A stretch of DNA of 64,000 nucleotides from assembly GCA_965644315.1 (NCBI GenBank), contig CBFFRQ010000069.1:1390439-1454438 (forward strand), given 5' to 3'. The DNA comes from Caecitellus pseudoparvulus. Lineage: Eukaryota > Protista > Bigyra: Bicosoecida. The notes below the pieces were generated by a model that worked only from the letters and a program-made list of their open reading frames with translations, was not told the DNA's origin and did not search any database. Both the position numbers and the translations under genes were made by a program. This document shows, one piece after another, positions 1 to 64,000 of the stretch. Numbering within the stretch: the first letter of the stretch is position 1; every line of letters starts with the position of its first letter.

Positions 1-58
1 TCTTGCACGTTGCTTCGTGAGTGGCCCCCTTCCACTCTCAGCCTCGCCAACCGCAAGC

Positions 59-1869
<1,811 letters not shown>

Positions 1870-2006
1870 GTGGTGTAAAAATGCACAGTCTGCATGACAT
1901 GCAGCCTCTGTTTGCGACTGCCCACTCTACCCAGCACAAGTCAAAGTAGGGGCAAGTGGAGCCTTGGCGTGGTGCAGCCGGTCCCAGCAGCAGCACGTGC
2001 CAGGTC

Positions 2007-5000
2007 ATGGCAGCTTCCCCTGGTGCCGCTCCTGAGGCAACTGCGCTGCCCCTGATATACTGTGATGAAGATGGCGTCTTTCAAGTCGGCAAGGAAGCCC
2101 TGGGGGTGCTGAACAGCATTGCTGATCGCCTTGGTGAGCTGCAACGACAAGCTCCACTGCTGGTGTGAAGGGGACTGGCCCTCGGCACTTGCACCTGGCA
2201 CCCCGTGCACAGCCGTCGTCATCGTCGCGGGGCAATACCGTTCCGGGAAGTCCTTCCTCATGAATCAACTCGTGCAGCAGCGGCAAGGTTTCAGCGTGTA
2301 CGTGCGATGCACAGTGTGAGCCGGCACGAAGCCTTGCCCGACTCTCTGCCTTCACCTGTGCACGCAGGGGACACACGTACCAGAGCCACACACGCGGGCT
2401 TTGGATGTACAAGGAGCCGATTGATGGAATGAGCAGTGACGGAAAGCCAATCAAGGTGCTGCTCATCGACTCGGAAGGCCTGGGGAGCTTCGAGAAGGAT
2501 GTAAGCGCGACGCATGACACGACCATCTTCAGCTTGTGTGTCCTGCTCTGCTCCACCCTGCTGTTCAACGGTGGTGAGACTATCACGGAGGACTCCATCC
2601 AGAGCTTGAGCTTCATTGCCAACCTCACGCAGCATATCAGGGTTGGTGAGGACAGCGGGGACAGCAGTTCATCTGCAGACTTGCAGCCCTTCTTCCCGTC
2701 CTTCATCTGGCTGCTTCGAGACTTTGCACTCAAGCTCGTTGACAAAGAGGGCATGGACATCACTCTGGATGAGTACTTGGAGAATGCGCTGCAGCGGATC
2801 CCTGGCTTCTCTGCCGAGGTGGATGCGAGGAATCGCCCCCGGGACTACCTGCGAGCTTTTTTCAAGCAGCGGACGTGCAAGAGCCTCGTGATGCCGGCAC
2901 CCCACGAGCAGCTGCAGAACCTAGACACTTTGTCAGACGAGGATTTGAACCCTGCCTTCGTGCAGGGCATGCAAGAACTGCGCGATCTGGTTTTTGGGCA
3001 AGCCAAGCCAAAGACTGTCGGTGGGGACGGCAGGCCTGTTACTGGCCCCATCCTTGCTCAGCTCGTGGGGCACTACGTGGCGGCAATCAACGCGGACGCC
3101 GTGCCCGCTATAAGCGATGCATGGACTGCTGCGACTGAGTCTGAAACGCGGCGAGCTCTGGAGAATGCCGAAGCTGACTTCGCTCGCGCGGTGAAGGCAG
3201 CCGCGCCCATCCCGTTGTCAGAGGAGCAGCCAACCCAAGAAGAGGCAGGGCCTTTGATCCTTCCAAAGGACACCCCCGACCTGGAGGCATACCTTCTCGC
3301 TGCTGAGCAGCGAGCCATGGGATTGCTGAAGGACCAAGTGCCGATGGGCACCGCTCCTCAGATTGCTGAAGCAGCGCAGGAGAAGCTGACTGCAGCCTGC
3401 AAGACCCTGGCACAGAGGGCCAGGGAGGCAAATGTCTCGGCGGCACAGCGTGCATGTGAAGATCACGTCGCCTCTGCCCGTGAATCGGCTGCAGCATCGG
3501 CGCTGCACCCGCACCGTGCAGCCGTTGACGCGTTCAAGAGCGACGCTGGCAACCTGGAGCCCCAGCAGGGGAAGCACCCTGAAGTGTTCAAAGCACAGGG
3601 CGTGTTCAGGAGCATGGTGGTAGCGTGGGGTGGGCTGAGAGAAGCCTATGGCGCTGGAGCTCGGGGCCCTGATGCAGTCAAACACACGGCACTGCTCGGC
3701 CACGGTTTGGACCCATTGCACCGAAGTGCTGCGACGATACTGCAGGACGTCGACTCTGCCAACTCCACACAGCTCAGGTCTTTCCAGGATGCCTGGGCAC
3801 TTTCCCAATCTGAAGTTGCTAGCCTCAAGCAAGACTTGGAGCAGGTTCGAGCAGAGCTTGATGCGAGCAACAGTGAACGTGCTGCAGCAGAAGCTAGAGC
3901 TGCCAAGGCAAGTGAGGAGCTGGCCGCGACCTCAACACAGCTTGCAGACAGTCGGAAGACGGTTTCCGAGCTCCGAAAAGTCTGCGCAGAACTGCAAGCA
4001 GACGTTGAGTCTGGCCAGGCAGCGCTCGCAGCTGAGCAGCGCACGCACGGCGAAACCAAGGCCGCGCTGGAATCCGAGGAGCAACGTGCGAGGGACCTGA
4101 CTGCCAAGTTGAAGGAAACATCAGCAGCAGCAGGGGCGGCGGCTGCGGAGGCTTCTGCTTCGCAGCAACAAGTGGCTTCATTGAGGGACAAGCTCACACA
4201 CGCAAGGGCTTCAGCGGATGCCAAGGCAGAGTCTCTGGGCTCCTCCGAGAAGCGTCTGGAGGAAGCGCGTGCGAAGTACTCCCAAGAAGCAGATGCGCGC
4301 CGGGAAGCTGAATTGCAGTTGATCAAAACACGGCGGGACTTAGCAGAGGCAGAGGCTCAGCTGGCTAGCCTGCAGACGGAGTCTGCAGAGCTTAAGGGGT
4401 CGGCTGGGTCGAAGGAGACGGAGCTGGCATCCCTTCGGGCAGCCGAGGCTGCCAGCCAGAAACGTATTCGCGATTTGATGGCTGCCAAGAACCTTGCCGA
4501 TATGGAGCTAGCGGCTGCTCAGCAAGAGCTGCAGCGGTGCAAGGGCGAGCTGGAGAGTTTGGAGCAGGAGCAACGCACAACGAAGGCTCGCGCACAATCA
4601 CTTGAAACTGACCTGGCCGCCTCCCAGCAAGAGGCTAAGGCATCAACAGAAAAGGCGGAGTCCCTCAAAGCTGCGCTTGAGCAAGCGCAGACGGACACAC
4701 ATAGGCGGCTAGCTGAAGTGCGGGAAGAACTGGTGTCTGTACAGGCTGCCCACAACTCCAGCGCCAAGCAAACAGCAGGTCTTGAAGAGCAGCTCCAGCA
4801 AGCACAGGCAGAGTGCTCGCAGCTAGAAGGTCAGCTACAAGCTGCGAAAGCCCGGTGTGATAGCCTCTCGTCTGAGGTGGAGGACTTGACGAGGCAGCAC
4901 TCAGGGGCAGCTGCCTCCAAAGCCACGGCCGAGAAGGACGCCGAGGAAGCGCGGGCAGAGCTGCAAAAGGCCACAGCCGAAGCAGCGCGGCTTGTAGCTG

Positions 5001-6499
5001 ACCTAGAAACCACGCAAGAAGAGCTAGCAGCAGCTCAAGCGCAGAACGCAGCCCTCCAGCACGACTGCACATCTGCTCAGGGAGGTGAAGCTGCGGCATC
5101 TGCTCGGGTACAGCACCTCGAGCAAGAAGTCTTAGAACTGAAGCAGTCAGTGCAGTCAGCAGAACAAGCGACGCGTGAGGCACAGTTGAAGCTGAGCGAG
5201 GTGCAAGAGCGAGAGAAGCAGGCCACGGAAGTCGCAGCCGCTAACGCAAAGGCGCACAGCGAGCACTTGGAGCAACTGCAGCAGCAGCTGGGCGCTGCTG
5301 TCGCTGCGCATGCACACTGCTCCGATGCACAGCAAGCCCTGCGCGCGCAATTGGAGCAGTCACAGGCGCGCCATGCAGCGCTGCGCGAAGAAATGGCGAA
5401 GACCATTGCCGTGGCCAGGGACACAGCCCAAGCTGCAGACGATGAAGTTGCGCGCCTCAGAGCCACCTCCAAGAAAGCGCGCGAGGCCCTGGGGCAGGAA
5501 CGAGCTCGTCACTCAGCGACAAAGGCAGCGTTGGCTGAGGCCCAGCAGGAAAGTGACGCCACAGCGCGTCAAGTGGCGGCGCTGAAGAAGCAGCTCAATG
5601 CCGCAATGGCGCGAGCAGCTCAGGCGGTTGAAAGCATGTCCACTGCAGTGAAGGGTGCTGCAGAGCAGCTCGAGCAGCAAGACGCCATCATCCTGCAGCT
5701 CAAGCAGGCAAAGCGAGACCTGCGTGTGATGGCCTACCGCCGGTCAGACATCAACCAAGCCCTCGCTGTTCTGCAGCAGGGCCTGCAGGTGTTCCTGGTG
5801 AAGGCGGGGGGCAAGCTAGCACGGCGCACTCTGAAGCTCAGTGCTGATAGGACTTGCCTGCTGCTTGCGTCGGTCCCTGCTGGCTCCACATCGTCGCCGG
5901 TGTCTTTGCCGATTGCCCAGGTCAGGTCAGTTGAGCTCGGCCCCGGATCCCCTGGATTTCGCGTGGCGCTGGGCTCAGCGTCTGCAGCGGATGTGGAACC
6001 TTCCATGTGCTTTACCGTATACGCAGCGCGAAGGGGGTATGACATGCTCATTGCCAGAGACGCTGAACTGCCGACTATTGCCCCTGACATGCCAGCCGGT
6101 GACGGCGTGTGGAGAGGCTCTGCAACTTCCAGCCTGGCGTGGAACCACAAGGAACTGCTGATTTCAGTGGTGCATGGGATCAAGTGTCTCGTGTTGCAAC
6201 GGTCCGGGCACGGCTTGTACTCTGTGGCGCGCATTGCCACTCGTCTGTCCCTGCTGAGCTTGACCTTGTCTGCACGAGCCCAGGCGTTGGGCATTCCCAT
6301 TCCACCGGATGCAGGTCACGAAGCTGTTGTCAAAGCGGTACTGGACCACCTAGCCCATGAGACACTTCGACTGCGGCGGAGTGCTTCCAAGGGGGCAGAA
6401 AAGCGTGGGGGGGGGGCGGGAGGACAGGCAGCCAGCGGGCATGCGGCGAGTCCGGAAGGAGTGGAGGATGGCGGAGGAGCGCGAGCCACTCCGGCGTGA
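2007..6499 (+). CDS. Guanylate-binding protein (GBP/atlastin family) large GTPase with very long coiled coil and C-terminal PH-like domain
   Basis: Spliced N-terminus gives G1 GQYRSGKS, G2 region SHTRGLWM, G3 IDSEG and G4 WLLRDF. Followed by ~700 aa Ala/Glu/Gln heptad coil and a PH-like segment (RRTLKLSAD...LPIAQVRSVELG...CFTVYAARR). Two predicted 5' introns near 2134-2211 and 2299-2367. Confidence 0.85.
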
Positions 6500-6644
6500 G
6501 CGCTAACTTTTCACAATACAAATGTATCCGCAATTTCACGGGCTGCGACTCGCTCACGAGGTGCAGCCCAGTTTGTGGCCAGGCCCAGTCCACGCCCACT
6601 TCTTGTGCTTCACCTTGAGCGGGAAGCTGCCAGCAGAGCCAGGC

Positions 6645-8318
6645 ATGGCGTCTGCTGGCGGAATCTTCGAGGAGGCTGTCAGAATGAAGAGCGCCATGGT
6701 AGACCACAAGTGCAGGGCGTACAAAGCGAGGGCCCCCTCGCTGCAGCACTCCATTTTCCACCTTGACCAGTACAAAGACGGGCCGCACCGAAACGCCAAC
6801 GAAACGGAGTGCCTGGAATGGGCCGAGGGTCTCAAGGCAGAGGGGAACAGTGCAGTAGGGGAGAAGGACTGGAACGCAGCTACATTAAAGTATGAGCGAG
6901 CCCTTGGCCTGCTGCGCTTTATCGTCTCTTCCAGGGAAGACTGGCGCAGCAACTTGGCAGACGTTGACTTGGCGGTGGTGGACAGCGCAGCTGGCTCCTG
7001 CTGCTCGCTGGATGGCTCACGCAGGCCCAGCAGCGACTTCGGGTTGGGATCTTTGCCAGGCTTCTCAGAGGCTGGCAAAAGACAGGCGGCTCGGCTGTGT
7101 GCAGCGCTGTATGGAAATCTGTGCACTGTTGCCTTGGCACAGGGGCAGGCCTCGGTTGCGGCAGCGGAGGCTGCTGAGGGTCTCCGCGTCACGCCGGGCC
7201 ACCCCAAGCTGCTCATGAAGCGCGCCAAGAGCTGGATGCAGCGCAAGGGGGCTGGCACCACAGAGCTGCGCGCAGCGTTGCTGGACCTGAAGACTGCCGT
7301 TGACATGTTCAAGCAGGCTGGGGACCTGTACGACGTGGGCAGCCGGGTGCTCTCGCAACTCGCTGCAGCGTACAAGGAGCATGCTTCCATGGCTGCTGCA
7401 CAGCATGCAAAGGACAAGGCAGCTTTTGCAGGCCTCTTTGAGCGGGGGTCAATTGTGCAAGCCGCAGAGGAGAGCGAAGCGGCACCCACGTTGCCCGCCC
7501 CTCACAGCCGTCTCCCAGACACAACCCGCGCACAGCTGGCCGCGATGCGCCGCGCAAGAGCGGAAGCAGAGGCTGAAGGGCGCGTTCAAGATGCGAAAGA
7601 GCTCTCGGTGCACTTGAGCCGTGCAGAGGCCAGGCTGGCCGCCGGCGCAGGGCTGGAGCCGTCCCTCGACTTCTCAAAGCCAACCCCAGAGATGCGATCG
7701 CTGGCGGAGGAGATGGGCCTCGATCTGGATGACCCTGCTGTGCAGCGGGAGCTTGAGGTCGTGGATGCTCAGGCAGCTGCGAAGAGAGGCTTTGCTAGTG
7801 CCGCCGGCGCCGCCGCTGCGGCATCTACGGGCAAGCTGCCGAAGTCCAATGCGCCCGAAGTGACTCTGGACGAACTGGAAGAGCACATTCGCAAAATGCC
7901 GCTGCCAGCCCTTGTGGAGTTCATGGTGCAGCAGGACATAGCCTCGGAACCCACCGTGCGAGGGTGGAGTGAGCAGCAGGTGCGCGAGAAAGCAGTTGCA
8001 ATGCTGCGCTCCAGCGAAGACCCCATGGCTGGTGAACGCAAGGCCAGGTACGCCATGGTGAGGTACATTGCATTTACTGCCATTTGCCTGTTCATGCTGT
8101 GGCGGCTGTACAACATGGGCCTGCTGACGTGGCTCTTCACAGGCCAAACGCCGGCCGGGTGGGGTTCCCAGGCGGCCATAGCCGCCGCCTCAGCAACAGG
8201 GGCGACGAGCGCAGCACAAGATGCAGTCCCTGCCTACCCCACCACAAGTGACAGCGACGGCGACGCGGCGTTCGGAGAACTGGAGGTCGATCCCCACGGC
8301 AGACTGCACCGCGTGTAG
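6645..8318 (+). CDS. TPR-repeat protein with C-terminal transmembrane helix (co-chaperone-like)
   Basis: TPR motifs AEGLKAEGNSAV...KYERAL, LYGNLCTVAL, KLLMKRAKS. Hydrophobic segment YIAFTAICLFMLWRLYNMGLLTWLF near the C-terminus. Start at 6645 chosen on context (ggcATGg); upstream in-frame ATG at 6522 also exists. Confidence 0.65.
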   Translation: MASAGGIFEEAVRMKSAMVDHKCRAYKARAPSLQHSIFHLDQYKDGPHRNANETECLEWAEGLKAEGNSAVGEKDWNAATLKYERALGLLRFIVSSREDWRSNLADVDLAVVDSAAGSCCSLDGSRRPSSDFGLGSLPGFSEAGKRQAARLCAALYGNLCTVALAQGQASVAAAEAAEGLRVTPGHPKLLMKRAKSWMQRKGAGTTELRAALLDLKTAVDMFKQAGDLYDVGSRVLSQLAAAYKEHASMAAAQHAKDKAAFAGLFERGSIVQAAEESEAAPTLPAPHSRLPDTTRAQLAAMRRARAEAEAEGRVQDAKELSVHLSRAEARLAAGAGLEPSLDFSKPTPEMRSLAEEMGLDLDDPAVQRELEVVDAQAAAKRGFASAAGAAAAASTGKLPKSNAPEVTLDELEEHIRKMPLPALVEFMVQQDIASEPTVRGWSEQQVREKAVAMLRSSEDPMAGERKARYAMVRYIAFTAICLFMLWRLYNMGLLTWLFTGQTPAGWGSQAAIAAASATGATSAAQDAVPAYPTTSDSDGDAAFGELEVDPHGRLHRV

Positions 8319-8346
8319 AAGCAGGGCTCCAGGTGCAGGCCCAGGC

Positions 8347-10565
<2,219 letters not shown>

Positions 10566-10867
10566 GTCAATCTGTGGTGTTGGTGAACTCGGTGACTCAA
10601 CCCGCCAACCCTGCGCACAGTGGCCGTGGCTGGGACTGGCAAGCAACACAGCTGCGTCGTGGTTCCGGGCTGGCGCCGCGCAGAAGCACAAAAACAGTGC
10701 CCCCCAAATTGGTGAACGAAGTGCAACACATGAAAAGTGGCCGGGCGGGTTCTAAACTCCCCTTGTCAGCGCCTGCCTGCCCCCACCCCCCCTGGACCTC
10801 ACACTCTCGACGAGCGGAAATCGCTGCCAGGTGGCGGCACACCACTGGCACTGACGACGCGGCCACC

Positions 10868-11605
10868 ATGCACACTGTGCTGAACAGGGCCAACGCCCTG
10901 GTGTTCACTGGGCTGGCTGCCCTGGCCATGATGGCTGCTGCCACGATCATCACGACGTTGGGACATGTGCCGCAGCCCAAGTTGACGCGCCTGCACGTCT
11001 CGGCTTTGAATGCGCTGGAGCACGCCACGGGAAGGGACCCCTACACCCGCAAATCCCTACATGTAGATCGTGCTCGCGTCACGCTAGACCTTGATGCTGG
11101 TGAGTGCCGGCGTGGGGCATGCTGGCATGCGGCACCGGCCAACATTGCGCTGCTTCCTGCCATTTCAGACCTCACCTCCGCCTTCAACTGGAACGTCAGA
11201 CAGCTGTTTGCTTTTGTTGTGGCAGAGGTGCGCACTGAAGCTGGCTCTGTGCACCAGGTTACGTTGTGGGACACTATCATCCGGGACAAGAGCGAAGCGC
11301 ACCTTGTCCTGAACGAGGCCCAGACGGAGTACGAGTGGATGGACGATGCCCGTGATTTGAGGGGTGCCCAGGTCACTCTGGCGCTATTTTATGATGCCAT
11401 GCCGTGGGTGGGGCCCTTGCACCTCTCCAGCTCGCACTCTGGCTCCCTGCGCCTGCCTGAGAAGTACTGCAACAGGGGCAAGTGCACCCTGCAGCAGAGC
11501 GCCGAGTTAGCAGACGGCACGGTGGCGGTGGAAGACATGCTGCCGGTGCGAAGAGTCGAAGGTGCAGCGGGTGCATTGCCAACTGTGCAGCGGTCGTGGT
11601 TCTAA
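10868..11605 (+). CDS. SPCS3: Signal peptidase complex subunit 3 (SPC22/23)
   Basis: MHTVLNRANAL N-terminus with TM anchor; DLDA|DLTSAFNWNVRQLFAFVVAE...HQVTLWDTII after removing in-frame intron 11100-11168; MPWVGPL. Confidence 0.9.
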   Translation: MHTVLNRANALVFTGLAALAMMAAATIITTLGHVPQPKLTRLHVSALNALEHATGRDPYTRKSLHVDRARVTLDLDAGECRRGACWHAAPANIALLPAISDLTSAFNWNVRQLFAFVVAEVRTEAGSVHQVTLWDTIIRDKSEAHLVLNEAQTEYEWMDDARDLRGAQVTLALFYDAMPWVGPLHLSSSHSGSLRLPEKYCNRGKCTLQQSAELADGTVAVEDMLPVRRVEGAAGALPTVQRSWF

Positions 11606-11614
11606 TGCATGCAA

Positions 11615-13225
11615 TCAGCGTCGGCGGATGACCCGGCGCTTGCCGCCACCTCCACCTGCAGCAGCCCCAGGCCCGCCGCCGCCAAACATGCTCATGAGGT
11701 TGGCCATGCCACCTCCCCCGCCTCCTCCCATGGCAGACGCCAGGGCAGAGGGGTCCAAGCCTGACATTTGCTTCATCATGTTCATCATGTTTCCCATACC
11801 ACCCATCTGGGCCATCATGCGCGGGTCGAAGCTCTTCTGCAGCTGCTGCATGACTGCTTGCGGGTTGCGCTTGAGCTGGCTCTGCAGAGCCGCATCGCCG
11901 CCTTTCATGAGACCAGACTTGCCCATTTTCTGCACCACCGTCGCAAACTGCTTGTAAGCCTTCAGCAACATGTCCACGTGAGCAGGGGACACGCCAGCTC
12001 CGCGTGCCACGCGGATCTTGCGGCCGGGCTCTTTCTCGAAGCTCGCCCGGCCGTCAAGCTCAGCAGCGGACATGGAGTCCATGATGCACAGGAAGCGCTT
12101 GATTTGTGCGCCGCTGTCCTGGCCTTGTCCCATCTGGCCCAGCATCTGCCCCATGCCACCCGGCAGCATGCCCATGACCTTGTCCAGGGGGCCGAGTTTC
12201 AGGATTTCGCTGAACTGGTCATACATGTCACGAAGCGTGAAGTCCTTACCCTTGCCGATGCGCTGCATCATGGCCTCTTGCATGTCCGTGTCGATGGTGT
12301 CGGTGAGCTTCTCCATGAGGCCCTTCACATCTCCGCGCCCCAGGAGTTTGGAGATGAAGGACTCCGGGTCGAAGCGCTCCAAGTCCTCGAAGTGCTCACC
12401 CACACCCACGAAGGTGATGGGGGACCCCGTCGCGGCCACTGCAGACAGAGCACCGCCACCCTTTGCGTGGCCGTCCAACTTGGTGATGATGCACGAGCCC
12501 ACGGGAACTGACTGCTTGAAGGCTTCTGCTTGGTCGAAAGCAGCCTGGCCGATGGAGGAGTCCATCACGAACACCACCTCGCTGGGGTTCACCGCAGCCG
12601 CCACCTCCTGCATCTCCTGGAAGAGAGCAGCCTCCTGCTTGTGCCGCCCAGATGTGTCCACGATGATGACGTCATACTTCTCTGCGGTGAAGTGCTCCAC
12701 GCCTTCCCGAGCGATGGCCACAGGGTCGGTCTCGCTGTACGACCCGTAGAAGGGAACTCGCACCCGAATGGCGTTCTGCTTCAGTTGGTCAAAGGCACCT
12801 GCACGAAATGTATCAGCACACACCATGGCAACTGAGTACTTCTTCTTCTTGTAGTAGTGCGCGTACTTCGCGACGGTGGTCGTCTTGCCAGCCCCCTGCA
12901 ACCCCACAAACATGACCACGTTGGTCTTGCCCTTCTTCATGCGGAACGGCTCGTGGCCTGGGTCAAGCAGGCCCACCAGAGACTCCACCACCGCCCGCTC
13001 CACCACTCGAGCAATGTTCACTCCGTCTGCCCCGCCCTCAAGCTTGATCCTGGTCTGCACCGTGTTGCGGAGCTGCCCCACAAGCTTCACGTTCACGTCT
13101 GCTGCAAGCAGAGCGCTCATGATGTCCTTCAAGACTGCCTTCACGACGTCATCGTCTACATCTGTCGCCGAGTTCAGGCGGGAGAGCGCCCCCGCCAACT
13201 GCATCCCCAGCTCGTGAAGAACCAT
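11615..13225 (-). CDS. SRP54: Signal recognition particle 54 kDa subunit
   Basis: MVLHELG start, GLQGAGKTT, DTFRAGAFDQL, DTSGRH, TKLDGHAKGGGALS, Met-rich M domain. Intronless. Confidence 0.98.
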   Translation of the reverse strand: MVLHELGMQLAGALSRLNSATDVDDDVVKAVLKDIMSALLAADVNVKLVGQLRNTVQTRIKLEGGADGVNIARVVERAVVESLVGLLDPGHEPFRMKKGKTNVVMFVGLQGAGKTTTVAKYAHYYKKKKYSVAMVCADTFRAGAFDQLKQNAIRVRVPFYGSYSETDPVAIAREGVEHFTAEKYDVIIVDTSGRHKQEAALFQEMQEVAAAVNPSEVVFVMDSSIGQAAFDQAEAFKQSVPVGSCIITKLDGHAKGGGALSAVAATGSPITFVGVGEHFEDLERFDPESFISKLLGRGDVKGLMEKLTDTIDTDMQEAMMQRIGKGKDFTLRDMYDQFSEILKLGPLDKVMGMLPGGMGQMLGQMGQGQDSGAQIKRFLCIMDSMSAAELDGRASFEKEPGRKIRVARGAGVSPAHVDMLLKAYKQFATVVQKMGKSGLMKGGDAALQSQLKRNPQAVMQQLQKSFDPRMMAQMGGMGNMMNMMKQMSGLDPSALASAMGGGGGGGMANLMSMFGGGGPGAAAGGGGGKRRVIRRR

Positions 13226-13610
13226 GGCTGCACTCTACGAAACGCTGCTGCACTGCACTTGAAACGCGAGGTTTCCGCAAGAGCTAAATCACCGCCGAAG
13301 GCCCCTGCAAGCTAGTCCGGGGGACAAATAGGCGATTAGATGTGAACACTTGCTGAATCAGGCCACCAGGTGACTGGGTGAGGCCTGCCGCGGCAAGTGA
13401 GCGGAACGCAAGCTTGGCCACGTGTGCTGGTGTGGCCCGCCGAAGCAAAGAGGCGTCAGTGTGAGCTCGGGAATGCCCCAACTGCAGGCTTGGCTGCCTG
13501 CATTATCACTCAGTGTTCCCGACGTGTCGAGAGGGGTTCAATTGTTGCAGTCTGGTGGTTGTCCCTGCCGACTGCCCACGCAGCTCGTCCTGCACCACCG
13601 CACATCACCA

Positions 13611-16600
13611 TCACGGGGCTGCTTTCTTCACCTTGCTGTCTACAAGCTTGCCCAAAGCATGCAAGCGCAGTAAATGAACTGCCCGCCGCGTCGCGCCTGC
13701 TTTTCGCTGGTCCACTGACCGGCAGTATTGCAACATCTCCTGGATGACATCCGCAGGGCTGCCGGGAAAGGCCACCGCAAGCAGCTCCTCCAATTCCAGC
13801 TCCCCAGAACCGTCAGCATCGACAGCCTTGAAGAGGGACTTTGCCACTGTCGGCAGCAGGCCAGAGAACATGTCTGAAGCCATGTACTCCTCCAGGTCCA
13901 CAGCACCTGAGCCGTCAGTGTCGATTTCGTCGAACATTCGCTTCAGGGCCAGGACCCGATCACGGTCATGGCCACCAAAAGCGTGGGGCTGGGAGAAGGA
14001 TGAAGCTGTGGTTCTGGCCAGTCGCAGCTGCGCTTGCTCCGAAGCCGAGCGCCTGGACAGTGCCGAACGTTGGACAGCTGACGCCTTGCGTGATTTAGGT
14101 TCTAACACAGTGCTCATGTCCTTGTGCTTGTCCACGGTGTCTTGCCGCAGTGCGCAGAGCTCAGCGGCTTCCAGAGCAGGTTTGCCTCCAGGTCTTGAAG
14201 AGCTGCGCTCATCCTGCCATGCTGCTTGGGGCGAAGGCGAAGTGCTCGCAGCGTGACCACTACAGTCGCTCGGGTGGGCGAACCCCCTTTGCTGCCGGGA
14301 CTTGGAAGCAGCCAGCAGTGCGCAAAGCCTGGCTTCTTCTTGGCGAGCCAGCCGTGCGCTACTCGGACGCATCGCACGCTCAGAACTCTCACCTGTGGCA
14401 TGTCTTGGGCCTCCACCTAGCGACAGCTCCAATAGGGGCGCCTGAGAGGTCACTGGCTTCTGCTCAGATGATGTCCATGTCTGGCCCTGCATCTTCGGGT
14501 GCGCTGAGCGGGGCCGCAGTCGCGCCCTGGCCCGCTGACGAGATCCTTCTTGCTTTGAAGGACCCGTACGCTCATGATGGCCCCCGCCCGTCGGCTTTCT
14601 CCGGAGATTTGAGCTGGAAGCCACTGGCGCTGAGGAAGGCTTTCGTTGAGGGGAGGACATCTGAACTTCTTGTCGGGACAGGACACTCGGGCGGAACGAG
14701 TCAGGCTCCGCTCGATCCAAGCTCGCAACCTTTGTTCGGCGGCGCAGTTGGACTTGGTGTGCTTTGGCTACCAGCCCAAAATTCTTGTACTTTCCGACCA
14801 GCGAGCGAGGCATGCGCGCATGTCTGTGCTTTCCAGCCTCCGCGCTCAACTGCTCGAGGAAGCTCGGGCGCTCAAGGCCTTCGAAAGCGGCAGGGAATCG
14901 CGCCTGTGATTCAGCCGACTTCGCCGATAGAGTCTCTGTATCCTCACCGTTCGAGCTCAGGTTGAGGTCAATGAGCTTCCTTTGCTCGGAGTCTGTGGTT
15001 GAACGAAGGAGGGCGGCCTCAGAGGCGGCTGCTTGGCGCTCGGACTCGAGCAAGTGAGCCTTCCTCTCAACGGCCCGCTGGCCAGCCACTTCCAGAGCGC
15101 GAGCAACATTGCTCTCACCCACTACCTTGTGGTCCCCTGGCCAACTGTCTCTCTGTCGCTCCAGCTCCGTGAGTATACCTCCATGATCGTCGAGTGTGAG
15201 TCTGTGCAGTGACATGGACCCAGCGCCAGTCCCTTTCGGAGAAGGCTCTTGACCTACACATGGCAGCGGCCGGGCAACTGGAGTTGGCCTGGGTGGATCC
15301 TTCAAGCAAGCTTCGGCTGCCTCTCCTGGAGTGTGGCGTCCCGCGCACACCGCATCGCAGGCTGCCCGGGTGGACTGCTGATTCGCAGCGCGGCTGGTTC
15401 GATCTGGCTGGCTCTGGCTCACGGACCTATTCACAGCAAGCACGGCTGAAGCGCCCGAAACACGTTCGTCTTGCCCTTCCTGTACTCCTGTTGCCAAGCT
15501 GTCGATCGAAGAAGTTGAGCTGCGCAGCTCCCGCATCACTTCTTGTGCTTCGCTGCGACGGGCCTGCAAGAGGGTCGCGAGGCTTGGATCAAAGCTCCAG
15601 GGGCACTGCGCTTTGGACAGTGGCTTGATGCCGCCCGGGTTGCCAGTGATGCTTTCAGCCTCTGGAAGGTCATGATACACTCTCTCACACAGCACCGCAA
15701 GTGGGGCACCGACGATGCTCCACAAGCGAACGGAGAGATCTTGGCTCGTTGATGCAATGTCGGGGACCGGGGAGGTGTGAATGAAGGACAGGCTCAGGAT
15801 GCTGCCTGAGTGTGCAGTCCATGCTGCGACAGGCGCCGCTCCTGGCAGCACACGACTGTCGGCCCAAGCCTGTGCTGAGACTTGTCTGCCTGGAAGCACA
15901 GGCGAGAACCCAGGATACTCCGCTCCTACCTTCAACGAAAACCAGGCAGGGTGCCTTGCATCCAAGTCACTGATGCTACTGGACAGCAGGACCTCGGGAA
16001 CGCGCAGCCGCTCCCCAGTCGCGACTGGCACGCTGGGCGAAACTGGCCGGGTGGCTTTGGCACCAAGCCAAGCCTCTGCCTGCCGCTGCCTCAGTGCCTT
16101 TTTGTCAAGTGAGGGATCATATGCTGCAGGTGCAGTGCTCTGGAGCACTCGCCTGCGCAAGAGGTGAGGGTCGTATCCAGCTTGGCTGGCTGGGCACTGG
16201 CTGGGCGGCACCGGCGAGCAGGGTCCCCGAACAACAGCATCGGTGAGATCCCACCACTTGATCATCCCCTGAGCATCTCCAGTCACAATCCAGGCTCGGG
16301 GCAAGTTTTGCGAAGCTGCAGCTTGTGCCGAGTTCAGAATTTGCTGTGCAGAGGACCCCGGTGCGCCGTACAGGTGTCCATGTGATGCAGGAAGCGTGCT
16401 TTTGTCTGCACACATTACCATGTGTTCACGTGTAAACCCTGCGACCAGCACGTCCATGGCGAGAATCGGCACAGGTACAGTGCTCGGTTGGCAAAATGGG
16501 CGCTGCGCGGGCTGGCCAGGCTGTAGGGGGGGGGGCGGCGCTCCTCCCCTCCTCCCCTCATTCACGACACGCAAGAACAAACGCCCCGATCCTGGCACGT

Positions 16601-19600
16601 GAGGTGTGATGAATATGCTCAAACCACCACTACCATCAGCTGAGAAGAGAATGGGAAGGTTTTCTTGGGGCTGTGGCCCTTTCAGCACCGAGACTTCCCC
16701 GCCACACTCCACTTCGTGGTGCAGGTGCAACGAGCAGAAATCCCACATGCGTATGCTGCCAGACACATCTGCAGAACACATGACGCTGAACGGGTGCAGA
16801 AGGCAGACGCTCGACATATCTGCGTCGTGAGAGTTGACAATACTCCGGAGCTGTGGCATTTCATCTGGCTTGGAGTCGCTCCAGATTCGCAAAGAGCGGT
16901 CCCAGCTTGCTGACAGCACCACCGCATCTCCCCCTGCATGGCACATGGAGACAACGTCATCAGAGTGTCCCTGCCTGGGGGCCTTTAGCAAGTAACCGGA
17001 AAATGCGTTCAAGACAACAATGTTTCCGTCTGCATCCCCCACGAAGAGTTTGCGCTGCCGGTTGTCTAGGCACATGCTCACGATGAGATCGGGTGTGACT
17101 GCGTCCACAGCTCGGAGCAGGTTACCAGAAGATGCATCGTAGATGTTTATCGAGCTTCCTGCAGCGACGATGAGAATGTTCAACTCTCGCGAAAACTGCA
17201 CTGCAACTGGGTACGGGTCTGCTGCAGTCTGGGCCACGGGAACTAGCAGGTGGTGCTTCAGACCTGCCGCGACCAACGTCCCATGCGGCTCTTGGACGAC
17301 AAAGTTCCGGATGGAGAAGGGAGGGGCATTTGCACGGAAGCACCCACTTTGCGTCGCCGTCCCTGCTGTCGTGTCAGCGACGTTCCACACCTTGAACAGC
17401 CCGGATTCGTCCAGCGTCACAACCTGCGGCGCCACCTGTCCCAGCACATCCACTGCCACCAACCTTGATCGTCCAGGCACCACCTGCAGAAGTGCTACAC
17501 AGGAAGCAGGGTCCCAAAGCCACAATCCCTCCGTGCCTCCGCCGCTGACCACTAAGTCGCGGTTGGGCAACGCTTTCATGAATCTCACAGCTTCCAGGTG
17601 CTTGCAGAACGAATGTGACAGCTTTGGCACCACCGGGAGACGGTCATCTGCATACTTGAGCAGGTGCACGTTGCTGTCCAGCCCACCCACAGCCATCAAG
17701 CTGTGCCTTGGCACATCAGCAAAGCAGGAGACATCCTCGGCGTGAAGGGCCAGTTCACACAGTTTCTCCCGCTGCAGCACGTCCCAAACGGATATGATCG
17801 GGCTGTTCGGGTGAGCAATGAAGAGAGCATTCGCAGAGTCACTCCAAGCCATGACGTGCACAGCCATAAGGAGGTGGACGTGCCCTCTCGCTTCGAACCT
17901 TCGCGTTCCCCAGAACGTCAGGGTCATGTCTCCGTTCGCAACGGCAAGCAAGTGTTGGGTGTCCTTCGGGCCCATCGAGCTCCATGCAATTGCTCTGGAG
18001 CACCGTGGCTTGGGTCGACAGTACTCAACGAAATGCAAGGCATCTCCAGCAGATACTTGTTCGGGCCTTCGTGGTCGCGCGTAGTCCGGTACGCCACTGT
18101 CTGCCGTGTCCCCTTCTCTGATCTCACCCATAGCGCGCACACATGGCCCACCATCAGGGTCATAGAAGGGAACTGAGCCCCCACCTACCCCTGGTCGTGC
18201 GTACAGTCCAGCCTGTGGCGGTGGGTAGTCTGCCTCACTGTCCAACCTGGGCAGCGTTGGCACATTGGCATGGCTGGAAGGCGTACCCTTGCCAGCAGGC
18301 AGACGCCTGTCCCTGGCCATGAGCAGCCGCCTACGAGCCTTCTGGGCTTCATAGTATGCGGAAGCTTCTTTCCTCTCTCTGGTGATGGCTGTAGCCCTGC
18401 GCTGCGCAGCTCTTGTGGCTGGCAGCTGCGGTGGTGCCGTAGCCCGCCACACGCTCGCTCGAACTTTGTCCCCCTTCACTGCCTGAGCAGCATTTCCAAC
18501 GGGAGACGGGACTTGCAGCACCCTGGATGTCTCGAGCAACATTCTCTCAGAAGCTGTCAGCTGCCCGCCCAATGCCGAGACCCTAGCAGCTGCTGACTGT
18601 ACCTTCGCTCGCATGTCCCCCCGACGCTGCAAGGTGACAGTAGCACTTTCGTTTGAGCGCACCTCCCCCAAGACACCCTCCTGGCCGGTTGAATGCCAAA
18701 GAAACTTGCTCCATCTGCTTCCTGTTCGCATGCCAGCGGTTGGCTGCCTACCCTCCAGTTCCCGTGCCTTGGCGCCTCCAACTGCGCCTCCAGAGACCAC
18801 CTCGGCAGCTTCCAGCTTGTGTTGCGCATCCAAGTCTGAAGCTAGCTGGGGCGGACGCTTGGCTAGCCTGGTGGTGTAGCGTCTAGACCTATCCGACGCC
18901 ACGATGACTGCAGCTCGTCTCCTCGATGCCGACACTGCACTGTGAGCTTTGCCGCCTCCAGGCATGGCTAGGGTGGCTTTGGCCCACTTGAGGGCTGCCT
19001 TTCGATGCACGTCAGCTTCCACTTGGCGCTGCCCAGCTGCAGTTTTTGCAAGCTGCATCTGAGCCCTTGCCTCCTCTGCCGCTGCTGCGTCCACAACTGC
19101 CCCGCGCTGCCGCGCAGCCCGGGACATGGCGGAACCGATCGCCAACGCCTGCACAAGTTGGAAGCCAGGACAGTGACAGCTATTCGGAGAGACAGGGGTG
19201 CAGCAGGCTCACCTTTTCCCGCATAGGAAGGCGGATGTGCACTCGCGCAAGGAGGCACAGATCGTGGTTGTACACTTTCAGAACAGGGGACCCTGCCTCA
19301 CAGACGCACAGCTGCTGCAGCTCAGGGAAGAACCGGATGCAGGTGACTGGGTCTTCAGGGTGAAACTCCGGGGGCAAGAAGCTCGTGTCCGCGTCTTCAT
19401 ACTGTCATAGCAATTCGTGCGGAAAACAGAGCTGGAGAGCTGCTGCAAGCGGGGGGCACGCGCTCGGAGGCTCACCTTGATCTGAGGGCCAGCTCCATTG
19501 CGTTGTGATGAAGCCAAGACGCCACTCTCGACGCAGAAACTAGTGAACTCGTCCCAATCAACTGTCGCTGACCCATCAACATCAATGCGGCGGAACAGCT

Positions 19601-19856
19601 CAATCAACCCAACCATCACATCTTCTGCGGTTTGTCGCAGACGCGGCATTCTCGGGTGCTATGCTGGGCGTTGCAGGTTGCGTTTCATACCGTTACTGGC
19701 ACCGCCAGCTTCCACCATCTGGCTGATCACGCTGCAGAACTGCAGCAGAGACAAGCCATCAGATTGTTTCTGGAGCTTCTTGTAGTTTATCCGGATGTTC
19801 GTGAGGGTCTTGCTGGTCAGCAACGTGCTTGTGTCCAGCGCCAGAGCAACTGCCAT
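13611..19856 (-). CDS. Large EF-hand + WD40-repeat protein (WDR49/EFCAB8-like, probably ciliary)
   Basis: N-terminal exon with EF-hand LFRRIDVDGSATVDWDEFTSFCVE (predicted intron 19625-19690 plus further 5' introns). WD repeats SASWDRSLRIW, SADVSGSIRMWD, STSQDLSVRLWS. C-terminal EF-hand pair DTDGSGAVDLEE and DADGSGELELEE. Confidence 0.75.
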
Positions 19857-20257
19857 GGCGTTGACCTGGGAAGCGGGATCACCCGCAGCCTGCACGACTA
19901 GAGCAGCAACTCAAACCCATGACAGCACCTAGTTTGTGCTGGCTGCCTCAATGCGATCCAAGGATTTTGCTGCCGTCCCTTGCCGGACTGCTGCAAGCTC
20001 ATGTCGCGCGCAAGCACTGCACCAATGGCACTTTCCGGGCTGTCGCACAAAACACTCAGCTCAAAAGAAGCAACTCCTCAACCCATATGGCACTCACAAT
20101 CATAAATCCAGCTTCGAAAGCTCCGGACTTTGGTTGCCTTTCGACGGTGTGCGCGCCTTTGCACCACCGCAAAGGGTGAGAAACGCCAAGGCAGCTCAGC
20201 GAAGTTGCGCTGCTGATAGAAAGGCGCCATCAAGATCAAAGAGGAGTTCAAGAGACA

Positions 20258-23065
20258 ATGAGTGAAAGTGCTTCCCTGGCGGAGAGTAGCGCACTGGATA
20301 CCGGAACTGTGCGTTGAAGAGCGCCTGCAGCCAATTTGAGGCAGTGCACCGGACCCATTTGCCTTCCGCGTAGGTTGCCGAGTCCGTCGCTCCCGGGGAC
20401 AGCGCAGTGCTGCCCAGCATTGCGGACGATGCTGCTTCTGTCTCGGACTATGACGAAGGCGAGGACACCGAAGAAGAGGCGCAAGGCATTGAGACGGTAT
20501 GCACGGCTTCCCGCGCCGGGTCATGGCAACGCAGCGGAAACGCCGCCTCGCACACTGCATGCGTGTACTGTGCAGGGGCTCACGCAAAACCAAGGGCGCT
20601 TGCTGTACATGATCAGCTTGTACACGAGGCCAGCACGTTCGGGGCTGGAGAAGGAGGAGTGGGTTCGGAAGCAAGCCCTGCTTGTGCTCATCTACGAGGC
20701 AGTGGTGGCGCAGGTGCTGGACTACGACTATGCCCCTGCTAGTACCATCGTCAATGGGCACCGCCGGTACTTCAACAAGTCCCAGGAAGGCACCAGTGAC
20801 GTGGACTTCCTTCGAGAGGAAGACATGCTCAATGGGCTAAAGCTGTCCAGCAAGTCCTACACGCCCGTGACTTGCTACCAGGTGTCCGCAAAAGGCATGG
20901 CCTTGGTGAAGAAGATGCCAAAGGCCGACAAGGATGCTGTGCATGAGCTCGTCTATGCGCCAGGCACCCGTGAGCTGCTGCGGGTTGTCTTTCGACACGA
21001 TGAGTACTTGCTGGTCGGCCCCGGTGGCTTCGAGCGCCCGTCATCGGTGACAGATTGTGAAGACGTGTCATACGTGTCATCGGCATATATCCCACAGTGC
21101 CTGCGTTTTGGGGGCCGGCCAACACTGTCGAATGCCCACCGTGCTGGGGAGTGTGCCGTGTCCGTGTCAAACATTCGGGATGAGCTGGACGAAGTGCTCA
21201 CACTGAACTCCGTGTCAATTGTTGTGGCCGAGTTCATACCCTTCGGTGCAAATCAAATTGTGCAGATGAACCACAACCTTGGTTCCACCGAGCGAGTGCA
21301 AGGGGGCTTCTTCACCGCCCTTGTTGATGACAACGCGGATGGCACAAAGTTCGAAGTTGCGCCGGGGCTGACCTCCGTGAACATCTTGGACTACACCCTG
21401 ACCAAGCACATCAACTTCGAGGCTGACATCAAGCTGCCTGAAGACGATGGGATTGTGCAGGTGGAGACGTTCGGGGTGTCCGTCAATGCGGACGGGACGG
21501 CATTCTACGGCATGCAGGTGGAGGCGGTCATGGACCGGATCAAGGACAACATCTCCCTGGATCACCTGTCCCGCCTGCTTGCAGATGTGCACACGGACAG
21601 CTCCTCCATTGTGGACTCGGTCGTCTCAGCATACCAGCGCCGGCTGTTGAACCTCATCTTCAACGGGGACGCAGGCAACAGGGACAAGATGAACCTCATC
21701 ATTGCCAACGAGATCACGCCTCACCTGACAGCTGAAGAGTACATGGACAAAGGGGAGTACGAGAACGAGCTGAAGCAGGTGCTCGGGGACACCCGGGCGG
21801 CGTTTGACATCTCAGAGCACGACACGCTCGTGTTTGGCGAGACTGGTCTGCTCATCGCAGGTCCCAACTCCAGACACCACGAGCCGCTGCTGTGCTCGTA
21901 TCTGCAGTTCACATCCATGGATCTGTTTGTGCGCAACTACTGGAACCGCATGTTCTTGCTGCTGGACAACATGAAGGAGGTTCGCCGCCTCATCAATAAC
22001 TACACCTCAGACCCCACCAGCCTCCCGAAGATCAGGCGCAGGCTGCAGCAGCTCTCTGACAATGTGCGCCTGATGAACGAAGTACTGGGGTACCTGACAG
22101 AGTCATTGGAGTCGTGCGAGATCCCCCCTGAGCCGCTGGACGCCGCGGGCCGGGCACTGTACGAACGGCTTCAAATCGCAGACCTGGCCGGGCAGCTCTC
22201 CATGAGAGTGCTGGACTTGAAGAAGAACATGGATGGGGCTGGAGCAGAGCTGCAGTTCTTGAAATCGATGGCAAGCATTGTTGCTGAGAACCAAGCAGCG
22301 AGCTTGGTGGAGAATCTGCGCTCCAACACCCGGCAGCTCATGCTGCTGCACGAGACCAACGAGAAGACCTCTGCTACGGTGGAGATCTTGCAGTACCTGG
22401 GCTCAGCGATGTTTGCGTTCGGCCTCATTGACAGGCTCATTGGCCCTGGTTGGAGCGTCTCGCAGTCCGAGTACGTGTTTGCGCGGTACCAAGACCCTGA
22501 AGTCTGGGACAAAGATCTCGTCCCAGGCGCGTGGCAGTCCTTCGTGAATGCCATGATTGTTGGCGCACCGACCATGTGGTTTTGGATTTCCCTTGCCATG
22601 TGGGCAGCAGTGCTGTATGCCACCAACCGCATGTTAACGCAGATGAAGTTCGTGTCCTTGGGCAAAATGACGGTCCGCATCCGCATCATGCAGCGTCTTG
22701 ACCTGGAACGCTTCCACGCGTACGTTCAGACGAAGGTGACTGCCCTCGAGGAGAGGGACTTCCAAGAACGCAACAGCATCATTCGTGTGTCGTGGGAGGA
22801 GGTCGACAAGGAAGCATGGGGAGGCTCAGCACCATACATTGTCCTGGAGTACGACGCTGAGACGCAGTACTTGCACTCCATTTCCATCAACTACAACCGC
22901 CGTGATGCCATCAAAAATCTAGCTCTCACCGCACCTGAGCTGCGCAACAAGCTTTGTGATGAAATGCTGGACGCACAGGTGTTCGAAGATGGCAACTACA
23001 CCTTCCGGGAGGCGACAGCTGAAGACTTGGAGGAGTTTGGGGCGATGAAGCTGCAGATGGGCTGA
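20258..23065 (+). CDS. Uncharacterised ~900-aa protein: winged-helix-like N-region, helical stalk, two C-terminal TM helices
   Basis: Long ORF with strong codon bias. Predicted exons MSESASLA.. (introns ~20309-20372 and 20497-20575) joining GLTQNQGRLLYMISLY. TM segments ILQYLGSAMFAFGLI and MWFWISLAMWAAVLY. Confidence 0.8.
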
Positions 23066-23111
23066 CCTGGTGCATCCCAGCAGCCCCAGGCCAAATGCAC
23101 GATTGATGTGA

Positions 23112-24938
23112 CTACTTGCGTGAGGCCAGACGACGCCGACGGATGCCCAAGGTCTTCCTTGGGGCAGCCCCTTCCTTGGGCAGGTGAGAGAGTAAGGAGC
23201 TTGCTTTCGTGAAAGTGGGCTGCATCACGTTTGCTGCGGCAGGTGGCGGGGGGAGCATGGCCGCTCTCTTGCTTGGCTGGAAAAAGTCACCTTGACCGGT
23301 TGATGACGTGTCTGGAAGCTTGCTGACCATCCTGGCCGCTGCAGCAGCAGTGTCTGTGCGGCTGGTGCACACGTCACACGTCGGGAAGGCTGCCGAGGTG
23401 CACGATGGATGTGCTCGGAACGCACACTTGTCCCCGAAGTGCCTCCCGATGGCCACACGTCGGCAAGACGGCTCCAAGACATAGCTTTGCATCGCTTCAA
23501 ATTCGTCCTGCACTTGCTCAGGTCGCCGCTTGGACAGGCGCGTTCTGGATGGCGCGTCAGCGCCAGCGTTTGCTGCTTGCTGAGCACGCCATTTGCACCT
23601 CCGCAGCTCTTGTGTGTCGGCGAATAGAAGGCAGTGAGAGGCTTTCCCGTCACGCCCAGCCCGGCCCGCCTCCTGGTAGTATGCGGCCAGGGATGTGGGG
23701 ATGTTCCAGTGTGCCACCAAGCGCACAGTGGGGCAGTCAATGCCCATCCCAAACGCGATAGTGGCCACCATGGTGCAGGCCTTCCCAGAGCGCCAGTCCA
23801 CGAGGGCTTCTCGCCTCTGCTTTGGGGTGATGCGGGCATTGAAGACAGCTGCCGAGATGCCCTCTGCCTTCAGCATGCCGGCGACGTTCAGAGTCTCGTC
23901 CACAGAAGAACAGTACACTATTGCGTGAGACGAGCTCCTTGCAGGAGCTGGCTTGAACATTTGCGGCACCACTCGCTTCTTCGGAGCTTTCACAGTGTCT
24001 TTAGCGTGCAGCAGGGATGTCGCAGATCGGAATGTTGTGCAAGCTGCTCCAGAGGGAGCTCCCAGGCTGGCCCACAGCTCAGATGCAGAGGGTTGGCGGG
24101 GGCGCTTCTCACCGCCAACAGCCGCACTGCCGTCAACCGTCGGCGGTGTCGGGAGGCCCAAAGCTTCACGAATGGCAGAAGCTAGAAACTGCAGCTTTGA
24201 GCGGTCGCCTGTAAAGTGCGTCTTGCCATATGCCACGGTGTACCGCAATTCAGGCCGATCCACAGGGGCGCGAAGGACAATGGCAGCTTCGGGCGGAGGC
24301 AAAGTGGGAGCAGGCGGGGGGAGCGTCATGCCCAGCTGCTGACAAACAGCCTGGAGAACATAAGGGGTGGCTGTGGCTGTCAGTGCGAGCAGGGGCACTC
24401 CAGGCAAGCTGCTGCGCAGCCCCACTAACTTGGAGTACGAGGGTCTAAAGTCGTGACCCCACTGGTTTATGCAGTGTGCCTCATCCACGACAAGGCGCAG
24501 CAGAAGACCCCGTTCAGCAAGGTCTGTGAGTAGCCGCATGCCAGTGTGCGACATTGCGCGCTCTGGAGAGCAAAGGACGACTCTTGTCTTCGGGGCTGCG
24601 CTCGCGAGGTCAACCAGGAGAGCACGCTCTGCGGCCTTGCCAATCTCGCTGTGCCAAGCAGCGGCAGGAACATTCCCAGTGGCTGAGAGGCGTCTTGCTT
24701 GATCGTCCATGAGGGCAATCAGAGGCGACAGGCACACTGTGACGCCCACGGCGGCCATGAGGCCAGGCAAAGCATACACAAGAGTTTTGCCGCCTCCAGT
24801 GGGCAGGCACACCATGGCATCCTTGCCAGACGCGGCCGCTTCTACGGCCTGGCGCTGGGCGTCAGACCGCCACGATGAATACCCAAACTTGGGCAACAAT
24901 GCCTCCAGCTCTCCTGCCCGTTGGAGCTGTGCAGCCAT
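23112..24938 (-). CDS. RecQ-family DNA helicase (short form with Zn-binding Cys cluster, no evident HRDC)
   Basis: [74 protein letters not shown]...HFG...CDVC. Confidence 0.93.
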
Positions 24939-25247
24939 GATGCGGCAGCTGCGTTTCAGCGTTTCGCGTGTGCATCGGCGGTCGGCTTTGAAGCGGGGAG
25001 CCCCAAAGCCCCGCGAGCCGGGCCGTCTGAAGCAAGCCTGGCTTAATGAAACAATAGTTTGCGAAGTCTTTCTGCTGGTGGCCACTGCCGACGCCGCTTG
25101 GTGAGCGCGCGGTGGAGTTCAAAGTGTCAGGTGGGGGGCTTTTGCCTGCCACGCAAAGGCTGGGACGTGGCTCGCACACTCTTGGCACGGAGGGTGCATT
25201 TGGACAGCAACTGAACACAATCGCGCATCAACGTGGGGCGGCCACAC

Positions 25248-28200
25248 TCAAGTGGTTTCCTTGGGCTCGAACGTTGTGCGCGTCTTCACTTCGTCGCGCT
25301 GGCGGCCAAGCCCAGCAAGCGGCCGACCAGCCAGAGGAGATGTCATCATGCCGCCGCCATCGGTGCCGATGCCAGACGACGCGAAAGCCTGTTTGCTCTC
25401 GGCTGCAGCTGCCTTCTTCGCCATGGGGTTGCTGGAGCCCTGCAGAGCAGCGTCATACTGGGCTTCGTCAGCCAGCATCTCCGCACGGATCTCGGCTGGA
25501 GAGCGCTTGTTCTTGCAGCTGCGCTTGATGCAGCGGGTGCAAGTCTTGAAGTGCTTCTCGCCAATGGCCTTACGAAGGCGGGACTTGGAGGCGTTGCCGC
25601 CCATGCCGTACAGGAAAATGATGAGAGTCACGATGAGGACGACGAACAGCACTGCAGTCAGAGCGGTGGCAGGGCCAGGCTCAGAACCCACCTGCCAGAA
25701 GAGCAGCGAGCCCAGCATGAGGATGAGCGTGGACACGAGAGACAGTGTCTCCAGGGCATTCAGCGCCGGGATCAGGTAGGGCTGCACAGAGAGTTGCAGT
25801 GCGAGGGCGACGGTGATGATGCCCGCTGCAGCAAACATCTGCGTGTGGCCGTCCGTGATGGTGGCAGACACGAGCACCACCAGGATCTTGCGCACAACAA
25901 CGAGGGTTTCCCACCAGTACAGGTCATGGCGGTAGCCATCGTACAGGAATGAGAAGCGGTGGAAGACTTGGTGCTGGGCGAGCAGGGCGCTCAGCTTGGC
26001 TTGGTCTGAGCGCTCCATCTTGCCTTGGATCTTCACTGCCTCACGGAAGGCCTGGCTTTGGCGTCGAGGCTTCTTGGCAGAGGAAGCCTTGCCATCCAGC
26101 ACGCCACGCTTCAGGCGATCTTCGAGAGCCAGGCCCTCGGCAGTGGGCCACAGGTGCTCGCGGTTGCGGTACAGCAGGATGAGCGTGCCGATTGGCAGGC
26201 CCACGGCGTACACAGCCAGCAGGATGCCAGCGATGACTCGCCAGAACAGGTGCTCTGGGGAGTCGGCAAGGACGGTCAGGTCAGCGGCGAGACGGGGATG
26301 TCCCTCCACGGGGTACTGATACTCGTGGAAGGCAGACACCAGCTCACGGAAGACTCGGTTGTACACAAGGAAAACGAGCACGACCGCCGAGGCGTACGCC
26401 AAGTTCTTGGACCCCTCCACTGTGGGCGGCAGCTCAGGGCGAGGGATGCGGGGCTTCTTCTTCCCCTTGCCGTCTGCCTTGGCCTTTGCACCTTCGCCAG
26501 CCTTGGAGCCATCCTTAGCGGATTCTGCCGGGCTGCTGGAGGACTCATCGCCCCCTGGAGTTGCCTTTGAGCCTGCCACGCGCAGGGGGTTGGAGACCAT
26601 GGCGTCATCCTTGCCAGATGCAGCGGCGGCATCATCCCCCGTCGCGCCCTCAGCCCCCAACTTCTTGATGAGCTCTTGGCGCTTCGCCTCTCGCTTCTCC
26701 CACTGCGCGCGACGGCAGGGGAGCGTGGCGAAGAGGACGATTGCAGGCAAGATCATGGCAATGACAGGCATCAGCATGTAGCCCAGCAGCCGGTTGTGGT
26801 AGGTGGGGTGGAACGTGCACTGCACGGGGTACAAGTCCATGGACACGCCGTCACCGACAGAGCCGCCCTGCTCAATGACGCCGAAGAGCTCGGGCACACG
26901 CAGACGCAGCGCCGTGAGCACGGTGCACATCTGAATGAAAGACAGCCCAATACGCTGGGAGCCGGACTGGGTGGTGCGGAAGCGGCTGCGGCGCACACGG
27001 CGCCGAATCCAGAACACGGCGAACGCGGCGATGAAGATGACCGCCAGCACCATCAAAATCCACGAGACGACGACGCCCGTGCACTTGGAGCAAGCGCCTG
27101 TGCCAGCGTTGACATACCCAGGGACACAGGACTGGCACAGTGGCCCCGTGTGTCCGTCAAAGCAGTACACACGCTGCTCAGACAAGGCAGCCAGGCTCAA
27201 GCTGAGGCTGCTGTCGTTCACCAGGGAAAAGTTGCCCAGGGACTGCAGGTGGCGTGCAGCCTCCTCCTCGGGCGCTGCGGCGCCCCGTGCCTCGGCCCAC
27301 CAAGTGTTGAAGGAGCTGCGACCTGTTTCCAGGAACTTGCCTGTCTCAAAGTCCAAGTTTGTTGCAAACGCAGCCAAGCGCCGCGCACCCCCCGATGGCG
27401 CAGCAGAGGAGTCAGCCGCAGCAGCGTCGCTGGAGCGAACGTCTTCGACATTGCACAGGCCAATCAGAGGGCATGAGTGAAAGCGCAGGCCGCTCGTGGC
27501 GGCGTCTGCAGCAGACAGAGTCTCGCCGCGCTCCCACCAGTGGTCGTCATCCACGCGCAGCACGCCGTTCACACAGGTCGCACCAGAGTCAGGACACGCC
27601 TTACACGTCTCTGATCCAGGTGCAGAGAACTGCCCCGCAGAGCAGGACAGGCACTGCTCCACAGAGTAGCCGGAGGACCGCTCGCCTGGCTCGCAGGGAG
27701 AGCACTCTACGCGCCCAGAAGACTCCTTGGAAGCAGCCAAGGATGACATGGCTTCCAGGGCAGAGAAGCGGAACGCGTCCGCCTCGGGAACGTACGCGGG
27801 GATGTTCAAGCCGCCGCTCACCTCCCCAGTGGCCTGGGTGTAAATGTTGCACACGTCGATGCCGCCTGTGTCTGCAAATCCTCCCGTGGCCAAGGAAATC
27901 TGGGCGATGGACTGCGGCATGCCCTCCAACACCAGCTCGTCCATGGCAGCCTGAACTTGGGGGCTCCAAAGAGCCGCCAACTGGGCTGAGTTGGCGCCCT
28001 GATCCCGCAGCGCATTCTGGGCAACAGCGGCGGAGATGCCGTCAGAAATAGCCCCGCCATGCCCAGGCGAGCACAGGCACGTCATGTTGTTCTGGGCTGT
28101 GTCCGGGAGCAGGCTGCCAGCAGTGCAGTTCGCGGGCAAAACCTTCACCTGCAAAGGCTGCAGAGGTGCTGTGGAGGCAGAGGACAGTCGGGCGCTCAGC

Positions 28201-30085
28201 TGCACGAGGCCGGGCAGCGCAGCACGCATGGAGACGAGGTACAGGCCCGGTCCCACAGCAGTGTACGATGTGACCACTGTTGAGCCGTTGCCAGTCTGCG
28301 CGCCACCCGCTGACCCGCCGCCGGGAAGGTCAACCAAGATCTGCTCAGCGTCGATGGCAGGCACGTCACCAGCGCATGGGCGAGGGTGCCCAAAAGCGTC
28401 GCGCAAAGCCAGCAGGGCGACAGGGCGCAGGCCTTGTCCTTGGGCCATGATGTTTACGAATGCTGACGACTGGCGCCGCAGGGGAATGAGCTGCGAGCGC
28501 GCGCGGGAAGCCTGTCCCAGCAGGCGCTGCATGCCCACCTCCACCACACGCTGCTCCAGCAGACGGTACTGAGGCACGCCAGCCTGGCCAGAGAAGTAGT
28601 CCGGGTCGCCATTGGACACTTCCTCAAAGAAGTGCAGAGTGAAGTGCTCGGTTTGGTCTTGGTCCAGGCGCGGGATGGAGCCCGGGTACGCGTAGAACAC
28701 GCTCAGGTACACGCCCAATGTGGAGCCAGCAGGCACAGCAGCCGCAGTCAAGCCCTTCGGAATGATAGTTGGGTGTGCCCCAGCGCCCTGTGCGTGTGCC
28801 GTTAAGTTGAAGGCATATGGGAAGCCGTCAATGGGCGACACAGCAGACGCGGAGAAGGCACATGCCCAGTCCTCGCACGCGGTATCGGCATACTGCTGCC
28901 CAGGGTTAGTATTGACTGTGGCATTGCGCCACTCCCCGGGAGGGGTCACGAATTCTGCCAGGCGGAGAATGCCGTCCGAAGGAACTATGGAAGTGGGCCC
29001 GGACATCTCAAGGCTGGGCGTGACGACCACCACCACGCCTTGCACATCCAGGTTCGTGATCTCCACAGTCACAGAGGAGTCTTGCTGGTTCGGCAACATG
29101 GCGTACTGCACAGAGGTCGGGCACACAGCAGCGCTGGTCACGAGTGCTTGCCAGCCAAGCACCATTTCGGGAGATGAAGTTGGGCTGGGGCTGCCGGCTG
29201 CTGCAACGCCAGACGTTGCGCCGCCGCCGAGCCCTGACGCGAGAACAGACAGCGACACCTGCATGGTGTACACGTTGTACGCGCCCTGGTACACTCCCCT
29301 GCGCGGCAGGCGAGCTGAGGACACAGTCACAGAGGAGCTCCCCTGCGCAGTGTCGACGTTGCTGTACGCAGCGAGCAGATCTGCAACTGCCTTGCCAGTA
29401 CTGCCAGCGCTGGCGTCTGAGCCAGACACTGCGGGCAGCAGCACTCCAGAGTAGGTCAGGTCAAGCAGGGGCTTCACGTTGCGTGTGTCGGGGCTGTCAG
29501 TGGCTGACTGGGAAGAATTCGTCGCCGCCGAGCGCGATGCCGCCGTCGGTTGAAGGAACCACAGCGTGACTTGAGTTGAGGAAGCATCCTGAGAGGCAGG
29601 CACAGCTGTGGCACTCGAAGGCAAAGACAGGGTCACTGAAGAGACACCAGCCCTGTCTGGTTGCAATTGCTGTGAGGGGCGAGGGGACAGCGTGCCAAGG
29701 CCAAGTGCACTACACCAGAGAAGAGGAGCACTCGGCACGAGCTCTGACTCACAAGGGAGACGCTGGACGGCGCCACCTCGATGTTTTCGCTCCCTTGAAG
29801 CCCTCTTCGGGCTGAAGTGAGGTGCACGTGCTCCTGGGGCAGCCCGACGAAAGGGTTGCAACCTGCGAAACGCCGGCGGCAAGGCGCACTGCATCGACAG
29901 CTTCAGACTCGCAGGCGCACGCCACACCGCAAAAGGTGGAATCCTAGAGCACTGATGGCTCATTCCTATCCCTTCGTCGGCTAGTTCCGCTGTGACTCAC
30001 CCGTGGAGGCCACAGCGGAAGCGTGCGTGGTGGCAGCCCCTGACAGAGCCGCCACAATGGCAAACAGGGCCGCTGCTGAGCGCAT
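25248..30085 (-). CDS. Large surface protein: signal peptide, Ig-like/filamin-like ectodomain, Cys-rich repeats, multi-TM C-terminus
   Basis: Exon 1 (30085-30001) MRSAAALFAIVAALSGAATTHA is a signal peptide; introns 29863-30000 and 29670-29752 join it in frame to the 1571-aa ORF. Cys-rich units CSPCEPG, CLSCSAG, CFDGHTGPLCQSC. TM region with FSFLYDGY...WWETLVVVRK and QPY...LNALE. Confidence 0.8.
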
Positions 30086-31865
30086 GGCGAAGACTGCTGC
30101 GCGTATCTGCGCGAGAGAGGGAATCAAAAGGCAGTTTTCTATTCCTGCGTGGAACATGGAGGCCGCTCAGCCCCTCAGAGCTGACGACAGCCACAGCGGG
30201 AAACTCGGGATGCACCACAAGTGCATCAGGTGGAGCGCCCACGCACACACCTGAAGAGGCTGCTCCCGGAAAGGCAGCAGCGTCCAGCGGTGATGTGCAG
30301 CCTAACCAAAGACTAGTACCCTGCTTGCAGTGCTGGGAACACACGCTGCTCAAGCAGAGGGGCAGGCTGTGTGGCACAGCGCACGCGCCGCAACGCGACC
30401 CGCTCCCTGCTCGGTGCGTGGTGCAGGTGCAAGGCCCTACTGGCGTAGAACGTGCAGTGAGCTCCTGTGCAAATCCACGTGTGAAATGCGCGGGACCTTG
30501 TGCGATTTTGCATCAGGGGAGCTTTTGGGACGCAGAGCAGATCTGCACTCCGTCCCTGTGGTTGCTCGCTCCACTGGCTTTGCTGCGCAACTCAGACAGG
30601 AGTGAAGAGCGAGCCAGCTGAAGCACACAGCGCCGGCCGCGCAGCACAGTGCAGGAGCTCACGAGTCTGACACATGCTGGGGATGTTCTGCGTCCGCACT
30701 CATGCTGGGCACGCTGCGCATCGGGCGCATCTGCCCGCCTCCAGCCGAAGAGGGACAACCCGTGGGAGAGTGAGAACACAGAAACTCGCTGCCAGCACCA
30801 CAAGGACAGCGCAGAGCGTGGAGGTAGGTGATCTGGTCAGGTCCACGGTGCCTGCTGGAACCCGAGCTCACCCTCGCTGCTGCGACGCTCTGTCTCGCTG
30901 GCGTGGGCTGACACGCCGCCGCTCCAAGACCTTCCACAGCAAAATCTCAACAACAACAAAACCACTGCCACAAGCACACGGCGTGGTACCCGCTTGTAAG
31001 GACTCAGACCGCGCCAGCATCGTTCCTGGGGTACTTTTTCCCCCTCGGTGTCGCGAGCTGCTTCGGCACCTCCGCGCTGCTGCAACATTTCTCCTTCCAG
31101 CATACGCACACTCTCGGCTGGAAGGCGTAGCACCCTGGTGATCGCAGGAGGCACATCCCGGATCCATTTTGGTTCACGAGGGCTGCCCATCCCCCAGCCC
31201 AGCGACCCAGTCCCAGCCGCCTTCCGCTGCAGAGAGAGAGCAGTGGGCCCGCTGCCCACTTGAGCTCGCAGTCACCATCACCAGCTGAGACAACTTGCGC
31301 GCCAGACATGCTCCAGAGCACCTGCGAGCGCAGCCAAGAAACGATGATGTTGATGTCCAGGCGTGGACTGCAAGCAGACCGCGATTCTGGGGCTTTGAGG
31401 GAGGCGCTGCAGCGGCGGCGTGGCGGCATTTGTGTGCCGCCACATCGCTGTCGGCGAGGCCTCCCGCGCCGGGGCATCTCACAGCCTTCAGGCCGCTTCC
31501 AGCAAAGAATGGCTGCGTAGTTTGTCCCAAGAAGTAAGCAGATTCGTCAGGGTAGCCGCCACGTCGTCACATTCGCTGCTTCCCTCGCGCTGGCTGCATG
31601 TCTCGAAATGGTGCGTGACGGGCACTGGCTCACGGAAGCCACTGGCGCTGGCGTGCGGTGGCGCTCAAGCTTCTGCCACCCCTTTGCTCCGCCCATGGCA
31701 AACGGGCTGCCATGCCCGATATAACGCAGCAGGTTCCATGCCCCCCCATCTGCGATTTGTGCTGTGCAGCGCGTGTTCTGCTTTCCACTGTCACCTGCGA
31801 AAGCCGGCGGAGTCTGATGGCAGTCGAAGAACCTATCACCGGGTCGACGCTCCCACACCACGCAG

Positions 31866-34800
31866 ACTCGGGCCCAAAGCCGAACAGAGTGTCCAGCGAC
31901 CTGGACAGAGCACGGAGACCGCTGCTTCAAGGCTTTTGGGGTCGTGGAAAGCTGGGATGCTGCTCAAGCACGCTGTGCAGCGGCCGCCCCGGGTGCTCGC
32001 CTTGCCACGATACCAAACGCAGCCGCCCAAACAGCCCTCCAATCCGTCGCAAACGCGCCTGCTTGGCTCGGACTCAATGACATTCGGTCAGGTACGCCCA
32101 ATGCTGCTTGCGCCTCTCCAGCAGCAGCTACTTGAAGCCACGCTCCCTGTTCACCACAGAGGACAATCCGGTATGGCTTGATGGAACCACGCCGGCGATG
32201 AACGGGTACTCAAACTTCATCTCGCGTACGCCCCCACTTGGGACAGGCACAGTGTATGGTCGGGACACTGACCTTGGCAGGGACTGCTTCAGAATGACCA
32301 CAACCGATTCCTGGATGTGGAACCCAATTCGTACGTTCGAGCAAGATGAACGCTCCACACACATTGACAAGCAGGATCCCCTTCTTCACAGAGTGCTCCT
32401 TCCCTGGTGGAAGAGCTTTGTGTGAGGTGCAGAAGGTTGTGTTCGAAATGAACACAACCGAGACCCTGCATAAACCCCTGTGGATAGCAGGAGCTGGACC
32501 TCTCACCTGGCACGCGGCTCGAGCGGCTTGCGCTGAAAAAGGAGGCACCCTCTGGACGCCATCCTCTGCCACTGAGGCAGACTGGGTGCTCTCGACTTTT
32601 GCTCTAGGAGCGGCATGGACAGGCGCATCCAGACCTCGCGGCACGCTGCATGCATGGCGCACTGACTCCGGCGTGGCTCCATTTGGAGCTGGCATGCCCT
32701 TCGAGCCGTACTCCTTTGCGTGCAAGAACTGCTTGGGTATCCATGCTCTTGACAGCAAGCTTGTGCCACGAGACTGCTCGGAGCCCTTACATGCCGTGTG
32801 TGAGGCGCTCAGCCAGGGAGCAGGGGATGTGCACCATCGGTGCTCGCCAGGGTGGGTGTGGGACCGCGAACACGGCACCTGCATCAGAATGGTGTCTTGG
32901 TCTGCGCCTTCGCTACAGAAAGCGCTTCAACTGTGCGCTGACAATGCTGCCAGTCTGGTGGGGGGCCTGGATTCAGTGTCAGACTCTGCGTGGGCGTTCC
33001 TGCACGAAGTTGGCGTGCTGCCTCGCTCAGCCATCGGTCCTTCAAGCACATCCTGGCTTGGCCTCTTGCGAGGTGAAGAGGTGGAGGGTTACGTACGGCT
33101 GCACGCTGGCACCATTTTCAACGAGTCTGCGCTGCCGCTGCATGGCCCACAAACAGCCCAGCCGTCCGCCCAAGCATACGTCGCACCAAACGGCTCAGGC
33201 TTCCGCTTTGAGTCGCCGCTTGAAGCCCCCGGCGCGGTGATCTGTCAGCGCCACATCTATGAAGGTGATGGGGGGCTAGGTGTGTGCCCAGAGGGATGGA
33301 CTCCTGTGCTAGGGGAGTGCTGGCGTGCCTCTACTCAAATTACGCTGAAGGCAGCGGAGCTTGCGGGCGCTGCCCCTGCACAGCCGGCGCCACTGCCGTT
33401 CGCCGCAAACGTAAGAGATGCAAGGCGGGCATGCCACGCCTGGGGTGGGAGCTTCCTCGTCCCACTTGTGTCATCTTTCCGCTCGTTCATGCACCACACG
33501 CTCGCCACCTCTCGCGCAAGCGATTTGCAAGGCGACCCAGCCGAAACCTCACGCTGGTGGCTGGGCGCGCACAGCAAAGCGGACCACTTCGAATGGGACG
33601 GACTGGGTGGAGTACCCGGCAATAACACCTCCCACTACGATTGCTCGAACCCAACTTGCAACCACGACAACTTCACCGCGCTGGTCGCATCTGCAACGTC
33701 TTGGCCGATGCTGCAAGCCGTGAACACAAGCGCCCGGGCATCCTTCATGTGCCTCATGCACCCCGCCGCCTGTCCATCTGGGAGAGTGTTCTATAGGGGG
33801 CACTGCTACTCGGTCTTTGCCTCACCGCAAATCCTGCCCAACGCTGCTGTCGTGTGCGCGGCCAATGGAGGCGGGCATTTGGCGACACTAACCAGCGACC
33901 ACATGCGGCGATGGTTTGCCAACGGGTACACCTCCCTTCCCGACGACGTGTGGATGGGGGTTGACCCCATGAATTCCTACGCCGCGTTTCATGTCATGCA
34001 TGGATCGTGGAACCTTGAAGGTCTGCCATTCGAAGCAGGCAACGTCGGCGGACCCATGTTGGCAAGCAACATTGGCTTCTACGCCAAGATGTCTGATGGT
34101 GCAAAAGTCTACAGTGAGGGTGCCTCGTCATCAAACCTGCCGTTTTGTCGACAAGCCATGGATTTCCCCCTGATTCCGTTTTCCATCAACGATGACCCGC
34201 TCACGGTGTGTGCTCCTGGAACCAGCATGTACATGGAGCGCCACTGCTACGCTGTGGACCTAGCCGGTCACGACGCCCTGACTCATGAGGATGCAGCCGA
34301 AGCTTGCTTGACGTACATGCCCAACGCCCAGCTTGCTTCTATTTCGTCGTACGCGGAGGCGATCCGGCTCTTTTCCATAATCCTTACAACTGCCCCCAGT
34401 GGCATTTATCATACCGGTCACACTGTGGTTGACGGTGGTTCACAGGGGCAGGCGTCTGAGTACCGCCTGGACTCTGGGGAGTTCCCGTGGCAAGTTCCGT
34501 GGGAAAACTCACAACCAACTGCAAGCGGTACTTGCTCAACGGGCCAGCTCGTCTCTTCTGAGTTTCGAGTTAAAGCAGCCTCCTGTGCGAGCACGGCCGA
34601 GCCCATGTGCGAAGCCCCTGCCTATACAGCCTGCCCTTCAGGATGGATGCAGCTCTCAAGCTTGCAGCCGCTGCAAGAGACGCCCACACTGTATTGCTAT
34701 CGGCTGATGCCCACTCAGGTGTCCATGCCGGCCGCACAAGCAGCGTGCTCCGACACAAATGAGGGGGGCGAACCTGGCGCCTTCTTATTCACACCTCGCT

Positions 34801-37800
34801 CCTCACGGCAAGTGCAGAACGTAGCTCGGTTCATCCGCTACACAACAGGGCAGGTGACTATCTCGGTGCACGTTGGTTTGGTGTACAATGCCACTACACT
34901 GGGCGAGCACTTCTATGCTCGCCTTGTCGATGGCACCCTCCTGCAGGCAGACGGCGCCACTGATGCAGAACAGTTCAGCGACTTTGCACCCGGAGAACCT
35001 TCCCATGCAGGGGGGGCGCAAGGCGACTGTGTCTACACCGATGGAGCGGAGCTGTTTGATGGACCGTGCGGCGACACGCGACTCGCAGTGTGTCAAATGC
35101 GAGTCCCTGGCATCACATCAGACGCACAGAGTCGACAGGGTCTGTCTTTGGAGCCACACGTCGATCGAGGCGCCATGCCGTATGTTCGATTCCACGGAGC
35201 TTGCCCCACGCCAAGCCCCTCTGTGTCAGCCACGGCCACACCTACGAGCTCTAGCACACCCTCCACTTCAGGCACCCCATCCTCCACCTCCAGTGTAACA
35301 AGCACGCCCTCCACTTCAGGCACCCCATCCCCCACTCAGAGTTCGACAGGCACGCCCTCCGTCTCTGGCACAGGGACCCCCTCACAGTCCACAACAGCGA
35401 CGGCGTCACCGTCTGCGACAACATCGTCCACCTCCACCCCTTCACTCACCGGTTCCCCGACCCGTTCCTCGTCTGGGACGCCCACGCCAAGCGCATCGAG
35501 CTCAAGAACGGCCACGAAGACGCCCACTTCGAGCGCCTACCACACTCCGTCCCAGACAAGCAGCCCTTCATCAAGCGGGTCTGAAACAGTCACAACTTCC
35601 TCTACAGCAGTACCTTCTTTGTCCCCATCGTCCAGTATCACTGCCAAGGCTTCATCTTCAGCCCTGCCAACGGAGTCCGCGACTGCGAGCCACACTGCCG
35701 ACGCGACACGCTCGCCAACAAGCACCTGCTCAGCTTCCAGCACACCCAGCCACAGTAGTGTTCTGCCCCCAGGCCATGTTCCCTCTGCTTCCAGCACGCC
35801 CTCGCAGACCAGCCGCCCCCTAGTCCCTGTATCTCCGACGCGCACCTCGAAGGCAACACCCAGCTCGGCGAGCACCCCAGCTGCCACGCGCCAGCCAGGC
35901 ACGACACCCACTGCCACGGCCAGCAATTCGGCACCTCCGCTCCCCTACCTCACAACAGCTTCTCTACGTCAGTGGACGCTTCACCTCCTGCCTCACGAAA
36001 CAGCTGCTTCGTATACGAGGGAGATCCTCATTCAAGCAGGGCCAAACGTCGTGTGGGGCCAGCCGCAGCCCGCCCCCTCTGCCAGTTCGTGGCTGAGTGC
36101 TGCCACGGCAGCCAGCGAGGTTGCAGGGGATGGACTTCTCACCTTGCAGGTAAACCCTCAGAGTATGCCGCCTGGTCTTCACAAAGCAAGCTTATCTGTG
36201 TCTGCACTCCGTGCACTGCAGGTCGAGCCCCCTGGCCGGCTGCGGGTTCAAGACCTACCTGCCGTGACGTTGCTTGTGCACGTACACGTTCTGGCACCAA
36301 AGCTCTCCATACAGCCAGGCTTCCTTGAGCTGTCCCTTCCTCCCGAGTCTTCAAGGAGGCTCCCTCTGAGACTGGAAAACGTGGGGACTGCGCCACTAAC
36401 CTGGGCTGCCCAGCCAGACAATACTTCATGGCTAGTCCTGGGCGGCGCGCCGTTGTCCGGAGCCTTGGCCCCCGGATCAACTACCCTGCTTTCGGTGACC
36501 ACAAACGCTAGTGCTGTCCCGACACTTGGGCGGTACTCAACCAGCCTCTCCTTCACATCAAACGACGCTGCAGGTGTGCAGTCTCTGTCAGTGACCATGC
36601 TCGTCACCATCCTCCAGATACTGCCCAGCACTGCCCACCTGCCGGTTGAAAGTTGCAGGACTACCACGAAAGATGTGCAGGTTGTGAGCCTGCTTGATAC
36701 TGCAATTGGCATCGCCAGTGAACCAAGGGATCACTGCGGCGCCTCTGGACTGTGCGTCGAGACCATTCACCTCGCAGGACCGCATCGCCTTGCTCCGCCC
36801 ACCGTGCAGCGGCTGTTGCCAGGGAAAGGAGGGAAAGCATTCTTCAAGCTTCATGGAAGGTCACTCTGTCCCGACTCACCAGCATATACAGACGCCGACA
36901 TTCAAACCACTTCCGTGCGGCTGCTTGGCTCAGCGTGGCAAGCAGGACCACTTGAAACCTTGGATGAGCGAACACTCCCAGTTCAGCTCCAGCGTAAGCC
37001 TGGGCACGTCAGCGCCGAAAGAAGCTACTTTACCGCAGTGGTGGGACACAGCACCCTGGCTCCTTGCTTTTCGTCGTCAGCGACAGCGGACAGTCTGGTT
37101 CTTGTCTCCAACGCCCCGTCGCACTGCAGCAGCATCCGCATTGAGTTGCGGGATGCAAGCGGTGGATCCCCAAAGCTCGGAACCATTCCAAAAGTTGAGT
37201 GCTCTGAAACTCACTGTGTTGTGAGTTCCTCAGTACTGTCCCACACTCCGAACGCCACTGCATTTACCTTACGACCCATGGCGGTGGGCGTATCCATGCT
37301 CAGGGTCAGCGTGGGTGGTCGGCGCGTCCACAGCGCTTCAGGAACCAGCATGCTTCGAGTGCAGGTCCTTCCCGCGGCTTGTGGCGCGGGCCAGATCACG
37401 ACCGTCGATGGCATGGACTGTGAATGTGCCCAAGGGCATGCACGCCCCCCTGCTTCTGTGCAAGGGCAGTCCCTGGTGTGCCAGTCTTGTGATGCAGGCA
37501 CCGTGCGCTTCGGGCCGGAAGCTGCCATGCCGCAGTGCACAGAGTGCCCGGTCGGCACGTTTGCCAATGCGGCACAGGACGCATGTGAAGAGTGCCCTTC
37601 CCAGGGGGCCGTCTGTATTGCCGGGAAGCTGGTGCTTCGGGCTGGCTTCTGGTGCGAGACGTGTGTCCCAGCCAGCTTCTTTCGCACAGCTGCACCTTCA
37701 TTGAATGCTGCCGCCCAAGCAAGGTATGATGCCTTCCTGCCGCTGCGCTCCGAGGTGTTTGCCAGGCGCCGCACCCAGTCAGGGAAGGGAAACTCCACGG

Positions 37801-39752
37801 AGTTCTTCGTCACGGAAGCGTCCAGAATGTTGCCTTGCTTCCCGTCCGGCGCGTGCGAGGTAAACGCAGCCTCGGGGGCTACCCAGTGCGCACGAGGGCA
37901 CCAAGGCATCATATGCGGGGAGTGTGCAACGGGGTGGGCTCGATCCTCTGCGAGGACTCTGTGCATGCAGTGTGCCACGGATGGCGGAGATCTGGCCCTT
38001 CTGCTTGTCATGTTGGGTTTCTTGTGTCTGCTTTTGACGGCGATGATCTGCAGCCGATCGGGGACGAGGGTGTCCACCCCTCCAACCGCTATCTTCCGCA
38101 TTCTGTCTTCCTGGTTCCAAGTAGCAGCCCTGCTCATTGCAGCAGGGCTCATCCCGTCGACAGGGCTGGACTCCACGGTGTCCATTCTGAGCACTGCCAC
38201 TGCCGGAATCAGTTTCTCGAGCAGCAACGCACAGTGTGCGCTGGGGCTCTCATGGTACCAACAACTGCACGCGGCAGCTGCTCTGCCACTTGTGTGCGTC
38301 GCCGCTCCACTGCTCTGTGCCGCCGCCTGCAACCTCGTGCGTGGCAGGCTGGCGGTGCACAGGCATCGTTCCGCCGCAGTCCACCCTTCTGGAGCCCCTG
38401 TATTGAGCTGTTGTGGATGGAGGCGAGCAAGCCATATTCTCCCTGCTGGTCCACACCTGGACGACGTATACCCCAGCGGGCGCTCGTCGCTGTCAGGCTC
38501 CGCACGGACCAGCTCAGGCCTAGAGAGCACCCCATCGAGATCTTGGGACAGTCCGATTGCAGCGCTTGTCATGAAGACACGGAGCAGCCCTAAGCGCCTT
38601 TTCAAGCCCCTAGCACCTCTTGATGGAGGCAGGCATTCCGGCCGTGGCGCGCTTCCCCCCCGTCACCTGCCAAAGCAACAGCTTCCACGCGACATCGTGC
38701 GGGCCCGCAGAGCCAGTGATGCCATGAAGCGAGGCAAAGGTTTCATCCCGAGCCTCCCGCGCATTGCATCGCTCGCGCTTTCGACGGGCACTGTGGACAA
38801 TGAGGAGCACTTGCGAAGCCAGCGCGAGCGGGGCACTGACACTCCTGTCAAACCCCCCTCCCCAATGAGCTACGGCATTCGGGCAGCTCTGATCCTTGTG
38901 TTTGTCGTACACTTCAGCGTTGTGCAGGTGTACTTGAACATGCTGGAGCTGCTGCCGGAGCCGGTGTACGGCTTCAACGTTTTCAGGCACAGCCCTGGAC
39001 ACGGCTCCTTTGATCGGCAGTACAGCCACGCAAGCACCGTTGCCACGCTGGCCTTGCTGGTCGTGGGGCTGGGTGCGCCACTCGGTGCTGCAGTGTACCT
39101 GGGGGCGAACCGCACTCGGCTTCACGCTCACAGCATGCAGCACAGGGCAGGGTTCCTGTTCGCAGGTTTCCGCCTGCACCGGCGCATGTGCTGTGGTGGT
39201 TTCTGGTTCTGGGAGTTGCTCGTGACGCTGCGCAAGGTCCTGGTCATGACTGTCGTTGTGACGGTGGACTCCGAGGGCACGAAAGGCATGCTCCTGGCCC
39301 TCCTTCTGGGCGTGAGCCTCATCGCACACACAGCCGCGCAGCCTTACAAGGCCCGCCTCCTGAATGCCCTGGAAGGCTGTGCCGTCGCGTGCCTGTGGCT
39401 CGGGGTGCTGTTGGGGATCGTGTCCAACGAAGCCCGTGGGCGAGACCCAGCGGCAGTGTTGGTCATTGCTGCGGTGACAGGGCTTCTCAACGTGGCCTTC
39501 CTGCTGCTTTGCTTGTGTGTGCTGCTCAGCGTCTCCTGGTCCGCGCTGCGCCGCAGCCTGCGCCTCGCTTGGAAAGCGCACACCTCCAGCCTCAGCCTGC
39601 GGGAGGCTGCAGAGCTGCCTAAGCCCTCTGGCAGCTTGGGCTTGCTGACTCTGGTGTGGGCACAGGCGAGCTGGAGGCAGAGATTGCTTCTGTTGGTGAG
39701 CGCGGTCGGCGGCGCAAGCAGAGAAGACATCCACCGTGCATTCTCCATGTAG
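31866..39752 (+). CDS. Giant receptor-like protein: 7 C-type-lectin-like domains, Ser/Thr/Pro mucin stalk, Ig-like domains, Cys-rich repeats, multi-TM C-terminus (5' end unresolved, lies upstream)
   Basis: CTLD starts CPATW...WLGLNDI (introns 32092-32159 and 32331-32391 restore frame), TWHAARAAC, CSPGW, CPEGW, CPSGR, CAPGT, CPSGW. PST-rich stalk 35205-35940. CARGHQGIICGEC; GFLFAGF...WELLVTLRK; QPY...LNALE. Confidence 0.85.
35205..35940 (+). repeat. Coding low-complexity Ser/Thr/Pro repeat (mucin-like stalk)
   Basis: TPSTSGTPS-type units; near-identical DNA copies CCCTCCACTTCAGGCACCCCATCC near 35259 and 35307. Confidence 0.8.
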
Positions 39753-40042
39753 TCCAGGGGCCATGCCTCACGCAACAAGCCCGCCCCCCCGCCTCTACAG
39801 CTTCGCCTGCATGGCGCTGCTGCTGAGAGCGGCGCCGAACGTCTCTCCCCACGCAGGGTGTTGTTGCGGACCGGCGAAGCCGGGGGCGCCTCGAATGGCA
39901 GCAAGGTACTTCTCGTACACCTGCCCAGCGAAGCCGCCCACGGCGCTGCACAGTACGAAATCGGAGTGGCCGAAGGCGTCACAGGCGGCCACGAGGTCGT
40001 GTCTGACGCAGTCGGCGAGCGATTGCTGGCTGCAGTGCAGTG
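39681..40042 (+). repeat. Direct repeat copy 1 (~360 bp): true 3' end of the lectin receptor plus orphan 3' fragment of ACOX
   Basis: Aligns by eye to 43450-43823. The ACOX-derived part 39795-40042 differs at only 2 positions that I could find. Confidence 0.93.
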
Positions 40043-40461
40043 CAGTTGGGTGTGGGCCTCGGAGCGAAGCCACACCGTTGGCTGCACCAGTCTGGACAGA
40101 GGAAAGCTGCAGAGTGGCTGCAACGTCTTGGTTCTTGCAGGAGATCTCCTTCTCGCGGCACTCAGTGCTTATGCGCTTTGGCAGCAGCACACGCAAGCTC
40201 GGGCGAACCAGCGCTGCTGCGGAATACGCCAGGCTGGCCAGCCAAGCGCTGGTGCGCGCGAACAATCAATCTGCCAGAAATATATTCCGTTTCCAGCTGC
40301 CATGCATGGTTTTCATAGCCTCATAGCCGTTTTGCACTGGCTACGTGCCTTGCTCGAGTCCTACCGGCTGGCGCGAGCTGTCCTCCAGCTGGAATGACTG
40401 CTGCGTTGCCACTTTGACTGAAGCCACCTGTTCACCGTCCCAAGCCAGCGCCACGCCAGAC

Positions 40462-41706
40462 ATGAGGGGCTCTTGCTGCTGCTGGAAGAACCTCTTACAG
40501 TTCTGTGCGCAAGTCTGTCACGATTGTTGCGGTTGCTTGGGTGAGACCGGCGCCGGGCAGGTAAGAAACGCGAAACGCGGAGGTTTCAAAGCACGGGGCA
40601 ACCCGCTGAGCAACGCCTGCACGCAATGCTACATCTTGCAGAGGAAAAATGCAGACGCACGTGCGGCTTGCTGGCAGTGGCTGAATGGCTGCTGCTTGAT
40701 TCTCACATTCGTACTGTCGGGAGCAGGTTGGCTCGGGCACGCTGCACGCTTGGCAATGACTCAAAAAGACACTACCGCGCAGTTGATCCAGATAATCTTG
40801 GATGTGCTCGCATGGCTCAAAGTCGTGTATTCTGCCCGCCCGTGCAGACGGGACGCGCTTCCACCTCAAGGAGCTGCAGGCCTGTCCGGGCAGATGGTAT
40901 ATGCAGGCGGCAAGTTGGTGTCTGCAAAAGCTGGGCTGCTCACAAAGCTACCAGCAGCCCTCGACATGGGCTGGTGCTGTGACCGGCGTCGCGACCACGT
41001 CCAAGACAACGGTACGGCTGTGCAAGATCCGTCGTCGGCACAGCCCCCCCACACTTCCTCGGCAGCGGAGGTGGAAGCAAGCGCTGCAATTGCATCGTTC
41101 GACTCGTGCTGTCCGCTAGGCTGGATGCTTCGATTCCTTTGCTGCATGCCCAATGTTGTGCCTGCTTCTGTGCCCGAAAATGCCAGCAAGCGCCAGTTCC
41201 TCCGTGCGGCGGTGACTACTCATGAGCGCCTCCGTCACCGCCTGTGCTTATCCTCGGCGCTGGTGCGGCTGTCACTCCTTAATTCCGTGTTGACCTTTGT
41301 CCTGGGTGTGTATGGTCTCACTGCCACGATCTCAGCAGCTGAATCCTCCTCTACGGCCTCCACGGTTCAAGCATGTCAGCTTGCTGTCACTGCGATTAGA
41401 CTGCTTGCTGCTTGGCTACCAGACCTCCTGCGCCCTGGTGACTTTTGCGATACGCACTGCTGCCGTCATTGCTGGACCACTTTCGGATCCGAATGCTGTG
41501 TGTCCCGCCGTGGGCAACGGCGCGTGAGCTCCGCCACTGCCGAAGCTGCTAATCAAGATGAAGCCGATCACCCCGCGCCAGGTGGAGAAGCGTCAGACCA
41601 AGCGCAGGAGGACATGCACGAACGCCCGAAGATGTATGAGAACCCTCTCCACAGCGCCGCCGCGCGTTCTGCCAGTGGCAGTGGCGAGAGGAAGGGTAGG
41701 TGTTGA
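40462..41706 (+). CDS. Hypothetical Cys-rich membrane protein, ~4 TM (2 x 2-TM unit)
   Basis: ORF 40345-41706; ATG at 40462; likely in-frame intron 40561-40641 (GTAAGA...TTGCAG). Many CC motifs and two LTFVL-containing hydrophobic hairpins. Confidence 0.6.
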   Translation: MRGSCCCWKNLLQFCAQVCHDCCGCLGETGAGQVRNAKRGGFKARGNPLSNACTQCYILQRKNADARAACWQWLNGCCLILTFVLSGAGWLGHAARLAMTQKDTTAQLIQIILDVLAWLKVVYSARPCRRDALPPQGAAGLSGQMVYAGGKLVSAKAGLLTKLPAALDMGWCCDRRRDHVQDNGTAVQDPSSAQPPHTSSAAEVEASAAIASFDSCCPLGWMLRFLCCMPNVVPASVPENASKRQFLRAAVTTHERLRHRLCLSSALVRLSLLNSVLTFVLGVYGLTATISAAESSSTASTVQACQLAVTAIRLLAAWLPDLLRPGDFCDTHCCRHCWTTFGSECCVSRRGQRRVSSATAEAANQDEADHPAPGGEASDQAQEDMHERPKMYENPLHSAAARSASGSGERKGRC

Positions 41707-41806
41707 CACCTCTCAAGCGCCCCCCTACCAGCAGATGACGACCCCCCACCGACAGCGGCCTCGCCTTCCAACCAGAGTCGTATGCATTAATGCACCCTCG
41801 CCGCCA

Positions 41807-43186
41807 TCACTGAATTTCGCAACCGCCGTCGCACAGCACACTCGTGGTGCTCCACACGCAAGCAGGATCGCGTGCTTGCTCTTCAAGCAAAGGCAGAAGA
41901 GCCTCCCAGTGCACGTCCACAAAGAGCAGCGCATCGCGCGAGCGGACGACCATGAGACGGGCCCTAAATCCATTAGGATAAGGGGTACTCGGATCACGTT
42001 CGTCGTCTGCCCCCTCACCAGCTTCCTTGCCCCAGCCCGCACTCAATTCTCTCCCAACTGACTCGAGGTCCAGCAGTGCCGTGCCCACCATGGATGTTTG
42101 CTTGGAGAACGGTGTCCAGTGCAGCCAATTTTCCACCGACTTTCGCCCTGTCACGTACCTGAGAAGTCTGCCAGAGTGCCCAGCAGCACTCCGCGGAAAG
42201 TCTCTCCCCAGGTGGACTTCACGGGATGCAGAGGCCACGTTGAGGTTGTCAGACTGTTCCCACAGTACATGTAGCAGCACTCGTGACGGCCGAAGCTCGT
42301 ACTTGCTCGGCTGGTGCAGGACCCAGGCCAACGGCAGACGCGGCAGATTCTTCGCTGCCCGAAGGGCAAGCAGCTCTGGCAGATGTGCGGGCTTCATCTT
42401 CCCACATGCCGCTTCCATCAGGTGCCGGAAGCACAGCACCTCATGCTCCTCGGAGTGCTGCACGACATCATCTGCGAAGCACTCCAGCGCCCCTTGCCTC
42501 CAAACTGGCTCGCGCAACGGCGCTGCGCGGACGATGTCTAGGCCAGACACCCAACGCAAAAGCTCGTCTGCGTGGTCCTCTGCCAGCAACACCCCATCCC
42601 ACACGTTCTCAGGGCACTCGTAGGACAGGCTCTCGCTGGCTCGTGTCATGGCCTGGTTCAGCAGGCCAAGCACTGCTCTCTGCCTGTCCTCGAGCGGTGC
42701 ACGAGCAAAAGGGCATCCTGGCCCGTATGGAGTGGCAAAGCTCTTGATGCCCTCCGCCAACTGCACAAGAACTTGACAGCAGGCTGAGGCAAGCTGGACA
42801 TGCGTCACAGCAGGGTGGCAGTGTGGGACGAGTCGATTTCCAGTGGCGTCTGCAGCGAGGCCAAGAAGCCTGGCTTGAAGGGCCGCCGCTGGGCCGTGCT
42901 CCGGGAGAATGACGGACGCACTCCCCGTGATCGAGGGGTGACGTGGTGCGTTCAGCACACACACTGTTTCAGGAAGCGCGCACAGAAGGTCGCGAAGCAC
43001 ATCTTTTGGCAGCTTCTTGGTCATCGAGGCCCACTCCACACTCTCCATGTGCTTCCGCCAGCTTGTGGGGACGTGCACGGGTGCCTGAGCGTCTTCCAGA
43101 GCAACGTCGTCGGACGATGTCGATGATTCCACGTACTGCTGGAGGAGGTGGTGCGATTCCTCCTCATCTGCGGGCTTGGCGGCCAT
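41807..43186 (-). CDS. Hypothetical protein (~460 aa)
   Basis: Long ORF starting MAAKPADEEE with globular, helical composition; AATGCA motif 19 nt after the stop. No family recognised. Confidence 0.55.
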   Translation of the reverse strand: MAAKPADEEESHHLLQQYVESSTSSDDVALEDAQAPVHVPTSWRKHMESVEWASMTKKLPKDVLRDLLCALPETVCVLNAPRHPSITGSASVILPEHGPAAALQARLLGLAADATGNRLVPHCHPAVTHVQLASACCQVLVQLAEGIKSFATPYGPGCPFARAPLEDRQRAVLGLLNQAMTRASESLSYECPENVWDGVLLAEDHADELLRWVSGLDIVRAAPLREPVWRQGALECFADDVVQHSEEHEVLCFRHLMEAACGKMKPAHLPELLALRAAKNLPRLPLAWVLHQPSKYELRPSRVLLHVLWEQSDNLNVASASREVHLGRDFPRSAAGHSGRLLRYVTGRKSVENWLHWTPFSKQTSMVGTALLDLESVGRELSAGWGKEAGEGADDERDPSTPYPNGFRARLMVVRSRDALLFVDVHWEALLPLLEEQARDPACVWSTTSVLCDGGCEIQ

Positions 43187-43449
43187 TGCAAAGGCTGCGT
43201 TGCTGGGCCAATTTCCGCAGCGGCGGCCGAAACGCGAGGCTTGCACTGTGCATGCGCTGGAGACGTGGCGCTGGTGAGCCTGCAGAGCGTCCGAGTGCGT
43301 AGTTGTAGTGAGGATTGGTTTTGTTTTGTGAGCGGTAGTGACTGTTGTGCGCGGCAGTCAAGACCGGGTACCACCAGGTGGCTGGCATGGTGACGCGAAG
43401 GACGCACCTGAACGCGCCCGACCAAGCACAGGGCGGGGTCCCTGCTCGC

Positions 43450-43823
43450 AGGCTTCTCCTGCTGGTGAGCGCGGTCGGCGGCGCCAGCAGAGAAGACATC
43501 CACCGTGCATTCTCCATGTAGTCCAGTGGCTATGCCTCCTGCCCTGGCCTCACGCGACAAGTCCGGCACCCACCCCTACAGCTTCGCCTGCATGGCGCTG
43601 CTGCTGAGAGCGGCGCCGAACGTCTCTCCCCACGCAGGGTGTTGTTGCGGACCGGCGAAGCCGGGGGCGCCTCGAATGGCAGCAAGGTACTTCTCGTACA
43701 CCTGCCCAGCGAAGCCGCCCACGGCGCTGCACAGTACGAAATCGGAGTGGCCGAAGGCGTCGCAGGCGGCCACGAGGTCGTGTCTGACGCAGTCAGCGAG
43801 CGATTGCTGGCTGCAGTGCAGTG
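43450..43823 (+). repeat. Direct repeat copy 2: orphan tail of the lectin receptor plus true 3' end of ACOX
   Basis: Encodes RLLLLVSAVGGASREDIHRAFSM* (stop 43519-43521) on + and the ACOX C-terminus on -. Confidence 0.93.
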
Positions 43824-45821
43824 ACTCCCAGGTACACAGCGGTACATGCCCGACAAAGCTTGCCGCTGCGCGATGGATGCAGTCCGTGGCAAAAATTGCA
43901 GCAAGCCGGAGCAGCAGCAGCTTCGTTTCGGTCCCAACTTGGAATGTTGCTTCGCTTCCCAGGCCTCTGGCCGCTCTCCAGCGCTGCCAGTACCCTTGCG
44001 CTCCTTTCACTGCTGGGTCTTGTGCCCATTCACAGAGAGCTTTGACAGAAAAGGCGTCGGCAAAAGCGAGAGCCATGGGAACCATGTCCTCAGCTGCCTC
44101 GGCTGGGGAAAGCTCAGCTCGCGAGAGCTTGCTAGCAAGCGCCATGGCGCCCTGAGCCGCACACCAACGTAAACCGGACACACAGCGCTGCACAAACTGG
44201 ATGATGTCCTCGTGAGTCGATGCTTTGCACAGGCGGTACTCCGCTGCCGACTCGGGGAAGGGGGTGTCCTTTGCCAGGGCTTCAGGGAGCCAGGTGAGGG
44301 CAGGGGACGGCTCCGCCCCTTTGCTCAGAGCACGCAAACCCTTGAGGAGGAAGCCCCCTGCCTGCAAGCACATGAGAGTGTTGTCCCCCTCCCACGTGGG
44401 CATCACAGCCATGTCCGCTTGGATACCAGGCAGGCCTGAGTAGGACGAGTAACCCACACCACCACAAGCTTGCCGACAAGTGTCGATGCCGTCACAGGCA
44501 GCCCACGTGGTCGACGCTTTCAGCGCCGCAGAGAGGTTGTGCAGCATTTTCAAGGCGGAGATGGCGGGGGACATATTGCTTGTGCCGCGCACTGCAGCTG
44601 CGAGGGTGGCAGTCACCTCCTCGTGCACGCGCTCAAGGGCCCAGCCTGTGGCGTGCAGAGCCACACTGCGAGCGAGCATGCGGGCCATCTTCCGGGACTG
44701 AATCGGGTAGTCCAGCACAACTGCCTCACCAGATCCGGTCGCGGGTGGTGGATCCAGCTGGTGTGTTTGTGCCTGCTCTGGGGCAGGTTCGTCTTGGGCG
44801 GGAAACTGTCGGCGAGCGGCTAGGTAGCGCACAGCGATGGTAGTAGCCATGGAGAGGTACCCCGATGAAGCGTGGGTCATCATGATGCGCCCGCCTACAA
44901 GGGCAAAGAAGGACAGCTGCTGCAAAGGTGAAACTGTGACGCCGCCTTGCCTGTCCACTTTTGTGTAGCGGCAGAGCAGCGCTGAGCGAGGCACCTTGAC
45001 GTGGGAAAACCATAGAATCCCATTGTCCAGTGCGTTGCGCCCCATCTTGCTGCCCATGTCGCCTGCAGTGATGCCTGGGAGTGCAGCACCAGTGGCCATG
45101 TCACGAAGTGGCACGATGAAGGCGTTCAGGCCGAGCACCTTGCCAGCCACCACCAGCTGGGCAAACACGACCCCATGGGTGGCGGTCTTGCCAGCAGAGC
45201 CAATCCAGACTTTCGCGGACGTTTCATTGGGGGTGTGGATGTCAAACTGGTCAGTGTCTGGCATGTAAGTGGCTGTCGTCTCGATGCCCCGAGCGTAGCT
45301 GCCGTGGCCAAGCTCAGTCATGCAAAAGCAGCCAATGACGCCAAAGTCCCTCAGAGCAGGCTCCCACTGCTGCACTTGTTCGGCGCTGCCGAGCCCCCGG
45401 ATGGCTGGAGCGAACAAATCCCGATGATTGCTGATGCGGCTGTGTGCGCCTGGGTACGCCAGAGCCATGAGCCTGTCCCGCACCTGTGCTGTCTCTTCAT
45501 CATCTTGGCGAAGGTACTGAATGAGGCGAGTCACGACTTTAGCACTGGCCTGGCGCTCTTCCTCTCGACTTGCATTTACCCTCGCTGGCCCGCTTTGAAA
45601 CACCTGCGGCAGAGGCGAGAGGAGGGTGTGCCGGCTGTGTCTGGCTGCCCTGTATAGCTCCGCTGCGCGAGGCCCACCTCATCTCTGGATAACTGGGCGT
45701 CCACTGCCTCCTTCAAAGCAGCATGAGATGGACCCCCATTCAAGAGGATGTGAAGCTCTCGGCGTGGGAAGCTTGCCTGTGCACGCTTGCGCTGCACCGT
45801 GCTGGGAAGGGCGCTGGCCAT
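43576..45821 (-). CDS. ACOX: Peroxisomal acyl-CoA oxidase
   Basis: GCFCMTELGHGS, ETTATY, HTP...KVWIG, MGRNALDNG, RQACGGVGY, TWEGDNTL. C-terminal PTS1 AKL. Intron 45604-45677. Confidence 0.95.
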
Positions 45822-46593
45822 TCCTGTGATGTGATGCTGGCGCAAGCTGCAACTGGCTCACATGTACCCGGAAGCCATGCAGACCACATAGGGCGCGTGG
45901 GACCCGGGGAGTGTACGCGTTGTGGTGGGGATGGGCTGCTGGGTTCCTGCTCAGCCCGTGGTCACCAAGCGCTCCCCGTGGCAGCAGTAGGGGCCTTCGA
46001 TTGGCAAGTGAGGGGTGTGAGGGGGGCCAACACGCCAAGCGGACTGACCCCCGGAAGCCTACAAGTCCCGCGCCAAAACAACAAACCCCCAACACACAAA
46101 CATCCTTTACCAACCCTTTATTCCACCAGCACTACCGTTCATTCTGATCTTCGTCTTCAAGGGAGCCACATTCTGTACGTGCACACACCACCACGCCAAC
46201 CTGCCCTTGTCCGCCTCGTGTTGCAACGGCACCCCTGTCATGGCTTCTACGCGTCCATTTGCTTGTGTTGTGGGGAATTGTATGGTTTTGTGAGAAAGGG
46301 CAGCCTCAAATGCCGCCCAACAGCCTTGTTTCTGCGAATCGAAGGAGTGGTCCTTGCCTACAACTTTGCACCTCCGACATTCGATGCGCCGCACCTCCTG
46401 CCCACGCTCGTGAGCTCACCTCCGCTATCCACCATGCTTGTGTGTTTGCAAATTCCGTGGGTGTATTCCTCTGCGGCACCTCCGGAGGCCCAGCGTGTGG
46501 GCGCGTTGTGGCCAGCGTTTCAGCCGCGCACTGTTTCCCTCAGCACCACGCCAACACCTCCCACACCATCACTCCTCGCAGACACCGTTAGCC

Positions 46594-47064
46594 ATGGCTG
46601 CATCTCACAGCGCTGTCAACCGCCTGCCTGAGTTCCAGGAGGTCTGGGACGCCTACCCTGAAGGCGGCCAGAGTGACGTGCTCAAGAGCCTCGGGCAGGA
46701 GAAGGAGGGCGTTTGGCGCCGTGAGGAGAGCTCTGCACTCTTCGTGTCTCTTGCCCTGGCCGGCGCCGGACACGGCCAGCCCCGCACATTCAAGGTCAAG
46801 CCCGAGCAGCTGAAGGACGCTGCGGGCAACCTGCTGTGCGTTGATGTGTCGGACTTGGTCTCCAACCTGAAGGAGAACATCGGCGCGCCCAAGCACGCGA
46901 AGGACGCTAGCAAGATTGCCGGGCAGAAGGGCATCGTCTACTTTGAGGGTGTGGCCGCCATCAAGGATCAGTCGGGCCACATTGACCTGTTCGATGGCAC
47001 CACGACTAAGGGCACTGAGTACTTCACTGACGCCACCAAGGTGTGGTTCTGGGAGATGAAGTGA
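46594..47064 (+). CDS. Tae4-family (T6SS amidase effector 4, NlpC/P60-like fold) homologue with Cys-to-Ser at the catalytic position
   Basis: 156 aa, colinear with the Tae4 pattern: P.F..W; (N-x-C-A..S.AL) read as ESSALFVSLAL; L...G.P; GQKGIVYF; SGHIDLFDG; terminal YF...VWFWEMK. Strong C/G-ending codon bias like host housekeeping genes. Confidence 0.8.
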   Translation: MAASHSAVNRLPEFQEVWDAYPEGGQSDVLKSLGQEKEGVWRREESSALFVSLALAGAGHGQPRTFKVKPEQLKDAAGNLLCVDVSDLVSNLKENIGAPKHAKDASKIAGQKGIVYFEGVAAIKDQSGHIDLFDGTTTKGTEYFTDATKVWFWEMK

Positions 47065-47098
47065 GCAGACAGGCACCCGTAGATTCCCAATTCAGACA

Positions 47099-48911
47099 TC
47101 ACCTTCCGCTCCGACTGCGGGCGCTGCCTAGGCCACGCCTGCTCCCTCGTGGTGTGCTGCTGCCGCTGGACAAGCCACGCTTGCCGGCACTGCGAGTAGA
47201 GGGCGTGCCTGGGGCACTGCCTCCTGCGCCCGCCGCGGCCGTGACTGGGGTGGGGGCGGCTCGTGAAATGGCTGGCGCAAGGGACTGGCTAAAGTCGGCA
47301 CCCAGCATAGACGTGTACTTGCTGCCGGGGTGTGCGACCACTGGACCATCCTTCCAAATCAAGTCAAAGCCACCGATGCTGGTCTCATCCCCCGCCAACT
47401 TGCCTTCCATGTCCACAACGTCAAACGTGTCGTGCAGCAACTTGAACTTGCGGTCGTAATCCTCCCTCGTGTTGGCAGTCAGCTGAAACGCGTGCACGCG
47501 AGGATAGTGGCACGGTGGAGTTTGCGCGCAGGCTGGAGTCCAGCAAACGCACCGAGGGGGAGGCATTCACTTCGATGAGCCATGGTCGTAAGTCGGCGTC
47601 GAAGAGGAAGTCATACCCGTATAGCTCGTAGCAGTGTTTGTCTGTGATCATGCATCGCTGCACAGACATCAGGGAGCGTACGACAATGCCCTCCATGCCC
47701 TGAAACAGCGTGTCCACCGCCGCAACGCCGTGCTTGGAGATGAGGTGCATCTTGAGCGATCGCAAGTCCCACTTGCCACCTGTCTGCGTACTCAAGCACG
47801 AGCACGGTGATGCAGGGGTTCAGCCTGCCAAGCCTTCGTGGGTGAGCACACACCTCCGCATTGTAGTGTTCGCCGTGCTTCTGAATGGCCACATTCGTGC
47901 AATGAACCTCGACATCGTCGACATCCGCCATGGCAGAGGAGTACCGCCTGTGAAGGGTGGCGGAGCGCACTTGTGTGTTGAGGGAGTGGGTCTTTCAGGT
48001 CTCGTGCACTGTCAATCGCGGGAGACGCACCTTGCCGAGAAGCGCGCAAAACCTGCGCGGTACAGCCACACCGTCAGCGGGGAGAACGATGGCACGAGAA
48101 CATACATGCGCATGTCGAACTTCTTGCCACCGATAAGGTACGGGTTGGATATGTACCGCTGTACCACGTAGGGCTCAACAGTGGGGTTTTCTGGTTTCCA
48201 GCGCTTGTCGCTGCGCCAGTCCGACACCTGCGACAGCTTCGTGACGAGGAAGATGCCCTTGCCCTGCGCTCTGCCAACAGGCTTCATAATCCACACAGGG
48301 GACCGGGATCCCAAGCGCTTGAACTCCTCCTTGAATAGGGCGTAGTCACCAGGCAACGTGAAGGTGATGGGGCAGAAGTCAAACTCGGCAGCCTCATCAG
48401 TTCTGCAGGCCGAAGGAGCTTCCTCCGTACATGTGATGCGTTCCCCGATCAGTGCCTGCATGCATGCGGCCCACTCACCTCCCATCACGCTCTAGCTGTC
48501 GCTTCATCTTCTTCACGTTCTTCATGAGGTTGTCCTTCCTGCACAGCTGCAGCGGAAACCAGCAGACAGTGAACCCGCTGGCGTTACAACGGCGAAACGC
48601 CGCCACTCACCTCCCTGCAATTGCGGTAATGGTTCACCTTCTGGTGGCTGTCCATGTGCTGCGTGTCAAAAATCTCGTTCACCAGCTCCCTGTCTGCCCA
48701 GGCTACGTCCCACGCCCTGTGAAGCGGTGCAGGGTCGGTGCAGAGAGCGACCTTCGCTGTCACGCTGGCCCACGCACCCATCCATGTCCACCTCCTTCCA
48801 GCCCCTTCGGCACATGACATCGTAGACGGTGTTGTGGAAGCTTGTGTGGAAGCGAATGGGCCCGTCCGCTCGACGCCTTCGATGCAGACCAGGCGCATCG
48901 CTGGCTGCCAT
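47099..48911 (-). CDS. TTLL9: Tubulin polyglutamylase, TTLL9-like; multi-exon
   Basis: IRFHTSFHNTVYDVM, VNHYRN, WIMKPVGRAQGKGIFL, YVVQRYISNPYLIGGKKFDMRMY, HCTNVAIQK, CYELYGYD, PWLIEVNASPS, GGFDLIW, spread over exons separated by short GT-AG introns. Confidence 0.9.
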
Positions 48912-49285
48912 GTCAGGAGCTTGCGCAGCGTGGGCGCAGCGACTGACCCTCGCTCTGTTCTCGGAGACAGGCTACAGAGAGAGCAGCGAACGGTTTCCCT
49001 TCCTTTCAAGTCTGCCCTGAAACTGTGGAAACTTGTGAACCGTGGAAACGAGCAAGTTTTGTGTGCATGCATGCATTTGTACGACTAATGTCCGTCGACG
49101 GCCAGAACAATTTCTCACAGGTGTGCTGCGTAATTTCTATTGCGCTCCTTTTCACCTTCCGATAATAATCAAAACTGTGTACCCGAATAATTGTTTGGCA
49201 CACTTGATTCCACCTTGGCTGCATACGACAGCTGGAGCAGTCTTCTGTAGCACTGAGCTGCGTGTCTTCCTCGGCAAGCACGTCC

Positions 49286-51105
49286 ATGGCGTCTCAGCAG
49301 CAGGGGCCAGGTGCCGCCAGCCTCCCAGTGGAAGGTGCCGGCCTGACACCGCGCGAGAGGGATGTGGAGGCGGAGAACAAAGCCCTGCGAAGTGAAGTAG
49401 CACAACTTCGGACTACCCTGCGACGGGTTGTGGCAGCTGCAGAGTGCAGCGAGGAGCGGCTGGTGAACAAGGTATTGGCGTGTTGCGGAAGTTGGTCCAA
49501 CAACGCCACTCTTGAACTTCTGGCCTCGCTTCGCCACGCGCTCCTTCTGCAGCTGCTCATTGACTTGGAAAAGCTCAAAGAAGAAAAGTCGAGGCTAGAA
49601 GCGCTGCACTCTGAAGAGTCCTCCTGTGCAGTCGCCCTGGAGCGGCAGATGAGCAAGGTGCGTGTGGGCTCTGGTGCCTTTCGAGGGCATAAATGCCTGC
49701 ACGTTTGGCACCTGCACGGCCATGCATGTGCTCGGGCTCGCAGGTCAAGGCTCAGACGGAACGGGTCGAGCAAGAGTTGGAAGCAGAGCAAGAATTCCTC
49801 GTAAACAAGCTCATGCGGCGGACGGAGGCTGTGGAAGCTGAGCGTGACGCTGCTGCAGAGGCCTGTGCGGAGGCCGAGCGGGCCAGGGACGCCGCGCAGG
49901 CGAAGCTTGAGAGCGCCAAGGCCGAGAAGGTGGCTCTGGAGCAGCGTCTGGAAGCCGAGCAGGAGTACATCACGAACCGCCTGTCTCGCCAGCTGGCCAG
50001 TGTGCAGGCTGAGAAGGCCGCGCTGGAGGCACAGCAACATTCAGACGTGCAGGCGCTGTTGGGGTCCATTCGGGGGGCCGTGGCACGGCTGGGCGGGCAG
50101 CCCAGCGAAGGGGGCGGGGACTCGCAGGCGGTCCTGGCGAGGCTGGAGGCACAGCTGTCCTCCATCCAGGGTCGCCTGTCAGCCAAGGCCCGTGCAGAGG
50201 GCGCAGCTGCCGCAGCCGCCGCTCCAGCGCAGGCTGAGCTGCGCAAATTGCGGGAGGAGAACTGGTTGCTGCGGCAGCGCATTGCAGCGGGGCAAGACGC
50301 CCTACACGAGCGCGTCGAGCAGGTGGCGGCGAGCACCTTGGCTGAGGAGCTGGATTCGGAGCGTGCCTTTAACTCAGGCGCGGGCGTGGCAGCATGTGCA
50401 GCAGCCTCAGACAGTGCCTCTGGGGTCCTGCTGCGGTCGCACTTGACGACCACAGGGCCAGAAGGGGCTGGGGTGGGAATGGTGCCGTCGCATGCTGCAG
50501 GCTTGCGGCAAGGGGGCCGCACCCACTCTGCCGAGGGGTCCGAGGGCATGGCAAGTTTGGCTCCAGCGCACCGCGGGGACTCCTGGCCGGTGCCAGGGGC
50601 GAGTCGGCCACAGCACAGCACAGAAGGAGAGGAGGAGGACAGCTGGGTAAGCAAGGGTCGCAGTGGCCACGGCATCTTCCCAGCCGCCCTCGCAGACATG
50701 GGGCGTGGCCGAGATCTCGGCAGTGCCACGCCACCAAGTGACTCGCCCAGCCTGCCGCCGGCCGGCGTCTCGTCACACCCACCACCCCTGCCAGGGGCGG
50801 AGCTGGAAGGTGCTGAGCGCTGGAGACGCTCCCTTGGCGTGGAGGGGCTCGAGAGCCTGGGGGGCTCGACATGGACAGATGCATTCCACTCAGGGGGCGG
50901 GGTGCCCGTTGACTTGAGCAGTGGCACGCCGTCGGTGGGCGGGGGGGACGCCTCCTCTGTCACCGGCTCTGTCTCAGGCATGAGCAGCGTCTCGGACGCC
51001 GACCGTGCCAGCGCCGCACTGGTGGAGAGCGGTGTGGAGGCCATCAAGTCTGCTTGGCGGCGGCAGTCCCAGAGCTCTGCCCCTGGCGCCGGGGCGGAGG
51101 GATGA
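49286..51105 (+). CDS. CCDC6/DUF2046-like coiled-coil protein
   Basis: Repeated EAEQEFLVNKL, EAEQEYITNRL and EERLVNK motifs; LREENWLLRQRI; ELDSERAFN. Two 5' introns; low-complexity tail. Confidence 0.7.
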
Positions 51106-52145
51106 TGCGGGCGAGCTGGTGACTCTGTGCGACGAGGTTGTCACCATCGTCCCACAGCTGCCCCTGCACGTCGCACACGCCGTTGGCGACGAAGGTGGAT
51201 GTGAAGCGGAACCGCAGCCACTCTGTGGGCGCGTTTGACGCCAGGGCGGGGTCCAGCGGGTTGCTCGGGGCCCTGGCGCTGGTGGGCTGGCCCCTGAAAT
51301 ACACAGACAGCGACATGGTGGGCACCCAGTTCCCCAACACCTCGCGCAGGGCGAGGACAGGCGGGGGCAGGCAGTCTGCGAAGAACGCCAAATCGGGCAG
51401 GGAGATGCGGTCCTGCGGGTCGGCGTGGCGGATGTAGCCGGCCATGGCTGGTTGGGAGGGAAAGGCCGCCTCCTCGGGCAGCTTGCCACGGAGGCTGGCG
51501 ACGAAGTTAGGGACAAGGTTTGCGCCCCACTCGATGCTGGGGTGCAGGCGGGCGTCGTATTGGTGGCGAAGGGGGACGTGAGGTCGCATGGAGGGTGGAG
51601 CGATGCAGTCTTGGACGGGAGGCAGGTCCGGAGGCGGAGCCGCCTGCGGAGTTGAGTGGGAGTGCCCCCGCAGGCGGCCAGGGTGCACGAGCACCACCTG
51701 GCTCTGGAGCATCAAGGCGCCCCCCTGTGTGACTCGGGCGTCCACAGCCGACTGGGTCCGCGAGGCACTGGCAATGTTGGCATGGATAGCGCAAGCCTGC
51801 CCAGCCTGGGCCATGTTGTGGAAGTGGGAAGTGCAGGACACCGGCACCATGCCCTCCTCTGCCACTGCACATGCAGCTTTCAAAGCAAGGGTCGATGTAA
51901 AGCCGCCATTGGGAACCTGCGAGGCGGGGGATGGCGTGCAGTTGGCCGCTGCACTTCACAAACACACCATCACTGCCTCGCACCCCCACGACGTTGTAAT
52001 CAGGCTTGACGTGGCCCTGGAAGGCAGAGGGACCCCCTGCCATGGAGATGGCCGTGTTTCTTCCCCAAGTGCCTGTGCTGAGGGCTCTCCCAGCTTGAAG
52101 CACAGGCCGCCATGCGGCCAGGCGTGGTGCGGTGCTCGCAAGCAT
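51044..52145 (-). CDS. Acyl-CoA thioesterase-like (double hotdog, TesB-related) with probable mitochondrial presequence
   Basis: MLASTAPRLAAWR presequence; YNVVG|VPNGGF across an intron; LAFFADCLPP; WVPTMSLSVYFR; GVCDVQGQLWDDGDNLVAQSHQLA. Confidence 0.85.
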
Positions 52146-52479
52146 CACACTTTGGCTTGGTCGCCCTTCACGCCGCTTGCCCAGTGCGTCACCACCGGCA
52201 TGGCACACCTGCTCCAGCGGAGGATGAATCCGGTGCGTGCATGTTGGGATGTGGGGGGTGGCGGTGGCCTTTTGTGCCATTCCTTGGAATGGGCAACCGC
52301 TGCCTGTGGACAAATCATGCTTGGCTGTCGATGCGGCTTTACTCAGCGCACTCGGCCCAGTCCCGCTCTCAAGGCAGTGGCGCAGAAGGACGGGCAAGAG
52401 ACCCTGCGTACAATCCTCAGCTTGAGGAGCTCGAGCCACCTCGGCTTCAAGCCCGCGCAGGCAGCAGGGACAGCCGATC

Positions 52480-55341
52480 ATGGGTTGTGCTGGCTCCAAG
52501 CCCACCCAACCAGTCCAGGGCAGGGACTCCCGCTCAGCTTTGCGGGGCCCCAGCCCAGACCTCACCTCTGAGCACCACGTCGTTGCTTCTGACAGCTCCA
52601 AGGGCGCTGACAGCAAGACGCGAGTGCACAAACTGCGAGTGTCGGTGGGCAGCGTTTCTGGTCTAGCCTCCCTCAACAACTACGTGGTGGTGAGCCACCG
52701 AGACCTGGGCGCCCGGACACGTGTAGTGTACGGCAGCAAGTCGCCAGCTTTTAACGAGGTCGTGGACATTGTCACCGTGCACGAGCCGAGGGACGTCGAT
52801 GTCTCAGTGCGCACGTACAATGTGAGGCTGGTTGGGCGATGGCTCAGGAGCGGTAATTGCATGCACGCTCCCGGCGCTTCCCCTCTCGCAGCGCCTCCGC
52901 AAGGACCATACCATCGGAAGGGTCAAGCTGCCCCTGCCGGAGGACCTGTTTTCTGACACCATTAGCAGCAAGACAGTCGTGAGTGCTCGTGCCGCGTGTG
53001 GCAGGTGTGGAGCATGCTCAGCTTCACGCGCTGCCACGCCAAGTCGCAGACTGCTCCCATCCAAGACTCTGAAGGCAGGCAGCGCGGGGAGGTGAAGTTG
53101 GTGCTTTCTGGCATTCGCCTCGTGGGCCAGCGCTGGCACCTGCAGCACGAGTTATCCTACGCCAACACGCTTGGCTTGTTGTCCATGCACGTCAAGTCTG
53201 GGCACCTGTCGCCAGAGCTGGCTGCTTCCGGTGTGTGTAGGCCGTGATTGCGCCGAGCCACGCCCTCCCCCCGCTGAGCACCACGCCCCCCCATTCTCAC
53301 AGTTGGCAAGGGCAAGGTCTCTGCGCTGCGGCCTGCTGTCGTGGTGCAGCTGGCTGGCAACGAGTTCCGCACAGGCTCAACCACAGTGCACTCCAGCGAC
53401 AGCGGCGTGAATGTGGAGTGGGGCCAGGCTGCGCGCACGTGGGTGCAGGCCGAATCGGCTCGGCATGTCCTGCGCATCCTGCTCATGCAAAGGGACAAGA
53501 AGGGTGCTGGGAGTCGTCTCTTGGCCGCCGGCAGTCTGTCTGTTCAGGACGTCCTCTCCTGCCACGGCGAGACGCTGACCGTCCGCCTCGCTCGGGCGGA
53601 CGCCAAGGACCTGTCCACAGACGCCCTGCTGTCCAAGTGGAAGGTCATGCAGCGCAGCGCTGCGTCAGGACCAGGCAGCCCAGCGCCAGGCAGTGCCACG
53701 CCAGGGCAGGCGCCCCGCTCGGCGGAGGTCACCCCTGCTGCTGCTGCCGCCGCTGCCACTGCCGCTGTTGCAGCTTCCGAAGTCAAAGAGGAGGATGCGA
53801 CCTTCTCACAGCCGGAAGACGTGATGTTCGAGGACGGGGAGCCGGTGGTGGCGACGGTGCAAGTGAAGTTCTCCTTCAGCACCAAGGCAGAGGCGGAGGC
53901 GTGGTTCATGCGCAGCCTGATGGATCAGTTTGACACGGACGGCGACGGCAAGCTGAGCGTGGAGGAGCTGGCGGGCATGCTGACCGTGCTGACCAGCGCC
54001 TTCCCTGGGGATGGAGCGGGGGACAAGGCAGCTGCTGACGCCGTGCGAGGCGAGGCAGGGCGCTTGATGGCCATGCTGGACACCTCCGGGGACCAGCAGG
54101 TGGACGAGGGGGAGGTCATGGCCATCTTGCGCAGCACAGAGTTCCAGACGGGCCCCTTTGGGTACAGCATTTTGAACTTCCTTGCAGACGGCTATGAGGC
54201 GCGGCACGCGCTGATGAACCTGCATCCCATCGTGCGCAAGGCGGGGGAGTCCGCTGCCGGCGCAGACATGGTGACGGTGTCGGCGGGGGGCGTGTCCACC
54301 GTGGACAGGGATGGCCTCATGGTGTTCGACGACGCGACGGGCATCACGGTGCGGGAGCACATCCCCGGCTACGTCAAGGCGGCCCTGGACGTCGCGTACA
54401 AGGGCCTCTTCGACTCCACCGCCTTCGTGCAGAGCAGCGCCATGCGCGCCATGCTGCGAGCCATGACGGTGAAGGAGGGCAAGCACATGAACAGCCCTGC
54501 GTCGGCGGCAGAGATCCCGGACTTCGTCAGCGCGCACCGCCTGAACACGGAGGAGATCCGGGACCCCCTGGACTCCTTCAAAACCTTCAATGAGTTCTTC
54601 TACCGCAAGCTGAAGCCGGAGGCACGCCCCATCGCCGCGCCAGGGGACCCCGCCGTTGCCGTGTCTCCCGCTGACTGCCGCTTGGTGGCGTTCCCCTTCC
54701 TGCACGAAGCGACGAGTTTGTGGGTGAAGGGCGCCGCCTTCACCATCGACACGCTGCTGGGGCCGGAGCTGGCAGAGGAGGCGCCCAATTTCTACGGCGG
54801 TTCCCTGGTTATTGCGCGCCTGGCGCCACAGGACTACCACCGGTGGCACATGCCCGTCACCGGCACACTGCGCAAGCCAGTGCCCATTGCGGGGGACCTG
54901 TTCACGGTGAACCCCATCGCCATTCGCCGGGCAGTGAATGTGTACACGGAGAACAAGCGCATCGTGTGCTTGGTGGACACAGAGCACTTTGGCACGGTGG
55001 CCATGGTGGCGGTGGGTGCCACCATGGTGGGCAGCATCAACCTCACAACTCCGCCCGAGGGTGGGCCGGTGGAGAAGGGCCAAGAGCACGGGTACTTTGC
55101 CTTTGGTGGCAGCACTGTGCTGGTGCTGTTCCAGCCCAAGAGCATCTGGCTGGACGACGGCATCGTCCGGCGCAGCCGCTTGCCCATGGAAACGCTGGTG
55201 CAGATGGGTCGAGCCATTGGCGTGCCATACGCGCAGCGGCCGACAGCTGCCTCGGCAGGGGCAGCCTTGCCTCAGTCTACAGCTGCGCAGGAAGGCAAGG
55301 CGTCCGGCGAGGGGAAGGAAGGCGGAGAGGGCAAGGAGTAA
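52480..55341 (+). CDS. PSD2: Phosphatidylserine decarboxylase, PSD2 type, with C2 domains and EF-hands
   Basis: FKTFNEFFYRKLKPEARPI, SPADCR, RLAPQDYHRWH, VGATMVGSI, autocleavage motif FAFGGST. EF-hands DTDGDGKLSVEE and DTSGDQQVDEGE; C2-like 5' exons. Confidence 0.93.
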
Positions 55342-55500
55342 GCGAGGGGGGCGGACGCTGCGGGCACTTGTACCGGGAGGCAAAAACCGACGGTTGTCAA
55401 ATCGTAAACCACTCAGTAGACCGGCTCCTGCACACAGTTGCAGGTAGTGCCCGTGCGCTGTAGAGATCAATTCAGCCCACCCTCCCTTCGCGGTGGGGGC

Positions 55501-57519
55501 ATGGCAGCTGCCGTTGCTTGCTCACGCACGATGGCTGCTGCCGAGAGTGTGCACGCCAGCCCTCCGCCTGGCCCCTCGGAGTCTCCCGAGGCGCACGCGG
55601 GGCAGCTGCGCATCGCCATGATCGGGAATGTCGACTCAGGCAAGAGCACCCTCACTGGGTGCCTCACTCGTGGAGTGACGGACGACGGGCGCGGTGCCGC
55701 ACGGGCTCACGTGAGGCCAGCGCCAGGAGCGTGGAGAGTGCCCACAGAACTGAGCCTGCCACGCGCAATGCGCAGGTCTTCCGGCACCGCCACGAGGCTG
55801 AGAACGGGCGAACATCCAGTGTGGGAGTTGAAGTCATGGTGCGTAGACTAGGGCGCTGTGGATTCTCCTTGTGGGGGTGCTGCAGGCGTGGATTCTCGCC
55901 CGATGCGCCTGCACTTCACCACGCCGACATCGCACGTGCCGTGGCCTGCGTTTCGCAGGGCTTCGCTGGGGATGACATCGTGAAGGTGGACTCCAAGGCT
56001 GGGCGCGCCAAGGTCTTCCAGACGATCAAGGCTGAGTCGGACCGCGTGCGTGGCTGGGCAGGCTGTGCTGTGGCAGGCTTCTTCTCACCCTCTTCACCCA
56101 GTCGGTTTCTTCACGCGCCCCCCTCGCAGAGCATCACGTTCATCGACTTGTGCGGCCACGAGAAGTACCTCAAGACGACCATCTTCGGTCTGACAGTGAG
56201 TGCAGCGCGGCTGTGGCCCTGCAGAGACCTCGCGTCGCACAGGGACACATGGCGTTTCGCTCGCGTTGCTCGCGCAGGGCATGATGCCAGACTATGGCCT
56301 GGTGGTGGTGGGCGGGAACATGGGTGTCAGCCGCATGACGCGTGAGCATGTGGGCATCGCAGCCGCACTGCGCGTGCCCCTCATCGTCGCCGTGACCAAG
56401 GTGGACCTCGCACCTGCCGGCGTGCTGAAGAAGACGCTTGCTTCTGTCAACAAGTTGCTCAAGGCCGCTCGCAAGATGCCGTACCTCGTGCGCACGGAGG
56501 ACAACGTGAACAAGGCAGCCTCCACCATCCTCACCGCCCGCATCACGCCGGTGTTCCTGGTGTCCAACGTGTCGGGGCAGGGCCTTGACATGCTGCGCAG
56601 CCTGCTTCGCCGCCTGCCCCACCGCGTCGGCAGCAGTGCCGCACAGGGCGGCGAGGCGCCGGCACCCCCTGGACTGGTGGAGTTCTCCACGGCGTCTGCT
56701 GCGGAGACGTCCTCGGAGGTGGTGGCGCCACCCCCCGTGCCGGCGGCGTCCCCCGCCCCTGGCGCATCCCCCACTCTCCCGCCCGGCGTGTCCCCTGAGG
56801 GTGAGGCCGTCATCGACTCCGTGTTCAACGTCCCAGGTGTGGGCACCGTCGTTGCAGGCACTGTCGTGAAGGGCGCCATCACTTCCGGCAGCACCATGCT
56901 GCTGGGCCCTGACGGCACTGGACACTTCCAGCCTGTTGTGGTGCGCAGCATCCACGTGCAGTACACCGGCACCGACGTAGCGCTACCCGGTGGCTCTGCC
57001 GCCTTCGCCATCCGCCCCAAGGGCAAGGGCAAGCTGGGCGGTGACAGGCGCAAGATGTGGGTGAAGAAGGGAATGGCGCTCGTGCACCCCGCCCTGGCCC
57101 CCGCTTCGTCCTGGGAGTTTGAGGCTGAGGTGCTAATTTTGCACCACCAGACCACCCTGGGCGTGGGGTACGCCCCCGTCATGCACGTCGGCGTCGTGAC
57201 GCAGTCCGCCCGCATCGTCTCCATGCGCAGCCGTGAGGGGGAAGCTCTCACAACCCTGCGCACAGGTGACCGTGCCATCATGCGCTGCCGGTTCCAGTAC
57301 CGCCCAGAGTTTGTGCGAGAGGGCAACGCGCTGCTCTTCCGTGAGGGGCGTGCCAAGGGCGTCGGGCGCATTACAGGCGTCTTTGCGGACGCAGGGGAGC
57401 TCTCGGAGCCCCCTGGCAGTGACCCCTCCAAGGCACAGGCGGCCAAGGCGGCACGCGCGTCGGAAGTGGCGCCAGCTGCAGCTGCTGCCAAGAGTCCCGA
57501 GGGAAGGATACGAAGCTAG
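55501..57519 (+). CDS. GTP-binding protein 1/2 (translational GTPase family)
   Basis: [26 protein letters not shown]...[25 protein letters not shown]-Tu-like domains [16 protein letters not shown]. Several introns; start may instead be 55531. Confidence 0.92.
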
Positions 57520-57575
57520 AACCGCCTGGTCTAGCGTTTGAGCTCCGCAAATGCATGCATTGCGGCCTGCTGCGC

Positions 57576-58231
57576 TCACCCTCGTCGAGCTCGTTTTGAG
57601 CGTTTCGGCGGTGCTGCAGGTGCGCCTTCCCCCTCCTCCTCCGCCACTTCTTCCTGCTGGCCACCCGATGCATGCCCGTCGCCCAAGGCGGAAGGAGCAG
57701 CACTTGCCACTGCTGGAGCATGCGCAGGTGTTTCAGCGGAAGCTAGTTGGGGTGGAAACATGACGTCTGCCACCTCCTGCACGAGGCTCTCAGCGCTCTC
57801 CGGGCCTTCGAAGCGGTCATCTGCATCCAAGACCACGGCCAGCATGTCGGGGCGCACTGTCACTGGCAGGTTCACCCAATTCAGCTCCTCTGCCTCCGTC
57901 AGCAGCGTGCCTGCCGAGCGTGCTCGAGCCCGCAGCAGACTCAGTGCAGCAGCCACAGACGCACGGGTCTGGGAGGCCACCCTCAGCGACCTCAAGTGCT
58001 TCAGAGCCTGTGTCAGGTGGGGAAGCCAGCATTGCATGGCGGGCGGTGGTGGCGAGCGAGACTAGCCTCGCTCACTTTTGCCTCAACCCATCTGCACTCC
58101 TTGGTTGGTGTGAAGTTTCCCTCGCGGCGCTTGTGCAGCGCTTTGCTTGCAGCTCGGGCCTTGCGACGGGCGGCAAGCAGCTCCATGACCTCCACGTTGG
58201 CCAGGCGCTGCTCGCCCGGCAGCAGCTCCAT
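57576..58231 (-). CDS. RNA polymerase III subunit RPC9/C17 (Rpb4 family)
   Basis: LANVEVMELL N-terminal motif; ECRWVEAK|ALKHL across intron 58008-58075; LTEAEELNWVNL...DADDRF HRDC-like C-region. Confidence 0.7.
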
Positions 58232-58621
58232 GCTTGCGGGTGCTGGGGCGTGGGCTGCGGCTGGGCTGCAGGTGCGGAATTTGCCTACACCCCACTCCAA
58301 CCCACACCGGCGCTGGCGGCTTCTCAGGCTGCGATGCACAAAGAGGGAGTCCAGCAGGCACTGAAAACAGGTGTGGTTGGTCCAGCTCGCAGCTCGACCT
58401 GTTCTGATTTTGTTTGGCAGCCAGAAGCTGCCGTTCCAGGGGCTCGGTGAAACACTTTGCTTGCCCACCTTTGCGTTGCAATTCGCCACCCTGAGCACAT
58501 CCACACCACACGTCAGTCAACCGTACTTCACGCCCCCTTGGCGTGCAGCCCCACTGCCCTGCAAGCAGCCCCCTAGGCTGCCCACACGCCCGTCCCGACG
58601 CCTGGGCCAGATCCAGCAGAC

Positions 58622-60264
58622 ATGTCCCAGAGCGGAGGAGGCATGGGCAAGTCCTCCCTTGACCAGGAGGCGCTGCTCGCCCATGACGATGCCATTGTCC
58701 CAGAGGAAGACAAGGGGCCGAAGAAGCCCGACAACAAGTCCAACACTCGCGCACTGCTGATTGGCTTCGCCGCCATGTGCCTTGCTGTGCGTGTTCGCGA
58801 GCGTTGGCGAGCTCGGTGAAGTGCACCAGGGCGCCCTATGCCCGCACCTGTCGCCCTGCCCTGTGCCTCCCACGCAGAGTTTGGGGAACCAGATTTTCAG
58901 GGTGCTCCAGCTGGAACCTTTGCAGCGGTATGCGCTGTTCAGCAACCTGATTAGCACGTGCGTTGCAGCACGCAGTTCGCTGGCCTTGGCCATTGCTGCA
59001 GCGCTCTTCTTCGCTGGCGCGCAGGTTTGTGTACATCCCGACATCCTTCTTGTACATCGCACTGGTGTGGAAGTATGGCACGTCCATCACGCCAGAGGCA
59101 GCTGCGGTGCCAAAGTACAAGTTTGCCATCATGGGCTGCCTGGACTCCTTGTCTGGCATCATGCAGGTGCTGTCCATCGCACTCATCAACAACGGCTCCC
59201 TGGTCACCCTGCTCATGCAGAGCGCCATCCCGTTCAGCATGATCATCTCCCGCCTGGTCCTGGGCACGCGGTACACCGCAGCCCAGTACTCTGGTGCGGC
59301 CGTCGTGGTCATGGGCCTGGTCATCGTGCTGCTGCCCAGTTTCATTCACCCGGCAGAAGGCGGCGGCAAGAACACCATCGTCTGGTGCATCGTCCTCATG
59401 CTGTCCTGTGTCCCCATGGCTCTCTCCTCTGTATACAAGGAGATGAACCTGGACGATGTCGACATCGATGTCGTGTACCTGAACGGCTGGGTGGCCATCT
59501 TCCAGCTGGTGGCCGCTGTGCCCCTGCTGTACCCCTCTGGCATCGCGTCGGGAGTCAAGCCGGCAGACATCTGGGAGAACGTCTACCACGGCTTGCTGTG
59601 CTACGGCGGCATCAACAGCGTGCACGAGACGATTGACGGCATCCCGCCCGACGACTGCAAGTCTGCTGCGTTCTACCTTTCCGTCTACCTCGTCTTCAAC
59701 TTGGCGTACAACATCCTCATCATCTACCTCCTCAAGTTCGGCGGCAGCAACAGTGAGTTGCAGGCGACCTCCCTGCGCTGGGCATGGCAGCTGCGCACCC
59801 CCCCCGCGTTCCCCCCTCTTCTCGCAGTTCTGTGGCTCTCCATCACCTTCACCGTGCCCCTGGTCAACGTGGCCTTTGCCCTGCCATTCATGCCCAACCA
59901 CAAGACCCTCACCTGGGAGAACTGGGTGGGCCTGGTCCTCATCATGGGCGGCCTGATCGTGTACCGCTTCTGGGACAAGCTGGCAAAGTCATACTGCCCT
60001 GCGTGGGCCTGCGCCAAGCCCAAGGAGGAGAAGAAGACCACCGACTTGGGCCGAGGGGAATCCCCAGGTGGCGTGTCTTTGTCTGGCAACATCGGGCAGC
60101 CTCTCCTGGATGATGATGGCTTGGTGGCCCTGGGCGACGCGCAGCCTTCTCCTGGCACCCCTGGCGGAGTCGCCACGCCTGGCCGTGGTTCTCTGCTGCA
60201 CGTGCAGCGCACACGCCGTGGAGGTCCCAAGGGCAGTGTCAACACTTCAGAAGCACCCTATTGA
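58622..60264 (+). CDS. CRT-like (chloroquine resistance transporter family, DMT superfamily) transporter
   Basis: About 10 TM; FVYIPTSFLYI, KYKFAIMGCLD, QSAIPFSMIIS, LSSVYKE, Cys-containing loop, FNLAYNILII. N-terminal dileucine-like DQEALL. Three probable introns. Confidence 0.88.
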
Positions 60265-60394
60265 TCAATGCACAACGTGCGTTGGTCGTCGCTTGCAATG
60301 GTGCGCCCAAAGTTGGCTCGCGGGCGCCACCTGCCAGCTCTGCGCCCTGTACAGAACTTCATAAATGTTGAACAAATCACATCTCGCATGAAAT

Positions 60395-60467
60395 ACCTTG
60401 CTAGCTCAGTTGGTAGAGCGTACGACTCTTAATCGTACGGTCACGGGATCGAGACCCGTGTGAGGTG
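60395..60467 (+). tRNA. tRNA-Lys (anticodon CTT)
   Basis: Full cloverleaf: acceptor ACCTTGC/GTGAGGT, D arm GCTC/GAGC, anticodon arm TACGA-CTCTTAA-TCGTA, T arm ACGGG-ATCGAGA-CCCGT; 73 nt. Confidence 0.93.
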
Positions 60468-60468
60468 C

Positions 60469-60474
60469 TTTTTT
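60469..60474 (+). terminator. RNA polymerase III oligo-T terminator
   Basis: TTTTTT run 2 nt after the tRNA discriminator base. Confidence 0.85.
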
Positions 60475-60643
60475 CGCTCACCCTTCACTCTGCCTTATTT
60501 CGCAGTGGCAAAACACCACCCCCCGCCCGTTGCCAGGTGGACTTTTTATGGGGGCATTCCTACCTTGCACAGCTTGCTCCAATGGATCGACATGGGCCTT
60601 CTTCGATTGAGATGCCGGCGCACACCGTCACTGGAAGTCGGCC

Positions 60644-60980
60644 CACTAGTAATTTACGTCTTCGAACCCTCCCTGGCGTAGTGAGAAAATGCACATTAGT
60701 GCGCTGAACTTGAAAAAATGATTGACTAGTGTTGGTGCCAGTGCGAGTTTTCACACGGTCGGCTGTGCTAGTGCCAAGTCTGCGCTAGTGAAGTGCACGG
60801 CGTGCATCACTGGGTTGATCTTGCTAGTGTGACCAGGATTTGCCAAAACTGTTCAACACTGATTTCTCTAGGGGTAGGTTGTGCGCTAGCGCGCTAGACC
60901 TTTGCGAAGCGTCGCTAGTGTGAGCGGGGTTGAGAGCTGGTGCAGGGTCAGCTGTACTAGTGCGAGAGCTGTACTAGTAA
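60644..60980. repeat. Degenerate array of (A/G)CTAGT-type motifs, left
   Basis: About 11 CTAG cores in ~340 bp, including AGCTGTACTAGT twice (60950, 60967). CTAG is sparse in the genic part of the window. Confidence 0.7.
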
Positions 60981-62046
60981 GGAGACCTGCCTCCAGCTGC
61001 TGTTATGGCAACACACCCACACTACTGAGCATGAAGCTGGCGGGGCCGCCGACTCTGTGCACCCTCTCCTTCGTTATTTCAAGCCATGCACGCTTCCTCT
61101 TTGGGCCGTGATGGTGTTAGTGGTCTGGGGGGTGCCCTGCGTCGACTGGCGTTGCGTTTCGCTGCTGGCCAACGCCTTCACAACGCCTGCCCCAGGGGGG
61201 CCGGGCGGGACTCCTACCTCATCCCCGGCACCCAGTATACCCATCATCACCTAGCTTTAGGTACGGCATGTCCCATTGCCCTGCGATGGTCTTTCAGGAA
61301 GGTCTGAGCGAGCGCCGCCCAAAGCAGCGTCTGGCCCAAACAGCTCTGTGACAAGGTGAAACGCCACGTGCTGAATTTCAGCCTGTGCAGCCGGTGCCGC
61401 ATGGCAGGAACGGTGCATGCCCCAGATAGCGAACCTACCCTCCCATGGGTCATGGGTGCGTGCTGGGCTTCGGGCAATGCGGGCGGGTGGCCCCCACTTC
61501 TCGCTCCTGCATTTCCTGGCTTTCTCCACATCCCAGCGTTGCACCCACTTCCAGCCCTGAACCTGCCGGCATTGCTGCGCACTCACCCCAAACGTTCACC
61601 ATGTCACTCACATTCCCCATGGGGGACCTCCACAGCGAGGAGGGAGCCCAATGGCAAGGGCCGAATTCACTGGTGCAGGCGCTCATCTCTGCGATGCTGC
61701 CCGCCTGCTCAACTGCAGCAAGGCCGCCAGCGCTGTGATGACTCGGAAGCGTCCACTAAGTGTGGTACCTTCGTCTTCCAGAGCTATCAGCCGTGCTGCC
61801 GCCGTCGTTGAGACGCCTTTGATCCTACAAGGTGACGATGGTGCGGGCAGCTTCCCGCTGCGTGTGTGACGCTCACGCCTCCACCCACCTTTCCCCCTGA
61901 AATCGTCTGCAGCCGAGACGGCCACTTTCACATCTTTATGTAACAAAGATCTCGTTGGCGCAGCTGCTATTGGTAGTATCGCCGCTAAAGCTGCCCGTCC
62001 TTGCCTGTCAAACGGCTGCTGATGCCACAGCGATCGACGAGTTGCG

Positions 62047-63719
62047 TTGCAGAAGGCTAACGCCAACGCCAACGCCAACGCCAACCCAGAAGCCCTCATG
62101 GCAGAGGCGATGGCCGACTGCAGGCCTGTCAAGGCACCCAAGCCGCTTGATGTCGCAGAGGAAGTTGTTTCGCTGCTGGAGATGGCCACGTTTTCGGGTA
62201 CTCCTCTCCAACAAGCGATTGTCAAGGCGATGCGCAGCATGTTTGTGTGCTCTGCAACCGACAGGCCCTACCTCCACCGCGCAGCTGGTATGGGACAGGC
62301 GAGGATGTCCCATTTGGAGGACGCAGTGTCTCCAGCGGCGAAGGCGCAGGAGACGAAGACCTCCAAGAAGCATGCTGCGCATGCCAGAGACCACCTTGCT
62401 GCTATCCTGGAGAAGGAGACCGACGCCGACCCAGTTCCATGGGCCCCAAAGTTCAGGGCAGAAGCCCTCCGCATCGGAGTCGGCCTGATTCATAAAATCC
62501 CCAACTTCATCTTCGCTGACGCCAAAGTCTTGGTCGACACCCTGTAGGCAGCAATCAACACTGTCGCCTCCGAGCAGGTTCCTCCCCTCCAGGTGGTTGA
62601 AGACTTGGAGGAAGACGGGGAACAGCCAGATGCACATGACTCGAACCCTGCTCAGCATGACACCAACTTCTCTTCGCCATGGCAGAGTATGTGCCTCGAA
62701 AGTGTGCGAGCAGGAGCGAACAAGGCCTCTCTGCAAGAGGAGATGGCCGAGCAGGGTAGTGTGCTTCGTGCTCTGGAGGACATGGTGTCGGTCAGCAAGC
62801 ATGCAAAATATGCAGGTCTCGCAAAGACACTGAAGAGTGCCAGCAACAAGTGCCGCGCGAAGATCACGAGGTGAGTGGACGGAAGGTGCCTGTCGTGCCT
62901 GCGCAGCACAGGATGGTGCACTCCTGGAGCTCTGTTCAGTGTGGAGTGCCTGGGAAGTTTTGGGGCGTGGAACGAGATGAAGAGGAAGTACAATCCTGTT
63001 CAAGAGAAGTGCACTGGAGGGGCGGCTGGTCGGTCTGACCACAGCATGACCCTGTTCGAGGTGTCATCCGAGGATCCCGAATACCGCCACAGCTGGGTGC
63101 CCAAGGTGTGTATGGGTATGCCTGTAGACCGGCTGGGGCGAAGCTGTGTCCAGTTGCTGCTTCTCCACCATAGTTCTTCGTGCCGCAGGTCAGGGGCAAA
63201 AGAAGGACATCCGACCGCTTCAGTCAGCGTGCATCCGTGCTGGAGGTGGACGTTTGCCGCTCTCGCATCATTGGAGACGACTCCATCAAGGCTGTCTTCG
63301 AGTGCCCACCCATCGGAGGATCGGGTGCCGCCTGCACACGGTACGGCCCCAGCCTCGATTGATTGGAAGAGGCCCTTCGCGGCCCGGAAGTTGTCGCCAC
63401 AGGGGCTCGTGCTGTCTTGGGGTGGATGGAGGCTGTGTACAAAGTCGCTGTCAACTGCTTGAACATCAAGAACAAGCAATGGGTGGTTGGTTGTGGGGAC
63501 CTGGGCGTCCTCACCCCCGCCGACAAGAAGCGTGCGTCCTGCATGTTGGCCATGGTGTGGACGTCCCTCCGCATGAAGCACCATGTACACACGGAGCTGG
63601 TCGGGCTCTCTCGTCGCCTCGTGTCCGCTTTGGGCTGTTGCTCTTTGGCTTGGTATTGGTGCCGGAGCATTGAAGCTGAAGTGCTTGTGGTCATTGAACG
63701 GCTTTACAGGTGTTGTTGA
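62047..63719 (+). pseudogene. Interrupted unknown gene (possibly element-borne; may start near 61651)
   Basis: In-frame ORF pairs 62047-62547/62593-62874 and 63180-63362/63363-63719 are each split by one stop (TAG 62545, TGA 63360). Plausible introns at 62871 and 63107; AATGCA follows the last stop. Both stops could instead lie in weak-donor introns. Confidence 0.35.
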
Positions 63720-63751
63720 ATGCATGTGGGTCACGGCAGGCTGGCCCTACT

Positions 63752-64000
63752 TTACTAGTAAAGGATGTGCTACTAGGAGGAAGTGCTGCTTGCGGGAGCG
63801 CTAGTAGTGCCCAGGGCAGCTGCGCGCACTAGTAGCGCTCCCAGCACGCGGAAATTCACTAGTGCGAGGCTCCGCCACCACCTCTCACTAGTGCAGGCCT
63901 GGAGATGCATTCTCACTAGGAGCGCAGAACCTCCTCTCAAAAATACTAATATGACCTTTGAACTCTGGTGAAAAAGCACGCGTCAAAACTCTGCTAGCGG
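63752..64000. repeat. Degenerate array of (C)ACTAG(T) motifs, right (runs to the window edge)
   Basis: About 8 CTAG cores in 250 bp, e.g. TACTAGTA, CACTAGTAG, TCACTAGTG twice, TCACTAGG. Confidence 0.7.

Follow-up and report, generated by a model that had tools for sequence, protein, structure and literature searches.

A Tae4-fold protein without the catalytic cysteine, encoded by an intron-bearing gene of the protist Caecitellus pseudoparvulus

Tae4-type proteins in bacteria and eukaryotes

The closest characterised counterparts of the protein described here are the Tae4 effectors of bacterial type VI secretion systems (T6SS), such as Ssp1, StTae4, EcTae4 and AtTae4 (Pfam PF14113). According to PMC3852654, PMC6277958 and PMC3695027, Tae4 catalysis relies on a Cys-His pair together with an Asp at either His+2 or His+11. 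The oxyanion hole is attributed to the Cys and the preceding Thr in PMC3852654 and to Cys44 and Ile99 by Benz et al. (PMC3695027), and immunity proteins are described as touching the RV segment and the Arg of the nucleophile motif where the cleft opens (PMC3759425, PMC3852654). The Tae4 family also includes ordinary secreted hydrolases, as indicated by a comparison set of Cys-type proteins in which 39 of 134 begin with a signal-like stretch and some members include an SH3 or M23 domain.

Tae-type genes of inferred bacterial origin occur in eukaryotes as well. Nematostella nvDae4 (PMC8713801) and tick Dae2 (10.1101/2020.04.10.036376) are described as secreted, Cys-dependent, active antibacterial proteins with signal peptides, and the Tae4 of Giardia muris is reported as a recent transfer (PMC7641422). 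Nematostella possesses a second tae4 homologue, LOC5507684, which according to PMC8713801 lacks the catalytic Cys; judging by its accession it adjoins the active copy, and one supplementary row, compared by eye, gives it an ATGH lid as in the Cys-type set, so that the Cys loss in Nematostella looks separate from that considered below. RipD and SERA5 offer more remote parallels, being portrayed as papain-like folds with a disabled triad in which the fold is retained and needed. RipD belongs to the bacterial envelope and still binds peptidoglycan, and SERA5 is a large secreted C1A protein; both are analogues rather than relatives, RipD being not near in the VIA ranking and reaching a Foldseek E of 0.45. 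Silicateins are cathepsin-type secreted sponge proteins. Like the present protein, they naturally carry Ser where papain has its Cys, and they retain the His.

The gene examined here lies in a 64-kb stretch of DNA (the window, analysed as a whole) from the bicosoecid Caecitellus pseudoparvulus. Its product resembles the Tae4 effectors in fold, in the catalytic His and the Asp at His+2, in its single-domain architecture and in the absence of a signal peptide. It differs from them in having Ser in place of Cys, in the loss of the Asn, the motif Arg and the RV Arg, in the absence of the winding-loop Cys pair, in being acidic rather than basic, and in sharing only 20-25% identity, and the gene itself is eukaryotic and intron-bearing, without a secretion system or an immunity gene. 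In contrast to nvDae4 and Dae2, the protein has neither the Cys nor a signal peptide.

A spliced and transcribed nuclear gene

The 156-aa open reading frame is flanked by a divergent acyl-CoA oxidase (ACOX) gene upstream and a convergent tubulin-tyrosine-ligase-like (TTL) gene downstream, labelled TTLL9-like in the original prediction. The features of the locus are as follows.

43576 to 45821, minus strand: ACOX gene, product ending in AKL, with a 74-nt intron (Pfam ACOX families; intron seen in RNA)
46090 to 46174, plus strand: non-coding 5' UTR exon 1, its start being where RNA contigs begin and not a mapped 5' end
46175 to 46581, plus strand: 407-nt GT..AG intron of the 5' UTR, absent from the spliced contigs of two of the four RNA runs
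46594 to 47064, plus strand: coding sequence (CDS) for the 156-aa Tae4-fold protein that lacks the Cys, within exon 2 (46582 to about 47097)
46732 to 46734, plus strand: Ser47 (TCT), standing where Tae4 has its catalytic Cys and opening helix 47-57
46843 to 46845, plus strand: Asp84, where the RV-motif Arg is expected (profile alignment)
46978 to 46980, plus strand: His129 (CAC), the Tae4 catalytic His, on strand 128-133
46984 to 46986, plus strand: Asp131 (His+2), by sequence corresponding to the third member of the Ssp1/AtTae4-type triad (PMC3852654, PMC6277958)
47099 to 48911, minus strand: TTL gene (Pfam TTL, E 9e-35; intron seen in RNA)

In the RNA contigs X15 (46096-46174) and X19 (46090-46174), exon 1 is joined directly to position 46582. 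As exon 1 has no ATG and contains an in-frame TGA, the first ATG being at 46594, it represents 5' UTR, and with translation starting at 46594 the 5' exon contributes no signal peptide. The AG at 46580-46581, proposed in the original prediction as an acceptor that could add a 5' exon, is thus used, but the exon that it adds is non-coding and supplies no signal peptide. The predicted TCT (46732-46734) and CAC (46978-46980) codons were likewise found in place.

Part of the stretch is contained in 20 of 24 sequencing runs, of which eight (four RNA, four DNA-type) were examined as assembled contigs rather than raw reads, X17 and X18 resembling one data set. At this contig level the TCT codon is unchanged in 4/4 RNA and 4/4 DNA-type runs, one of which may be the source of the window. 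The CDS is covered in all four RNA runs, and the intron is spliced out in two (X15 and X19). The junctions to the flanking genes, whose continuity had been a concern, are spanned by single contigs, namely X4 and X8 (both 45000-48600, 3.6 kb) and X7 (45242-48600). Contigs of the DNA runs hold nine variable sites in the 407-nt intron and one in the 471-nt CDS (binomial p 0.006), and all three CDS variable sites across all runs are synonymous, a pattern that fits purifying selection on the CDS.

Codon use in the CDS is strongly biased, as predicted: GC3s is 0.81, the CAI (0.81) is the highest of 15 window ORFs and the ENC (37.8) the third lowest of the 15. Such bias suggests that the gene may be highly expressed. 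The original description of the gene as well expressed agrees with this bias and with the presence of a transcript in RNA contigs, but a high level was not borne out; RNA contig depth cannot rank genes, hence no expression level was taken from it.

An orthologue with 57% identity was identified on a metagenome contig, L001, where the order ACOX (minus strand), Tae4-like gene (plus) and TTL gene (minus) is the same as in the window. Identity between the two contigs amounts to 56% for ACOX and 79% for the TTL exon, and in L001 an AG resembling a splice acceptor lies a short way ahead of the orthologue start. For the Tae4-like gene, dN is 0.42 and dS 1.09 (NG86, with dS probably too low given the codon bias), giving a dN/dS of about 0.4. 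Ser47 is encoded by TCA in the orthologue, so the Cys-to-Ser replacement is no recent point change. The 5' UTR intron, the synteny with L001 and the purifying selection support an old integration, in line with the age originally suggested. It is hardly credible that the gene is an artefact, be it a sequencing error, a bacterial contaminant, a chimera or a decaying pseudogene, in view of the TCT codon in 8/8 runs, the contigs across both junctions, the spliced transcript, the syntenic orthologue with Ser as TCA and the dN/dS of about 0.4. The Tae4-like gene is a real nuclear, spliced and transcribed protist gene.

The surroundings are eukaryotic: other window genes include one matching SRP54_euk above the cut-off, a DEAH helicase and WD40 and TTL genes, and the host eukaryote sequence occurs in marine runs. 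Neither a Tai4 immunity gene nor a T6SS context accompanies the gene, its neighbours being ACOX and TTL both in the window and in L001, and no second copy was found within the 64-kb window. Packing is tight, with 35 nt between the convergent stops of the Tae4-like and TTL genes (47064-47099) and about 270 nt from the ACOX start to the divergent 5' UTR exon (45821-46090).

Some further features of the region were recorded. A 380-bp direct repeat with 92% identity (39677-40042 and 43448-43823) covers the last 82 ACOX codons (98.8% amino acid identity) and the 3' end of a large C-type-lectin gene, and between its copies lie two long ORFs (40327-41703, plus strand; 41810-43357, minus strand) without a Pfam or PHROG match. 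The repeat and the intervening ORFs resemble an insertion or a local duplication; in L001, ACOX adjoins a TRP-like gene instead. Two more long ORFs without a Pfam or PHROG match are found at 6507-8315 (plus strand, 603 codons) and 20318-23062 (plus strand, 915 codons). A second, related organism is represented by contigs in X4, X7, X8 and X13 that match short parts of the TTL gene (48093-48296).

Fold, active site and the wider Cys-less group

The Tae4 assignment of the ORF, originally made from its layout (GQKGIVYF, SGHIDLFDG and the terminal FWEMK, all present), is corroborated by both profile and structure. PF14113 is the sole Pfam family matched (E 7.9e-12; the score of 45.8 bits clears the curated cut-off of 27), and NCBIfam and PHROG returned no family for the protein. 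The AlphaFold model, built from a 123-sequence alignment, has a pLDDT of 92.1; in a Foldseek search of the PDB, all 11 matches at E<=0.001 are Tae4/Ssp1 chains, and no viral model was matched at this threshold. VIA-align placed Ssp1 first (Z 18.2, rmsd 1.9 A over 137 residues), followed by StTae4 (Z 17.9), with the best non-Tae4 fold at Z 8.7. An Atlas model of the protein is concordant (TM 0.79 to a Tae4 cluster, the nearest clusters being 88-100% bacterial). When a profile of the Cys-less proteins was compared with solved structures, the seven matches were all Tae4/Ssp1 and included no eukaryotic chain.

In profile alignments with StTae4, EcTae4 and AtTae4, Ser47 coincides with the catalytic Cys and Asp84 with the Arg of the RV motif, confirming the originally noted E-S-S-A-L-F motif, which takes the place of N-x-C-x-x-R and contains no Cys, and the change from RV to DV. 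The motif Arg is Phe in the window protein and Lys in five of its eight close relatives. By sequence, His129 and the putative third residue Asp131 are both present. The protein is a Tae4-fold derivative that falls outside active Tae4/Dae4 by its lack of the Cys and of a signal. That it nevertheless serves as an active peptidoglycan endopeptidase in the ordinary Dae4 role, reaching the food vacuole or the surface by a route that needs no signal peptide, is very improbable. The Tae4 fold is complete, bacterial Tae4 effectors likewise do without signal peptides, and predictors are reported to miss some signal peptides of Trichomonas NlpC proteins (10.1101/320382). However, the site has no Cys, which is described as required in Ssp1, StTae4 and nvDae4 (PMC3852654, PMC3695027, PMC8713801), and Ser was no substitute in NlpC_A1 (10.1101/320382). 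Moreover, both characterised Dae proteins have signal peptides, while the N-terminus of the window protein scores only 0.06 on a hydrophobicity proxy.

Searches for close relatives returned 5 of 38 and 15 of 7,968 candidates, and eight proteins with 56-86% identity to the window protein were used. Ser occupies the Cys site in all eight, as expected if the replacement is conserved among orthologues, and the His is also kept in 8/8; since 64 of 145 columns are invariant among these relatives, two kept residues are weak evidence for catalysis. The short N-terminal start is identical in all seven close relatives with a complete N-terminus. The residue before Ser, Ser46 in the window protein, is Pro in five of the eight and in none of the 134 comparison proteins; Pro lacks the main-chain NH, a group counted as part of the oxyanion hole in PMC3852654. 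At His+2, three of the eight have Asp and five Thr, the Thr carriers being the same five that have Pro before Ser. These five have Asp or Glu at His+12, as do some Cys-type proteins, so that an acid is found at His+2 or His+12 in 8/8, and Glu142 is invariant. A swap of the triad acid between the two known Tae4 positions was considered, but is weakened by the Gly at His+11 in 8/8 and the acid at His+12. Of the cleft residues Asn45, Arg50 and Arg84, present in 122, 126 and 105 of the 134 comparison proteins, none is retained in any of the eight. Trp41-Arg42-Arg43, Lys124-Asp125-Gln126, Lys139-Gly140 and Glu142-Tyr143-Phe144, in the lid and cleft, are invariant in 8/8, and with Arg42, Arg43, Lys124 and Lys139 among them the cleft of the close relatives is not simply acidic. 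L002, L003 and L004, tried as further relatives, proved to be chance matches to unrelated prokaryotic genes without profile support.

The original prediction treated the protein as a lone remodelled copy; rather, among the matches listed, the window gene groups with about 30 Cys-less, signal-less and mostly acidic Tae4-fold proteins. A representative search listed 150 of its 249 matches at E<=0.001, and a further search listed 15 of 1,277. The 134 comparison proteins, presumed bacterial, have Cys at the nucleophile site in 128 cases, Ser in four, Ala in one and a gap in one. Counts within the Cys-less group do not represent independent events, as kin share residues: at the Cys site, Cys is found in 0/30 and Ser in 26/30, versus Cys in 128/133 of the comparison set. 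The catalytic His is present in 134/134 comparison proteins, whereas 8 of the 29 non-redundant Cys-less proteins, spread over several branches, lack it (P0146, unalignable there, omitted). Position 45 is Asn in 3/29 Cys-less and 122/134 comparison proteins, being mostly acidic in the former, and position 84 is Asp or Glu in 23/32 Cys-less proteins (including 8/8 close relatives) versus 0/134 in the comparison set, where it is Arg in 105 and Arg or Lys in 114 of 134. A role of Asn45 and Arg84 in substrate binding may be inferred from their conservation and the contacts with immunity proteins. Median pI is 5.5 and 6.2 in Cys-less proteins versus 8.7 in the comparison set, and a hydrophobic N-terminal stretch occurs in 1/32 (an apparent intron read-through) versus 39/134. 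Structural Gly, Pro and aromatic positions are retained in the Cys-less group.

The more distant Cys-less proteins comprise 21 rows (two near-duplicates), about 35% identical to one another and 27% to the close relatives. Their motif reads D-D-S-x-x-R, with Arg50 retained in 16/17, and one of them, P0023, was modelled with a Tae4 fold (pLDDT 89.5, Z 18.6, rmsd 2.1 A, 144 residues aligned). P0022 originates from MMETSP, and P0040, P0144, P0146 and P0170 contain non-homologous stretches resembling read-through introns; on these grounds, the distant group is likely eukaryotic. It also displays a basic K-x-G-K-P-R-H motif at window-protein positions 95-101 (Lys95, Lys98 and Arg100 each in 17/21), which varies among the comparison proteins and may mark a new surface for binding.

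A FastTree phylogeny was built on 155 proteins, after 14 of the 169 had been removed as fragments, near-copies or overlong rows; in it, 27 Cys-less proteins form one clade with support 0.876. In an 83-row tree, 26 Cys-less rows fall on one side of a branch with SH-aLRT 82. Once ten motif columns are removed, the Cys-less rows form two neighbouring groups (support 93, including a Cys-type group, and 95). A tree holding them together has a score higher by 7.1 log units, and the AU test does not reject it (p-AU 0.64), which allows one origin; these alignments give weak support to a common origin of the Cys-less proteins. As to the donor, the unrooted quick trees (146-156 columns, few strong branches) speak neither for nor against nesting within a bacterial tae4 clade. 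The T6SS donor originally assumed did not find support, as the closest Cys-type protein among the matches listed is 34% identical and the family includes secreted hydrolases. The best match outside the clade among those listed, P0021, is a 448-aa protein in which a Cys-type Tae4 repeat occurs three times in tandem.

Bacterial-looking Tae4 proteins, too, have here and there exchanged the catalytic Cys for Ser or Ala while keeping the His (P0169, P0069, P0052, P0079 and P0061), P0169 having a signal-like N-terminus and an SH3_3 domain. Judging by these sequences, Cys loss recurs in the Tae4 family. Pattern scans based on the close clade, P0121 and P0039 found no relative in viral contigs, and a scan of prokaryote genomes no true one; such scans detect close relatives only, the wide alignment being too diverse to serve them, so absence from viruses and prokaryotes is not proven. 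Plasmids gave no match, and phage records one weak unannotated match (E 0.006, query P0023).

The literature searched describes no signal-less, Ser-type group of protist Tae4 proteins, and the alignments and supplements of Chou et al. 2015 (Nature 518:98) may include dae4 genes from protists or without the Cys. Within the literature searched, the original impression of an undescribed form holds for the Ser-type, signal-less group, the new element being its about 30 relatives among the matches listed, but not for Cys loss as such, since PMC8713801 already presents a Cys-less dae4 paralogue in Nematostella.

Possible functions of the Cys-less protein

The decay of the His, the Pro before Ser, the re-charged cleft and the missing signal are best accounted for by an old protein that has lost catalysis, resides in the cytosol and binds a new ligand, a reading to which a probability of roughly 0.45 is assigned. 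A bacterial Tae4-type gene would have entered a protist by an old transfer, and replacement of Cys by Ser would probably have abolished peptidoglycan cutting. The protein, apparently without a signal peptide on the hydrophobicity proxy, would remain in the cytosol, where the re-charged cleft may bind a host peptide or protein other than peptidoglycan, probably one with basic residues, and hold it without cleavage as a substrate-trap-like pseudoenzyme. This origin would be common to the window protein and about 20 more distant Cys-less proteins. Precedents agree in part: Cys-to-Ser replacement inactivates the Trichomonas NlpC/P60 hydrolase NlpC_A1 (10.1101/320382), and SERA5 with its natural Ser is described as non-enzymatic, silicateins being the exception (PMC4671257). 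Against a dead binder stand the Ssp1-type triad Ser47-His129-Asp131 and the Ser rather than Pro at position 46 in the window protein, the His in 8/8 close relatives, and the invariant basic residues Arg42, Arg43, Lys124 and Lys139. The acid at His+12 in the five relatives with Thr at His+2, the differing oxyanion-hole assignment by Benz et al. and the Arg50 retained in 16/17 of the distant group count against it as well.

A second reading is a serine hydrolase on the papain-like scaffold, in which Ser47 would be activated by His129 and Asp131 (in relatives, by an acid at His+12 or His+13) and would attack an amide or ester other than the Tae4 peptidoglycan bond. Such an enzyme is unlikely, even though Ser47 and His129 are kept in all eight close relatives together with Glu142 and an acid at His+2 or His+12, the site is filled by Ser rather than Ala or Gly in 26/30, four scattered comparison proteins combine Ser with His (one of these also bearing an SH3 domain and starting in a signal-like way), and in silicateins a papain fold naturally uses a catalytic Ser (PMC4671257). 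The argument from retention is weakened by the 64 of 145 invariant columns, the His is missing in 8/29 wider relatives, Pro precedes Ser in five of the eight close ones, and Ser47 opens helix 47-57 in the model and may be purely structural; the authors of PMC4671257, moreover, state that they know of no Cys-to-Ser swap retaining significant activity. A broader version, in which a toxin captured long ago switched its nucleophile to become a cytosolic Ser-His-Asp NlpC/P60 hydrolase with a new substrate, heading a pan-protist family of which some branches later lost catalysis, is similarly doubtful. The original prediction had left both a pseudoenzyme and a Ser nucleophile in play; the decay of the His among the about 30 Cys-less relatives favours the former over the latter.

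Muropeptide sensing is exemplified by NOD1. A protein NOD1-like in role and RipD-like in binding could, by analogy, act as a muropeptide sensor or scavenger, that is, a dead enzyme still binding gamma-D-Glu-mDAP fragments leaked from food vacuoles. The bond recognised by Tae4 is indeed D-Glu-mDAP (PMC3695027, PMC3852654), RipD is reported to bind peptidoglycan as a non-catalytic NlpC/P60 protein (PMC12067865), the Cys-less Nematostella paralogue is described as induced alongside antibacterial genes (PMC8713801), and lid and cleft segments are invariant in 8/8 close relatives. Yet the near-universal Asn45 and Arg84 are lost and often replaced by acidic residues, which disfavours an anionic stem peptide, the scanned members contain no signalling or second domain, and the putative bacterivory of the host is presupposed, so that this role, too, appears improbable.

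The reading preferred here, a dead cytosolic binder, would set the window protein apart from the characterised dae genes, which kept their bacterial job of secreted, Cys-dependent killing, whereas here the fold is under selection without the nucleophile or an export signal. If the protein is dead, its 156 aa would make it a manageable example of how a toxin became a binding module of the cytosol, which may serve the protist to sense peptidoglycan; should it be active, it would represent a rare natural Cys-to-Ser nucleophile switch within a papain-like fold.
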